Part shown: one piece after another, positions 1 through 64,000 of the stretch
How the letters are laid out: each line of letters opens with the position of its first letter
How positions within the stretch are numbered: position 1 is the first letter of the stretch
NCBI GenBank assembly: GCA_964016885.1
Contig: OZ024743.1
Span: 315,518,001-315,582,000, forward strand
DNA: 64,000 nucleotides
Reading direction: 5' to 3'
From: Eledone cirrhosa
Taxonomy: Eukaryota
Translations under genes and position numbers: made by a program
The notes under the pieces: generated by a model
Seen by the model: only the letters and a program-made list of their open reading frames with translations
Told to the model about the DNA's origin: nothing
The model's database searches: none

Positions 1-881
1 CGATCTGTACTACTGGGGTTGTACCCTTTAAGGGTAAGGAGCCCATCATCACGGTACAATCCACCACCGAATGCAGGAAACATATCAGTGAGTTTGGCTA
101 TTAGGAATAATCCTATAAGATCTGTGACCTCCGCCGAATCCGTGGCGCCCATGCTGACGTCGAAGGGTGAGTCGGGAGCTCTTTTTATCCATTTAGAGTC
201 GTCAAAGAGTAAGACTGTCTTCCTGGCGTGGAGGATGATTTTTCTTTCCTGGTCGGTGATGGGCACAAGTGTTTCGGCGAAGTCCAAGGCGGCAGTAAGT
301 AGCGGTAAGGTGATTGAAGCATAGTAGCTCTCTATGTCGAACTGTATGAATTTAGTGTCTCGTTTATCTTCCATATTGCTGAACCATGAGATTACTTCCT
401 GGGTGTTGATCCATAGGCTAAGTCGGGCGTGTTGCTTGACTTTTGGTATCACGCGGTCTAGGATTTTTTTGCTGATTCTCCCTATGTCGGACTTCGTTGG
501 GTTAATAAGCCTGATAGAGGGTTTACGGTCAAAATCGGATTTATGGTCCTTCAGTGTGAAGTATGGTGTCCGTGGGTCTAGAGGTTCCGTGCGGTCGGCG
601 ACCCCGAGGCTGGAGGTAATTTGTTGTCCATCTCGATTTATGTCCTCGATGCAAGAGTGGTTGGCCTTTTTATACACTTTGATCATATATGGAATTACCC
701 CTTGAGAAGATCGGCTATTTAAATACCAGGATAAATTTTCATTTAGTCCAGAATTAGCCGTCGAAACGGCTTGAGCTCAGCTGTCGGGGTCTTACTGGTT
801 CCTATTACCCACTCTACTACCCCAAGTATTGAGTACTTTAGTGCGTTATGGTCCACCTGGTTCCTTACCACATTTCCTTCG

Positions 882-882
<1 letters not shown>
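1..882 (-). mobile_element. Penelope-like element (Hydra-clade-like): RT fragment running off the window start, plus inverted pseudo-LTR at ~691-882
   Basis: Minus strand translates as ...YFTLKDHK...RLINPTKSDIGRISKKILD...FIQFDIESYYASI...FDVSMGATDSAEVTDLIGLFL...GGGLYRDDGLL. It is closely similar to 19010-19215. It is followed by an oppositely oriented HHR-bearing terminal repeat ending in (TA)n. Confidence 0.9.
697..790 (+). ncRNA. Type I hammerhead ribozyme, U3-A8 core variant (family A)
   Basis: ACCCC | TTGAGAA | stem II GATCGGCTA...TAGCCGTC | GAAA | stem III CGGCT-TGAGCTC-AGCTG | TC | GGGGT. Confidence 0.75.
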
Positions 883-926
<44 letters not shown>

Positions 927-1029
927 CATATATGATGGCTGCCCCCTCGTTATCGAGTATGGCCATTGCACGAGGAGAAAAAATATATTAATAAATAAAT
1001 CAAAAATAAAATAAAATAAAAAAAAAGAA

Positions 1030-1063
<34 letters not shown>

Positions 1064-1251
1064 ATATACATATATACAAACATAATATATACATACACAC
1101 ATAAACATTAATAACAATAATAATAATAATAACAACAACAACAATAATAATAACGACAACAACAACAATAATAATATACATATACATATATATATACACA
1201 CACACGCGCACACATAAACATATCTATACACACCAACACACACGATAGCAA

Positions 1252-1556
1252 CTAACAGCGCTGCGATCGAATGTGGCTTTTTAGCCCAGCCAATGATCTA
1301 AAATGTCTTGCACAGAGTCGGCAACCAAAACATTCACTGGGAATAGTCGGCTGTGGTTGGAGTTCGTGTACTTTTGCATGTCGTTTGAGCCCTCCTGGTG
1401 ATTTACATTCTCTACCACATGCTTGGCAAGCATGATGAGTAGCATCTCCAACAGCAGCCTGGTAGTCAACCACTGGTCTTACTTTATGACTGCGAAGATG
1501 ACTTTCGAGTCCAGCTTTGCTTAGGCAGAGTCTCGCACAGACGCTGTATGTCAGCA
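1252..1556 (-). mobile_element. 3' fragment of a LINE (RTE-like) ORF with three C2H2-type zinc fingers
   Basis: CARLCLSKAGLESHLRSH, CQACGRECKSPGGLKRHAKVH, CRLCARHFRSLAGLKSHIRS. The 'CxxC...SxxGLxSH' type is typical of RTE C-termini. No TGEKPY linkers. Flanked by microsatellites. Confidence 0.55.
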
Positions 1557-1749
1557 CCATATATATATATATACACACACATTAATTGGATTAGATGCGT
1601 AGTTGATGCGTAGTTGATCATTTAAGACCGAGAGATATGTTCAAAGCTCGAATGTGATTTTATTATTCACAGTAAGATAGGCATAAGGCAGTTTAATCCA
1701 ATTTATAAATTTCCAGTCATAGGAGTTTTATAACATCACAGAGCATATA

Positions 1750-2000
1750 TAAAATAAATAAATAAACAACCAAGGTTTTATACATTATTTAAATGACTTA
1801 CCCGCATTTCTTTCAAATACAATAATCTTTTTATTGAAACCTTCAGAATCATTAAATAATAGGCATTACATGTATTAGTCAATGATTCTGAAGATTTCAA
1901 TAAAAAGGATTAAAATATGACTTCCTTCTGTATTTGAAAGAAACGCGTGTACATCAATTAAGTAATGTATTACACCTTGGTTATTTATTTATTCTTCATG
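1750..2000. mobile_element. Fold-back pseudo-LTR remnant with HHR-like motif in each arm (+1881-1960, -1791-1853)
   Basis: Imperfect inverted repeat centred ~1868. Two-arm consensus is AATGATT CTGAAG(A/G) TTTCAA...TTGAAA GAAA CGCGTG TA AGTCATT. Confidence 0.6.
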
Positions 2001-2521
2001 TAGACTCGTGTCTGTGGGTCTACGTGTTAACATATATCTGAGGAGCTTCCGATTTCAGAGTCAGGTTCGATCATTAATAGATCGTTCCTCGAGCTGATCG
2101 ACAGTGTAACAAATGTAATATGTAATTAAATATGTATATGATGCAACACTGATTCTTTGTTCCCCTTATATATTAATATTGTTGATATTCTGGTCCCCAA
2201 AAGCATAGAGTGCCATCGGCACACCGCCCACGAACGCAATTAATTTTCAGCTTTAATTTCTATATGTATATATATATCTATATCTATATATATATATATA
2301 TAAATGTATATATATATATATATAAAGTGAAGAATAACATGGTCAACGGTTTCAGATAGCCATTAGATATCCACTTTTCTAAAAAATAAATCATACATAA
2401 AACGCCAGCACCAACAGTTTTGCAAGAGATGTCAACATGAATGGACCTGTTAATTTTATCTATAGATATTTTTCCAATTCCATCCCGCCCGTCCCCTTAA
2501 TCTATCTTGTTTCTCATTCTT

Positions 2522-2556
2522 TCTTCTGGTGAAGGACTAGCGTCCGAAACATTAAG
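2522..2556 (+). ncRNA. Degenerate minimal hammerhead motif
   Basis: TCTT CTGGTGA AGGAC-TAGC-GTCC GAAA CATTAAGA. One core mismatch and an imperfect stem III. Confidence 0.5.
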
Positions 2557-2661
2557 ACCCTCTTCCCGCTATATCAAGCGTTAACCTAATATATACCTTC
2601 CATATACTGTACCGATTGTGTTGTTATTTCTGTTTACCTTTTACATATATATATACATATA

Positions 2662-2740
<79 letters not shown>

Positions 2741-2743
<3 letters not shown>

Positions 2744-3186
2744 TATGTATACGTACATACATATATGTATACAGACGTACAGTAGTATGTATATATATAT
2801 ATATATATATACATACATGCACACATATATACAGTACGTACGGATTTACCGAAAATTTATTATAATGCTCGGTGTGTTTGTAAACAAACATCTCGAATTA
2901 AGCCGTACAGTGTCTAGCAACCATCGTTGCTCATTTGTTCAACCCTGACAAAGGAACGCTGTACTAGTTTCAAGCTTATTAGCTATCGTCAGCAACGTAT
3001 ACCTTCCTGCCAGATGATTGAACGTCTGAAAGTATATACTTTCCTTATGCATATTAACGGCTGAGCAGCTTAATTTGCATATCGAGTGAGTTAGTCGGCG
3101 GGGTTACCGAAAACGATAAACGGAAAAAATGAAACGAAATTTTTCATTTCTCACTCTTAGTACGGCTGTTACTTAAATATAAGTAT
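2741..3186 (-). mobile_element. ~465-bp retrozyme-like non-autonomous element (family B), HHR at 2956-2998 (-)
   Basis: Homologous to 13178-13749, 16770-17137 and 55545-55925. Minus strand has CTGACGA TAGCT-AATA-AGCTT GAAA CTAG TA. Confidence 0.8.
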
Positions 3187-3223
3187 TCAAGTCATTAGAA
3201 ATATACTTCACTGCTTTACGATC

Positions 3224-3363
3224 ATTGCTTTTGACAACAGCTGGTGATATGCATGAAAGTAAATATTTTCCTTATCTGATATTTTGTAACTAACCTTACA
3301 TAGATCGATAACGAAGTATGGTCACGATGTATTATCATCACCTAGAAACGATCGTAAAGCAGT
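3224..3363 (+). ncRNA. Hammerhead candidate, U3-A8 core with long stem II (family C), inside a short fold-back at 3185-3389
   Basis: ATTGCTT | TTGACAA | ...GGTGAT...ATCACC.. | GAAA | CGATCG | TA | AAGCAGT. Confidence 0.55.
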
Positions 3364-4031
3364 GAAGTGTATTACTAATGACTTGAATTTTTATTTCATT
3401 GTTTTAACTTATATCATGACTCTGTTTTCCTTTTAATGTGTTATTGTTTTCCGGGATTTATTTTAAGCTACACCATTTTCAACATATGGATTACATTGAG
3501 TTCTTCATGCAGACTGGACCCCACAACTTACCGTGGATATCTCTGTGTATATATATATATATATTATACTCGCATATAATTTTATTTTATTTAGAATTAA
3601 CGTTTACTGAGCTACTTCTGTTTCAATTCTGTTTCATTCAAGGATGAAATCATTTGAAATTACTTTCTGGTGATTCCTCCGACCTGTGAAAGTGAATGAA
3701 CTCTGGGTGATGCACTCAGTACCATACTTTAATTGAGATTCCCTTTCATTTTTACCAGAACACTCACACAGTTATAGTCCAGCCAAATTGCTCAATGGAT
3801 GTGTATCTATATCATAAAACATTTTTTTAATATACGCAATGCGTGTGAGGATATATGTACGTGTATTTATGAATGTATAAATTTATATATGTACACACAC
3901 ATTTGTTTACAGTGCATGTGTGTAAACTCAAAATATATAAACATGGAACCGAAAATGTATATTTAGCCATGCATATTTAAACTGCAATGTTTATACATAT
4001 GCATATATATATATATATGTACACACACACA

Positions 4032-5563
<1,532 letters not shown>

Positions 5564-5577
5564 TATATATTTATATA

Positions 5578-6393
5578 TACAAATATAAATTAGCGAGAAT
5601 CGTATTTCAGCTCAGGAATTAACGAAAATCAACGTCCGATATGTGTGGCAAGCGCTCGATGATTCATGTGAATCAGAGCTACAACATACGTTAAGGGCCA
5701 AACACACTGAGATGATGGTTAAACAGATCATTCGCACAGCCAAAACAAACGACCAAGTAATTCGGGTCAAACAATAAAAATATATGTGTTGATAATTTAC
5801 CCGGACCCTGGACTGGTGGTAAAATCCAGTATTTGGTTTCTGCGACTCCAAAATCAGGTACTGTCCGCCTACATAAAGAATGTTGGGCTTCTGGTAAGAT
5901 GATTGAACAAGGAAGAAGTGTTATCAACGGGTTTTTGCCCCAAAATGCTATACATAAGTGTGGCTATTGCTGACCCCACGTGGAGTTCAGCAAGGGAGGC
6001 AACACCTATAATAGGCGAATGATTCAGTTGTGTATAATATTGCGAGAATGCAAAATATCACAAATCGAATAAAGCTCTCGACAGAATGGTTAAATATAAC
6101 AAAGCTATTCAACAGTCAATAGAAGCGACTAAAAAAATCAGTAAAATTAACTGCTCAATAATCTGGAGATTAATACAAATATAAATTAGCGAGAATCGTA
6201 TTTCAGCTCAGGAATTAACGAAAATCAACGTCCGATATGTATGGCAAGCGCTCGATGATTCATGTGAATCAGAGCTACAACATACGTTAAGGGCCAAATA
6301 CACTGAGATGATGGTTAAACAGATAATCCGCACAGCCAAAACAAACGACCAAGTAATTCGGGTCAAACAATAAAAATATGTGTTGATAATTTA
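5578..6393. repeat. ~596-bp unit present as a ~1.4-mer tandem between (TA)n tracts
   Basis: 5578-5800 is repeated at 6174-6393 nearly identically. Confidence 0.85.
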
Positions 6394-6451
6394 TATATAA
6401 ATATATATATATATATTTATTAAAATAACAGATTGCTATATATATATGTGT

Positions 6452-6590
<139 letters not shown>

Positions 6591-6793
6591 CGTGTGTGTG
6601 TGTGTATATATATATAATTATAAGTGGGAAGAGCAAGGGGTATGCGTGTGTGAGTAGAATTACCGTATATATATAATGTACCATTCACACCCACCGGCTC
6701 GCTCATACAACTATACATCTTTCTCATTCTTTTTCTCTCCTCCCCAATATATATATATATATATATACACATGCATGAAGCTGTGTGCTTGTG

Positions 6794-6825
<32 letters not shown>

Positions 6826-7135
6826 CGAGAGAGAGAGATGGAGACAGTGTATACGTGTCTGTGTGCTTGTGCATGTATTTGTATGAGTGTTTGAAAGTAG
6901 CGTGTGCGTGTGTTCATATGTGTGTAGAATCAGGCCGTGATAGGTAAGCACCTGCTTATAATGCACTGCTCTTTCGACATGTGTTATATTTCAACCTTCG
7001 TATTACCTTAGTTATGTATTTTATCTAATCTTTATCGTAGTTAAAATGGTTTATCTCACTACATAACTACTGTGTAGTCTGTAGTCTGACCCGCTAACAG
7101 ATCTATATAATATATATTTATATATATATATATAC

Positions 7136-7245
<110 letters not shown>

Positions 7246-8439
7246 GTGTGTGTGTGTGTGTGTGCGTGCGTGTGTGTGTGTGCGCGTGGGGGGGGGGGGT
7301 AAATGTGGGTGTGCGTGCGTGTTTGTTTTTGTAGGAAGCAAAATTTACACCCGAGTATAACAACCAGGCAGTGGACAGAAAATGATGTGTTTGGTAGAAG
7401 ATAGGTTTTATTAGAGGTTTTACTCCCTTGTTTCGCCTTTCACACTCCCTCGATTGAAATTATCGACTACCCAGGTGAAATATGCATGGAAATTAAAAGA
7501 CAGAAGTATACTCTATAAACTAAAGTAGAGAATGCTAGCAAAGCCTAAACAATATATCAGCGGATCGAAGCGGTGCAGATTTTGTACCAGTAAGAAAACC
7601 AGAAGTCTCCGGAATTTAAAATCCTCTAAACAATACTTCAACTCTAAAATGAGATTTTCATGATCCCTTTACATTTAAAAGATAGTTACTCTCTTCCTAG
7701 AAACACCAGTCCCCAGATCTACAGCCAGCAAAGCTAAACGGACAACAAGGTCGGAGATTATATAGGGTGGCTGATTCGTGAAAGCAATTTGCAGCTTATC
7801 TGTACATCCCGAAAACCCACACACTTCTAAGTTTTTTGTATAATCACAGAACAAATAAATGCGAATTTTTAAATCATACATCATTTTATTCGAACTTTGC
7901 TTGAACGAGAATGTTCACATTTGGCAGTTTTCCCAATGGGATTAGGTAAATCTAGAAATATCATTATCATGGTCATGAAAGCAAAGTTTGAAGGAAAAAT
8001 TAGCCATTTTCCATACTTTCTAGGCATAAGCAAATAGAAAATAACAGTTGCTACCCAAGGACAAAAATTGTGTTAAATAGTGCTATTGCATAGGATCCAC
8101 GTTTAATCAAATTTTGGGGGCAAAAAGATGCGAATGGCTGAATTCATAATGGCGATTTCATTGGTTTTCGTTCAATTTGTGTTGCACCCATTTTTCAAGC
8201 TTGTTCGATTTTTCACTTCGGTTACTATGTTCAGAAATTGTTCCAAAGCTTACATCTAGCTCTCCTGCAAGCGCTTGAATAGAAATGAGATGACTTACTT
8301 CCCCAAAAAGTGTATATCCCAGTCCAGAATAAATTCGTTTATTCCAGCAAGTAAGAAGCTCTGGTTACTTTAAATTCTTTTACGACTATATCAATTTGCT
8401 GCCTGTTTGTGAGTGAATCCGCAAATTGTTTTAAAGGAA

Positions 8440-8890
8440 GGAATGGTTGTACTTTGGTTCAGCGATGAGTGTTCCAGTTGCTCGATCAACGAAATAACTT
8501 GTTTATAGATTAACATGTAAGTGATTGAGCATTCTACAGACACGTATGGCCTTAACGCAATTCTTAGTGATATTCAGTGCGACACGTATGACAAGTCTAG
8601 CCATTTGATTTACAGATGTACTCCATCTTGTATTATGATGTGAATGGCTGAACATTCCAGAAACACTTTTACCTTTAACGTAATTTCTAAGGAGATTAAG
8701 TGTAACTGGATGTGTGACAAAACTTATCCAGTGTACCTGATGGCCTTTACAACAGTTTCTGTCTGCCCAATGTCACTCAGAAGATTTACGTCGACCTGAG
8801 ACTGTAGTAAATGACATTTCACCTAGATGCCACGCATTTGAATCAAACCCGAGATATTATGTTCGTGAAGCGTACTTCTTAACCACTCTA
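8440..8890 (-). mobile_element. Degraded SINE(s); related copy at ~10640-10990
   Basis: Shared motifs aacgtaattc..gagattcag.gtgaca..gtgtgacaa and ...gccacgca...gaatc(g)aacccgag recur at 10640-10990. Confidence 0.55.
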
Positions 8891-9309
8891 TTACATATTT
8901 AGAACACGTCTGCCATTTGAGAATATCCCCCTACGTGCCTTCACTCGTCGACTGTCTTGGCAGTCCCCAAAATATCGTACACTCGGCCCTTGCCTCCCTC
9001 ACTAAAAGGTAAGGGAAAAGAGAAACACAAACGAAGTGTCCAAATGGATTGTTTACCATCGAATTATTTTTTCGTTAGTTAATATAGATTTGTAGATGAC
9101 CAATGTGCCACGCTATGGGATCGAACCGGGAATCTAATGAATAAGAAGCAAACTATTTATCATTCCGCCTTGCTTCATTTAGACCTCTATTTGTATTCCA
9201 CATTTCATGAAAAAAAATGAAAGGACGCTAATCATCAGATCTGACCAACGAAATAGTGTTTACACTAATCATTCCATCGCTGATACTATCTGCTGGTCGC
9301 AACACCTGA

Positions 9310-9550
9310 CAGGAAGCATGATTTGAACTCAGAACGCACTGAGCTAGATCAGATACTGCAAATTATATCATCCATCAGTTAAACAGTTCCGCCTATACAT
9401 CACACTATGGTTGGTGCTTTATTCATCAATTCTTAAAGAATGAAACGTAAAGTAAACCTTGGCGGGATTTGAACTCAAAGCACAGAGAGCCAGAGCAAAT
9501 ACTAATGTATTTAATACGGCACTCTTACGACTCTGCCAATTCGCTGTCTA
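9310..9550 (-). mobile_element. Octopus-type tRNA-derived SINE fragments
   Basis: gatttgaactca(g/a)a B-box complement twice; aaagtaaaccttggcgggatttgaactc matches the SINE copies elsewhere in the window. Confidence 0.65.
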
Positions 9551-10059
9551 TGAGGAAAGTTTTAAAGGTTTCTTTATGAAAGCCAAACGTTGTTATCTTC
9601 ACATTTAAGCTACTATGTTTATAAGCTAAGTTCAGTGTGGCAGGAATCCAGACATACGAATATAAACACAACGTGAGATAGTCTCAATATTCCACATAGA
9701 CATGTAAGATGTCAAACAATGTATGAAATTAAAGTGTTAACTGGTTGAAACAAGGAATTGGTGTTGGTGACTCACGGGCAAGATCGGTACTACCATCAAA
9801 GCCAACTAGGCAAAGGCGTCGGGCGCAGAACTCAGAGAGACGCATTAATGAACATTAAAGCATCACAGTTTTATACCAATATGTTTTATTAAATTAGATA
9901 TATAATCATTTCTTGCGATCAATAAATAAATGACTAAACATTATTGCCGCATAGCAGCGTTGTGGAAATATCCAAAGTGGTGATGAATTACTTGTCATAT
10001 GATTTGGTATGGATGTGTGTGTACTGTGCAGTAATAGTTATAGTGTGGTCAGAGCAAGA

Positions 10060-10480
10060 ATTATCAAAATTAATTTTAAGTGTAAGTTGAAGTCTGTATT
10101 CCTGTGAATCATGGTTCGTAACGATACCTATCGCCGAAGCTTTAGATGGTTGCTACACACAAATGCTAAGAAGGACAAAAAACAGCAAGAATCTTGACCG
10201 CGTTACAAACAAAATTCTCTACGGCAACCTCACGCTCATTAGCCATACCAACCATATCAGGTGTCTTCAACTTGCTGGTCATGTCATGAGAGGCAACGAA
10301 CTTGCTACAAATGTGAAACACAAACTTAGAAGACCTCTCAAGTCATTAAAAAGAGTAATTGAGGAAGATATAGAACTATCTGGTGATGAACTGAGCACGT
10401 TAATGTTTGGTCGTATAAGATGGAAAGATATAATTATATTACCACAAAGATGTGAATGAATTTAGAAGTAGTAGTAGTTA
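10060..10480 (+). mobile_element. RTE-clade LINE 3' fragment
   Basis: LYSCESW...ALDGCYTQMLRR...RCLQLAGHVMR...GRIRWKDII, followed by a short (AGT)n tail. Confidence 0.75.
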
Positions 10481-11415
10481 GTAAGTTTTAAATATTTCAT
10501 TACAGAGAATGGGGTACTTAGCTGAGAGAAGGGGGTTATATAATGTACAGCTAGAATAGAATGCTAAATATGCAAGTTTTGTTCACACGCAACAAAATGT
10601 TATGGGTGCGAGATATAAAGTATTATTTTCATATTCCAGTTCAACAGAACAAGCTGCGCGTGAAATCAACCTGCAAGTGGATGAGTATTCTCCAGACACG
10701 TTCACCCATAGGACCATCGTGCCACAGCATGTGTGATACACCTGGCTGAACATTCCACAGGTACGTGTAGCTTTAACGTAGATCTCAGCTGGAATTAGCA
10801 CGACAAAATATATGACTAGACTGGATCTTTTAAATACACTCCAGCCGACTGGTATCCGAAAATTTACCCACTTCTACCCATAAGGCTTGCGTTGATTTGA
10901 GGTTTAGAAAGGACACATGCCCATGCATTTGCATCGAAAACGGGACCTCATGATTGCCAAGTGAATTCCTTAAGCATTGGGCTATTGCACGTTTATTATT
11001 TCTATATCATGTTCCCATATTCACATAGTCACATATTCGTGTAGTCATATTCTCTAGCCAAACAACAAACAAAAGCGAGTGTAGGTGTTTGGCGTTGTTT
11101 GTGTAGGAGAGGATAGTTGAATGTGAGTATGAGTGATTTAGTTTCTTAGTAAAACTCATTAGTATTCCAATATATTCCAATATATATATATATATAATAA
11201 CTAGAAATTGATTAACATATAAATAAACATGAATAATCACAGGAGATAATTTTTACAAGTGTGTAAGCACTTTACAGGAGATAATTTTTACAAGTGTGTA
11301 AGCGTTCGTTAGAATCTTTGAGCTTATTTTGCGGGTGATATGGCGCATGTCTTTCTGGCATGACACCCATAATTTTGATTATCTTAATTTTGGATATAGA
11401 TATAGATATATATAA

Positions 11416-11448
<33 letters not shown>

Positions 11449-11557
11449 CGTAGTTATCTTACGTAATTCAGATAATAAACATCTGCCCACATCATACATA
11501 CGTACAGAGATATATGTTACCTTCGCACACCTTATGTATTTATATATACATGCATAC

Positions 11558-11598
<41 letters not shown>

Positions 11599-11626
11599 CA
11601 CACACACATATATATTTATATATACA

Positions 11627-11668
<42 letters not shown>

Positions 11669-12018
11669 CATATATAGATACATTGTTACCTTCACACGTT
11701 TATATATGTATGTATATAAATATATACATATGTATATATGTATATGTGTGTGTTTGTCTGTGTGTTAATATATATTATAATATTATAATACACATGTGTA
11801 TTATATCTTTTGAATGAAACAGTTCTAGTCCTCTAGGAGCCTTTTCTATATTAAACTTAATGTTTATATTCTACTAATGTATTGAATACCTTACTAACTG
11901 TGGTTACCTCCAATTGACTCCGGCCGGGACTCACACATACACACAAACACACACACACAGACACACACACACACGCACACACACGCACACACGCACACAC
12001 ACACACACATACAGACAG

Positions 12019-12067
<49 letters not shown>

Positions 12068-12099
12068 GAGGAAGATAGGAAGATAGACAGTTATATATG

Positions 12100-12395
12100 T
12101 ACATCTTATTATATAATCCTGTTATACGTATTTCGAAGACGTCAACGTGATTGTATAATAAATCTTTGACGTGTTCTCTTCAGGCAGGTGCAAGGTTGTA
12201 ATGTTTTTGTTTTTGATATGCTTCTCGTGTGGACTACTACCAACATTTTCCTATTTACAGTTGCATATTAAAAACAAAAACACAGCAACTTTGCACCTGT
12301 CTGAAGAGAATACTTCAAAGAGTGATTATGCTATCACTTTGAAGTCTTCGAAATAAGTATAACAGGATTATAAAATAAACAGAGGATGTACATAT
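12100..12395. mobile_element. Fold-back pseudo-LTR (family E) with two HHRs: -12118-12188 and +12296-12366
   Basis: CCTGT CTGAAGA GAATACTTCAAAG..hairpin..TTTGAAGTCTTC GAAA TA(C/A)GTA TA ACAGG in both arms. Confidence 0.8.
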
Positions 12396-12418
12396 GTTAT
12401 TTCAATCTATATGTTGTG

Positions 12419-12506
<88 letters not shown>

Positions 12507-13177
12507 ACACACACATCAGTGTGTGGTGCATTTACTTCTACAATCTCTAAAATGTGTAGAACTCAGTAATTGTAAAGTAAGCATTTATTGAGCAAATTGA
12601 AGATCAATATAGTAACTAGAAGACCCACCTTAGAGGTAGGTTTCTAGACTTGGGATCATAGTACATCAATAACAACATCAACATTTTGAAAAAATATATA
12701 TCAATAACGCTGCAAAATGTTTTCCAAATCCGTTAGATTTTGCCTTAAAAACCCTTCTAACGCCGAGGAAGGATACACTCCATCAAATGAGCAATGTTTG
12801 ATAATGTACAGACAAATCTAATAGTTAATATATATATACGACTTTAATACAACGTGTTGATTGCTTATTTCATTCTCATATGCCCACACCTGACTTTCTG
12901 TATATATATATATATGTGTGTGTATGCGTGTGTGAGAGAGAGAGAGAGAGAGAGTGTGTGTGTGTGTTATATTAAGTGTTTCCAAAGGAAATGTAAAGGA
13001 AAGGAGAGTGCTCTATGTCGGCTACAGAGCTATTTACTTATATAATAAACAACATAAAACAATTATGAACGATTTCAGACGGCTGTGTCGCGCTCGTCTG
13101 GCTTCGTGAAACATTTGGTAAATGGAATAATTGTCTTATGTTGTTTATTACATAACTATATATATATATATATATAT

Positions 13178-13749
13178 AAGTTGTAATATAATGAAACGAA
13201 ATTTCATTTCTCACTCTTATTACGGCACTTACTTAAATGTAAGTATGTATGTATACGTACATACATATATGTATACAGACGTACAGTAGCATGCATATAT
13301 ATATATATATATATACATATATATACATACAGGTACACATATATATATGTACGTATCAGTTTAGCGAACGTTTATTATAACGCCCGCTTTGTCCGTTTGT
13401 AAACAAGCGGACAGCCTGATTTATGCCATACGGTGTTAAGGCAACCACGTCACCTTTTTGTTCAACACTGACACAGGAACGATGTACTAGTTTCAAGCTT
13501 CTTAGCTATCATCAGCACCGTATACCCTTCTGCCAGATAGTTGAACGTTCGAAAGTATATACTTTCCTTATGAAAATTAACGGCTGAGCAGCCTAATTTG
13601 CATATCGAGTGAGTTCAGTCGGCCAGGCGTACCGAAAACGATAAGTTGTAATATAATGAAACGAAATTTCATTTCTCACTCTTAGTACGGCACTTACTTA
13701 AATGTAAGTATGTATGTATACGTACATACATATATGTATACAGACGTAC
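13178..13749 (-). mobile_element. Family B retrozyme-like element, 465-bp unit with ~107-bp direct terminal repeat; HHR at 13479-13521 (-)
   Basis: aagttgtaatataatgaaacg... at 13178 and 13643. Minus strand has ACGGTG CTGATGA TAGCT-AAGA-AGCTT GAAA CTAG TA CATCGT. Flanked by (TA)n. Confidence 0.85.
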
Positions 13750-14111
13750 ATATATATATCTAGTGTGTCGAAAGAGAGCAGTCGACAGAGCAGCTGTCTA
13801 GACACAGGCACGAACGATCGTAACATCATTTGCTACATCTATTTATCGTTGTTGATTTACTTCAAAACTGATTTCGTTAGTTTAGAAAGGTGTCATGTTA
13901 CAAACCTGGCAACTTATTTGGGGTTATTATAAAGGTTTCTATAAACAATGATTCATATACACAGATTAGATATATATACCTACATATATACATACATACA
14001 TACACACATACATACATACATGCATATATGTGTATGTGTGTGTATATATATATATATATGTATGTATGTATATATATATATGTGTGTGTGTGTGTGTATG
14101 TTTGTATATAC

Positions 14112-14143
<32 letters not shown>

Positions 14144-14229
14144 ATGTTTGTATATATATATATAAATATATATAAGTGTGTGTGTGTGTGTGTGCGTGTG
14201 TGTGTCTGCATGTGTGTCTGTGTATGTAT

Positions 14230-15850
14230 TTTTCTTCGCCCACTTATTCCTGAGAAGTTTGTGGTTGCAGAGTTATCAAACACTCTTTCCAGCGGGTCCT
14301 GTAACAAGCAACTGATCCGGCTGGTCCTCAAGTGAGACCTGCTGAGCTCAGGGATGTTATCGAACCATCTTGCTTTGGGTCTAACACGGTGTCTACTGCC
14401 AATTGGTTTTGCCCGTAAAATCTGTCCAATGATTCGTCCCTGGGACATTCTAATGACATGTTCATAGTACCAGAGCAGTGATCTCTCAATTTGAAGTAGT
14501 AGCGGCTCAACCTGCAGCGAGTCTATGATCTTCGAGCTACGCACTCTATCGAGTAACGTTACTCCAAATGTCCTTCGGATGAATCCCATTTCAGCTGCTT
14601 GTATTCACGATTCGCATTCTTTACCCAACATTCATAACCATAAGTAAAGATTGGCACGAAAACCGAATTAAGGGTAGCGAGTTTGGCTTTTACACCTACC
14701 TCTCTTCTGCATTACTGCTCCAGCTGCTGCAATTTTTGCACCTTATTCAGCCTTCCGGCTTCCATCACTCGGGAACACGACCTCGAGATACTCGAACTTC
14801 TCCACCTGCTTCTGTGGAACTTTATTCATATGTAGAATGCACTGTGCAGGCTTGCGTGAGAGGAAGAGTGTCTCAGTTTTCGCAGCAGTGATTTTCATTC
14901 CAGCCATGCAGCACTCATCATCAAACCTATAAAATGCAAGTCGTAGATCACTTTTTGTCACGTTAAGTAACAGCATATCGTCTGCAAATTCCAGTTGACT
15001 GATTTTACACGTTCCAGTCATGATACCACTTCCAACCCGGCATGTAAATAATGTACATGTGGTGACAGAGTGCACACTCTTGGCGGAGTCCAAATCCCAC
15101 ATTGAATAGTTTTGATTTACAACCATTTATCGGTCATTTGTATAGAGACGTCAGGGCAACAAGAAGCTGACCATCAGTTCCGTGCTTCTGCACAACTTTC
15201 TAGGTCCCGTGGAACGTGGTCATATGGCTTTTCGAGGTCTACAAAGCAACAATATACATCTTGGCAATGCTCCAACGATTCCTCGAAGACATACAGCAGT
15301 GTGAATACTTGGTCGGTTGCGTCCGGTTATATCCGGAGCGAAAACCATATTGTTCATAAGCTAGCTTTGACTAAACAATCTCCCTACATCTCTTTGCCAG
15401 AAACTTAAAGACTTTTCCGGCGGTTTAACAAGGAGATCCTTCTATAATTGTAGCAATCTCTCTTATCTCACTTTTTGACAATTAGGATAATATCACTCCT
15501 GACTGCCATTGCTTAGGTGCCTTTTCAGAGATGCGGAACCTACGAGTCAGTCTTCTCTATTTAAGACTTTTAACATCTCGGACAGAATTTCATTCTGCCA
15601 TGTTTGAGCTCTTTAATTGCCTTTGTGACCTCAGCCTCTAAGGGATTACTCATCGTTCCCAGACGCACCTCGTGTAAATCAGACGATCCTGTTGTGGTCG
15701 TGTTTAGGAGATAAGTAAAATATTCTGTCCACCTCACAAGGACACACCTCTAATAAGAGAAGAATCCCAGACAGATTCCTGATAGCAGATCTGGCGGAGG
15801 ACTTATTACGAAGTTGACGTACCTGGTCCTGATATCCTTATCCACCAATG
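14230..15850 (-). mobile_element. RTE (Expander/Rex3-like) LINE, degraded RT and 3' end
   Basis: CFVDLEKPYDHVPR, QLEFADDMLLL, KQVEKFEYLEVVFPSDG, VEPLLLQIERSLLW, with frameshifts and stops. Confidence 0.85.
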
Positions 15851-16049
15851 CTTCTCACATTATCCTGTAGGTAGACCTGGACTTCTTTGGCTTTAGTAAG
15901 TCTCAGGTTACCGTTACAGCTTAGAAAGAGTGACGTCACAATTCATTTCTGCAGCTGAGTAAACTGTAGCAACGTGAAATGAATTGTCTTGCTCATAACG
16001 TCTCCATTGCAGCCTCAACGCTCTAACCATTAACATGTGCCTTCAACAT

Positions 16050-16705
16050 ATGTTAACCTGCGTCTTCCACTTCCGGTGTGTCCATGCAGGGGCTGCCACA
16101 GGAGTACTGAGTGCAGTGTCAACTCTGGATGTCGGTGAACATGTCCAGATAACCTCAGTCTCCTCTGTGTCACTTTCGAGCTGACTGTTGGGATTCAGCC
16201 CGGGATGGAGAAGAAGCTTAGGGACAACGAGAACGGCTTCAGAGAGGGAAGATCAACCACCAGTCACACCCAAACAAACAATATTGACTTAAGAAAAATA
16301 TAAATAAATAAATAAATATATACACAAGCACAATAACAACAAACACATATAAACACACACCATTAAACTAAGATAGAATAAAATAACCAAAACACAGTCA
16401 CCCAAACACGAACACACGCACCAAACGCTATACACACACACAAGCGCATGCGCAGAGAAGAAGACAAAAATAAATAAATAAATAGACAGCTAAAATAAAA
16501 ATGGCGTAGACATACAATACAACAGGAGGAACATAATAGTACCACTGATGATGTTGCAGATGTGCACAGAAGAACTTTGTTAGACTATATATATGTATTT
16601 TTATGTATTATTGACCATTGGTCAGTCAATGATAAACATTGAGGACCAAATGAATTAACTGTGCAGATATAACAGATACAGGAGCGAAAACCAACCAAAC
16701 AGTGA

Positions 16706-16710
<5 letters not shown>
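16050..16710 (+). mobile_element. Chimeric repeat: rearranged RTE fragment joined to a PLE pseudo-LTR (family F) with HHR-like motif at ~16536-16588
   Basis: Inverted homolog at 21290-21960. The RTE peptides RRLRLSGHVHRHPE (-) and EKKLRDNENGFREGRSTTSH (+) abut. The pLTR part resembles 45700-45960. Confidence 0.7.
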
Positions 16711-16738
<28 letters not shown>

Positions 16739-16769
16739 ACTCAGAAATGATATATATGTAAGAGTCAGA

Positions 16770-17133
16770 AATGAAATTTCGTTTAATTCTTATCCATTTA
16801 TCGTTTTTGGTATACCCGGCCGACTAACTCACTCGATATACAAATTAGGCTGCTCAGCCGTTAATATGCATAAGGAGCGTTCAATCATCTGACAGAAAGG
16901 TATACGATACTGACGATAGCTAATAAGCTTGAAACTAGTACATCGTTGCTGTGTCAGTGTTGAACAAAAGGGCGACGATGTTTGCCAACGCACTGTACGG
17001 CGTAATTTGGGCTGTTTGTTTAAAACAAACCGAACATTATAATGAATGTTCGGTAAACCCATACGTACATATATATGTGTGCCTGTATGTATACATATAC
17101 ATACTACTGTGCGTCTGTATGTACGTATACATA

Positions 17134-17137
<4 letters not shown>
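16770..17137 (+). mobile_element. Family B retrozyme-like copy; HHR at 16904-16946 (+)
   Basis: ACGATA CTGACGA TAGCT-AATA-AGCTT GAAA CTAG TA CATCGT. Confidence 0.85.
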
Positions 17138-17169
<32 letters not shown>

Positions 17170-17171
<2 letters not shown>

Positions 17172-19935
17172 AAAAATTAGGACACCGACGCCAGAGCTCA
17201 AGCCGTTTCGACGGCTATTTCTGGACTAAATTAGAATTTTTAGCCTAGTGAATAAATAGCCGAACTTTTCAAGGGGGTACTTCCTTATATGGGAAGATTG
17301 TAGTTGTCAAGAGGATTGGTGAAAATTTGTTGCAAACACAAATAAGTCTTATCGTGGCATTTGGTGGGAGGTGGGGGTGGCTGAACTTGCCTGTAGAACA
17401 ATAGGGGAGTGACAGGAGCGGTCAAGCGTTGAAAGTGATATGTATACAGCAGATTCTGAGGATAGAGTATGAAGTGGAGGAGGGAGGTTATGGAATAGGT
17501 CAATCTAATGAGGGTAGGGGACAATAAAAGATAATAGAACGAAATAAAAAAATATATAAAATTAGATAGTGAGAAATGAATAAAAAAAATCACAATGCTA
17601 TCTTACAATTACAGGTTAATAAGTTGAGAAAAAACTAGTAGAAAAAACTAGTAGAAATTGAGTCAGAACTGATACAGAATTAAAAGGATTTTAACACGTC
17701 TGCTATAAGTAGTTAGTAAAACGTATTCAACGAATACTATCTTAAGATTACAGGGGTGGGGGAACTGATGCTACAGAGGCCCGATGGGCTGCATCAGGAT
17801 AGGCGAAGGGGAAAAGCAGACGAGGAAGAAAATAGGGGTGGAAGGAAGTGATAGGATGAGACAGGGGGAAGAAGAAGACAAAGAGGAAAAGAAAAGAAAA
17901 GAGATACATCTACCTAAGTAAGCTGGAGTTTCCCTAACTTATTCGGCAAGTAGGGGGGTATCAGCCCTTGTCTACGGGTCGTTATGGGGTTTGAGGGCGA
18001 GGTAAGTCCTACGCAATCTGTGTTTGCATGTGGTTACCAGTTCCTCTTTCCTGTTTAGGAGTTGGTCATTTGAAAACAGCATTTGTAATGTTTCCTCAGA
18101 GCATAATTTACACGGACGGCGTCCTCCCGTGTAAGAGTTAGATTTGGACAGTAAGCTCCAAGTGATATTGTCGGTTATCTTGAAGGTCCCAGATGTGGCC
18201 CGAATGTGTAGTGGCATGTCGCTCGATCGGGTTTCGGAAAGTATGTCGGTGTTGGTAGAGCCGGGTCTTGAAGTCACACGCGGTTAATCCTATATAAGCT
18301 TTGTTGGACGTGTCCGTCCTCACGTTACACTGGTAGATCACGTTACGTTCTCGGAATTTGTTGTTGAGGGGGCACGTAGATCTATCAGGGCAGTTTCACC
18401 TCCTGGTCGGCTGTCCACTGATGGTTATTTCTTCCATAGGGGTTGAGTTTTTTTGTTGTTTGAGGAGACGACGTTTTGTGCGAAGTTAGGTGTGGTGCTG
18501 TAGGAGAGTTTGGTGGTGTTTTTGTTGATTATGTTGTGGTAGCAGTGTTGTAGTGGAAAGTGTTTTTCGAGGAGTCTAAAGAAGATTTTCCCGATAGATG
18601 TTGCCACCTCGGTATTATGGGGAGGATTGAACCACGTTACGTTGCGTGAGCGGCGGTGTCGCCTGGTGGATCCGCTAAGGGAAGCTGGATAAAAGGTTAT
18701 TTCCTCCCGGAAGCCACTCCGCTTGAGGGCCTGATTGTAATGAGCCGCGTGTTTGTCTAATATCTGCTCATTAGCGGACAAACGAGATATGCGGAGGGAG
18801 ATATTTTTAACCAGGTTATTGGTGATGTGTCTAGGATGGTTAGAGCGGCAGTGGATGTAGTGCAGGTTGTTGTTTGGTTTCCTGTATGGGTAGTACAGAT
18901 CATTTTCGAGGTTACGGGTAACGTCCAGGAAATTGACTTGGGTTAGGGACGTTTGTAGGGTGATTTTAAATCCTCAGTCCCGGAAGAAGTTGCTTAGTTG
19001 TTTACGGACCCGGTCTGTACCACTGGCGTTGTACCCTTTGAGGGTGAGGAGCCCATCATCCCGGTACAATCCACCGCCGAATGCAGGAAACATTTCGGTG
19101 AGTTTAAATAGTAGGAATAATCCTATAAGATCTGTGACCTCGGCCGAATCCGTCGCGCCCATACTGACGTCGAAGGGGGAGTCGGGAGCTCTCTTCATCC
19201 ACTGGGAGTTGTCGAAAAGTCTCGTCTGCTTTTCCCCCTCGCTTACCCCGATGCAGCCCATCGGGCCTCTGTAGCATCAGTTCCCCCACCCCTGTAATCT
19301 TCAGATAGAATTAGACGAATACGTTTTGCTAACTACTTATAGCAGACGTGTTAAAACCCCTTTAATTCTGTATCAGTTCTGGTACTACTCAATTTCTACT
19401 AGTTTTTTCTATTCTCAACTTATTAACCTGTAATTGTAAGATAGCATTGTGATTTTTTTTATTCATTGCTCACTATCTAATTTTATATATTTTTTTATTT
19501 CGTACTATTATCTTTTATTGTCTCCTACTCTCATTCAATTTACCTATTCTATATCCTCCCTCCTCCACTTCATACTCTATCCACAGAATCTGCTGTAAAC
19601 ATATCACTTTCAACGCTTGACCGGTCCTGTCACTCCCCTATTGTTCTACAGACAAGTTCAGCCACCCCCACCTCCTACCAAATGCCACGATAAGACTTAT
19701 TTGTGTTTGCAACAAATTTTCACCAATCCTCTTGACAACTACAATCTTCCCATAAAAGGAAGTACCCCCCTTGAAAAGTTCGGCTATTTATTCACCAGGC
19801 TAAAAATTCTAATTTAGTCCAGAAATAGCCGTCGAAACTGCTTCAGCTCTGCAGTCGGGATCATACTTTTTCCTATTTCCCACTCTACTACCCTAAGTAT
19901 TGAGTACTTTGGTGCGTTATGGTCTATCTGGTTAC
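17170..19935 (-). mobile_element. 5'-truncated PLE (Hydra-clade-like): RT C-half plus GIY-YIG (17972-19220), 3' pLTR (17170-17824), inverted pLTR (19221-19935)
   Basis: GGGLYRDDGLL, WFNPPH, IYQCNV...YIGLTACDFKTRLYQHRHTF, CKLCSEE...LLNRKEELVTTCKH. ~650-bp inverted repeats with (TA)n on both sides. HHRs at -17182-17279 and +19766-19860. Confidence 0.92.
19766..19860 (+). ncRNA. Family A hammerhead, U3-A8 core
   Basis: CCC TTGAAAA GTTCGGCTATTT...AAATAGCCGTC GAAA CTGC-TTCAGCTCT-GCAG TC GGG. Stem III differs from the 697-790 copy but remains paired. Confidence 0.75.
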
Positions 19936-19950
19936 TTACAACAATTCCTT

Positions 19951-20027
<77 letters not shown>

Positions 20028-20030
<3 letters not shown>

Positions 20031-21215
20031 TTAGTATATCTACCAACATATGTATACAGATATATACTCATGCTAGCAAATATATATGTTATGTCTTAGT
20101 ACCTTTGTGGTTCTATGCAGGGGGATGCACAACAATTATATGAAAGACGTAAAATAAGAAAATTTTAAAAATTAAAATTAAAATTAAAATTAAAATTAAC
20201 TTACTAAAATTTTCACTCCAACTAATTAGTTTCTGTAAGGGAATAAATATAGTTACGTAATGTAACTATAGAAAAGTCCTTACGTCATCAGAGAGTCTAT
20301 TCTCAGCTAAGTCCCCAGGCAATGCGCGGACACTAGGAACCCATATAAAAATAATAATTCAGTGGATGGAACAAAGCTAGCGGGGACTAAATTCCATGGC
20401 ACTGAAAAAATTCACTGCCTACTTGGTCAGTGGCAAATTCTAAAGAATCAATCACGTGACACTGAGGTTAATCAGTGAGGAGGGGGGTGGTATTATGACA
20501 AGAACCTCACTACTACCATGAACCATAGCAGTAAATGTTGGCAAGTTTCGCTCAACAAATAATTTGGAGATAAATAACGTATCTATATTTATTCCCTTAC
20601 AGAAACTAATTAGTTGGAGTGAAAATTTTAGTAAGTTAATTTTTAATTTTTAAAATGTTCTTATTTTACGTCTTTCATATAATTGTTCTACATCCCCCTG
20701 CATAGAACCACAAAGACTAAGACATAACATATATATTTGCTAGCATGGGTATACATCTGTATACATATGTTGGTAGATATACTAATTCTCTATATTTATC
20801 TCCAAATTAGTTGTTGAGCGAAACTTGCCAAAATGTACTGCTATGGTTCATGGTAGTAGTGAGGCTCTTGTCATAATACCACCCCACTCCTCACTGATTA
20901 ACCTCAGTGTCACGTGATTGATTCTTTAGAATTTGCCACTGACCAAGTAGGCAGTGAATTTTTTCAGTGCCTTGGAATTTAGTCCCCGCTAGCTTTGTTC
21001 CATCCACTGAATTATTATTTTTATATGGGTTCCTAGTTTCCGCGCATTGCCTGGGAACTTAGCTTAGAATAGACTCCCTGATGATGTAAGGACTTCTCTA
21101 TAGTTACATTACGTAACTATATTTATTCCCTTACAGAAACTAATTAGTTGGAGTGAAACTTTTAGTAAGTAAGTTAATTTTTAATTTTTAAAATTTTCTT
21201 ATTTTACGTCCTTCA
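20028..21215. mobile_element. Family G ~534-bp retrozyme-like unit: one minus copy plus a permuted ~1.2-mer plus copy; HHRs at -20215-20296 and +21073-21154
   Basis: ACTCC CTGATGA TGTAAGG...CCTTACA GAAA CTAATTAG TT GGAGT. atttattcccttacagaaac recurs at 20587 and 21121. Confidence 0.85.
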
Positions 21216-21229
21216 TATATATATATATA

Positions 21230-22070
21230 TATTGTTATACTTGAGGAGGATCATATTGTTGTAATAATATTGCCAGAAATAATAACAGAACACAATCACT
21301 GTTTGGTTGGTTTTTGCTCCTTTATCTGTTATATCTCTACAGTTAATTCATTTGGTCCTCAATGTTTATCATTGACTGACCAATGGTCAATAATACAGAT
21401 AAAAATACATATATATAGTCTAACAAAATTCTTTTGTTGCACATCTGCAACATCATCAGTGGTACTATTATGTTCCTCCTGTTGTATTGTATGTCTACGC
21501 CATTTTTATTTTAGCTGTCTATTTATTTATTTATTTTTGTCTTGTTCTCTGCGCATACGTTTGTGTGTGTGTATAGTGTTTGGTGCGTGTGTTTGCGTTT
21601 GGATGACTGTGTTTTGGTTATTTTATTCTATCTTAGTTTCCTGGTGTGTGTTTATATGTGTTTGTTGTTATTGTGCTTGTGTATATATTTATTTATTTAT
21701 TTATATTTTTCTTAAGTCAATATTGTTTGTTTGGGTGTGACTGGTGGTTGATCTTCCCTCTCTGAAGCCGTTCTTGTTGTCCCTGAGCTTCTTCTCCACC
21801 CCGGGCTGAATCCCAACAGTCAGCTCGAAAGTGACACAGAGGAGACTGAGGTTAGCTGGACATGCTCCCCAACATCCAGAGTTGACACTGCACTTAGTAC
21901 TCCTGTGGCAACCCCTGCATGGACACACTGGAAAATGAAGACCGAGGTTATCATATGTTGATGCTCTAAGAACAGACACTGGTCTCTTGAAGACACAGGA
22001 CATGGCGGCGATAATAAGGGACAGAGACCACTGGAGAGAACTCGCCCATGGATCTCGGCAATTTTGGCCC

Positions 22071-22075
<5 letters not shown>
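21230..22075 (-). mobile_element. Inverted second copy of the RTE/pLTR chimera, extended to the RTE 3' end
   Basis: Reverse complement of 16050-16710. The plus strand continues YVDALRTDTGLLKTQDMAAIIRDRDHWREL to (TA)n. Confidence 0.75.
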
Positions 22076-25111
<3,036 letters not shown>

Positions 25112-25485
25112 TGGCTGCCAACTGTGGTTTTCAAGTACGGCCACTACTTTATATCCATGTAGGAGAACCCTTACCGATGCGCTGAACGAGTGTGACTTTT
25201 TAGTCCAGCCAGCGACTTGAAAACTCTGGTACAAAGACTACACTTGTGACAATTACTTACACATAGTGCTGGGCCCACTATGTTCTCTAATATTCTCTTC
25301 TAATTAATATACACCTTAACTTTTTTATATACTCTTTATCATATTTTTTCTAGCATGAAGTAGTCTAGGAGTGAAACCGGTACTAAAATTTATTTCTTTT
25401 TAAATGTGTTTCTGTTTTTTTATGAGAAAATTCTATTAGCATTTTCTAATGATTTATTATTTTCCTAATATATGTAGATATACAT

Positions 25486-25529
<44 letters not shown>

Positions 25530-25971
25530 GGGGGGAAGAGAGATGATAATTTGTTATCTATATATACGTAATAGAATCAACAGAAACTGCAAATGTGTAT
25601 ACAAATTCGCACATTTTCGTATATAGACATGTAAACATGCCAAACACGTATTACCTTGTACATTGATAAACCTTTAACATATTTTCAAGTCTAATTAGGT
25701 TTTCATCAGCAGACACGTATATCGTGTATACAACCACAAAGACACACGAAATTGAGGGGCTTCTATACTCTATCACATACATTAGTATTCTGAAATGGAC
25801 GTACTATACTGAATATTATTAACGCTTGTGTTGGTAGTTAATAAAAAATACATATTAATTTGTGCGCTTTGCAACTTAAGTGTACGATAAATTTATATCT
25901 GCATATATGGAATAGAAGTAACCGAGACGAATCTGTTCACGTGTCAATATACTAAAAATATACTAAAAATA

Positions 25972-26460
25972 CAGGCGGCGTATTGGCAGAGGCGTTAGAA
26001 CGTCGGATAGAGTGCTTTGCAGTATTCCTTCCGGCTCTCTGCTCTCTGAATTCAAATCCTACTGAAGTCAATTTTGCCTTTCATCCTTTTGAGGTCGATA
26101 AAATGTACCAATCCAGTAAAATGTTTCGTTAGCTTATGCTATGGTTTACACGAAGCTGTGGTTGGATCTGAGTTTACATTAAGGACATTTGCATTAGTAA
26201 GATTTGTTACAACAGAAATTTTAAATCCGAAAGGTGTATATTCCGTGTATGAACTTAAATAATATAATTTTTTCTACATTTGGCACGAGGCCAGCAATTA
26301 TCCAGTGTATTACTGGTGCTTTATTTTATCGACCCTGTAAGGATGAAAGGCAAAGTTAACCTCGGCGGGATTTGAAATCAGACCATAAAGAGACGTAACT
26401 CTATACTGCAAAGCATGGTGTCCGACCCTCTACCAATCCTGCCAACCCAGCGCCCTGAAC
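25972..26460. mobile_element. Two tRNA-derived SINEs in opposite orientation (+25972-26120, -26270-26455)
   Basis: A/B-box-like tggcagag..gttagaa and gaattcaaatcc; core ttgcctttcatcctt..ggtcgataaa. Confidence 0.8.
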
Positions 26461-26697
26461 TTAAATAATATAATATCTATTCTCTCTTCCCAATTGAGCA
26501 CTGTTTTCCTCTCTCCTTTTTCACACCTTCTGATATTGCTATTAATACAAACACACACAAACACAAATATATATATATATATTTTTTTCTTTTTTGTCGA
26601 TCGACAATATAGAATATATATATATATATGTATAAAATATATATATGTGTGTATATATAAAATATATATATGTATGTATGGGATATATATATGTATA

Positions 26698-26760
<63 letters not shown>

Positions 26761-26763
<3 letters not shown>

Positions 26764-27727
26764 TAAGAATAATGAGTTCTAAACTCAAGCAGTCCTTTAC
26801 AATGAAATAGCTCAAAGAAAGAAGTATTTCTGAGCCGTGTAATACAAGTCAATATAAATTAATATATATGATAAAACACAAATACCAACATATAAGTGTT
26901 TGTATTGTAAATGACTAAGTTAGCTAGATTGAAAAATACTAATTATAATAATACAGTTTGCCTGTCTCGATTTAAAATAATAAATCAATAAAAACAAACG
27001 ATATTGGCCAATGGCCGTGGTACTTGGACAAATTTAAATTTCAAAATCAAACCTGTTCCGTAGATAAGTTTAAACTTCAAAATCCAAATAAGTTTCGAAA
27101 TGAAAAAGTGAAAAAATACCCCGTTCAGCTCTCCTTAGCAAGTACCCTGAACAATTGGTATGTTTCACTTCAAAATATTTTAAAAGACTGTTTAACGCAC
27201 ATGGTTTTCCAGTTACTAGCTGCCGCATACTCGTTCTGCTAGAAATAACAGCCGTTTATATGGGGCTAAAGTTAGCTCTACATAAGGAGCAGTGATACTA
27301 AGAATAATGAGTTCTAAACTCAAGCAGTCCTTTACAATGAAATAGCTCAAAGAAAGAAGTATTTCTGAGCCGTGTAATACAAGTTAATATAAATTAATAT
27401 ATATGATAAAACACAAATACCAACATATAAGTGTTTGTATTATAAATGACTAAGTTAGCTAGATTGAAAAATACTAATTATAATAATACAGTTTGCCTGT
27501 CTCGATTTAAAATAATAAATCAATAAAAACCAACGATATTGGCAAATGGCCGTGGTACTTGGACAAATTTAAATTTGAAACCAAATTTAAATTTCAAAAT
27601 TGAGACAGGCAAACTGTATTATTATAATTGGTATTTTTCAATCTAGCTAACTTAGTCATTTACAATACAAACACGTATATGTTGGTATTTGTGTTTTATC
27701 ATATATATTAATTTATATTAACTTGTA
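26761..27727. repeat. 535-bp unit as a ~1.5-mer tandem plus an inverted terminal segment, in (TA)n
   Basis: tactaagaataatgag at 26761 and 27296. 27580-27727 is the reverse complement of part of the unit. Confidence 0.85.
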
Positions 27728-27928
27728 TATATATATATATATATATATAAGAGATATATATATGTGTATATGTATGATATATATATCTATATCTATATGT
27801 ATAGGATATATATATGTATAGGATATATGTATGTATAGGATATATATATGTATATGTATAGGATATATATAATATATGTATAGGGTATATATAGTATATA
27901 TAGTATATATATATATAGTATGTATAGG

Positions 27929-27969
<41 letters not shown>

Positions 27970-27970
<1 letters not shown>

Positions 27971-29254
27971 CTTAAGGTTTGTTGGTTCACCACTGGATAG
28001 AACTGGTCATTCCGTATGGTCAATCCTGGTGTAATATTGTGAAGAGTACTCAACGCAGTGCAGTTCACCCATCTTCGTTTGTGTAGTTGGTGGTGCGAAT
28101 ACGGAGTTAATTATAAATGAAATAAGAGGAGGCTGGACTGGTGTAAATCCTTGAAAGGTTTATTATACTATGATCATTTCCATGACTGGGTTCCATATGA
28201 ATCCGGTGATATCATCAGGTATTGGAATATAACAAAGGAATATGTAAAAAGCCATGCGTCCGAAATACCATGGGTCCGAGAAACCAGAGACAGAGAGGGC
28301 GGCTGACCAACTAGCTTCACAGCCAGCCGCCCTCAAAGTGTTGGCAACCGAAAACTACCAGTGAATATCTGGTAAGGGGGCGCAGGCCTATCATGTACTA
28401 CCACCACTTCGTCAAAGAAAAAGGGGAAGAAAGAAAGAAAGGGAGAAGAAGTGTAGTGTAAGGGTCAAACTACATTCATGTTAGAAAATGCCGCGAAAAA
28501 AATGCTACCCAAAGAATCTATAGTGGGTGTCTGTATGGTCTAATGTGTGAACCGAAGATTGAAACGCTAAACTTATGTTGCGAGTTATAGGATGAAATAA
28601 TTTAAATTAAAAATATTATATTGCAAAATGGTAAATTGAAAAATATTTAACTCTTATCGAGATAAATTTAAAAAAACAACAAAAACAATTGTTCATATAA
28701 GACTCTCTCCGTAAGTTCGTTAAATAAATAAATCTCGCTACCTCTATTTTTGAATTTACCATTTTGCAATATAATATTTTTAATTTAATTTATTTCATCC
28801 TATAACTCCAATCTTCGGTTCACACATTAGACCATACAGACACCCACTATAGATTCTTTGGGTGGCATTTTTTTCGCAGCATTTTCTAACATGAATGTAG
28901 TTTGACCCTTACACTACACTTCTTCTCCCTTTCTTTCTTTCTTCCCCTTCTTCTTTGACGGAGTGGTGGTAGTAAATGATAAGCCTGCGCCCCCTTACCA
29001 GATATTCACTGGTAGTTTTCGGTTGCCAACACTTTGAGGGCGGCTGGCTGTGAAGCTAGTTGGTCAGCCGCTCTCTCTGTCTCTGGTTTCTTGGACCCAT
29101 GGTTTTTCGGACGCATGGCTTTTTACATATTCCTTTGTTATATTCCAATACCTGATGATATCACCGGATTCATATGGAACCCAGTCATGGAAATGATCAT
29201 AGTATAATAAACCTTTCAAGGATTTACACCAGTCCAGCCTCCTGTTATTTCATT

Positions 29255-29255
<1 letters not shown>
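27970..29255. mobile_element. Family I fold-back element (~510-bp arms) with HHRs at -28165-28222 and +29148-29205
   Basis: ATAC CTGATGA TATCACCGGATTCA..TGGAACCCAGTCATG GAAA TGATCA TA GTAT. Arms 28115-28645 and 28748-29255 are near-perfect inverted copies. Confidence 0.85.
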
Positions 29256-29346
<91 letters not shown>

Positions 29347-29350
29347 GGAG

Positions 29351-29383
<33 letters not shown>

Positions 29384-29563
29384 TATGTGTATAGGATATA
29401 TATAATATATGTATAGGGTATATATAGTATATATATATATTGGATGTATATGATATATGTGTGGGATATATATATATATATGGTATATGTATAAAATATA
29501 TATAGTGAATATATAAATTGTATATATAGTATGTATATAAAATATATATATGGTATATGTATA

Positions 29564-29625
<62 letters not shown>

Positions 29626-29961
29626 TATATGTGTATATGATGTATATATATGTATGTGCATGAAATACATATATATGTGTGTATAGAATATATATATATG
29701 TATATGTATAAAATATATTTGTGTATATGTGTAAAATATATGTATGTATATGTAAAATATATATATATGTGTATATAAAATATATATATGTATGTATATA
29801 AAATATATATATATGTGTAAAATATATATATGTGTGTATATGAAATATATATATATGTATGTATAATGTGTATGTGTGTATAAAATCAAAAGTATATATA
29901 TGTAAAATATATATGTGTGCGTGTATAATATGTATATATGTGTATAGTGTATATATATATA

Positions 29962-30043
<82 letters not shown>

Positions 30044-30184
30044 GGATACTATTTATAGTTATGTATATTTTAAACTTTTTATATTTATGTATATTTTAAA
30101 CTATAAACAGGGAAGGTCAGTAATGTATTACTACCTTATTACCAGTAAGATAAATAGCTCAATCAGTTGTTTTACAGAGCAGGT

Positions 30185-30542
30185 ATATAGAATTCACAAG
30201 AATCAAAGCTATGTCAAAGCATTTTTTCACTTACAATTGTTTCACCCAAACCTAGGCTTGGTGTCTTCGGAGCATTTTTCAATGCTTGTACATATAATTG
30301 ACCTCCTATCCAACGCAAGAGTCATACAGATACATATATATATATTGATGTACAGTGGAGTGACATATATTATACTATACTGTACATCAATATATATAAT
30401 ATGTATCTGTATGTCTCTTGCGTTGGATAGGAGGTCAATTATATGTACAAGCATTGAAAAATGCTCCGAAGACACAAGCCTAGGTTTGGATGAAACAATT
30501 GTAAGTGAATAAATGCTTTGAACATAGCTTTGATTCTTGTGA

Positions 30543-30550
<8 letters not shown>
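30185..30550. mobile_element. Family J fold-back with CCGAAGA-core HHR-like motifs (-30229-30273, +30461-30506)
   Basis: GCT CCGAAGA CAC(C)AAGC-CTAG-GTTTGG(G/A)T GAAA CAATTG TA AGT in both arms. Confidence 0.7.
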
Positions 30551-30603
<53 letters not shown>

Positions 30604-30653
30604 TATATGGTGTGTATATATATATAATATATATAAAATGTGTGTGGGGGGTA

Positions 30654-30726
<73 letters not shown>

Positions 30727-31171
30727 ATGTGTGTGTGTATATATGTATGTGTTGATATGTGTGTGTGTGTGTATGTATATAATATATATGGACTGTAAAT
30801 ATATTTACATATCGGGAAGTGAATATGTGAGCTAGCATGCCCCCCTCCCCACACACACCCACACACACTTCTCTCCCAAACCAATATCAACAACACATCT
30901 TTGACAAATGCTCCAAAACTATCCTTCTTTTCTCCTTTCACTGTCATCCCATTCTTATCAAAAGACACCTCATTAAAGCCCAGACACGGACCTAAATTTA
31001 TCTTTGACATAGAAATTTGTAGAAGATATTCTTTATGAATTTAAAAGATTTGATTCAGTTATGCCATTATATACTCATCAAAGGTCAGCTAATGAAATAA
31101 AACCAGCAGGGGGAGGTGTTTACAACCACATTCAGAAACACCCTTATATTGCAACCTCACCATTTTCTCAG

Positions 31172-31295
<124 letters not shown>

Positions 31296-31564
31296 CGTGC
31301 GTGCGTGTGTATGGTTTAATTCCTCCAAATCTTCATCATCATCAACACTCACTAACACCACACCCCAGACACATCCAAATCTCTCTTATATATATAGTCA
31401 CACATCTCAACACATCCTGATCTCAGTTTGACAATCGCCACCGACGAATGCGGGAAAGTTGTCCAGCAAAGTTAACCACGAATCTTGAAAATTCTTCCCA
31501 CCGAAGTTAATAAAGAACTCACTTGATCTACCACCTCATAATATTAGATTATTATAAAATTTGG

Positions 31565-31750
31565 ATTTGTAGTTTCGGTAGAGAGTCGGACGCCATGCTT
31601 TGCAGCAAAGAGTTTGGCCCTTTATTGTCTGAGTTCAAATTCCGCCGAAGTTAACACTGCCTTTCATCCTTTCGGGGTCGATAAAATAAAGTACCAGTAA
31701 TACACTGGTATAATTGCTGGCCTTGTGCCAAAAGTAGAAACAATTATAAA
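31565..31750 (+). mobile_element. Octopus-type tRNA-derived SINE
   Basis: gagttcaaattccgccgaagttaac...gcctttcatcctttcggggtcgataaaataaagtaccag...ggccttgtgccaaaagtagaaacaatt. Confidence 0.85.
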
Positions 31751-31839
31751 ATTAAATCAAATTATTTAACACTACAAGTGAGGTGATTCTTTTCCTTTTT
31801 TCAAATATACCTAACTGTACCAAGGATTTCACACATTTT

Positions 31840-31897
<58 letters not shown>

Positions 31898-32095
31898 CAC
31901 ACACATACATACACATACACACATATACACACACACATATATATATATACACACACACACATATATACACACACACACACACACATACACACACACACAC
32001 ACATATATACACACACACACACACATATATATATATACACACACACACACCACACATATACACACACACACACATATATACACACACACACACAC

Positions 32096-32146
<51 letters not shown>

Positions 32147-32659
32147 CACACACATCTGTACACACCCACACATACACACCCACATAAACGTACATACACA
32201 CACATACCTACACATCTATAACAAAAAACTCCAATATACTAAAATATGTATCTAACGTGGCACCTTAAAAGATGCATCTTGTATTACACATGCACGGATA
32301 TAAACATTATAATCATATACATGCCTCCATACATATTCACGTAACATATACATTTGTATATATACATATATATACACACATACCCACACACACACACATA
32401 TATATATATTAAGAGCTATCTTAATAATTATTATTAAATCGCTAACAATTTCCTTTCCGCTCTACTGCTATTACATATAAGTGATTATTCTTCGGTAAAC
32501 GCTCAGAAATTCCATGAGATTGAAATATTCGAATATTTTAAACATCAAAATTCTTTAAAATAAATAATTAATTAATTAATAATAATAAAATTATATTTGG
32601 TTTTTTAATAATAATATATTTTTTTAAATAATATATATTCTTTAATAATAATATATAGG

Positions 32660-33660
32660 TCTCAACTTTAATAATATAACATACACACTTAAACATTTAA
32701 AGTACGGATTGAATCGATAAATTATTAATTAAACATTTAATCAAATTAATTAAACATTAGATAAATTCTTCAACTTAGCTTTGTCCATTTTATTAGTATC
32801 TGTTATTGGCTGTTATTAGTATTCATTCACGCTATATTTTTTTTCTTCGCCTCTTCCCTCAAATTACGCTATTCTCTCTCACTAAAATATACTCAGGTTT
32901 CTCTCTTTCTTTCTTTCGTTTTTCTCTTATTTTTTTTCCCTTATTCCAACGGCTTAATTTAAATATACTGTTTCTAATAATATATATTCTCTAATAATAA
33001 TATAATATAACACACATTTAAACATTTAAACTACGGATTGAATTGATAAATTATTAATTAAACATTAGTAATTAAACATTAGATAAATTCTTCAACTTAA
33101 CTTTATTATTGCTTTATCCATCTTTTTTATTAGTTTTTTTTATTAGTATCTGTTATTAGTTGTTATTATTGAATTTATCCATCTTACGGTATTCATCCAC
33201 ACTATATTTATCTCTTCGCCTCTTCTCTCAAAATAACGCTATTCTCTCTCACTAAAATATACTCAGGTTTCTCTTTCTTTCTTTCCTTCATTTTTTCTTT
33301 TCTTTTTTCCCTATTCCAACGGCTTAATTTAAATATACTGTTTTAAACCTTTCCAACACTAATTTGCATAATAAACCAACAATAAATCTAATAACTCCAC
33401 TACCCAGGAGATTCCAACCAGAATGGTTGCATTTGTTAAGGGTATGTCAATATTTATTTATAAAACTAACCTATTTTATATTTTATTTGATGAAAGCACA
33501 CCATAGTTTGCTCTGGTGGCCCTTAAAATATGTATAATGAAATAAATATGGTTTTATAAATATAGTTTCCATTTGTTAATATATTGTATATTTACTCCAA
33601 TAATTTGTTGAGTGCTTTATATCAGTTATAAAATATTTTGCTTGTTGTATCCCAACAAAT
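32660..33660 (+). mobile_element. AT-rich PLE 3' UTR remnant with ~335-bp tandem duplication and degenerate HHR at ~33481-33545
   Basis: 32660-32990 is repeated at 32995-33345. TTTTAT TTGATGA ..CACCA..TGGTG.. AAAA TATGTA TA ATGAAA. Confidence 0.5.
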
Positions 33661-33673
33661 TAAATATAACCTC

Positions 33674-33733
<60 letters not shown>

Positions 33734-33734
33734 A

Positions 33735-36527
33735 AGGTTAAACAAGGTTCAATGAATAAATCAAAGAATTAGTTTTACAATAGATCGGAAGCACTCAACT
33801 GTAATGGTTTTCCGGCGTTATTAATATTAATTCAAAATATTAACAAAAATAGAACTTCTTGTCATCAAGTATATTTTATTATACATAGTTCAGAGGTACT
33901 GAGATAACTTCAAAATAAATAGTAGAATTCGAAATCAACATACATTTAACGATAATGAATATAATAACACTAGCAATATTAATACTAACAACAACATCAC
34001 AATCAATAGAACATTTTGGAGTACTAATAATGATAATGTAAATAGTACAATTTATAGTAATAACAATAAATCGAAATGTAATTGTAGAAATAGACCAGAT
34101 TGCCCTCTGCAAAATAACTGTCTGGATAGCAATGTGATATATAAATGCACCGTAAAAGCAAATATCATCACATAAAACTATATGGGTGCAACTTCTTCGA
34201 CATTTAAATCAAGATTTGCGAATCACAAATGCTCTTTTTCGAATCTTATTATTTATTTGAATTCTTCAATATAACCTAACTGCAACCTCTGTACCATGGA
34301 GACTATTTTAATAATTACTAATTGTGAAAATTTAATTAACAAAAAAAGTGAATTATTCTCAAACTGCCTTAATAAAGCTTTGTCTACATTCCAAGCCTCG
34401 CAGAAAGTCAGGAAAAAACACTAAATAAACAGGTTCTAATTTTTGACGTCTCTTATCAACTGTGTACCTAAAACGTTATAATAGATAATAAAACTTTAAT
34501 AATTTTTATTTTTTATTCTTTTATGATATTATTAATGTTAGATTAAAGGGTCCTGTTTGCGTATAGAAACATATTATTTGTTAACATGATCTCTTGAGGA
34601 ATGTGCATATCTTTTGATTGTTAAGATATATTTAATTTTTCATTGGGATTCTTGTATATTTTTTAAATATATGGTTTATACGCTTAACAGTTATAATGTA
34701 CCGTAAATCATGCATGCATTTATGTTTTTGTATTCATTTGGAGTATGATTAACGATTCAGGAAGTTTGACTTATATATTTTATTTATATATATATTTACG
34801 GTATATGCGTCACACACCATACTAGTCGACAAACTTTTTTCCACTTAACTTGATGTAAAACATAAATTATAACATTACTAACAACGATTGTACTAATTAT
34901 TTATTATATGTATATCGATCACTAATATCTGGAATACTCTATTTATATTTGAATAAATCTGTATATCTAGTATAATAACATATCTAGTATAGTTACATTT
35001 AAATACTTTAATGACTTTCTTGTGTTATAATCGTTAAATATTTTCTAAATATTTTCTAAATTTTCAAAGTTATATAACGATTATTATTGATAAGTACTTT
35101 AGATACTTTAATGATTTTCTAAATATTTTCTAAATTTTCTAAGTTAAATTTTCTTATTATTTAATTTAATTTAATTAAATTTGGGTTACCTTCCGGTCAA
35201 TGAAATCCTTACGCTTTCTCTTTCTCATGTTTGCAGACACATTATACTACTATATAAATTTATTTTAAAAAAAAAAATTTAAGATCGCAGACAATTCACT
35301 TTTTTACTTTGAAGCAGATCCTTATCCGTATGATTCACGAAGTTTGACTTTTTATATTTATAGTATATATGTGTTACATGACCTTATTATTATAATAATT
35401 GATCTAAAACCTTAATTTTTAACAATATTATCAGTAACTTATTTATTGTATTATATTATGTTATATATAACTGATAGGTATCATCTTAATCTTTAGACAA
35501 TATAATCTGTGTTTATATTTAGACAAATACATATATCTAAATTACTAATAAACTTTTTTAAGTTTTAAGTTTAATTATAAAGCCTTTAATGCTTTAAGGC
35601 ATTCTAATTGTTTATAATGCGAATTATCTTCAATATAATATAAATAATTAAATATATTATAATAAAATTAATAAGAATTACCTTCGTGAGGATGAAAATA
35701 GCATGTCTTCTCTCTCATGTTTGCAATTAGTTTAAATATGAACTCATAACATATGATTTTATGAATTAAATATGATAGTACACTCTAATATTAATACAAA
35801 TATGTATAAACCTTTATAGCCTGAAATATTATACACTTTGATTAATTCATTACTCTGAACTAACTTAAATGATTTGAAAGTTAACGGTTAACCGGATACG
35901 TTTGGATAGTATATATAACTAATTAACTAAGGAAATTAACCTTTATTAATTACACCCAGTTATATTTATGATTTAGATTGATGAATATTTCTAGATAATT
36001 CAATATTTCAAAGATTTGAGTTTACTCTATCGCATAACTATGCCCAAATGTATAGTTATGTATAGATATATATAATTCATCCCTCCGTATAATTAATCCG
36101 CTTTGTCTCTCTTTCCTTGATCAATTCTCTTTTGCCCTCTATACCTCTACTAGCTATATTTTCCCCTCATCTGTTTTCTCTGTCTTTCTTTTTTTCTTTC
36201 CTCTTTCTTCAATAATTATTTGAATCTCTAACAGTTATGTAAATTACTGTTATGTATTTTTAAGATTTCTTACATGCACCCTCTGTACTATATGTATTAT
36301 ATGTAAGTTTTTCATGTCTCAATCTTAAGGTATATACATATTGAGATTTGTCATATCTTAATCACTACCATGACTGAATCTTAACCATCTACTATGTCAG
36401 GGTATGTCATACATCATCTTGTTTTATCTGATGAGGACGTACTGTTGAAGTTAGCTCAGTACCTCTGAAATATGTATAAAAAAATATACTTGATGACAAG
36501 AAGTTCTATTTTTGTTAATATTTTGAA

Positions 36528-36530
<3 letters not shown>
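33735..36530 (+). mobile_element. Degraded PLE: GIY-YIG remnant (~34090-34400), long AT-rich 3' UTR, HHR at 36421-36485
   Basis: DCPLQNNCLDSNVIYKCTVKA...YMGATSSTFKSRFANHK. TTTTAT CTGATGA GGACGTACTG..CAGTACCTCT GAAA TATGTA TA. Confidence 0.7.
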
Positions 36531-36597
<67 letters not shown>

Positions 36598-36672
36598 TAT
36601 ACACATATATATATACACACACACACATCCACACATATATCTATATATATATATCTACATGCATGCACACAC

Positions 36673-36739
<67 letters not shown>

Positions 36740-37184
36740 CATATATATATATATGTATATATACATACACACATACGCTTACACATACACACATATAAAA
36801 CAATAAAATAAATATACAATATACAATAAAATAAAAATACAATATACAGTAGAATAGATATATAATAAAATAAATATACAATAAAATAAATATACAATAC
36901 ATTCATACACATTCACGTAACATATACATATATATATATATATATACATACACATATATACACACACACATATATATATACATACACATATATACACACA
37001 CACATACATATACGCATATATATACACAAACACGTATATATACATATATATACACATATATATATATACATATATATATACACATATATGTGTACATACA
37101 TACACACACAGGCATGTGTATATCTACATACACACACACACATGTACATATACATACGCACACATCTACGCATATAGACACATA

Positions 37185-40100
37185 AAAACAATAAAATAAA
37201 TTTACGATATATTAAAATACATTAAAATATGCATATAACGTCACAGAGATATATAAAAAAGAGGGGAAGGTACATGTATTCGTGTGTTATACCAGACATG
37301 GGGAGTATGATATGCACACTTAGGTCTGTGTACGGAACAAACAATAAGTGTTCCAAAGTGGAACACGTGGAGAGTATGTATTCACGATTGAAGAGGTACA
37401 CATTCATGGAGGCGCGTAGCCTGGTCACATTGGAGTATGCCACTGTGGATGAGGTGTGTTGTCCTATAGGTGCAGGGTACTTGACTGAACGACCGTAGAA
37501 TCCGGGTCAGCCTGTCCCGGCGCAGGCGATGTTCCTTCCTAAGGTGACGTGTGTAGTCAGGTGTGCATCTTGGGTTATTTTGGTTTACCCCACGGGACAT
37601 ATAATGAAATCAGGGTATGGTGTCTGGTCCCTTAAACCCGTTTCGTCGCTCAGGTCGGTGCGTGCTCCGACGCATACCCTTAGCCTGGGCTTCCCGGAGG
37701 ATTCCATGCGGCGAATGTGCACCTTCTCTGGTGTCTGCAAGTCATGATAATTTCAGATTTCAGGTTGACCGCGTCATCTTTCAGTCTGACTATCTCCATG
37801 GCCTCGTATAGGCATAATCTGCACTTTCTACTTCCAGCCGAGTATGCATTCGCGTTCCGAACGATACTCCAGTCAAGGGCGTACGAGGTGCCTTGGTCTT
37901 TCAGGTCCCACATCAGGTCCGCTAACCTAGTGGAGTGCCTCTTGCATCGGTCCTTGAAGGAGTTCGTGTGGTTATACATCCGCGATTTAAAAGTCGTGGA
38001 TGTTGAGCTGATGTAGGTGCGTTTTATATTTGATTTCTAACCACACATTTGTATACCAAGTCCTTCGTCAGGCATTTTCCCTGTAGGGGGCACTGGATGC
38101 CCGTTCTGCAGTTACATGTTCTGTTGTTACTTCGTTCGCTTCTGACGTCTGGCCCTCTCACGCTTCTCGGGGTGTTGTTCCACCGGCACGGTTATCTCCC
38201 CCACGGAAGTCGTTCCCTCCTGGCGTTGGATTGTATTATCTTTCGCGAGCGTGTCGGCCACCTCGGGGGGCGGGTTGTTATTTGAAGGCCGGTCACCGAA
38301 TGGTCCTCCACGCTCCGATAGACGGTCATTCTGCCGCCGCGGTTGACGGTCGATGTTCCCCATCTTTACCGCGTTGGTTTTAGCCATGTAGTCGGCCATG
38401 CTAGGTGCCGTGGAGAAGGAAACTTCACCGTGTGGCGGTTGAAGATTGTGTGGTATTTGTTCGATGGCGGAAAGCACTCGTCTAACGCTTGGAATAGAAG
38501 ACCTGGCACGTTGCTGCGTACATGCTTGGAGTATGGTGCATTAAACCATGTAACGGCCTTGGATCTAGTCTTGTTCTTTCGTGTGTGTGTGTGTAGTCTT
38601 GTGAGTGTGCCCTGGGCCTGATGCCCATCTCTGGTTTTGCCCGTCCATAATTACGTATCCTGTGTTGTCTCTATTTGTGTTCCTACTGCGAGCGTCAAGG
38701 TTATGTCTTTCACTTACTAAGGTATTTCGTTCTATATTGTTGGCTCTACTGCTAATCACTTTAAATTTAAGAGGTGCTGCTGTCTGTGCTATATTACTAC
38801 TACCAGGCCGGGTGTTCTCTCTAGCGGGTGCCATTGCCGTACTTGTCGTTGCTCTGTCCCTAGTCCCTGTTACCGCGGAGTATGCAGTGTGCGTGGTGCC
38901 AGGCCCATGCCTACTTGTACTAGGTGGTCTAGCTCCCAAGGGTGCCTTTCTCCTTCCTACTGTCGGTCGTGTGTCATTAATTCTTTCTACGTTAGGCACA
39001 AGGCCAGCAATAATCCAGTGTATTACTGGTACTTTATTTTACCCACCCCGTAAAGATGAAAGGCAAAGTTAACCTCGGCGGGATTTGAACTCAGAATGGC
39101 AAGGGCCGTAACTCTATACGTCAAAGCTTAACGTCCGACCTTCTACCGATACTGCCACGGCTGAGTTACTACTCGTGTTCTTAGAGACTGCTACCGGGTC
39201 ATTTCTCCTACCTATGGAAGTGCCCTCGCTATTGTCGTATCCGCATGCCTCGGCGCATGGCTCTTCCCTGTCTGGGGTATACACTATGGTGTCTGTGTAA
39301 ACGGCCCTGTGCAGTACCTCATTATAATATTTGACGTGCTGTTTAAATACGTCTGCGTTGGCCGACAGGGTGGATACGCTTTTGGATACCCCTTTAACTA
39401 TAGCTTCTATGAGTGACCTGGCGTGATTCGATTGCCTGTTCACATATTGCAGGTTCTCATTGGGCTTGTGATAAGGTCGGTGGATGCCAGTATTCATTTC
39501 CAGGGTGACGTCCAGGAAATTCACCGTCTTAGTGCTAGGATCTATCGTCATGGATACGCCGTGCTGCTTAAAAAAATGCGATATGCGCTTCCTCATACGC
39601 TCCATCTGACTGGGGTTTAGGGAACGGAAGGTGAAAAGTGCGTCGTCTCTATGTATTCCTCCGCCAATCCCCGGGATCTCCTCTGCTAACCTATGGAGGA
39701 GATAGATCCCCACCAGATCGGTCACCTGCGCCGAGTCGCTCGACCCCATGGTGATATCGAAACTGTCGGGTCTGTCCCCCCTCTCCCATAACTTGTCTTC
39801 TGGCTGCTACTATTAGGTTAGTCTCCTCCCTAGTGAGGTTGGACCTGGCCATGGCGCTCATGAGGGCCTTGTTCACTAATACAGGAGATGCTGACCTGTA
39901 GTAATTATCTATGTCTAATTGAATAAAATATAGCTGCTGCTTGTTACCTACTAACGAGAACCAGTCAATTACCTCCTTAGTGGAGGTCCATAATCTAAGA
40001 CTAGTTTTGTTTCGGTAGTATCGGTGTACCGGTAGTATCCTGTCTATGATATTCTTGCTGGTCCTACCTATGTCAGATTTTGAGGGTGCTATTAACCTAA

Positions 40101-40905
40101 CCGGTAGGTTAGTTCTAAAGTCTAATTTATGGTCCTTAATAGATATCCGAGGTTTTCTAGGTACATATAATTCGGTCCTATCATCTAATCCTAACCGTCA
40201 TTATTTTTATGGTCGTGGCGTTAATATTATCTAAGTTTGTCTGTCCTGTGGTCCTGTATTTTTTCCTAATCTCTTTCCCGATGCAGTCGTTGTATGTAAA
40301 ACAGTCAAGCTTGTATAGATTACCAGTTTTGTCCGAGGGCACAAGTAAATCCGGGCATTCTTCCATGCATTTGATTGTGGACCTGAGACTCCTGAGGTAT
40401 TTCGTACGTCGTGAACTTGATGTTACGGACGATGTTGATGATACGATTCTCAAATTCTTCCAGCTGTGCGTTATGTGGCGGGTGTCGTCTAGATCTAAAT
40501 ATCCGCTTTAGGCGGTCCTGGAGGGTATCGGGTGAGTTTTGTTGTCCTTCTGTCGTGGTGAAATGCGCGCCATCTCATGTGGCGTATCAGTAAGCCCATG
40601 TAGGTGCTGTCAGACGGGATCTGGATGTCCTTTAGGGAGGAGAGTAATTGAATTTTTCCATGGGGAATCGCTTAAGCGCTCTACTTGTGGGGGAGCGTAG
40701 TATATATGAGAGTTTAATGGTAGCTATGATGCTTCCATAGGCGGTATTCCAGTTGAGCACTGTGTTCTTATAAAACGAAAAATCAGTGATGCATCTGGAC
40801 TCACTTTATTGTGTGTTATAATTGTTTCGCCGGCAGATAGCTCGAGACATGATCATTGTATGGATCTGTCTGATTCTAGATCTGCAGGTTATTCGGACGC
40901 ATGCA
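37185..40905 (-). mobile_element. Near-full-length but decayed Hydra-clade-like PLE (RT plus GIY-YIG), with upstream HHR-like motif at 40810-40901
   Basis: RHMRWRAHF, LLVPSDKTGNLYKL, DITMGSSDSAQVTDLVGIYLL, GGGIHRDDAL, VNFLDVTL, WFNAPYS, CNCRTGIQCPLQGKC, CRLCLYEAMEI...NLKSEIIMTCRH. Multiple frameshifts. Confidence 0.9.
38977..39160 (-). mobile_element. SINE inserted inside the PLE ORF linker
   Basis: Full-length match to the SINE copies at 51878-52065 and 54421-54600. It introduces stops in the PLE frame. Confidence 0.85.
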
Positions 40906-41305
40906 ATACTTTCGGAACAAACTTTCTCACTGGGGTGTTAGCTTCAAAAAACATCTTCCTCTCTTCTCTTGCTATTGGCTGTTGTTTTTCTACGTCATCA
41001 TAAATTCTGGTCAATATTTTCTGCCAAACTGGTCGGTTGGGTGGTTCTCTAGTTTTAGGGATTCAAACTCACACACAGACAGACATCCTCATTTTTATAT
41101 ATATAGATATTTCAAGGGCAAATTCCTCTCTCTTCCTCAATCAAATCTCCCTTTCTCTTTTTCTCATCCTCACTCGCTCTCTATCTCATTCTCACACTCT
41201 CATTCTGTATTTCTCTATCTGTCTATTTATCTCTCTAACACATTCTCTCCTCTCCGTCTATCCCTCTAGCTAACTTTTAAATTCTCAATCCTCACTCCCT
41301 CGCCA

Positions 41306-41344
<39 letters not shown>

Positions 41345-41584
41345 TCTATATACGACCACTGGTGTGTTATACACACACACACACACACACACACACATAA
41401 ACACACACATGTGGTCGTTTGTACCACTGTAGTCGTACAGCCGCCACCACCTGCATAATGTCTTCCTGTATTAGTACATTCTTATAATGTTAAACACTCC
41501 CACCTACTCCCCCTCCTCCACTGCCTAGTGCTGCTACTGCCGCTGTTGGCTTGGTATTCAAACAGGCATGGATGTGTCAGATCT

Positions 41585-43160
41585 GGAGATAGATAGATAG
41601 ATAGATACATAGATATGTTTCTTTTATTTGCCACTAGGGCATCAAAAGTGGGACAAGTACAAAGGGGGGAGTTTACACAAAAAGGCGTCCTCAATAAGGA
41701 GGAGGCAATAACAAAATATAAAAATAAAATAAGATATAACAAAAAATAAAATTTATAACAAAATCCTCAATAGAGAGGAGGCGCCTTGGGGGGTCGCACA
41801 CACCCCCGAAAAAAGTGTGCAACCCTTCTCCTCAGGAGCACAGAGAAGGGGTGCTCCCTTGGTCTTTCATCTTCCTCACCTATAGTCTGATGTAGAGCGA
41901 AGGCCCATTCACACGGGCCATTCTCGCCACATTCACCCATCTTTCATAGAAACGGCTGGGGTGCAGCACCTCTCTCTCCATCCTGATCCTTCTTCCGAAA
42001 TGATATCGGAAGAAACGGACCAGTTGTTGGCCAGAGAGAAAGGTGCCTGACCTCAGTCCTTTCAGACGCGTCCACCATACAACCTCTTTCGCCATGGCTA
42101 TTACGCACAGAAACACCGCCTCTGCTTCATCTTTGAAGGGGGGAGGCGCCTTGATCATTACAATAGACTCGGTGGTCAACCGGATCGGTCCCACCCTTGA
42201 CAGCAGTTGTTCGACATAGCCCCACAGATCGGCTACGCCCGAGCAGTGTACCAATGCGTGTGCAACGGTTTCCTCGTCGCACACGCATCTGGGACAGATC
42301 TTTTTGGCGGGGTCCCTACCCGGGCGCCCGTGTCTGTAGAGCCTTTCTCGAACGGGTAAAGCTCCTCGGTAGCACTGCCAGGCCAGGGACTTCTGGAAGT
42401 TGTCCATAGGTCCCGGGCTGAATGTCCTACCGAACAGGCCGGCCAGTTCGTCCTCCTCCATGTCTAGGGCTTCTCCGAGGGCGTCGTCGCACCTGCTGCG
42501 TACCAGCCCTCTATAGAATGTTGCGGTGGAGTCTCCACTGATAACCGGATCCGCCTGCCAGAGGGCGGTGAGCGCCTGGGCACACTCAGTGTGCCAGGCG
42601 CCCAGTTTTCTCGGTCTTTGCTTGACCCACGATTGCAGCTCGGTGAGTGAGACGAGTCTGGGAAAGGTTCGTCTCACAAACGAGGCCCACACCGGTTGTC
42701 CGGTGAGGAATACGTAGAGGTGCCGAAGCCTTAATGCGTCTTTACGCATCATTAGCCACGGCATCCCCAGCCCTCCTTTCGAAGGGTGTTGACAGCAGAT
42801 GGATCTCCTCACCATAGGAGCCCGCCTCTTCCAAAGGAATTGGAAGAGCGCGCGCTCCATCTTGGTGAGGGTTTCCCTTGGGCAGGGCACTACGGTCAGG
42901 CGGTAGTAGATGACGGACGCTATGTAGGTGTTCGCCACCTCCGCCCGACCTTTCAGGGATAGTTTGCAACTGCCCCACTTCTGGGTCAGTGCAAACACCC
43001 TGTTCGTAACCTCCGCCCAGTTTTTCTCCACCTGGAGGTCCGGTCCGAACCAGACCCCGAGCAACTTCACCGGGCCCTCCGTCCAGCGTCCGACGCCGCC
43101 ATCGGAGGGCATCGGTCTGCCCCTCCACGTGCCGAGTTGCAAACCGATCGACTTTAGATA
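41585..43160 (-). mobile_element. 5'-truncated Tx1/L1-like non-LTR retrotransposon (RT C-terminus plus zf-RVT-like Cys/His motif; ORF ~41880-43155) with (TCTA)n tail
   Basis: VKLLGVWFG...LSLKGRAEVANTYIAS...KGGLGMP...CPRCVCDEETVAHALVHC. The 3' UTR ends AAATAAAAGAAAC + (ATCT)n. Confidence 0.85.
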
Positions 43161-43442
43161 CATAGATAGATAGATAGATAGATATGTTTCTTTTATTTGC
43201 CACCAGGGCATCAAAGGTGGGACAAGTACAAAGGGGGGAGTTTACACAAAAAGGCGTCCTCAATAAGGAGGAGGCAATAACAAAATATAAAAATAAAATA
43301 AAATATAACAAAAAATAAAATTTATAACAAAATCCTCAATAGAGAGAAGGCGCCTTGGGGGGTCGCACACACCCCCGAAAAAAGTGTGCAACCCTTCTCC
43401 TCAGGAGCACAGAGAGGGAGTGCTCCCTCGTTCCTTCCTCTT
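43161..43442 (-). mobile_element. Second, 3'-UTR-only copy of the same Tx1-like element, in tandem
   Basis: Near-identical to 41590-41875 including the (TAGA)n tail. Confidence 0.85.
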
Positions 43443-44558
43443 TTCCTCATTCAGTCTGCCTGAAGGAAGATTACTACAGTGTGAAAATCCTCTTAGAAGC
43501 TCTGCAATACAACCAGTACAATTGGGCAATCATTGGAGACTTCAAGATGGTGGCTTTCCTGCTTGGACTCCGAGGTGGCTTTATCAAATTCCAATGCTTC
43601 CTCTGCCTTTGGGACAGCAGAGCCACCTCTCACCACTACAAAAGTAATAACTGGGAGCAGCGAACAGAATTTGTAGTTTGGGACCCGGAACGTCATGCTG
43701 GAGCCACTAGTTGATCCCAGGATTGTGCTCATGCCGCTACTGCACATTAAGTTGGAGTTGATGAAGCAGTTTGTGAAAGCTCTCAACCAAGAATCAGTCG
43801 CTTTTAAGTACCTTCTTGAGTTCCTCCCCAAACTATCTGAAGCCAAAATCAAAGGTGGAATTTCTGTTGGACCCCAGATAAAGAAGGTGTTTGAGTCTAC
43901 CGAGTTCTCCAATAAGCTCAATAGAATTGAGAGAAAAGCATGGAACTGTTTCAAGGCAGTTGTTAAGGGCTTCTTGGGCAACTACAGAGCTGAAAACTAC
44001 CAGCAACTGGTGCAGGATCTGATAAAGGCTTTTGGCGCCATGGGATGCAGGATGTCGCTTAAACTCCATATGCTGGACGCTCACCTGGAAATATTCAAGG
44101 ACAATATGGGCGCCTACTCCGAAGAACAAGGCGAACGATTCCACCAAAATGTGAAAGAGATAGAGCGGAGGTACCAGGGCCACTACAATGAAAAAATGAT
44201 GGGGGACTATATCTGGGGGCTAGTGCGGGAATGCAACCTGGACTACAACCGTAAATCCAGGAAATCCAGTCATTTCTGAAGTGTATAAGTTGAATTATAA
44301 GTGTTATTTGTTTTTACTTGTTTGCTTTTGATAAGCTTGTGTAATAAAATAAATATATACTCTGTTGATTTAATTATATGAACTGATAAATTTCTTTTAA
44401 ATGTGTTTTTTTTTTTAAATATGAAAATTGCGAAATATCAAACTCCTGACCACAAACCTAAACTTCTGATTAAATAATAGTGTGTTTTATAATAATGGGA
44501 TATAACAAACCATGAAATGACACTTAGAACCGGGGAACAAAAAATCTGTTACACGGTA
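43443..44558 (+). mobile_element. Chapaev3 (CMC) DNA transposon 3' part, frameshifted transposase
   Basis: WAIIGDFKMVAFLLGLRGGFIKFQCFLCLWDSRA, PLLHIKLELMKQFVKAL, SEEQGERFHQ...ERRYQG...MMGDYIWGL. Ends gttacacgg, similar to Chapaev3 termini. Confidence 0.85.
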
Positions 44559-44559
44559 T

Positions 44560-46035
44560 AATGTACTCTCGCTACGTTGATGATATAAACATCGTAGTAA
44601 AAACACCCCCACTAGAGAACAGTCAGGAATTAGAGAAAATCACCATGGAAAGCATCCAGCAAATAGCTAACTCCATCTACCAGAGTATTAGAGTTACTAT
44701 AGACTACCCAAGCAAACATCCCAACCATCGATTACCTGTACTAGACACAGAGCTCTGGTTAGAGACCATTAATAACAAAAAACAAATCCTCCATTCCCAT
44801 TATGCCAAACCCATGACTTCCAAATATCTGATCCACCGAAACTCAGCTGTTTTGGATCACACCAAAATCAACATACTGATGGCGGATTTAGTACGGGTGA
44901 TGAGAAACGTGTCCCGCATGTGCAACCCCAAAGAACTAGAGAGACACATACAACACTTCATCCACCGTATGCAGTTCTCTGGTTACAAAATCAGAGAGAT
45001 AAAATAATCAGAGTATATAGAGAAGCCAGAACCAAATGGGAAAAATGGTAAATAATGATACAAATGGGACCTTCCCCTTTATAGGAGCAAATGTTGGAAT
45101 AGAATAGAAAGAACTAGGAATAAGGTTAATAGAATAAACTCATGGTATGATAGCAATAAATACCAGAGAGTAATGTTCATCGATACAACGCCTAGAGATG
45201 AATTAGCTTACAAATTTAGAAGGGCCTAGATAAACTTAAACTAAATATTAATATAGTAGAAAGACCAGGTACCTCCATAAAAACACTTATTAGTAATACA
45301 TACTCTTTTCGAAGACCTCCCTGTATAGATAAGAAATGCATAATCTGTAAACTAAGCCCCCATATTAACTGTAAAACTAATAACATAGTATATAGTATAA
45401 GATGTACTGAAGGACAATGTAAAGATAAGAATATAGTGTACATAGGTGAGGCAGCTCGTAGTATAGGAGAACGATTAAATGAACACTGGCGAGAGCTTCA
45501 AGATAGAAAAGATTCAGCAGTACTCCACCAATATGCTAAAATAGAACATAAGGGCAAATTAGAGAACATAGAAATAAAAATAAAATCTACACACAGAAAA
45601 GACGCAATGTTTAGACAAATCATAGAGGCAATAAACATAAATGAACTCCAACCAAAATTAAATAGAAAACATGAATGGAATAGCAACATCACAACTTACA
45701 ATTAAGGACAAAATGAAAACACACACACACATAGAACAAACAACCAACCAGTAACATGTAAATAAACAATAAATAAACAAATAAAAACACACACAGACAC
45801 CGGGATGTAACACATGCGCAAACTAAGCAAACAACACACACAAAAACAAGATGGCGTAGAACAGAACAAAGGAGAGGAACAAAAACAAAGAAAAGAATCC
45901 CCAGTCACTGATGAGGTCACAGAATGTGTGACGAAAGAACTTTGACAATATATGAACAACCGTCCGGTTGTGGAACCAACCAACCGGAAATTTATAAATT
46001 CTTAAATTTATAAATTTAATTTATAATAAATTGGA
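44560..46035 (+). mobile_element. 5'-truncated PLE of a different clade (Nematis/Neptune-like): YVDD RT end, thumb, GIY-YIG, 3' pLTR
   Basis: RYVDDI...LPVLDTELW...HYAKPM...QFSGY; NCKTNNIVYSIRC..CKDKNIVYIGEAARSIGERLNEH...RQIIEAININELQPKLNRKHEW. Confidence 0.85.
45904..45946 (+). ncRNA. Minimal type I hammerhead (family F), canonical core
   Basis: GTCA CTGATGA G GTCACA-GAATG-TGTGAC GAAA GAAC TT TGAC. Confidence 0.8.
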
Positions 46036-46629
46036 GTGAAAGCAACTGGTGTGTGTGTTTCTTATTGGCAACATGCATGTGTGCGCGTGTGTGTTTGTAA
46101 TTATTTCATTTAGTTATCAATTTGATTAATACAAGTAAATTGTTTGTGAGAAGAGTATTTCGAATTTACTTTGTCACTTATGTCATGCTCCTGTTGTTAC
46201 TGCTACTGTGACTGTTTCAGCTGCTGCTGCAGTTATTTCTGACAGCTGAAACTATATATTGACATAGGCACCTCATTGTAAATGATTTATTTTGTGACAT
46301 TCTTACTTCGCAGATATTCTTTCAAAATAGTGAACATTTGGAGTTTAAAGTATTGACAGATCTAGCCACCCCACCACCACCAACAACAACCACAACCACA
46401 ACCACAACAACAGTATATCATCTCTTGCATTTAGTTGCACCCTTTGAAGTATGATTAAGGAGACATTGTATGGTGAGAAATGGGAAACATACTGAAAGAT
46501 ACCAAGATATCAGATGACTTTCTATTTTACTGCTTAATGAAGAATTTTAAAGAACAGAAAGTGGTTTATGGTCAGAGAAGTCATGTGACCTATTCGTTAG
46601 CGTGTTTTACTCACAAACATTTGTTCGTG

Positions 46630-46900
46630 GAGTGGGGCGTGGCCTAGTGGCGAGTGTATTGGATAGTGCGTTCGATTCTTTGACTAGGTTGTGTGTTGTG
46701 TTCTTGAGCAAAACTCTTTATTTCCCGCTAAATACAGTATACCCAGCTGAAAAGGGTATTACTAGTAGCTGGGGCTCAACCTTGCGGTAGACTGGCGCCC
46801 TGTCAAAGGGAAAGGTTTGTACACTCAGTAGCTTAATGCCATGGAAACCGGACACCCGGATCGGCACCAGCCTGATGAGCCTTCGGACTCGAGACAGACA
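46630..46900 (+). mobile_element. tRNA-headed SINE of a second family
   Basis: ggggcgtggcctagtggcgagtg...gttcgattc...gtgttgtgttcttgagcaaaactcttt...ggaaaccgg...cctgatgagcc. Confidence 0.75.
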
Positions 46901-47107
46901 ATAGATTTTTTACATTAGTACGTGGCTTCGATTCCAGGTCCGTTGTGTTTTTTAGCAAAATACTTTATTTGACATTACTCGTCACACCAGGAGTCGCAGC
47001 CGACAGATAGTATCTGCAATGGAAACACCAATTAAAACATTTTTTCCTTAGCCCGATCTAATTATCAACTCCTTTTATTTCCTTTCCTTATTGTAAAATG
47101 TTTAACG

Positions 47108-47199
<92 letters not shown>

Positions 47200-47206
<7 letters not shown>

Positions 47207-49532
47207 AGATCAAAAGATGGTTAAAAGAGTTCCAAGTATTTTATTATGCGCATTTCAAAAACAAATATCATCATGGGATGATATTTGCGTTCTCATCAGA
47301 TAAAATAGGGAGACATGATATGAAACTTAAAAAACACTTGAGAGCAGTGTATTGTTAAATCAACATATGAAAAATAAAGTAAGATAGATATATGAGATTG
47401 GGAAAAACAGGAGGGGGGGGGGTAAGAAAAGGTAAGGAAGAGGAAGAAAGAAAATAAAGTATGACGGGGGAGGAGTATAAGAAGGAAGGATGAGAGAGGA
47501 GGTGAAATGAGTGATAGAGAGAGAGAAATAGCCTTTACAACTGAGAAAACATTGTCTCACAGAGAGAAATTAAAAATCCGTTGAAAGATAATAGATAATT
47601 TTAAAAGATTTTGAAATTAAAAGTTAATGAGGTTTATGAATGGTGATGTTTATGATTAAAGAAAAAGGAATTAAGAATAGTATTTATTTAAGGGTTTAAT
47701 AATATGTGCGAAAAAAATAATTTATTAATATGTATTATTAAAATAAAAATATTAAGGATATAATGTGAAAGAAGGAGAGATGGAATGAATTATGAACTTA
47801 GAGGAATTAGTTAGGGTTTAAGTTTGTTTTTTATGTTTTGTAATATGTAAAAGTAAATAATAGGTTTAATACGATTACCGAAGGAGAGAAGAAAGAAGAA
47901 AATTTAAGGAGGAAAACATATCTAACGTCAAAAAGTATATATGTTTACAAAATGTTCTAATGGTAATATTATTATATATTTAAAAAAATATAGTTTCTCT
48001 GGCCAACAATATAAGGAAAAATGGAAAATGCTATAGTGAGTAATAATATGAATTAAGAAGTAATTGAGAAGTAAAAGTTACAGATTAACGATTAGAAATT
48101 AAAAAAGAAAAAAGGAAGAAAGGAAAAAGGATAAAAAGAAGAAAGATGGGGGACCTCTAACGACATAGATTGAGTAAATTGTATAATATAATATACAGAA
48201 ATAAGGTAGAAAGATGGGTATATTTGTAAAAGATATAAAAGCCTTTGAGAAAAGAAGATTTTAAACTAATTAGGTATTGAGATATTAGCTGTATACTTTA
48301 TGGAAAGTTCTATGGGATTTATGCAAGCAGAGCAAAAATAAATCCGTACGTCTATTTATTATAGAATTAAAATTAGATATAATGGTAAATTTCTCGGCTA
48401 AGCAGAGATTACATGTTCTGGATAGGGAAGAATTTCGCTAAGGAAAGGCGTTGCAAACCTTCCTCCAAGAGATGTTATAGTTAATATTTTTGTCTTTTAA
48501 GGACCATATGAGTTCCGAGAGTGCCGTGTTAGTTCTTTTAAGTTGGTATTTAAAAGACGATTTCTAATCATAAAATCTTGCTTTAAAGGAAGTGGAAGTG
48601 GAACCGAAATAGGTAAAGGAATTAGTACCAGTTATAATCTTACATTCATACACTAAGTTTTTATCAAGACATTGTTTATTAAGAGGACATTTAGTTCTAA
48701 CAGGGCAATTACAATTACGATTAGAGACATTAACAGAGTTATTAACAAGTGACCTAGTATTATTTATAGAATGAATTGGATTGGAGAAGTTATTTACGAT
48801 AGGAACTATAGTTTCCTGATTTAGATTGGTATTATGAACATTCGTCGTATTTAAATTTACTGAATCTAGCCTAGAGTTAACATTGACGTTGGGTTTACTA
48901 TTGCTATTATTATGACGCTCGGTTGGGTGGATATAATTTATTATTTAATATTTTATTATTGTGTTTAGAGATAATGTTAGAGATGTTGGAAGTGGGGGAA
49001 TAAGAGAATTTGATTGTATGTTTGTTAAAGATCTGGCTATAGATATACGAGGGAGGGAAGCATTTATCTAAGGCCCTAAAGAATAGTTTAGGAATATTAC
49101 TAGTAATAGATAGAGAAAAAGGAGCATTATACCAAATCATATTTTTGTATCTAGGTCTTTTATTTAAGTTATTGGAATGTTCATAATTAACAATTTTACT
49201 ATAAGTCCTTCGATGATTGGTTTCTTTACTGTATTTAAATTTATCAGGATAACCGGCTTTGGAAAGCGCATTATTATAGTAATTGGCATTAGCGTCGAAG
49301 ATAACTTTATTAGAGGATAGATTTGAGATTCTTTTTTCAATATTACTGACTATAGTATTTTTAACGTTAGTGGGGTGGTTAGATTTAAAATTAACATACT
49401 TTAGATTCTCATTGCCTTTATGGTAAGGGTAATATAGGCCAGTGTCAAGATTAAGGGATATATCCAGGAAGTTAGCTAGTTTGACGTTGTTATCAAATTC
49501 AATTTTAAGGTTATGCTGCTTATATAGATCAA

Positions 49533-49535
<3 letters not shown>
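47200..49535 (-). mobile_element. 5'-truncated Hydra-clade-like PLE (thumb plus GIY-YIG, 48240-49530) with family D HHR at 47237-47307 (-)
   Basis: ANFLDISLNLDTGLYYPYHK...SNHP, IWYNAPFS, CNCPVRTKCPLNKQCLDKNLVYECKI...YFGSTSTSFKARF. TATTTTAT CTGATGA..CAAATATCATC-CCAT-GATGATATTTG..GAAA TGCGCA TA ATAAAATA. (TA)n on both sides. Confidence 0.9.
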
Positions 49536-49596
<61 letters not shown>

Positions 49597-49941
49597 TGTA
49601 CCCCCGGCATTCGCCATCCCGGTTATTCGCGGAATTTCCCTTAGAATTTAACTAATAATTGTTCGTAGAAACCACCGTATATTTACGGAATCGTAAATAT
49701 CTTCTGCGATTTTTTATGGCTTTTTCGTGGTAATATATATATTTTTTAAAGATAAATTATATAATAACATTATACCGTATTTGCCGGTCTATTGGACTGC
49801 CCTTCACATATATTTTTACGTTTATAGGATTTTTATGGATCACATCCAATATTAGCAATTTTTCACTCTTCGCGGGTGTTCTAGGAACGTAATCCTCGCG
49901 AATATCTTGGGAGAACTGTATATATATATCTATCTATATAT

Positions 49942-49982
<41 letters not shown>

Positions 49983-50150
49983 ACTCTCTATATATATATA
50001 TATTAAATAACAGGGTGAAAGCAGTGATTCTTTACTTAAAATTTAAACTGTTATTTAATAAATATTTGCTCTTCGGTTTTTATATATATTTATATACATA
50101 TAATCTTTATCGAGCCCTCTTCGGATTTTAGTCTTCACATTTATTATTAT

Positions 50151-50256
<106 letters not shown>

Positions 50257-50368
50257 TTTTATGTTCATACACGGAACATAAGTTCTAACCAAGGTTCCAA
50301 GGCCCAAATTTGACCAAAGCTCCATCAATATAGCAGCCTTACTTCAGGCGCTTATACGTTTTTTATAT

Positions 50369-50545
50369 ACAGTATTTCCCCGTGCCGACCGAAAACGCTT
50401 CATCCTCGTGGACGCACCCTAATTTTGACAACCAAAAATTTGAAAAAATAAAAACAAACAACCCTCGGTCTTCAGGACGCATGGTAGATTTTTTAGAATT
50501 ATTTTAGGAAAAAAGTAGCGTCTTCAACGCCGGGAAATACGGTAT
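50369..50545. mobile_element. Tc1/pogo-type MITE
   Basis: TA-CAGTATTTCCC...GGGAAATACGG-TA terminal inverted repeats. A related terminus taccgtatttgccgg is at ~49773. Confidence 0.65.
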
Positions 50546-50610
50546 ATAAATTATATATATATATATATATAAATTCTAAAAATATGATTTAAATATTTAC
50601 CTATCCATAT

Positions 50611-50691
50611 TGCTTCTACCGACGGTTTCGCCTCAGAAAAGATTGGAAATCCAAGGGACTTCCAATGGAAAGTTCGGCTCTTCAGAAAGCA
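50611..50691 (-). ncRNA. Hammerhead with branched stem II (family K)
   Basis: TGCTTT CTGAAGA GCC..[ACTTTCC-ATT-GGAAGT][TTGGA-TT-TCCAA]..GGC GAAA CCGTCGG TA GAAGCA. Confidence 0.75.
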
Positions 50692-51367
50692 TTTTCCCTT
50701 ACATAGGACATAAAGTCTGACAGCCAGCAAATAGTGCAGGATAAAATGGGGCCGTAAACGTGACCTACACGTGAACTGGTCGTTAGTAGCAGCGGGAGTA
50801 GTATCATAGACGTGTTGTCTGCCACACCAGTAAAATAGCAGCTAGGTAAACGATGGATTTTTTCTCTACACATGGGAGAATATACATAAAATGAGATCAA
50901 TATCCCCACAGGTACTAAGTTCCCTCGGAAATATATAGGGTGTGTATGATACAGTTGTTGTTCAATGGTATTAATTTGACATACCAGAACTATAAAATTT
51001 ATATATATATATATATATATATATAAGTTGTTTAGCACTAAGAGAGAGAAATGGGCTGTGAAGGAAAACTTATCATAGGACCACACACAACTCTAAAGAA
51101 GTGGTTGAGGATCAGAGATTTACTGTAAAGTGTTCAATAAGTTGAGAGAATGATAGGTTATGGAGGAACGTTCAACGGCAACCCCGCAATCAGGTCTTTT
51201 TGTCGATGTTTCTATTCAGATTTTCCTGTATTTTAATATTCTAACTCTGATACTGAAACCTGATGATATTTGACTTTTATTTACACACTTTCCCCTCCCC
51301 AAGAATTGCTGGCTTTGTGCCTAAAGTAGAAACAATAGTAAAGAAGGGCAGACCGTTTTTATACGTC

Positions 51368-51862
51368 TTGTGGCCATGGCGAAATAGGTTGTATGAGGGG
51401 GACACTTGAAAGGTTTGAAGGTAAGCACTTTCTTCTTTGAAGAGGCACGGATTAACTTCTTCAGATTCCAATTGAGGAGGAAAATAAGGGTAGAGAGAGA
51501 AGGACTACCTTCAAAGTAATTTGTTGAAAGGTGGGTGAGAGAAGCGAGTATGGCCCGAGTGGGCGGGCCCGCTGTGTGTAAGCCTGTAGATTAGAGGAGT
51601 ACAACTGAGACAGGGCACTTGGCATCAAGATCAGCGCATCCTCGGTTTTATGGGGTTTTTTCCACGAATGACCCTCGAACGTCTCCTCCCTATTGAGGAA
51701 CCTTCCTTGTTTGATTTGTCTTACTATCTTTTTTTAATATTGTTAAAATTTGTTTACACGCAAAACCTACACACATACACACTCTATGTTTTCGTCCTGT
51801 ACTGTTATAATGTTTTTTCTTGATGTGGACCCTTTGTGATTAATAAAGAATTCATTATTATT
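51368..51862 (+). mobile_element. Degraded 3' end of a Tx1-like element related to 41880-42100
   Basis: FFRFQLRRKIRVERE...FVERWVREASMARVGGP, compared with FFRYHFGRRIRMERE...FYERWVNVARMARVNGP. Tail taataaagaattcattatt. Confidence 0.7.
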
Positions 51863-51877
51863 TTTATTGTGGGTGGA

Positions 51878-52065
51878 ATGGCAGTATCGGTAGAGGGTGG
51901 GACGCCATGCTTTCCAGCATAGTTACGTCCCTTTACGATCTGAGTTCAAATCCTGCCGAGGTTGACTTTGCCTTTCATCCTTACGTGGTCGATAAAATAA
52001 AGTACCAGTAATGCACTGGGTAATTGCTGGCCTTGTGCCTAAAGTAGAAACAATTATTATTTTTA
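51878..52065 (+). mobile_element. Octopus-type tRNA-derived SINE
   Basis: tggcagtatcggtagagg...gagttcaaatcctgccgaggttgactttgcctttcatcc... Confidence 0.85.
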
Positions 52066-52094
52066 TTGTCGGCCCTTGTGGCCAATAAATGAAA

Positions 52095-52126
<32 letters not shown>

Positions 52127-52269
52127 GATTACAGACGGTAAAGCCACACTTCATATCGCCTCCAGATGAATTCGAATTGTTTGCATTTATTTCGACAATC
52201 TCTAACCTTTTATTCGAGTTTTGAATTTGATAAGAGTTCAGAGCAAGTGACACATATCTCACAAGTGGG

Positions 52270-54420
<2,151 letters not shown>

Positions 54421-54645
54421 TGGCAGTCTCGGTAGAGGATCAGACGCCATGCTTTGCAGCATAGAGTTATGGCCCTTTACTATCTGAGTTCAAATCCCAC
54501 CGAGGTTAACTTTGCCTTTCATCCTTACGGGGTCGATAAAATAAAGTATCAGTAATGCACTGGAGTAATTGCTGGCCTTGTGGCAAAAGTAGAAACAATT
54601 ATTACTTGTTGGCCTTGTGCCTAAATCAGAAACAATTATTATTAT
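54421..54645 (+). mobile_element. Octopus-type tRNA-derived SINE with duplicated tail
   Basis: Same family as 51878-52065; ggccttgtg..aaa..agaaacaattatta occurs twice. Confidence 0.85.
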
Positions 54646-54646
54646 C

Positions 54647-54681
<35 letters not shown>

Positions 54682-55245
54682 GTGTAGTAGTAGTAGTAGT
54701 ATTGTGGTTGTTGTCAGTTTGTGTTAAAATGGCAGCTAAAACTAGTTAGAAGAAACTACATAATGTTTTTACATGTTGTGCTGCTTCTATTGGGGCAAAA
54801 TGCTGGAGAATTATTTGCATTGAAAATGGTTCCATCAATAGACCGAATGTTCCTTTATGGGAATCACTCCATATTCCTTTTTGTATCGGATTTTGATCAA
54901 AGCAAAACATAAACAGGTATTAAACGGAGAAAGAAATTAATCTCCTTGGAAAAAAATATTTCTTTTAATCTCAATTTCAGCTGGCAACTTCTGCTTCTTC
55001 TGAACATATGTCAACTTGACTAAGATGTCATGCTTACCACAATAAGGTTGTTCGGGTTTTTTTTACAATGAAGGCCAAATATATTGAGACACTCTACCAG
55101 AGGTGGTTTATGATAAGTAGAACAATAAATAATGTTTGAGTCCATTTAACTATTTATTTCCAAAAGCATACTTTCGCTCAGCAACTTACTTAATCTTTTA
55201 CGTAACTAAAAGTCATTTCATCGGGATTTTGTAATATATATACTG

Positions 55246-55349
<104 letters not shown>

Positions 55350-55544
55350 TGTGTGTGTGTGTGTATGTGTGTGTGTGTGTGGGTGTGTGGGTGGGTGTGT
55401 GTGTGAGAGTGAGTGTGTGTGCGTATGTATATACATATATACATACATATGTTTGTGTTTGTATGTATGTGTCTCGTACGCGAATGAGGCTTCGGATCAT
55501 GTCAATCGATATATATATACATATATATATATAAAAAGAAAAGA

Positions 55545-55925
55545 GTGAAACGAAATTTCATTTCTCACTCTTAGTACGGCTGATACTTAAATGTAAGTAT
55601 GTAACATACATACATATATGTATACAGACGTACAGTAGTATGTATATATATATACATACATGCACACATATACATATGTACGTATGGGTTTACCGAACAT
55701 TTATTATAATGTTCGGTTTGTTTGTAAACAAACAGCCCGAATTACGCCTTTTTGTTCAACACTGACACAGGAACGATGTACTAGTTTCAAGCTTATTAGC
55801 TATCGTCATCACCGTATACCTTTCTGTCAGATGATTGAACGTTTGAAAGTATATACTTTCCTTATGCATATTAACGGCTGAGCAGCCTAATTTGCATATC
55901 GAGTGAGTTAGTCGGCCGGGCCGAA
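55545..55925 (-). mobile_element. Family B retrozyme-like copy; HHR at 55773-55815 with a core mutation
   Basis: Homologous to 13190-13630. The core reads ATGACGA. Confidence 0.8.
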
Positions 55926-55992
55926 AATGTTCCTATTTTTAACAAAAAGGTGACGATGGTTGCCGAACACTGTACAGCATAATTATATGTTT

Positions 55993-56030
<38 letters not shown>

Positions 56031-56057
56031 CGTTATATATATATTATATATATAGCG

Positions 56058-56148
<91 letters not shown>

Positions 56149-56489
56149 TAACAGATTAAAGTTTAAGCAAAGAATCGCTGCTTTCACCCTTAACGGGATC
56201 TTCTGAAACTAACAAAGTCAATCTGTAAACGCAGAACTGGATATTTCAAAAAACGTTGCAACTGGAGGAAGACAGGAAGACGATTAGGTATGTTTTCCTG
56301 CTTGGTACGGGTATGTTCTTTGTAGAAATATTCAGATGTTGTTTCTGCATGATGAATATAAGTCAGTAGAGTGCTCAACCGAAGGAGCCAAATAGTAATA
56401 ATAATAAAATTGAAGACTAAAATCCAAAGAGGGCTCGATAAGGAAAATATATATCCAATATATAAGAACCGAAGAGCAAATATTTATTA

Positions 56490-56537
<48 letters not shown>

Positions 56538-56666
56538 GTGAGGTTTTTTTTACAAAATGAAAAATAACCGGTGTCCTACACGAGTGAAAGTATAAACAAA
56601 AAGAGATGAAATCGAAAATGCAACTGGAGTCTTATTTTTTTTTTAAATATATATATTTATTTGGTT

Positions 56667-56704
56667 CCTTTACCGGTTTCGCAGTTCTTCTGCTTTTCAA
56701 AAGG
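56667..56704 (-). ncRNA. Minimal hammerhead, U3-A8 core (family H)
   Basis: CCTT TTGAAAA GCAG-AAGAA-CTGC GAAA CCGG TA AAGG. All three helices are intact. Confidence 0.8.
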
Positions 56705-56727
56705 TGAGTTGAGATGGAGGGTCTGTG

Positions 56728-56759
<32 letters not shown>

Positions 56760-56762
<3 letters not shown>

Positions 56763-56930
56763 CGTTGTTGAGTTCTCTAGTCTACGGTTTTTCATAGATT
56801 GTCTGTGAATATACCATCTTTTTTTGAATTCCCCAGCCGTAGAACCTATGTAGTGCCATTCTAAGTTGCCCGAATTCATAGCACACAGGTACACTATACT
56901 TGATTCCAGGCATCTGCTTTGTGGTGGGCA

Positions 56931-56986
<56 letters not shown>

Positions 56987-57960
56987 CACTAGAAAACAGT
57001 TGCCTAGAATCAAATACAGTGTACATGTGAACTATCAACTCGGGTAACTTAGTATGGCACTACATAGGTTCTACGGCTGGGGAATTCAAAAAAAGATGGT
57101 ATGTTCACAGACATTCTATGAAGAACTGTAGACTAGAGAACTCAACAACGCTAGCCAATAAAATCTCGCAGCTTAAGGAGATGAACCAAGAATACAGGAT
57201 TCGTTGGTCGAAATTATCGGGAGCAAAGGCCTACAGTGCTGGAATGTCCCACTGCTGACTTTGCAATATGGAGCTGTTTCCATATTTTAAAGTATTATAA
57301 AATGCTGCTTAACAGCACAATAGAACGATCAATTTTCTGTAGGTACAAAGCAGCTACTAAATTCGCAAATTTCAAACTAGCATGATTCGATCTAGCAATC
57401 CCATAATTCAAGCTGAACCACCCTGAGTCTATTATAATAACTACATACCACACCACTATTATTAGCTGTCAACTGACCAACTAATCACTAAATCAACATC
57501 ATAAATCTCCTAACCTTTCTCTCACTCTCTCTCCCTAAAGCTATTTCACGCCCACTCTCTGTACCCTATCCTATATCTCTTCCCCTTTCACTTAATTTCT
57601 AATTTATTATTTTTATCTTTTATCTGTTATTTGTTATTATATTTTTCTTCCTGAAATTTAACCACTACATATGTATATATTTAATATTTATTTTCATATT
57701 AATAGTATTTATACCCTCATCACATCTCTATACTTACTCACCACTATAATTTTAACCACCACCATCACCACCACTATTATCAACAATTGTATTATGATCC
57801 TATTTTTTCACGTATATATATTTTTTTACTTATTTTTTTATCATCTTCATTCTAACTTCTTTATTATTATTTTTTCTTTTTCTTTTTTATTATTGATGTT
57901 GTTCGGATTCTCCGTTGTATCTATAAATTCAAACACCGCGTGTAAATTATTTAGTATTCC
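56760..57960 (+). mobile_element. PLE GIY-YIG fragment and 3' UTR (+56982 onward) with an inverted duplicate (-56760-56933)
   Basis: CPLENSCLESNTVY...WHYIGSTAGEFKKRWYVHRHS...WSKLSGAKAYSAG..C*LCNME. The mirror copy lies across a (TA)n tract. Confidence 0.8.
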
Positions 57961-58434
57961 GATGATTTGATCGGGCAAACAATGTATTTAAGGTCGAGTG
58001 ACACAACTGCGAGAAAATTTCGCTCTACATGGCTGAATAAAATAAATGTAATCTGAGTTTTTCGAATATTAATAATAACATTCGATTCGTTTACATTGTT
58101 TCCCAATAAATAGCTTGTTTTTTTTCTTTTTTTACAAATATATTGCCTATGTATATTAAGCATTTATATAGACATCTATAATAAAGGCATAGAGACATCT
58201 ATAATAAAGATTCTACATAATCTCATAGATGTCTTTATTCTTATTGGCAAAATCACATTCTTTTTACATCTATGTTACCAATGATAAAATAACATAGTCA
58301 CCATCATTGTTTAATGTCCACTTTCTCTGCTAGTAAGGTGTCATCACAGACTGATGGTGGGGGCGCTGAGGTTATTACGTGGCCCCAAAACTTGGAGAAC
58401 CTCTGGTTTACGATTATGCAAACAAACCTCAATT

Positions 58435-58886
58435 TATAGCCATGTCAGTAGGCTTGTTGAGGCTTGTTTTCATAATTGTAAACGAATCGAAGGTTATTAT
58501 TAATTATCGAAAAACTCAGATTACATTTATTGTATTCAGCCATGGAGAGCGAAATTTTCTTTTTTATTTGAATTAGGCATAGACGGCCATTTATCGCTCG
58601 TATACAGGAAACTGACTGGCCAGTCTGCTGATATGCAAATCTGGCTCATCAGTGGATCTGCTAATATGCAGATCTGACTGATCAGCCAGTCTGCTAATAT
58701 GCAAATCAGGCCGATCAGACACTGTGTATTTTTGAAAATAGCATATATTTTCACTAGCTCTGACAGTTTGGCAGGTGAACAGTGAGCTGTACTGATGAAG
58801 GGTGATACCCAGAAATATTAGTGTCTGCAGTTCTGTTCGCATGCCAACACAAGAGCAAGAATGAAGTGTTCATTCTACTGACATGG

Positions 58887-58889
<3 letters not shown>
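58435..58889 (+). mobile_element. Small element with 15-bp terminal inverted repeats, internal short repeats and an HHR at 58786-58831 (family L)
   Basis: TAGCCATGTCAGTAG / CTACTGACATGGCTA. GCTGTA CTGATGA AGGGT-GAT-ACCCA GAAA TATTAGTG TC TGCAGT. Confidence 0.7.
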
Positions 58890-58939
<50 letters not shown>

Positions 58940-58945
<6 letters not shown>

Positions 58946-59940
58946 AATAACAGGAGGTGAGGTTGGACTGGTGTAAATCCTTGAAAGGTTTATTATACAA
59001 TGATCATTTCAATGACCGGGTTCAGTATGAATCCGGTGATATCATCAGGTATTCGAAATATAACAAATAAAATCCATGAGGCTGAAAATCAGAGACAAGA
59101 GGACGACCGACTATTTAGCAGCTTCTACCTCAGTCGGTCGCCCTCGAGTGTTGATTATTAAGTCTACCTATGACCATCTGGTGAGGGGGCGTAAGCTTAT
59201 AATGTACTACTACCTCACCATCAAAGAGAAAAGGTCAGTTTTCAGGGTAGGATATAGAGTAAAGATTAAGCCCTTGTTTAGCAGTCAATAATCATCGACG
59301 ACTGCAGAGCCCGGCCAGCCCTTCCTTAACCACGTGTCAGCCGTTCCGAGTTATATCGTCTAGCGAAAGAAATGGAAATTAATTTTTCCGAGCACTCCAG
59401 GAATGTAACTGTTTTAGGCGTCGGGTGTGTTAGTGGGAAGTCCACCATCGCCGTCAGGCCATCGTCTATACCAAACGAATACTATTAATTCACTTAGGAG
59501 TGGGATTTATTTACGTGCCAGTAGAGGGAGGCATGATACAGCTAATAGTTATGATTATAGCTAGAAATTTAAAGGTACTATTTGGCGGTTAAAACCGGCG
59601 GCGCGATGGGCCCCGGGGCGAAGCAGCCGTTCCGAGTAATTTCGTTTACCGAAAGAAGGGGAAATTTGTTTTTCCAAGCACTCAGGGAAGGCTTACTCAC
59701 CCGGGCGCCCGGCGCGCAGCCGGGAAAGCCGTCACATCTGTCGGTCATTGAAATGATCATAGTATAATAAACCTTTCAAGGATTTACACCAGTCCATCCT
59801 CCTGTTATTTTATAATAATTAACTCCGTACTCGCACGACTAATTACACAAACGAAGACGGGTGAGTTGTATTACGTTGAGTACTCTCCATATTACATCAA
59901 GATTGACCAGTTCTATCCAGTGGTGAACCAACTAACCTAA

Positions 59941-59942
<2 letters not shown>
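58940..59942 (-). mobile_element. Family I relative with HHR at 58995-59052 (-), a GC-rich internal insert and an inverted terminal arm
   Basis: Termini match 27970-28225 and 29185-29255. The internal 59230-59740 segment differs from the 28.4-28.7 kb copy. Confidence 0.8.
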
Positions 59943-60002
<60 letters not shown>

Positions 60003-60231
60003 AGTGTAACTTGGAGTTACTGCAGGTTCACCCGGGTGAGCACTTGATGTTTCGGTTCACTTCTGTGTTGAGGTGTAGAGCTATATAGAGTGTAATATAT
60101 TTAAAGGATAACAAGGACGTTTGGTTACTCCTTCATTACATTTATTGGTAGGTGACGCGCGTTTCTCCACTGATCAGCTCAAGGTTCGATCTGTATCGAT
60201 CTTATCCGACTCTATAATCGGCAGCTCGACG

Positions 60232-60495
60232 GACCCTTTGTGGTTAGAGCATTGGCCTTGCAATCGAAAGGTTGTGAGTTCAATTCTCAGACCGGGTGAT
60301 GTGTTGTTTCCTTGAGCAAGACACTTTATTTTACATTGTTCCAGTTTACTCAGCTGTAGAAATGAGATGATAGGGACAGGGTCCATATCATTCCACTGCA
60401 AAGTGGTCGTGGAGGTGCCACGGCAAAAAGCACCCACCACTCACTGTAAATAAGATTGGTTTTAGGAAGGGCATCCAGCTGTAGAAATCAAGCCA

Positions 60496-60497
<2 letters not shown>
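60232..60497 (+). mobile_element. tRNA-headed SINE
   Basis: tgtggttagagcattggccttgcaatcgaaaggttgtgagttcaattc...tccttgagcaagacactttatt...aggaagggcatccagctgtagaa. Confidence 0.8.
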
Positions 60498-60557
<60 letters not shown>

Positions 60558-60559
<2 letters not shown>

Positions 60560-60770
60560 CGAAGGAAATGTGGTAAGGAACCAGGTGGACCATAACGCAC
60601 CAAAGTACTCAATATTTAGGGTAGTAGAGTGGGTAATAGGAACGAGTGGGACCCCGACGGCTGAGCTCAAGCCGTTTCAACGGCTAATTCTGGACTAAAA
60701 AAAAATTTTTTTTTTTAAAAGCCGTCAAAACGGCTTGAGCTCAGCCGTTGGGGTCCTACTCGTTCCTATA
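60558..60770. mobile_element. Solo truncated fold-back of the family A pLTR (HHR 3' halves only)
   Basis: Reverse complement of 745-882, followed by a short inverted copy. Confidence 0.8.
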
Positions 60771-61229
60771 TATATATATATATATATATGCATTGAGCAA
60801 GACACTTTATTTCACGGTGCTCCTTCTACCTGGAGTTGCGACCGATAGATAGTATTAGCAACTGGAAAGACCAATGGAAACATTGTTTCCTCGGTCCTAT
60901 TTGACGAAAGTCGATCGACTGTCATATACATATATATGTAAATATATATATATAGAGAAATATTAAAACAATGAAATTAAACAAAGAACGGTTAATTTCA
61001 TTGTTTTAATATTTCTATTTTTGACTCTGTATCCAATGAATTATTTCGTTGAAAATTTTATATTTTAAACTTTGCTTCATGACACCTTCTACATACGGAT
61101 TACATTGAGTTCTTCATACGGTTTAGACCCTACCATTGATTGGTAGATTTATGCGAAAACCAACCAGTGAGTGTGTTCTGTTATTAATTCTGGCAATATT
61201 ATTACACAAATATGACCCTCCCCAAGTAT

Positions 61230-61304
<75 letters not shown>

Positions 61305-61311
<7 letters not shown>

Positions 61312-61949
61312 CGTAAAATAAGAAAATTATTAAAAAAAATTAACTTACTTAAATTTTCACTCCAACTAATTAGTTTCTGCAATGGGATAAAGACAGTTAC
61401 GTAATGAACTGTTGAGAATTTCATTGCGTCATCAGGGAGGTCATTAGGAATGGGATGGTAAGATGACAGACGCCTACTAACACCCCCAAAAGAAATTTAG
61501 AAGTGGTTTTTCCTACTGACTAGCCTCTGTGTCACGTGATTGATTCTTTAGAATCGGCCATATGACCACTGGCAGTGAGAATTTTCAGTACCTGGAATCC
61601 AGTCCTCGATAGCTGTTCCATTTACCGAATTATTATTATTTTTATATGAGTCCCCAGTGTCCGTGCATTGTCTGGAGACTTGGCTGAGAATGACCTCCCT
61701 GATGACGCAATGAAATTCTCAACAGTTCATTACGTAACTGTCTTTATCCCATTGCAGAAACTAATTAGTTGGAGTGAAAATTTAAGTAAGTTAATTTTAA
61801 AAAAAATTTTTTTTTTAAATGGTCTTATTTTACGTCTTTTATATTATTGTTCTGCATCCTCCTGCATTGAACCACCTAGGTACTATGACATAACCTGTGT
61901 ATTTACTGGCATTAGCGTACATCTGTGCGCTTATGTTAGTAGATATATT

Positions 61950-61950
<1 letters not shown>
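61305..61950. mobile_element. Family G subfamily fold-back; HHRs at -61360-61439 and +61695-61774
   Basis: CTCC CTGATGA CGCAATG...CATTGCA GAAA CTAATTAG TT GGAG. Confidence 0.85.
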
Positions 61951-62032
<82 letters not shown>

Positions 62033-62399
62033 GTATACAAATACCAAATACTCCTAGCGATTGCAAGGTAATATTAGTAATCATATTATAACTTCATTAA
62101 TTCAGATCTTTACGTTTTCTTTTTGGTCTTTTGTCCTTATATGAATTATCATAACTTCATTTCCATATCTTTGATTTTTAACAACCGAAACAGGTAAAAA
62201 CAATATACAATAAACCAATACTTCTCCTTTTTTTGTTCCCTCTAACAGTGTTTTATTTGTGTATAAACAGCTTCGTAGTATAACATTATAAGGAGCAAAA
62301 AACATAAAATCTTTTTTAATTTTTCTATGGATTCTTTATCAGTCGAGTAAAGAATACGGAGGCGCCTCTTGTAGTTGGTTACATTTTCTTTTAAGTATT

Positions 62400-62907
62400 T
62401 TGTTTATATTTTTCTTGCTTTTGACATTGTTGTTGTCAGTCTTGTTGTTGCTGTTGTTGTTGTGTTGTTGCTGTTGTTGTTGTGTTACTTTGTTGCTGTT
62501 GCTGTTGTTGTTGTTACTTTGTTGTTGTTGCCTGTTGTTGATGTCGTTGTTGTTGATATTGTCACTAATGGAGTTGTAGATGATGCTGTTAACGTTATTT
62601 TTGCTGTTGTTGTTGACGTTGTTGTTGTTGATGTTGCTGTTGTTGACGTTGTTGTTGATGTTGCTGTTGTTGTTTTGTTGACGTTGTTGCCGTTATTGTT
62701 GTTGACGTTGTTATTGTTGATGTGGTTCTTGTTGATGTTGTGTTTTTTTGGTGATGTTGTTGATGATGTTGTTGCTGTTCTTGTTGATGTTGATGTTGTT
62801 CTTGTTGATGTTGTTGCTGTTCTTGTTGATGTTGCTGTTGTTGTTCGGTTGATACAATTGCTAATGTTGTAGTTGTAGATATTGCTGTTGTTGTTATTGT
62901 TATTGTT

Positions 62908-62947
<40 letters not shown>

Positions 62948-62956
62948 AGCTGCTGC

Positions 62957-62990
<34 letters not shown>

Positions 62991-63343
62991 GCTGTTGTTG
63001 TTGTTGTTGTTGTTGTTGTTTTTGTCGATGTTGCTACTGTATTGTTACAATAACAATATTACTATTGTTGTTGTTGTTACGTTTTTGCTATTGCAGTTGT
63101 TATTGTTGTTGCCACTTTATTTGTGCTGCTGTTGCTGTTGTTGTTGTTGCAGTTGCTATTGTTGATGTTATTGTTGTTGTTGCTTTTGTTGTTGATGCTG
63201 TTCTTGCTATTTATGGTGTTATTGTAGCTGTTGTTGTTGTTGTTGTTAATGATCCTATTGTTGGTGTTGTTCTTGTTATTATTTTAGCTGTTACTGTTGT
63301 TGTTCTTTTTGTTGTTTGTGGTGGTGGTGGTGGTGGTGTTGCT

Positions 63344-63382
<39 letters not shown>

Positions 63383-63530
63383 GCTGTTGTTCTTGTTACA
63401 CCTGCCATTTCTCTTGTTCCTGTTGTCGTTGCAGTTGTTACTGTTGTTGGTGTGGTTGCTATGGTTGCTGTCATTGCTGTGGATGCTGTGGTTGCTGTCA
63501 TTGCTGTTGTCGTTGTTGTTCTTGTATATT
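62400..63530. repeat. Degenerate (GTT/GCT/GAT)n trinucleotide tract, possibly the (CAA)n-rich part of an ORF1-like element on the minus strand
   Basis: Compound triplet repeat similar in composition to 52540-52890. Confidence 0.6.
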
Positions 63531-63836
63531 AGGGTGTTCTATCCTTGAGAGATAATAAAATTTACTTTTGGTGGATTTCAGAGATAACAGAATTAATTGA
63601 GGAATTCTTTAAGAAGACAAATATTGACATTCTGACATTTAGAATTATCTATGGAACTAGAGACGATATTACCAGCAGCCATTATCATTGATCTTGTTAG
63701 GTTTCCTTACACCCTTAAGGTTGATAGAACATTTCGTTTATTAATTATACCTTGAATATATACATATATAAAGTACACGCACACCTGTATGCATATATGT
63801 GTACATGTATTTATACATATATATATATATATGTGT

Positions 63837-63910
<74 letters not shown>

Positions 63911-64000
63911 CATACATACATGCATGAAAATATATTTACACAGGGAATTATATGCATTTATTCAAACATTACGTGCATAGATAAATGCATACATATAATA

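Follow-up and report, generated by a model that had tools for sequence, protein, structure and literature searches.

Hammerhead ribozymes in which the C3-G8 pair of the core is exchanged for U3-A8 have already been published for Penelope elements, including some 1,300 matches in the Penelope-like elements (PLEs) of Schistosoma, according to the available text of PMC4209133. In vivo cutting by Penelope hammerheads, and its purpose, is stated to be an open question in the accessible parts of PMC8557442 and PMC11167929; the latter also describes cleavage as protein-assisted and reports that mutating the PLE hammerhead does not reduce insertion in vitro. For a type III hammerhead scanned exhaustively by mutation, the accessible portion of PMC9901934 gives low activity to every single and double mutant of the C3/G8 region, with the exception of a G3-C8 swap, which alone gave rescue. 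The end repeat of Drosophila Penelope holds an internal promoter (PMC2377424, in the part available). A C3·A8 core is not addressed in the available sections of PMC3884650, PMC7151607 or the 2026 retrozyme preprint, and a search that covered largely the openly accessible literature turned up no report of an amplified PLE core of the C3·A8 type or of insertions whose junctions lie at the cut site.

Here we describe a PLE family from Eledone cirrhosa, starting from a window of 64,000 nucleotides (the whole stretch of DNA that was analysed; contig OZ024743.1, positions 315,518,001 to 315,582,000 of the forward strand) and extending to copies throughout the genome. The U3-A8 swap is already known; of greater interest are an interval in which the 3-8 pair was mismatched and later likely re-paired, and a newly observed footprint of insertion junctions at the predicted cut site. 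On balance, we think it probable that this is a type I PLE hammerhead in which A8 is fixed and position 3 switches between U and C by subfamily, and which would cut at a low level in vivo while likely being dispensable for most copying.

The element and its copies in the window

The motif at 697-790 (+), a member of the youngest subfamily, A, is a hammerhead of type I, in that three helices surround the core and stem I is open. Stem I (697-701/786-790, ACCCC/GGGGT) leads into the core TTGAGAA, U3 to A9, at 702-708 (U3 at 702, A8 at 707), followed by a long stem II at 709-762 (G10.1 at 709, C11.1 at 762), GAAA at 763-766, stem III at 767-770/780-783 (CGGC...GCTG) with the palindromic loop TGAGCTCA, and the GUC triplet at 783-785 (T784, C785), with the predicted cut after 785. 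The three-way hammerhead junction is the minimum-energy fold of 685-810, at a stability equal to that of shuffled sequences or lower (z -0.17) and not greater. The distal part of stem I, with its bulge (GGAA/TTCC), is conserved across subfamilies. As had been predicted for standard searches, the Rfam hammerhead models missed the motif, with no match at E<=10 on 650-880, and no hammerhead was among the 150 of 197 Rfam matches listed for the whole window.

The motif lies in an inverted, 5'-truncated end repeat (pLTR) at 675-885 (+), whose 80-nt tail (806-885) terminates in (TA)n. The main arm of this insertion has its RT region at positions 1-674 (-), a stretch that matches the intact copy L032 at 99% and begins at about residue 141; leftward, the insertion continues beyond the window through a GIY-YIG domain as far as L031:6816(-), where a second hammerhead, also U3-A8, is located. 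The 697 copy is itself 5'-truncated, and the prediction of an autonomous family is borne out by L032, judging from its intact 719-aa ORF (P0002), flanked by two hammerheads 3,118 bp apart. The unit is 3,118 bp long at L032 and 3,523 bp at L038. P0002 is a single ORF in which RT (YRDD) precedes a C-terminal GIY-YIG domain (VIYQC...YIG), these motifs being read by eye; it had no match in a Pfam scan, and its closest database proteins are 39-54% identical and mostly unnamed. Its motifs SDKTG, RWR (for RWK), CNCPDRSIC, CNLC and CKH match the published description of the Hydra clade, and insertions of the family lie in (TA)n, as a partial tandem plus an inverted 5' copy with a tail. On the strength of these ORF motifs and of the (TA)n and insertion structure, set against that description, we assign the element to the Hydra-clade PLEs, in agreement with the original prediction of a PLE hammerhead. 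The family ends 20 and 100 nt beyond the predicted cut site (805 and 885 at the 697 copy), which fits two RT start sites, as expected from the available text of PMC11167929. The length of the 3' UTR varies from about 680 to 1,160 nt among near-identical copies (L032:5740-6422 compared with L031, L036, L038 and L045); across subfamilies the 3' UTR aligns poorly, while the ORF and hammerhead are still alignable.

Two further cores lie where they had been claimed, both reading TTGAAAA: one at 17272-17266 (-) (U3 at 17272), in the copy at 17182-17279 (-), and one at 19771-19777 (+) (U3 at 19771), in the copy at 19766-19860 (+). The first copy ends the main arm (17167-19220, -) of an older subfamily-B insertion with a broken RT/EN ORF, and the second lies in the tailed, inverted arm (19221-19954, +) of the same insertion; the copies are 92.5% identical and, being two arms of one insertion, count as a single event. 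Both have decayed: in the 17182 copy G opposes G in stem III (CGGC/GGCG) and C opposes T in stem I, and in the 19766 copy proximal stem I is reduced to 3 bp. The statement that all other hammerhead elements are in place in the three copies thus holds for the complete 697 copy and not for these two, and stem III, said to stay paired, does so at 697 (CGGC/GCTG) and fails to at 17182. The CTGC/GCAG form of stem III, which had been offered as paired variation, is private to the 19766 arm, its partner arm retaining CGGC, and the GCAG partner occurs in 1 of the first 100 listed of 287 genomic CTGC arms; the change is a mutation after insertion and not covariation. A short head-to-head insertion of the same family, with a subfamily-E-type 3' signature, lies at 60553-60769; each arm holds the 3' half of the hammerhead only, and one is tailed.

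A second, unrelated U3-A8 hammerhead is found at 56704-56667 (-). It is of the minimal type, with a 4-bp stem II, a palindromic CCGG stem III and a GUA site, and its family has 6,650 copies, the first 100 listed of which are all U3-A7-A8; many form short inverted pairs. With this family and the Schistosoma matches, U3-A8, which had been called a rare natural variant, is not rare in PLEs. C3-G8 hammerhead-like motifs lie at 21074-21153 (+), at 29148-29205 (+) with 28222-28165 (-), at 50689-50613 (-), at 47303-47241 (-) with 4237-4175 (-), and at 45904 (+); they stand mostly shortly 5' of (TA)n and probably mark where other PLE families end. ORF fragments from further Hydra-like PLEs, with 31-45% identity to P0002, lie at 39273-40638 (-), 48303-49527 (-) and 37683-38566 (-), and at 56760-57273 and 34020-34397 (+). 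A 453-aa open frame at 41880-43241 (-), with a zf-RVT match at E 9e-6, just under the Pfam cut-off, is likely a piece of a LINE-type retroelement.

The 3-8 core pair across the genome and its subfamilies

Cores were counted over 3.0 Gb of genome with one 21-nt pattern in exact matches only, A3 or G3 with A8 being left out, and the counts are lower bounds. U3-A8 was found in at least 5,154 cores (75% of the 6,915 counted) and C3·A8 in at least 1,689 (24%); the other 72 do not have A8 (10 C3-G8, 21 U3·G8, 1 A3-G8 and 40 with C8 or T8). The U3-A8 cores are not chance matches, since the reversed pattern had none genome-wide, and the majority core of the family is indeed U3-A8 and not CTGANGA. The pair is Watson-Crick (U-A) in the three window copies and the 5,154 cores, and C·A in the 1,689. 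A8 is therefore fixed and position 3, which may be U or C, is not; the description of U3-A8 as a fixed variant applies to the former position and fails at the latter, where C3·A8 occupies two amplified subfamilies. Of about 1,700 C3 cores 10 have G8, as do 21 of about 5,175 with U3, frequencies that match neutral mutation; because it is equally rare beside C3 and U3, the proposed check for covariation of positions 3 and 8 over genomic copies finds none within the family. A search for a C3-G8 sister subfamily gave 31 matches, about 12 of them true cores and all scattered point mutants, and no such subfamily was found.

The remainder of the core varies little. Position N7 takes all four bases between subfamilies, and U4, G5, A6, A8, A9, G10.1-C11.1, GAAA and GUC are constant in 8 of 8 subfamily majority lines, in all of which G12, A13, A14, A15.1-U16.1 and H17 also agree with a type I hammerhead. 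G7 is present in 95 of the first 100 C3·A8 cores listed, whereas U3 cores carry all four bases at this position. In contigs from two sequencing runs, which are of one sample, possibly the source sample, and hence not independent, C3 amounts to 24-27% of depth and no A8 variant was listed; positions 3 and 7 vary there, and a single letter was listed for each of 4, 5, 6, 8 and 9.

C3·A8 is not noise: two subfamilies, D and E, are defined by it, and each has a UTR and an ORF of its own. A tree of the 3' UTR and hammerhead, with positions 3, 7 and 8 masked (75 rows of 121 collected copies, those omitted having insufficient homologous UTR or being duplicates), and a tree of ORF DNA pieces only, without hammerhead columns (40 rows), agree on the arrangement B (U3) - D (C3) - E (C3) - A3/F/A2/A (U3), and monophyly of U3-A8 (25 copies outside D and E together) was rejected with a p-AU of 1e-47. 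Mean pairwise ORF divergence is 9.2% in B, 7.0% in D, 4.8% in E, 4.2% in A2 and 1.4% in A; divergence between arms is 0-1.4% in A, 1.0-5.2% in E, 1.8-9.9% in D and 2.0-5.4% in B, and by these arm-to-arm clocks B and D overlap in age. When six distant proteins served as outgroup, the root fell among the youngest copies and long-branch warnings were raised, and this rooting was discarded. With the tree unrooted, the path may have run from U3 to C3 to U3 or may have comprised two separate gains of U3 from C3; the youngest lineage, including the 697 copy, likely descends from C3·A8 to a re-paired U3-A8 core, and at least one C3-to-U3 re-pairing would follow from this.

The predicted share of the hammerhead in the fold ensemble, given as medians of secondary structure only and leaving out the two old window copies at 17182 and 19766, is 0.47 in A, 0.003 in E and 0.004 in D, with 0.01-0.06 in A3, A2, F and B (B 0.01-0.05). 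For D and E, folding predictions prefer a stem I that is slipped and inactive. On the way to the 697 copy, the lineage would have passed from C3·A8 to U3-A8 and then acquired changes that favour the hammerhead fold, which is consistent with weak selection for cutting. In subfamily F (L206 and others) the upper part of stem II is remodelled with its pairing kept (GGAT/ATTT to GAAT/ATTC), a paired change at the level of a subfamily.

Insertion junctions, arm ends and the case for cutting

Both arms end within 14 nt of G1.1 in 324 short head-to-head insertions. Junctions were sorted by eye for the first 50 listed of each set. Among the first 50 of the 324 are 25 in which both arms stop exactly at G1.1, separated by untemplated bases that are mostly A or T and, on the cDNA side, mostly A; another 11 join CCCC bluntly to GGGG (0/0, or -1/-1 joined by CG), and 14 reach further, 1 of them symmetrically (at -2). 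When shorter arms were admitted as a control, the first 50 of 410 comprised 18 clean and 10 blunt junctions, 7 in which one arm falls short by 1-3 nt, 11 that are longer and 4 that are unclear. Where both arms were at least 3 nt longer, nearly all of the 420 insertions were joined via the palindromic loop, and about 3 of the first 50 listed had untemplated bases; downstream and further-upstream controls had no comparable peak. In 31 of 37 near-site insertions that were fetched, a tail marks one end and (TA)n the other; in the remaining 6, one of the ends is irregular. The junctions suggest hammerhead cutting and likely record the reverse transcription of cleaved RNA in vivo. The second U3-A8 family, whose site lies in an A run, gave 35 insertions and no readable peak, and a search for cut-site junctions with a C3-G8 control motif (50689) gave no matches.

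Per arm, near-site insertions number 124 of 15,634 in A (21 clean and 21 blunt among the first 50 listed), 59 of 22,986 for D and E signatures together (21 clean and 11 blunt among the first 50 listed, 2 of the clean ones belonging to D) and 12 of 9,726 in B (5 clean, 2 blunt); D alone has about 4-5 per about 4,100 arms, a share estimated from 18 of 100 rows. In these small counts the footprint rate tracks age and not the state of the 3-8 pair, and the idea that C3·A8 lineages lack cut-site junctions proved unsupported, the rate of D being close to that of the age-matched U3-A8 subfamily B. The E tail allele is present in 5 of 5 scoreable clean junctions, on a marker based on just 2 U3 copies. 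Since the footprint is similar in C3·A8 and age-matched U3-A8 lineages, the 3-8 pair may be of little importance in vivo. The choice is between a C3·A8 core that cuts, one that was cut in trans, and ends that are not made by the ribozyme.

Most copies, by contrast, were made from RNA uncut at the hammerhead site, which all long copies retain. The 3' half of the hammerhead occurs 50,438-54,261 times genome-wide against about 6,900 cores, so that about 87% of arms are without the core (6,915 cores against 54,261 arms). Treating the 50,438 3'-half copies as one non-autonomous element was rejected, since their junctions differ from locus to locus. The survey of arm ends covered 97 arms bearing the youngest 3' signature, taken from 30 centre loci and from exact matches within 40 fetched regions. 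In 74 of them the end lies 24-45 nt upstream of the cut site and in none at 46-78, the others ending at 3-23 (12), at 0 (4) or beyond 47 (7). The limit at -45 and the peak at -41/-40 hold for both RT start sites. In L100, L103 and L163-L166, arms skip GAAA and stem III between GCCGTC direct repeats of stems II and III, or are joined there. At the top of stem II (739-748, +), TCATTT (A at 741) and TTAGTC (A at 745) lie 45 and 41 nt before the cut site and coincide with the upper limit and the peak of the short-insertion ends; we take both to resemble the initiator consensus. We infer that these ends are RT run-off at a transcription start inside stem II, with stalling of RT in the stem as the rival account.

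The explanation that we favour, low-level cutting by a mostly dispensable hammerhead, would then run as follows. Transcription likely begins inside stem II, 45 or 41 nt before the cut site, and the 5' copy would thereby lack the core and be unable to cut in cis. The RT of the element would use two nicked strands of (TA)n for priming, one at +20 and the other at +100; run-off at the 5' end of the RNA would yield the short head-to-head insertions, while priming at the 3' copy would yield long insertions retaining an uncut hammerhead, and about 1% of youngest-subfamily arms were likely copied from RNA with a cleavage-product 5' end. Several points count against it: a footprint undiminished in C3·A8 relative to age-matched U3-A8 is unexpected for a strictly pair-dependent cis ribozyme, the blunt junctions are possibly -1/-1 ends joined by CG, the outgroup rooting was unusable, and the second U3-A8 family had no readable peak. 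Both U3-A8 and C3·A8 may also be very slow in vitro, because C3/G8-region mutants are low in activity in the accessible part of PMC9901934. A bolder combination, that the insertions are fossil RNA 5' ends mapping a start within the ribozyme, that they are the first evidence of in vivo PLE hammerhead cutting, and that C3·A8 cut through two subfamilies, helped by protein or by a slipped C3-G7 pair, before being re-paired, is tentative and as a whole rather doubtful.

Three other accounts are unlikely, though each explains part of the record. In the first, C3·A8 is itself active in vivo, as a protein-held protonated C·A pair or through a slipped C3-G7 pair (CUGA-GA plus an extra A before G10.1), and the 3-8 Watson-Crick pair is dispensable. 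The 59 cut-site insertions with C3-lineage 3' signatures (21 of the first 50 clean, 2 in D), at a rate similar to that of B, would be expected, as would the near-uniform G7 of the C3·A8 cores. A transitional U3-A8 group also carries the E signature, however (4 of 22 cores), the numbers for D are very small, D and E inherited G7 as a single state, their predicted folds prefer the inactive stem I, and single mutants at position 3 or 8 are inactive in the available texts of PMC11167929 and PMC9901934. We give no more credence to the second, in which inactive C3·A8 RNAs are cut in trans by co-active U3-A8 cores by way of loop III, which is palindromic, and of stems I and III, which are identical. 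The age overlap of B and D would allow it, the stem III self-duplex is predicted at -26.5 kcal/mol against -5.0 for the hairpin, and metazoan PLE hammerheads have been proposed to act as dimers (PMC4209133, available text); it needs co-expression, however, and E is mostly younger than B.

It is similarly improbable that the ribozyme is vestigial, with either a nuclease or a halt of RT at the three-way junction producing the G1.1 ends, and with the motif retained only as a promoter or RT-binding structure. A footprint independent of the 3-8 state, the large fraction of arms without a core, the amplification of C3·A8 lineages to more than 20,000 arms and the undiminished in vitro insertion of hammerhead mutants (PMC11167929, accessible part) all accord with this. 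An RT stop at stem III would nevertheless leave C17 copied, whereas clean junctions end at G1.1 and their cDNA side bears A, as it would where a template ends; conservation persists in the 5' half of the core, N7 and position 3 alone changing, and position 3 went back to a pairing base. The original prediction of a fixed functional U3-A8 variant, taken as fully functional and required for mobility, is very improbable: three quarters of cores are U3-A8 and the youngest, U3-A8 subfamily folds well, but fixation is already contradicted by the 1,689 C3·A8 cores, which belong to two subfamilies that each have an ORF of their own, and the uncut site of all long copies speaks against a need for cutting in mobility.

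Comparison with known systems

The junctions of short inverted insertions offer a genome-only readout of hammerhead cutting that is usable for any PLE family, and this family provides a natural allelic series (U3-A8, C3·A8, sporadic C3-G8 and U3·G8) on one sequence background. It suggests that a catalytic base pair can shift via an unpaired stage where mobility is independent of it. If the fossil-record reading is true, a compensatory path through C3·A8 has been caught stepwise within one genome, and a core inactive in published mutants kept cutting.

The natural U3-A8 hammerheads of Perreault et al. 2011 (PMC3088659) have the same core swap and are stated, from earlier work, to be active in vitro; an amplified mismatch intermediate, as in the present family, is not reported for them in the available text. 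Among PLEs, the family shares with the Schistosoma mansoni Cercyon elements (Cervera and De la Peña 2014, PMC4209133, in the part available) a type I hammerhead in the end repeat, U3-A8, a palindromic loop III and thousands of mostly truncated copies. Unlike the minimal hammerheads of Cercyon, its stem III is complete (4-5 bp plus A15.1-U16.1), its stem II is about 54 nt long with an internal loop, whole subfamilies are C3·A8, and it has junction footprints, of which none is described for Cercyon in that text.

With the Hydra clade, as described in the accessible part of Craig et al. 2021 (PMC8557442), it has in common a single ORF, DKT, RW(R/K), a CxCX5C linker, a C-terminal GIY-YIG with CxxC and CxH, a (TA)n target, an inverted 5' copy and a tail. 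All 26 of 26 Hydra-clade rows in File S2 of that paper have ctga-n-ga cores and short stems II, whereas the present family has U3/C3-A8; its unit of 3.1-3.5 kb with an 80-nt tail compares with elements generally <3 kb with CUGANGA, these being non-strict traits, and the hammerhead of Hydra-1_oBim differs from that of the present family. Poseidon of Anolis (PAc; Frangieh et al. 2024, PMC11167929, available text) has a C3-G8 core, and none of its reads start or end at the cleavage site, on which the genomic junctions of the present family lie. Both elements have two RT start sites that set the tail, a hammerhead upstream of these sites, and insertion from uncut RNA.

What the first reader, a model, noticed from the sequence alone, without database searches (positions are those of the whole stretch)
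13178..13749. 465-bp retrozyme family B: four copies with permuted ends
Seen: copies at 2741-3186, 13178-13749, 16770-17137 and 55545-55925 start at different points of one circular or tandem unit. The 13 kb copy has a ~107-bp direct terminal repeat. There is no ORF. The HHR caps a longer helix (GTTCAA/TTGAAC, CTGACA/TGTCAG), and an octamer ATTTGCAT lies nearby. Inferred: reverse transcription from a ~465-nt circular or tandem RNA by a PLE RT. Four copies in 64 kb implies a very high copy number.
Basis: partly seen in the sequence, partly recalled or inferred. Interest (0 to 1): 0.7.

Follow-up and report, generated by a model that had tools for sequence, protein, structure and literature searches.

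The report
Self-cutting repeat pasted Penelope-style
This is one copy of a very abundant protein-less repeat that carries a predicted self-cutting RNA and a likely built-in promoter, and whose copies end at two fixed points, a pattern suggesting that Penelope-type jumping genes paste it from a circular or tandem RNA; the kind is known, and this family gives clear sites to test.

Summary
The repeat is real. Its type I hammerhead (HHR) lies on the minus strand (core 13515-13485). An exact 16-mer of the core occurs 29,646 times in the 3.0-Gb genome (control 2).

'Permuted ends' is half right. In ribozyme sense only the 5' ends wander. The 3' ends fall at two sites about 60 nt apart (93 of 108 arrays), usually running into (TA)n. 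In back-to-back insertions one arm ends at each site (14 of 14 scorable pairs, 13 loci). This is the Penelope-like element (PLE) 'tail' signature. Copies run through the cleavage site and reach 7 units, so the template was likely circular or uncut tandem RNA. No copy examined was the pLTR of a coding element, and no autonomous partner was found.

The octamer is part of a 12-bp box like the one upstream of the host's top-scoring U6/U6atac genes. A U1/U2-like TCAG and a TATA follow it, spaced alike in three HHR families: a likely internal snRNA-type promoter, as reported for newt satellite 2. Cleavage, transcription and circles are untested.

This scan noted the same family and promoter on other DNA of this genome. 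Verdict: new member of the non-LTR retrozymes.

The parts
13176..13750 (-). Retrozyme copy of 1.23 units (unit positions 200-465, then 1-309, counted from the cleavage site). It has one HHR, so it cannot release a unit-length RNA by double cleavage (inferred dead-end copy).
13485..13515 (-). Type I hammerhead core: CUGAUGA, stem II with a U.U pair at its base, GAAA, 2-bp stem III in a palindromic CUAG, predicted cleavage after GUA at 13485
13460..13546 (-). Stem I and its extension helices (13546-13540 with 13466-13460; 13536-13531 with 13473-13468), predicted to hold the two ends of a cut monomer together
13593..13604 (-). 12-bp octamer-containing box, identical to the box at -78 of one host U6 gene
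13556..13587 (-). TCAG (13587-13584) and TATATA (13561-13556), 26 nt apart as in host U1/U2 promoters; predicted start near 13531
13176..13240 (-). 'Tail' between 3' end site A (about 13240-13234) and site B (13178-13176), containing a predicted hairpin
13157..13177 (.). (TA)n target tract at the 3' end
13641..13750 (-). Second copy of the 110-bp terminal redundancy (first copy 13176-13285)
2740..3186 (-). Copy of about one unit; core intact (cleavage at 2962); 3' end at site A into (TA)n
16759..17137 (+). 5'-truncated copy; 3' end at site A; octamer mutated, TATA deleted, closing pair of stem I broken
55532..55982 (-). Copy with 3' end at site B, first core base C3 changed to A, and an inverted 5' piece (55938-55982)

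Best explanation
This is a copy of a non-coding hammerhead repeat of about 30,000 units whose copies end at two fixed sites in (TA)n tracts; it is likely transcribed from its own snRNA-type promoter, is predicted to cut itself into unit-length RNA that would be closed into a circle, and is likely copied into the genome by a Penelope-like element's enzyme. Steps: (1) A tandem copy is transcribed from the box-TCAG-TATA module starting about 46 nt before the cleavage site (motif shown, activity inferred; polymerase II slightly favoured because copies read through T4-T6 runs). (2) Two successive HHRs cut out a 420-500-nt monomer whose ends are paired by the long stem I (fold shown, cleavage inferred). 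(3) A host ligase closes it (by analogy with PMC7229834). (4) A PLE endonuclease/RT nicks (TA)n and starts reverse transcription inside the RNA at site A or B, often on both strands, one site per strand (ends shown, enzyme inferred). (5) The RT runs through the cleavage junction for a fraction of a unit up to 7 units, which regenerates the upstream promoter in the copy.
For: 3' ends: 63 of 73 arrays picked by chromosome order and 30 of 35 young arrays end at site A or B; 84 of these 93 run into (TA)n. Of 21 inverted pairs, 14 are A+B (13 loci), none A+A or B+B, and 7 have one arm unscorable; binomial p about 1e-4 on 13. The two arms differ by 0-5 of 150 nt in 11 of 13 pairs, against a median of 10-26 to other loci. 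The host's own near-intact PLEs end at two sites into (TA)n too, as described for PLEs. Counts on both sides of the cleavage site are nearly equal (29,646 and 30,376), and 7 of 9 loci lacking the spanning word still span the site. Structure: 96% of cells paired, a G.U to U.G double change in stem I; unit fold z = -7.8. Promoter: box at -77 to -79 in three U6 upstream regions and the top U6atac; the unit scores as high as the host genes, 1 of 500 shuffles reach it; box, TCA(G/C) at +17 and TATA at +43/44 in families B, D and E.
Against: No cleavage, transcript or circle was observed. Box-to-TATA spacing is 43-44 nt against 47-49 in host U6/U6atac, and no host gene examined has the combined layout: U1/U2, 1 RNase P and 6 U3 loci lack the box. 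The box profile was built from the four loci that have it; 5 of 6 U6atac loci and several U6 loci lack it. 5' ends do not pile up at the predicted start (2 of 70), so the start site has no genomic support. In 7 of 13 arrays of three or more units the units are no more alike than other loci, which a single-circle template does not predict unless later mutation is invoked. A published PLE uses unprocessed RNA in vitro. No autonomous partner shares the tail. Covariation rests mainly on one inherited change.
Confidence: 0.62

Rival explanations
1. Same PLE-driven element, but the template is an uncut linear multimer transcribed from tandem arrays; the hammerhead is weak or acts later, and circles play no part in copying.
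For: In vitro a PLE inserts unprocessed RNA and HHR mutants do not affect insertion (PMC11167929). Weak stems II and III resemble axolotl motifs that cut poorly as monomers. Some arrays hold dissimilar units or partly alternating variants. 18 of 73 arrays have two or more units and could be sources.
Against: Six of 13 arrays are more uniform inside than against any other locus sampled (L095, L100, L104, L106, L114, L152 excluded; e.g. 0.8 against 4.5 differences). The end-pairing helices are strongly conserved although their 5' arms lie upstream of the predicted start. Related retrozymes accumulate as circles.
Confidence: 0.27
2. The promoter-like module is not the source of transcription; the repeats are transcribed by read-through from neighbouring genes or elements, and the module is a relic or a structural RNA motif.
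For: Spacing differs from host U6 by about half a helical turn; no pile-up of 5' ends at the predicted start; the region also folds as a hairpin.
Against: The same three motifs at the same spacing in three otherwise unlike families, and a 12-of-12 match to a host U6 box.
Confidence: 0.25
3. The unit is the pLTR of an autonomous PLE, and the copies are 5'-truncated insertions of that element.
For: The ends behave exactly like PLE ends; pLTRs and retrozymes are related in frogs.
Against: Upstream of the unit lies more unit, up to 7 in tandem. Nine of 91 sequences have any PLE-protein hit and none has an ORF in pLTR position. The PLE families sampled carry their own, different 3' regions.
Confidence: 0.06
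4. A satellite spread by DNA-level recombination or slippage, with no RNA step.
For: Tandem arrays and an internal microsatellite exist.
Against: 55 of 73 arrays are single dispersed copies; 99%-identical copies lie on many chromosomes; polarised ends and complementary A+B arms are not expected from recombination.
Confidence: 0.02

Closest known systems
Metazoan non-LTR retrozymes of coral, mussel and axolotl (Cervera and de la Pena 2020, PMC7229834; passages and parts 3-4 of 6 read)
   Same: Non-coding tandem units with a type I HHR, high copy number, self-paired fold; U.U at the base of stem II and a weak palindromic stem III as in the axolotl motifs.
   Different: Unit 420-500 nt against about 170-400 there; circles were shown there and not here; in the parts read no fixed 3' ends, target site or promoter are described.
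Vertebrate non-LTR retrozymes as PLE derivatives (Li, Clavereau and Pollet 2026, bioRxiv 10.64898/2026.07.22.740005; parts 1-3 of 5 read)
   Same: Monomers, dimers and multimers; lengths 51-972 bp cover this unit; co-occurrence with PLEs.
   Different: Their link is co-occurrence and pLTR homology; here it is the insertion footprint, and no homologous pLTR was found.
Penelope-like elements: two internal RT start sites and 'tail' (Frangieh et al. 2024, PMC11167929, parts 1-2 of 4 read; Craig et al. 2021, 10.1101/2021.04.23.441226, passages read)
   Same: Two internal 3' end sites, tail on one end only, inverted 5' arms, AT-rich or (TA)n targets.
   Different: No ORF; tail about 60 nt against 30-40; ends lie 245-310 nt beyond the HHR.
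Newt satellite 2 (Coats, Zhang and Epstein 1994; paper not held, known here only from one sentence in PMC2220036)
   Same: Hammerhead repeat with an internal snRNA-type promoter.
   Different: There transcription by polymerase II was reported; here the module mixes the host's U6-type box with its U1/U2-type core, and the polymerase is unknown.

Membership tests
Non-LTR retrozyme | Type I hammerhead with conserved core in each unit | tested here: met
   (by motif and pairing; Rfam gives no hit)
Non-LTR retrozyme | Short non-coding unit, no LTR/PBS/PPT architecture | tested here: met
   longest ATG frame 54 aa; terminal repeat is unit overlap and varies between copies
Non-LTR retrozyme | Tandem arrays plus dispersed monomers, high copy number | tested here: met
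Non-LTR retrozyme | Self-cleavage of the transcript | not testable with these tools
   needs in vitro transcription
Non-LTR retrozyme | Unit-length linear and circular RNA in vivo | not testable with these tools
   no RNA holder listed
PLE-mobilised element | Two internal 3' end sites, tail on one end only | tested here: met
   93 of 108 arrays; 14 of 14 scorable pairs A+B
PLE-mobilised element | 5' truncation and inversion; microsatellite target | tested here: met
PLE-mobilised element | Autonomous partner sharing the initiation signal | tested here: inconclusive
   7 PLE 3' regions x 4 queries, no convincing terminal match; sample of PLE families incomplete
Autonomous PLE (unit as pLTR) | RT plus GIY-YIG ORF joined to the repeat | tested here: not met
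U6-type (type 3 polymerase III) promoter | Host upstream box | tested here: met
U6-type (type 3 polymerase III) promoter | Host box-to-TATA spacing (47-49 nt) | tested here: not met
   43-44 nt in four unit types
U1/U2-type snRNA promoter | TCAG core with a TATA-like word 22-28 nt downstream | tested here: inconclusive
   26-27 nt in the repeats, but the motif is short and also stands before RNase P RNA

The most novel reading that the evidence does not exclude
A self-sufficient RNA-circle replicon of the genome: each unit carries, inside the circle, a hybrid promoter built from the host's U6 box and U1/U2 core that lies upstream of its own start site and survives only because a dimeric Penelope enzyme copies one circle round and round from two fixed sites, one per target strand. 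The insertions would be a direct genomic record of rolling-circle reverse transcription of a circular RNA.
Probability: 0.35. Interest if true: 0.62.

Novelty: new member of a known kind. Interest (0 to 1): 0.42.

Why it matters
How animal retrozymes are transcribed and which enzyme copies them is proposed but not shown in the papers read. This family names exact sites to test: two reverse-transcription start points, a (TA)n target and a three-part promoter. It also shows how an element can keep a promoter that lies upstream of its start site. At about 30,000 units of 420-500 nt (roughly 0.4% of the genome by simple multiplication) with 99%-identical copies on many chromosomes, it has been recently active.

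Tried and rejected
Rfam: no family at gathering score in the window. Expression: no RNA holder listed among 23 runs; contigs laid show the family in runs labelled as other organisms but say nothing on transcription. RNA-editing scars (a lead from earlier notes): no A>G excess in 46 young units, 10 distinct A>G against 11 T>C sites. Pile-up of 5' ends at the predicted start: 2 of 70, about chance. Pile-up at the cleavage site: 1 of 9 test loci breaks within a base of it. Autonomous partner: 28 local alignments with shuffles; the best (0 of 200 shuffles) is A/T-rich and not at a terminus, so rejected. Host gene with the full hybrid promoter: not among U1, U2, U3, U6, U6atac or RNase P loci; 9 of 11 extra U6 loci fetched were not displayed because my search motif missed them. 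pLTR reading rejected. Coats 1994 is not held. PMC10886601 passages held nothing relevant. Paper searches listed no paper on a cephalopod retrozyme; subscription papers, Repbase and supplements were not seen, and the bioRxiv supplements may bear on known families.

Full report
Observation. The four copies, the 465-nt period and the 108-110-bp terminal redundancy are in the sequence. The window lies in a 3.0-Gb, (TA)n-rich animal genome; a cephalopod host is my guess from recall and was not tested. Rfam reports nothing. A motif scan finds a type I hammerhead on the minus strand at 13515-13485, and folding gives stem I with its long extension (z = -2.65). On 38 distinct copies the named structure is 96.2% paired, against 31-43% when slid, with a G.U to U.G double change in stem I. 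That covariation rests mostly on one inherited change, and the copies were chosen by the core motif. Of the four window copies, two have an intact core and stem, one has a broken closing pair, and one has C3 changed.

Copy number. An exact 16-mer across the cleavage site occurs 29,646 times (control 2). A 20-mer just downstream occurs 30,376 times (control 0). All four window copies hold the 16-mer, so the window is about six times denser than average. Copies 99% identical to the 13-kb copy lie on many contigs. Natural arrays have periods of 420-426 and 456-502. Contigs from runs labelled as other organisms hold the family too.

Ends. I mapped ends in 30 top-scoring loci and in 51 stretches taken in order along contig C1. 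In ribozyme sense, 63 of 73 unbiased and 30 of 35 young arrays end at site A (about 245-251 nt after the cleavage site in the 465 subfamily) or site B (about 308). Of these 93, 84 run into (TA)n. The 5' ends are spread over the unit. Among 21 back-to-back pairs, 14 have one arm at A and one at B (13 loci, one counted twice), none has both at the same site, and 7 have an arm that ends elsewhere or could not be scored (p about 1e-4). The two arms belong to the same sequence variant in 11 of 13 pairs compared. Craig et al. describe a tail on one end only, inverted 5' copies and (TA)n bias for PLEs (passages). Frangieh et al. show that the tail is the stretch between two internal RT start sites (parts 1-2 of 4). 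The genome holds PLEs with long open RT plus GIY-YIG frames, and several of these families also end at two sites into (TA)n.

Template. Nearly every copy spans the cleavage site: the two counts are almost equal, and 7 of 9 loci picked for lacking the spanning word span it with mutations. A cut linear monomer primed at A or B could not give this, so the template was a circle or an uncut multimer. These two are not separated here. Of 13 arrays with three or more units, 6 are more uniform inside than against the nearest other locus or nearly so, and 7 are not; some young arrays show partly alternating variants. A whole unit folds with its two ends paired (z = -7.8; circular fold). The 13-kb copy has one HHR and so cannot itself release a monomer; 18 of 73 unbiased arrays have two or more.

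Not a pLTR. Eight host PLE proteins searched against 90 loci and the window hit 9 sequences. None has an ORF joined upstream in pLTR position: in L012 the repeat interrupts an ORF, in L103 the PLE ends 1.1 kb away with its own 3' end, and in L007 the repeat sits in the (TA)n at a PLE's 3' end. No sampled PLE 3' region shares the tail convincingly.

Promoter. The octamer is part of a 12-bp box. The two top-scoring host U6 genes, the U6 cluster and the top U6atac gene have this box at -77 to -79 with TATA at about -30. Other U6 loci and 5 of 6 U6atac loci lack it, many flanked by microsatellite like retrocopies, so the training set is partly circular. The unit scores 19.5 bits, as high as the host genes; 1 of 500 shuffles reaches this, and one other place in the window does. 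Host U1 and U2 genes lack the box but have TCA(G/A)T at -56 to -58 and a TATA-like word at -28 to -35. Families B (two subfamilies), D and E, with unlike ribozymes, all have box, TCA(G/C) at +17 and TATA at +43/44. Both host rules put the start about 46 nt before the cleavage site. Against a plain U6 promoter: the spacing is 4-5 nt short, and copies read through T4-T6 runs. RNase P and U3 loci lack the box. No 5' pile-up marks the predicted start. An snRNA-type promoter in a hammerhead repeat is reported for newt satellite 2, seen here only as a citing sentence.

Comparison and verdict. The element meets every non-LTR retrozyme feature testable here. Cervera and de la Pena showed circles in coral, mussel and axolotl and proposed PLEs as the carrier; Li et al. 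support that by co-occurrence and pLTR homology. Five paper searches listed no description of this family. Earlier notes of this scan reach the same reading on other DNA of this genome; I had reached the end mapping and the U6 match before reading them (note) and do not count them as support. It is a new member of a known kind with an unusually clear mobilisation footprint and a likely internal promoter; all RNA-level steps are untested.

Noticed in passing
window 4179-4233 (-) and 47245-47299 (-): Another type I HHR family with a long stem II, ending in (TA)n about 45 nt after the cleavage site; pyrimidine-rich upstream, pLTR-like; no promoter box found.
   Followed up: partly
window 28112-29258: Inverted pair of a third HHR family (cores at 28218-28169 and 29152-29201) ending near (TA)n.
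   Followed up: no
window 58619-58825 (+): Family D: HHR preceded by three 33-bp repeats, two with a full octamer, and the same box-TCAG-TATA spacing.
   Followed up: partly
L062:1-300 and L199-L208: Family E: another abundant HHR repeat with the same promoter module and frequent inverted pairs.
   Followed up: partly
L061, L063, L064, L067, L071, L075: Several PLE families with long open frames (up to 1096 aa stop to stop), likely Neptune and Penelope/Poseidon types by recall of their motifs; some carry atypical minimal HHR-like motifs in the 3' region; L066 is an inverted pair with one arm at each end site.
   Followed up: partly
L121-L123, L193, L156-L179, L209-L215: The host's small-RNA promoters fall in two types: an octamer-like box at -78 (U6, U6atac) and TCAG at about -57 (U1, U2, apparently RNase P), all with a TATA-like word near -30.
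   Followed up: partly
L007:1364-1990: A family B copy abuts the (TA)n 3' end of a PLE; nested insertion or template switch.
   Followed up: no
window 33359-33370 (-): A lone perfect match to the 12-bp box with no HHR found nearby, beside a 350-390-bp duplicated segment.
   Followed up: partly
window 52542-52850 and 62427-63507: Long imperfect CAA/TTG triplet repeats, possibly glutamine-rich coding exons.
   Followed up: no

Follow-up and report, generated by a model that had tools for sequence, protein, structure and literature searches.

The question raised by this locus is what a GC-rich motif with the appearance of a folded RNA, present twice inside a hammerhead-bearing repeat, contributes to the element that carries it. 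The window analysed here is a stretch of 64,000 nucleotides from Eledone cirrhosa, and the duplication noticed in it by the preliminary description holds: the motifs at 59338-59402 and 59624-59689 are 83% identical across 66 nt (E 5e-14), and within them a head bounded by GAGT and ACTC can be delimited at 59348-59397 and 59634-59683. When the 3.0 Gb genome was scanned, a tight pattern of the motif had 1,477 exact matches as compared to 0 for the reversed control, and a loose pattern had 2,086 matches as compared to 18 in the control, hence the motif is far more abundant than expected by chance. The first 30 of the 1,477 tight-pattern matches were all found within the Penelope-like element described below (30/30).

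Judged by its sequence, the carrier is a non-autonomous Penelope-like element of ~1.9-2.7 kb, devoid of an ORF and present in thousands of copies, an identity that follows from its hammerhead, 5' truncation, inverted pieces, two fixed ends and (TA)n insertion sites. The hammerhead, of the minimal type I with a palindromic stem III as defined in PMC6765202, lies in the pseudo-LTR on the minus strand of the window, and its pattern has 5,413 exact matches genome-wide (control, 0). The copies are mostly 5'-truncated and often joined to an inverted piece, partial tandems occur, and the insertions sit in (TA)n, i.e. in AT-rich targets; two fixed 3' ends lie ~60 and ~200 nt beyond the hammerhead (unit positions ~143 and ~1). 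Truncation at the 5' side, inverted pieces, fixed ends and AT-rich sites are described as marks of Penelope-like insertion (PMC8557442, PMC6765202, PMC11167929). The repeat is dispersed, with 2,041 candidates at first look and, among the matches listed, 41 at 86-100% identity, and its tandem copies give a unit length of 1,926-2,730 nt (1,545 in one deleted copy). The longest frame in the unit has 126 aa and is of low complexity, comparison with 10 protein fragments detected no similarity to Penelope proteins within the element in 30 loci, and a lysine-rich frame on the plus strand was rejected as coding, since it has a stop in copy 1 and a frameshift in the sister subfamily.

As far as the cited texts describe them, non-LTR retrozymes and non-autonomous Penelope-like elements share with this carrier the type I hammerhead, the lack of an ORF, the partial tandems and the 5' truncation, as well as the inverted truncated copy, the two fixed 3' ends and the insertion into microsatellites (PMC7229834, PMC8557442, 10.64898/2026.07.22.740005). 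On the other hand, its unit of 1.9-2.7 kb contrasts with the ~200-400 nt monomers of metazoan retrozymes (PMC7229834), its hammerhead is minimal, with a palindromic stem III as in Penelope-like elements, its optional 3' tail extends over 140 nt rather than the 30-40 nt described, and it contains a conserved internal module in two copies, of which these sources, as far as consulted, make no mention. The carrier is a longer variant of the known Penelope-like/retrozyme elements, and the module itself is absent from Rfam 15.

The copy in the window, together with its sister near 28 kb, comprises the following features:

58942..59236, minus strand: 3' part of the pseudo-LTR, which stops within (TA)n at the shorter and more frequent of the two 3' ends (unit positions 142-457)
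58995..59052, minus strand: minimal type I hammerhead (stem I AUAC/GUAU, CUGAUGA, stem II, GAAA, palindromic stem III)
59099..59145, minus strand: pseudo-LTR hairpin of 15 bp, which other subfamilies also possess in altered sequence
59236..59237: breakpoint of a deletion of ~290 bp found in the window copy alone; the sequence lost is in part homologous to 28401-28645 of the sister
59288..59457, minus strand: hammerhead-proximal module, an irregular stem with the Y head at 59348-59397, P3 of only 3 bp (88.5 bits)
59580..59740, minus strand: distal module, a GC-rich stem whose base holds a U-rich internal loop, with the Y head at 59634-59683 (98.3 bits)
59738..59945, plus strand: inverted, 5'-truncated second copy, comprising the hammerhead's 3' half (without CUGAUGA) and the long tail of 200 nt, and terminating in (TA)n
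27970..28645, minus strand: sister subfamily copy, ending before the first module
28674..29258, plus strand: inverted arm of the sister copy, likewise ending before the first module

The hammerhead is predicted to cut between 58999 and 58998. A second candidate cis-signal is the hairpin at 59099-59145, situated ~50-100 nt upstream of the hammerhead. In the distal head, P1 pairs GAGUG with UACUC, P2 pairs GGAAA with UUUCC, and a pyrimidine linker leads to P3, in which UUUCG and CGAAA enclose the loop GUAAA.

What had been read as an insert turns out to be a normal internal part of the element. Its relatives have ~290 bp extra between 59236 and 59237, lost from the window copy, and ~830 bp further past 59741, where the window copy is 5'-truncated and joined at 59741/59742, via a short shared word, to the inverted hammerhead-and-tail piece. 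The sister was said to have unrelated internal sequence, which is wrong: it is a diverged copy from a subfamily ~67-70% identical to the window type, and its two arms break off at 672 and 742 in the coordinates of a full-length member, where the first head lies at 834. The strand also has to be reversed, as the hammerhead lies on the minus strand of the window and a transcript would therefore carry the reverse complement of the motif as originally drawn. The long GC helix reported beneath copy 2 does stand out in folding (z -3.7 on the plus and -3.8 on the minus strand, equalled by 0 of 200 shuffles), and copy 1 likewise stands on a long stem. The short motifs folded alone are weak, with z of -0.9 and -1.5 on the plus strand and +0.3 and -2.8 on the minus strand.

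Loci chosen independently of the motif mostly contain it. Among 30 loci of the sister subfamily fetched without the motif, 23 carry it, and the longer copies carry both modules; six of the remaining seven stop before the first head and one stops inside it. Loci selected by the 5' region of the element alone hold the module within 1.5 kb in 28 cases out of 30, the two exceptions being one with an internal deletion and one that breaks off. Wherever module and hammerhead were both mapped outside inverted arms, they have the same relative orientation. The spacing between module copies is variable (280-510 bp), and subfamilies reshuffle the surrounding blocks yet retain two modules; in one of them the proximal module was lost and two distal ones, 89-94% identical, come from a recent ~500-bp duplication, and another holds three. 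This retention through rearrangement suggests selection for two copies, an argument weakened by the fact that non-module stretches of the elements are also duplicated. The best 150 matches listed in a genome-wide search with the module model are all strong. The distal stem of several subfamilies (L019, L027, L029, L151, L078) is marked by 17-19 extra nt in its 3' arm, a segment that in our view loosely resembles a tRNA T-arm word and is too weakly conserved to call. Among the matches listed, the module also recurs every ~125-170 kb at nine places in G000:C3:89.18-90.35 Mb, which suggests a segmental tandem array of large size.

In comparisons between copies, the 50-nt head is kept about as faithfully as the hammerhead of the element. 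Between the window type and the sister type, the identity of the head is 0.94 and that of the flanking arms 0.58-0.75. In nine long copies, eight of which were found via the motif and in which unaligned bases were counted as mismatches, the two heads reach 0.94 and 0.88 and the hammerhead 0.92, as compared to 0.56 for the rest. In one independent sample (three runs, of unspecified kind), the contig depth is 17,054 and 35,556 on the two heads versus 1,580-6,333 in the neighbouring bins. A head variant encountered in the contigs of this sample proved to be a single deleted copy.

On the hammerhead strand, the module is predicted to form an irregular stem of ~170 nt capped by a three-way junction, the Y head. 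The 155 distinct copies include 134 that fall into 11 groups of at least three, and the Y head, as read by eye, is present in the MFE structure of all 11 group majorities on this strand versus 6 of 11 on the other. In 24 real copies, 93.2% of the 526 cells of the head and adjoining stem are paired, a value that none of 500 shuffles attained (the rows are related, so that shuffle counts are not probabilities), and slid-register controls gave 33-55%. Substitutions in the head, read on the hammerhead strand, yield G.U and A.C in a ratio of 40:11; for the distal stem the ratio is 43:16, with both-side changes at several pairs, in a tally of 12 of the 16 rows from which four with truncated or foreign 5' arms were dropped. 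The P3 pair that closes the GUAAA loop is G-C in 29, G.U in 49, A-U in 21 and A.C in 1 of the first 100 of 1,421 matches (counted by eye), where the A-U form belongs mostly to one subfamily and both underlying changes are of the CpG type. P1 and P2 exhibit no both-side changes, so their pairing rests on invariance, and the ~60-bp flanking stem is retained in differing sequence across subfamilies. In two proximal groups, including that of the window, the opposite strand gives P3 the higher probability (0.42 and 0.79 versus 0.08 and 0.19). Energy favours the hammerhead strand in 111 of the 155 copies, a bias that is partly compositional, as shuffles lean likewise in 10 of the 11 groups. When a whole unit was folded, for one aged copy, only the distal of the two modules formed, and a sliding fold scan that was not centred on the modules failed to single them out. 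The hammerhead-strand fold is well supported for the distal module and less so for the proximal one.

Comparison with Rfam 15 gave no match at the gathering score across the 64 kb and none on the modules at E<=10, which covers the SRP Alu domain, rRNA, snRNA, tRNA, IRES and ribozymes. The hammerhead core CUGANGA, taken in any strand order (PMC10085705), is found in none of the 11 group majorities and in 1 and 3 of the 155 copies on the two strands. A home-made descriptor of the HDV-like nested double pseudoknot with its catalytic C, which had no positive control, found none in the 11 majorities on either strand, and Rfam gave no such match. The Sm word is absent from the module majorities. Scans with the motif pattern found 0 matches in viral contigs and 0 in prokaryote genomes. 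The sole metagenome match (L141) lacks the 5' half and is not scored by the module model, and was set aside as due to chance, as were two loose-pattern matches (L142, L143) situated in another repeat. The module is undescribed in those parts of the Penelope, retrozyme and cephalopod-repeat literature that we consulted, and a consensus of the family may already be held in Repbase or Dfam. The lack of an Rfam match, the hammerhead-level conservation and the pair-keeping substitutions on one strand support the original designation of the motif as an uncharacterised RNA module; the IRES-like role suggested along with it is unlikely, as the unit has no coding frame, and the RT-recruitment or packaging role named there may hold.

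We consider it likely that the module is a structured cis-signal, of one kind or another among those considered here, on the RNA of the hammerhead strand. Our preferred reading, to which we assign a probability of roughly 0.45, is that it may serve as a protein-docking signal that helps the element to reach the Penelope reverse transcriptase of another element. The tandem units would be transcribed through, as Penelope biology leads one to expect, and the borrowed enzyme would nick AT-rich DNA and start copying at two fixed sites, at distances of 60 and 200 nt beyond the hammerhead. A start just past the hammerhead would explain the two fixed ends, and the module would then not be the start signal. 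Instead, the head would be read by a protein, either a host factor or the Penelope protein, with the stem presenting it, as suggested by a head of 50 nt that hardly varies and a stem that may vary as long as pairing is kept. The two copies might increase avidity or match a partner that is a dimer, and the Penelope protein has been modelled as a dimer (PMC11167929). The same source describes the minimal template of the purified anole Penelope system as ~170 nt from the hammerhead onward, with copying starting there; this corresponds to the tail of our element and not to the module, which lies 600-1,300 nt upstream. That the sequence following the hammerhead is all the purified enzyme requires (PMC11167929) argues against docking, as do the absence of the module from the sampled coding Penelope families and the existence of shorter retrozymes that are described as mobile without such a domain.

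The cognate coding family was sought in 50 GIY-YIG loci or stretches, 30 Neptune-type loci, 40 hammerhead loci (among the matches listed) and 30 loci of the 5' region, and was not found in this sample, which is small relative to >10,000 candidates. In 463 kb of sampled coding Penelope loci, the window included, only the element's own copies match the module. One locus (L226:1659-4110; G000:C1:58222249-58226680) contains a stop-free Neptune-type RT/GIY-YIG frame of 474 aa, and a truncated copy of the element joins it 80 nt after its stop, inside the 5' arm of the module. This family is young (its copies are 98-99% identical), and it was rejected as the partner, as the join occurs in 1 of its 30 copies and the others have their own 3' end; the join is possibly a template switch. 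Another locus (L225) adjoins a different Penelope family and was likewise set aside. In the window itself, broken Penelope-type RT/GIY-YIG fragments of several families are present at 17266-19776, 37700-40200, 44528-45950 and 47600-49650, of which the one at 17-19 kb lies between inverted arms with no canonical hammerhead there. Further minimal hammerhead-like motifs at 2562, 4237, 12297, 16698, 21074, 45904 and 61695, several of them with a palindromic stem III, represent at least three other Penelope-type families. A 453-aa fragment of a frame on the minus strand at 41880-43241 is, as we presume from its motifs, of the L1/Tx1 type.

Alu is a dimer in which the Alu domain is present twice. 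Its mobilisation needs the 46-nt Alu domain that binds SRP9/14 (10.1101/2024.12.16.628748), and the likeness to our element consists in a structured domain of ~50 nt, present twice, in a non-coding element that borrows the enzyme of another. The differences are that the module has no SRP match in Rfam, its loops AAUAAA and GUAAA cannot pair together, it is internal rather than 5', and it has no known cellular RNA of origin. A docking module would be Alu-like in logic and not in structure. The more ambitious claim, that it constitutes a new class of structured RNA capturing the Penelope reverse transcriptase in trans, convergent with Alu and SRP9/14 and the first such internal signal for a telomerase-related retroelement, is in our opinion doubtful. 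Among the SINEs, the CORE, Deu, V and Ceph domains also form the conserved middle of non-autonomous retroelements, with a role deduced from conservation (PMC5786205). Unlike them, the module is accompanied by Penelope-type ends rather than a tRNA/5S head or B box and was seen here in one genome only, and CCTTGGG, the CORE/Ceph word, is not part of its head.

Alternatively, the module could act in RNA stability or nuclear export, in the manner of an ENE or a transport element and unrelated to enzyme capture, by protecting or exporting an RNA that has neither introns nor a templated poly(A). Retroviral transport elements are typically long stems with duplicated protein-binding loops, and all of our structural evidence fits this reading equally well. 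The distal groups have a U-rich internal loop at the base of their stem, as do retrotransposon ENEs, in which such a loop forms a triplex with an A tract. An ENE has been described to raise both the stability and the mobility of the plant retrotransposon Evade (PMC12501189). However, the U-rich loop has only 3-6 nt per side, is variable, is not evident in the proximal modules, lies ~1 kb from the 3' end and has no templated A tract; conservation is centred on the Y head instead, and Rfam offers no match. We regard this function as unlikely, if reasonable.

Less probable still is that the motif acts as DNA, with clustered inverted half-sites GGAAA/TTTCC and CGAAA/TTTCG that together would serve as enhancer or promoter for the following tandem unit, and the hairpins arising as a by-product. 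The invariance of P1 and P2, which do not covary, is what such sites would exhibit, duplication with a spacing as variable as that seen here suits enhancers, and an internal promoter as well as enhancer-like sequences are described for the Penelope of Drosophila (PMC2377424). Unexpected for DNA sites are the strand-asymmetric excess of G.U, the three pairing forms of P3 and the ~60-bp stem maintained in differing sequence, and the Pol III B box, sought on both strands within the module region, is absent from all 11 majorities.

If the module functioned as RNA or single-stranded DNA on the opposite strand, the one originally drawn, in an antisense transcript or in the cDNA, one could account for a stem that folds on both strands, for the preference of the proximal P3 for that strand in two large groups, and for the 11 cells of the head and 16 of the stem that are G.U only there. 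The same assumption would leave 49 of the 100 listed distal copies with P3 closed by an A.C mismatch, P3 disappears from the alignment fold of that strand, and the G.U:A.C ratios are against it by ~3:1, which makes it very improbable. The second ribozyme once envisaged is the least tenable option, for although a new self-cleaving RNA would fit the compact multi-stem junction with invariant bases, the 3 of ~26 sister-family ends within 3 nt of the 5' edge of the head and a mild enrichment of break points no more than 33 nt away from that edge (11 among the 47 listed, a total that includes two chance matches), these break points spread from -2 to +31, as fold-back of the nascent cDNA at a long stem predicts, there is no single 5' end among the copies, 115 of the 162 listed copies read at least 250 nt past the head, the hammerhead core and Rfam searches yielded as little as described above, and internal cutting would destroy full-length templates.

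The copying of non-coding hammerhead elements by Penelope enzymes has so far been proposed and not shown, and the module provides a discrete target of 50 nt, conserved at the level of the ribozyme and kept in at least two copies through repeated rearrangement. Should the protein-docking reading be true, it would name the step at which the parasite competes for a telomerase-related enzyme. Should it be a stability or export element, it would be a new one of this kind, from an invertebrate-type genome. On either reading, the module adds an RNA structure that is missing from Rfam 15.
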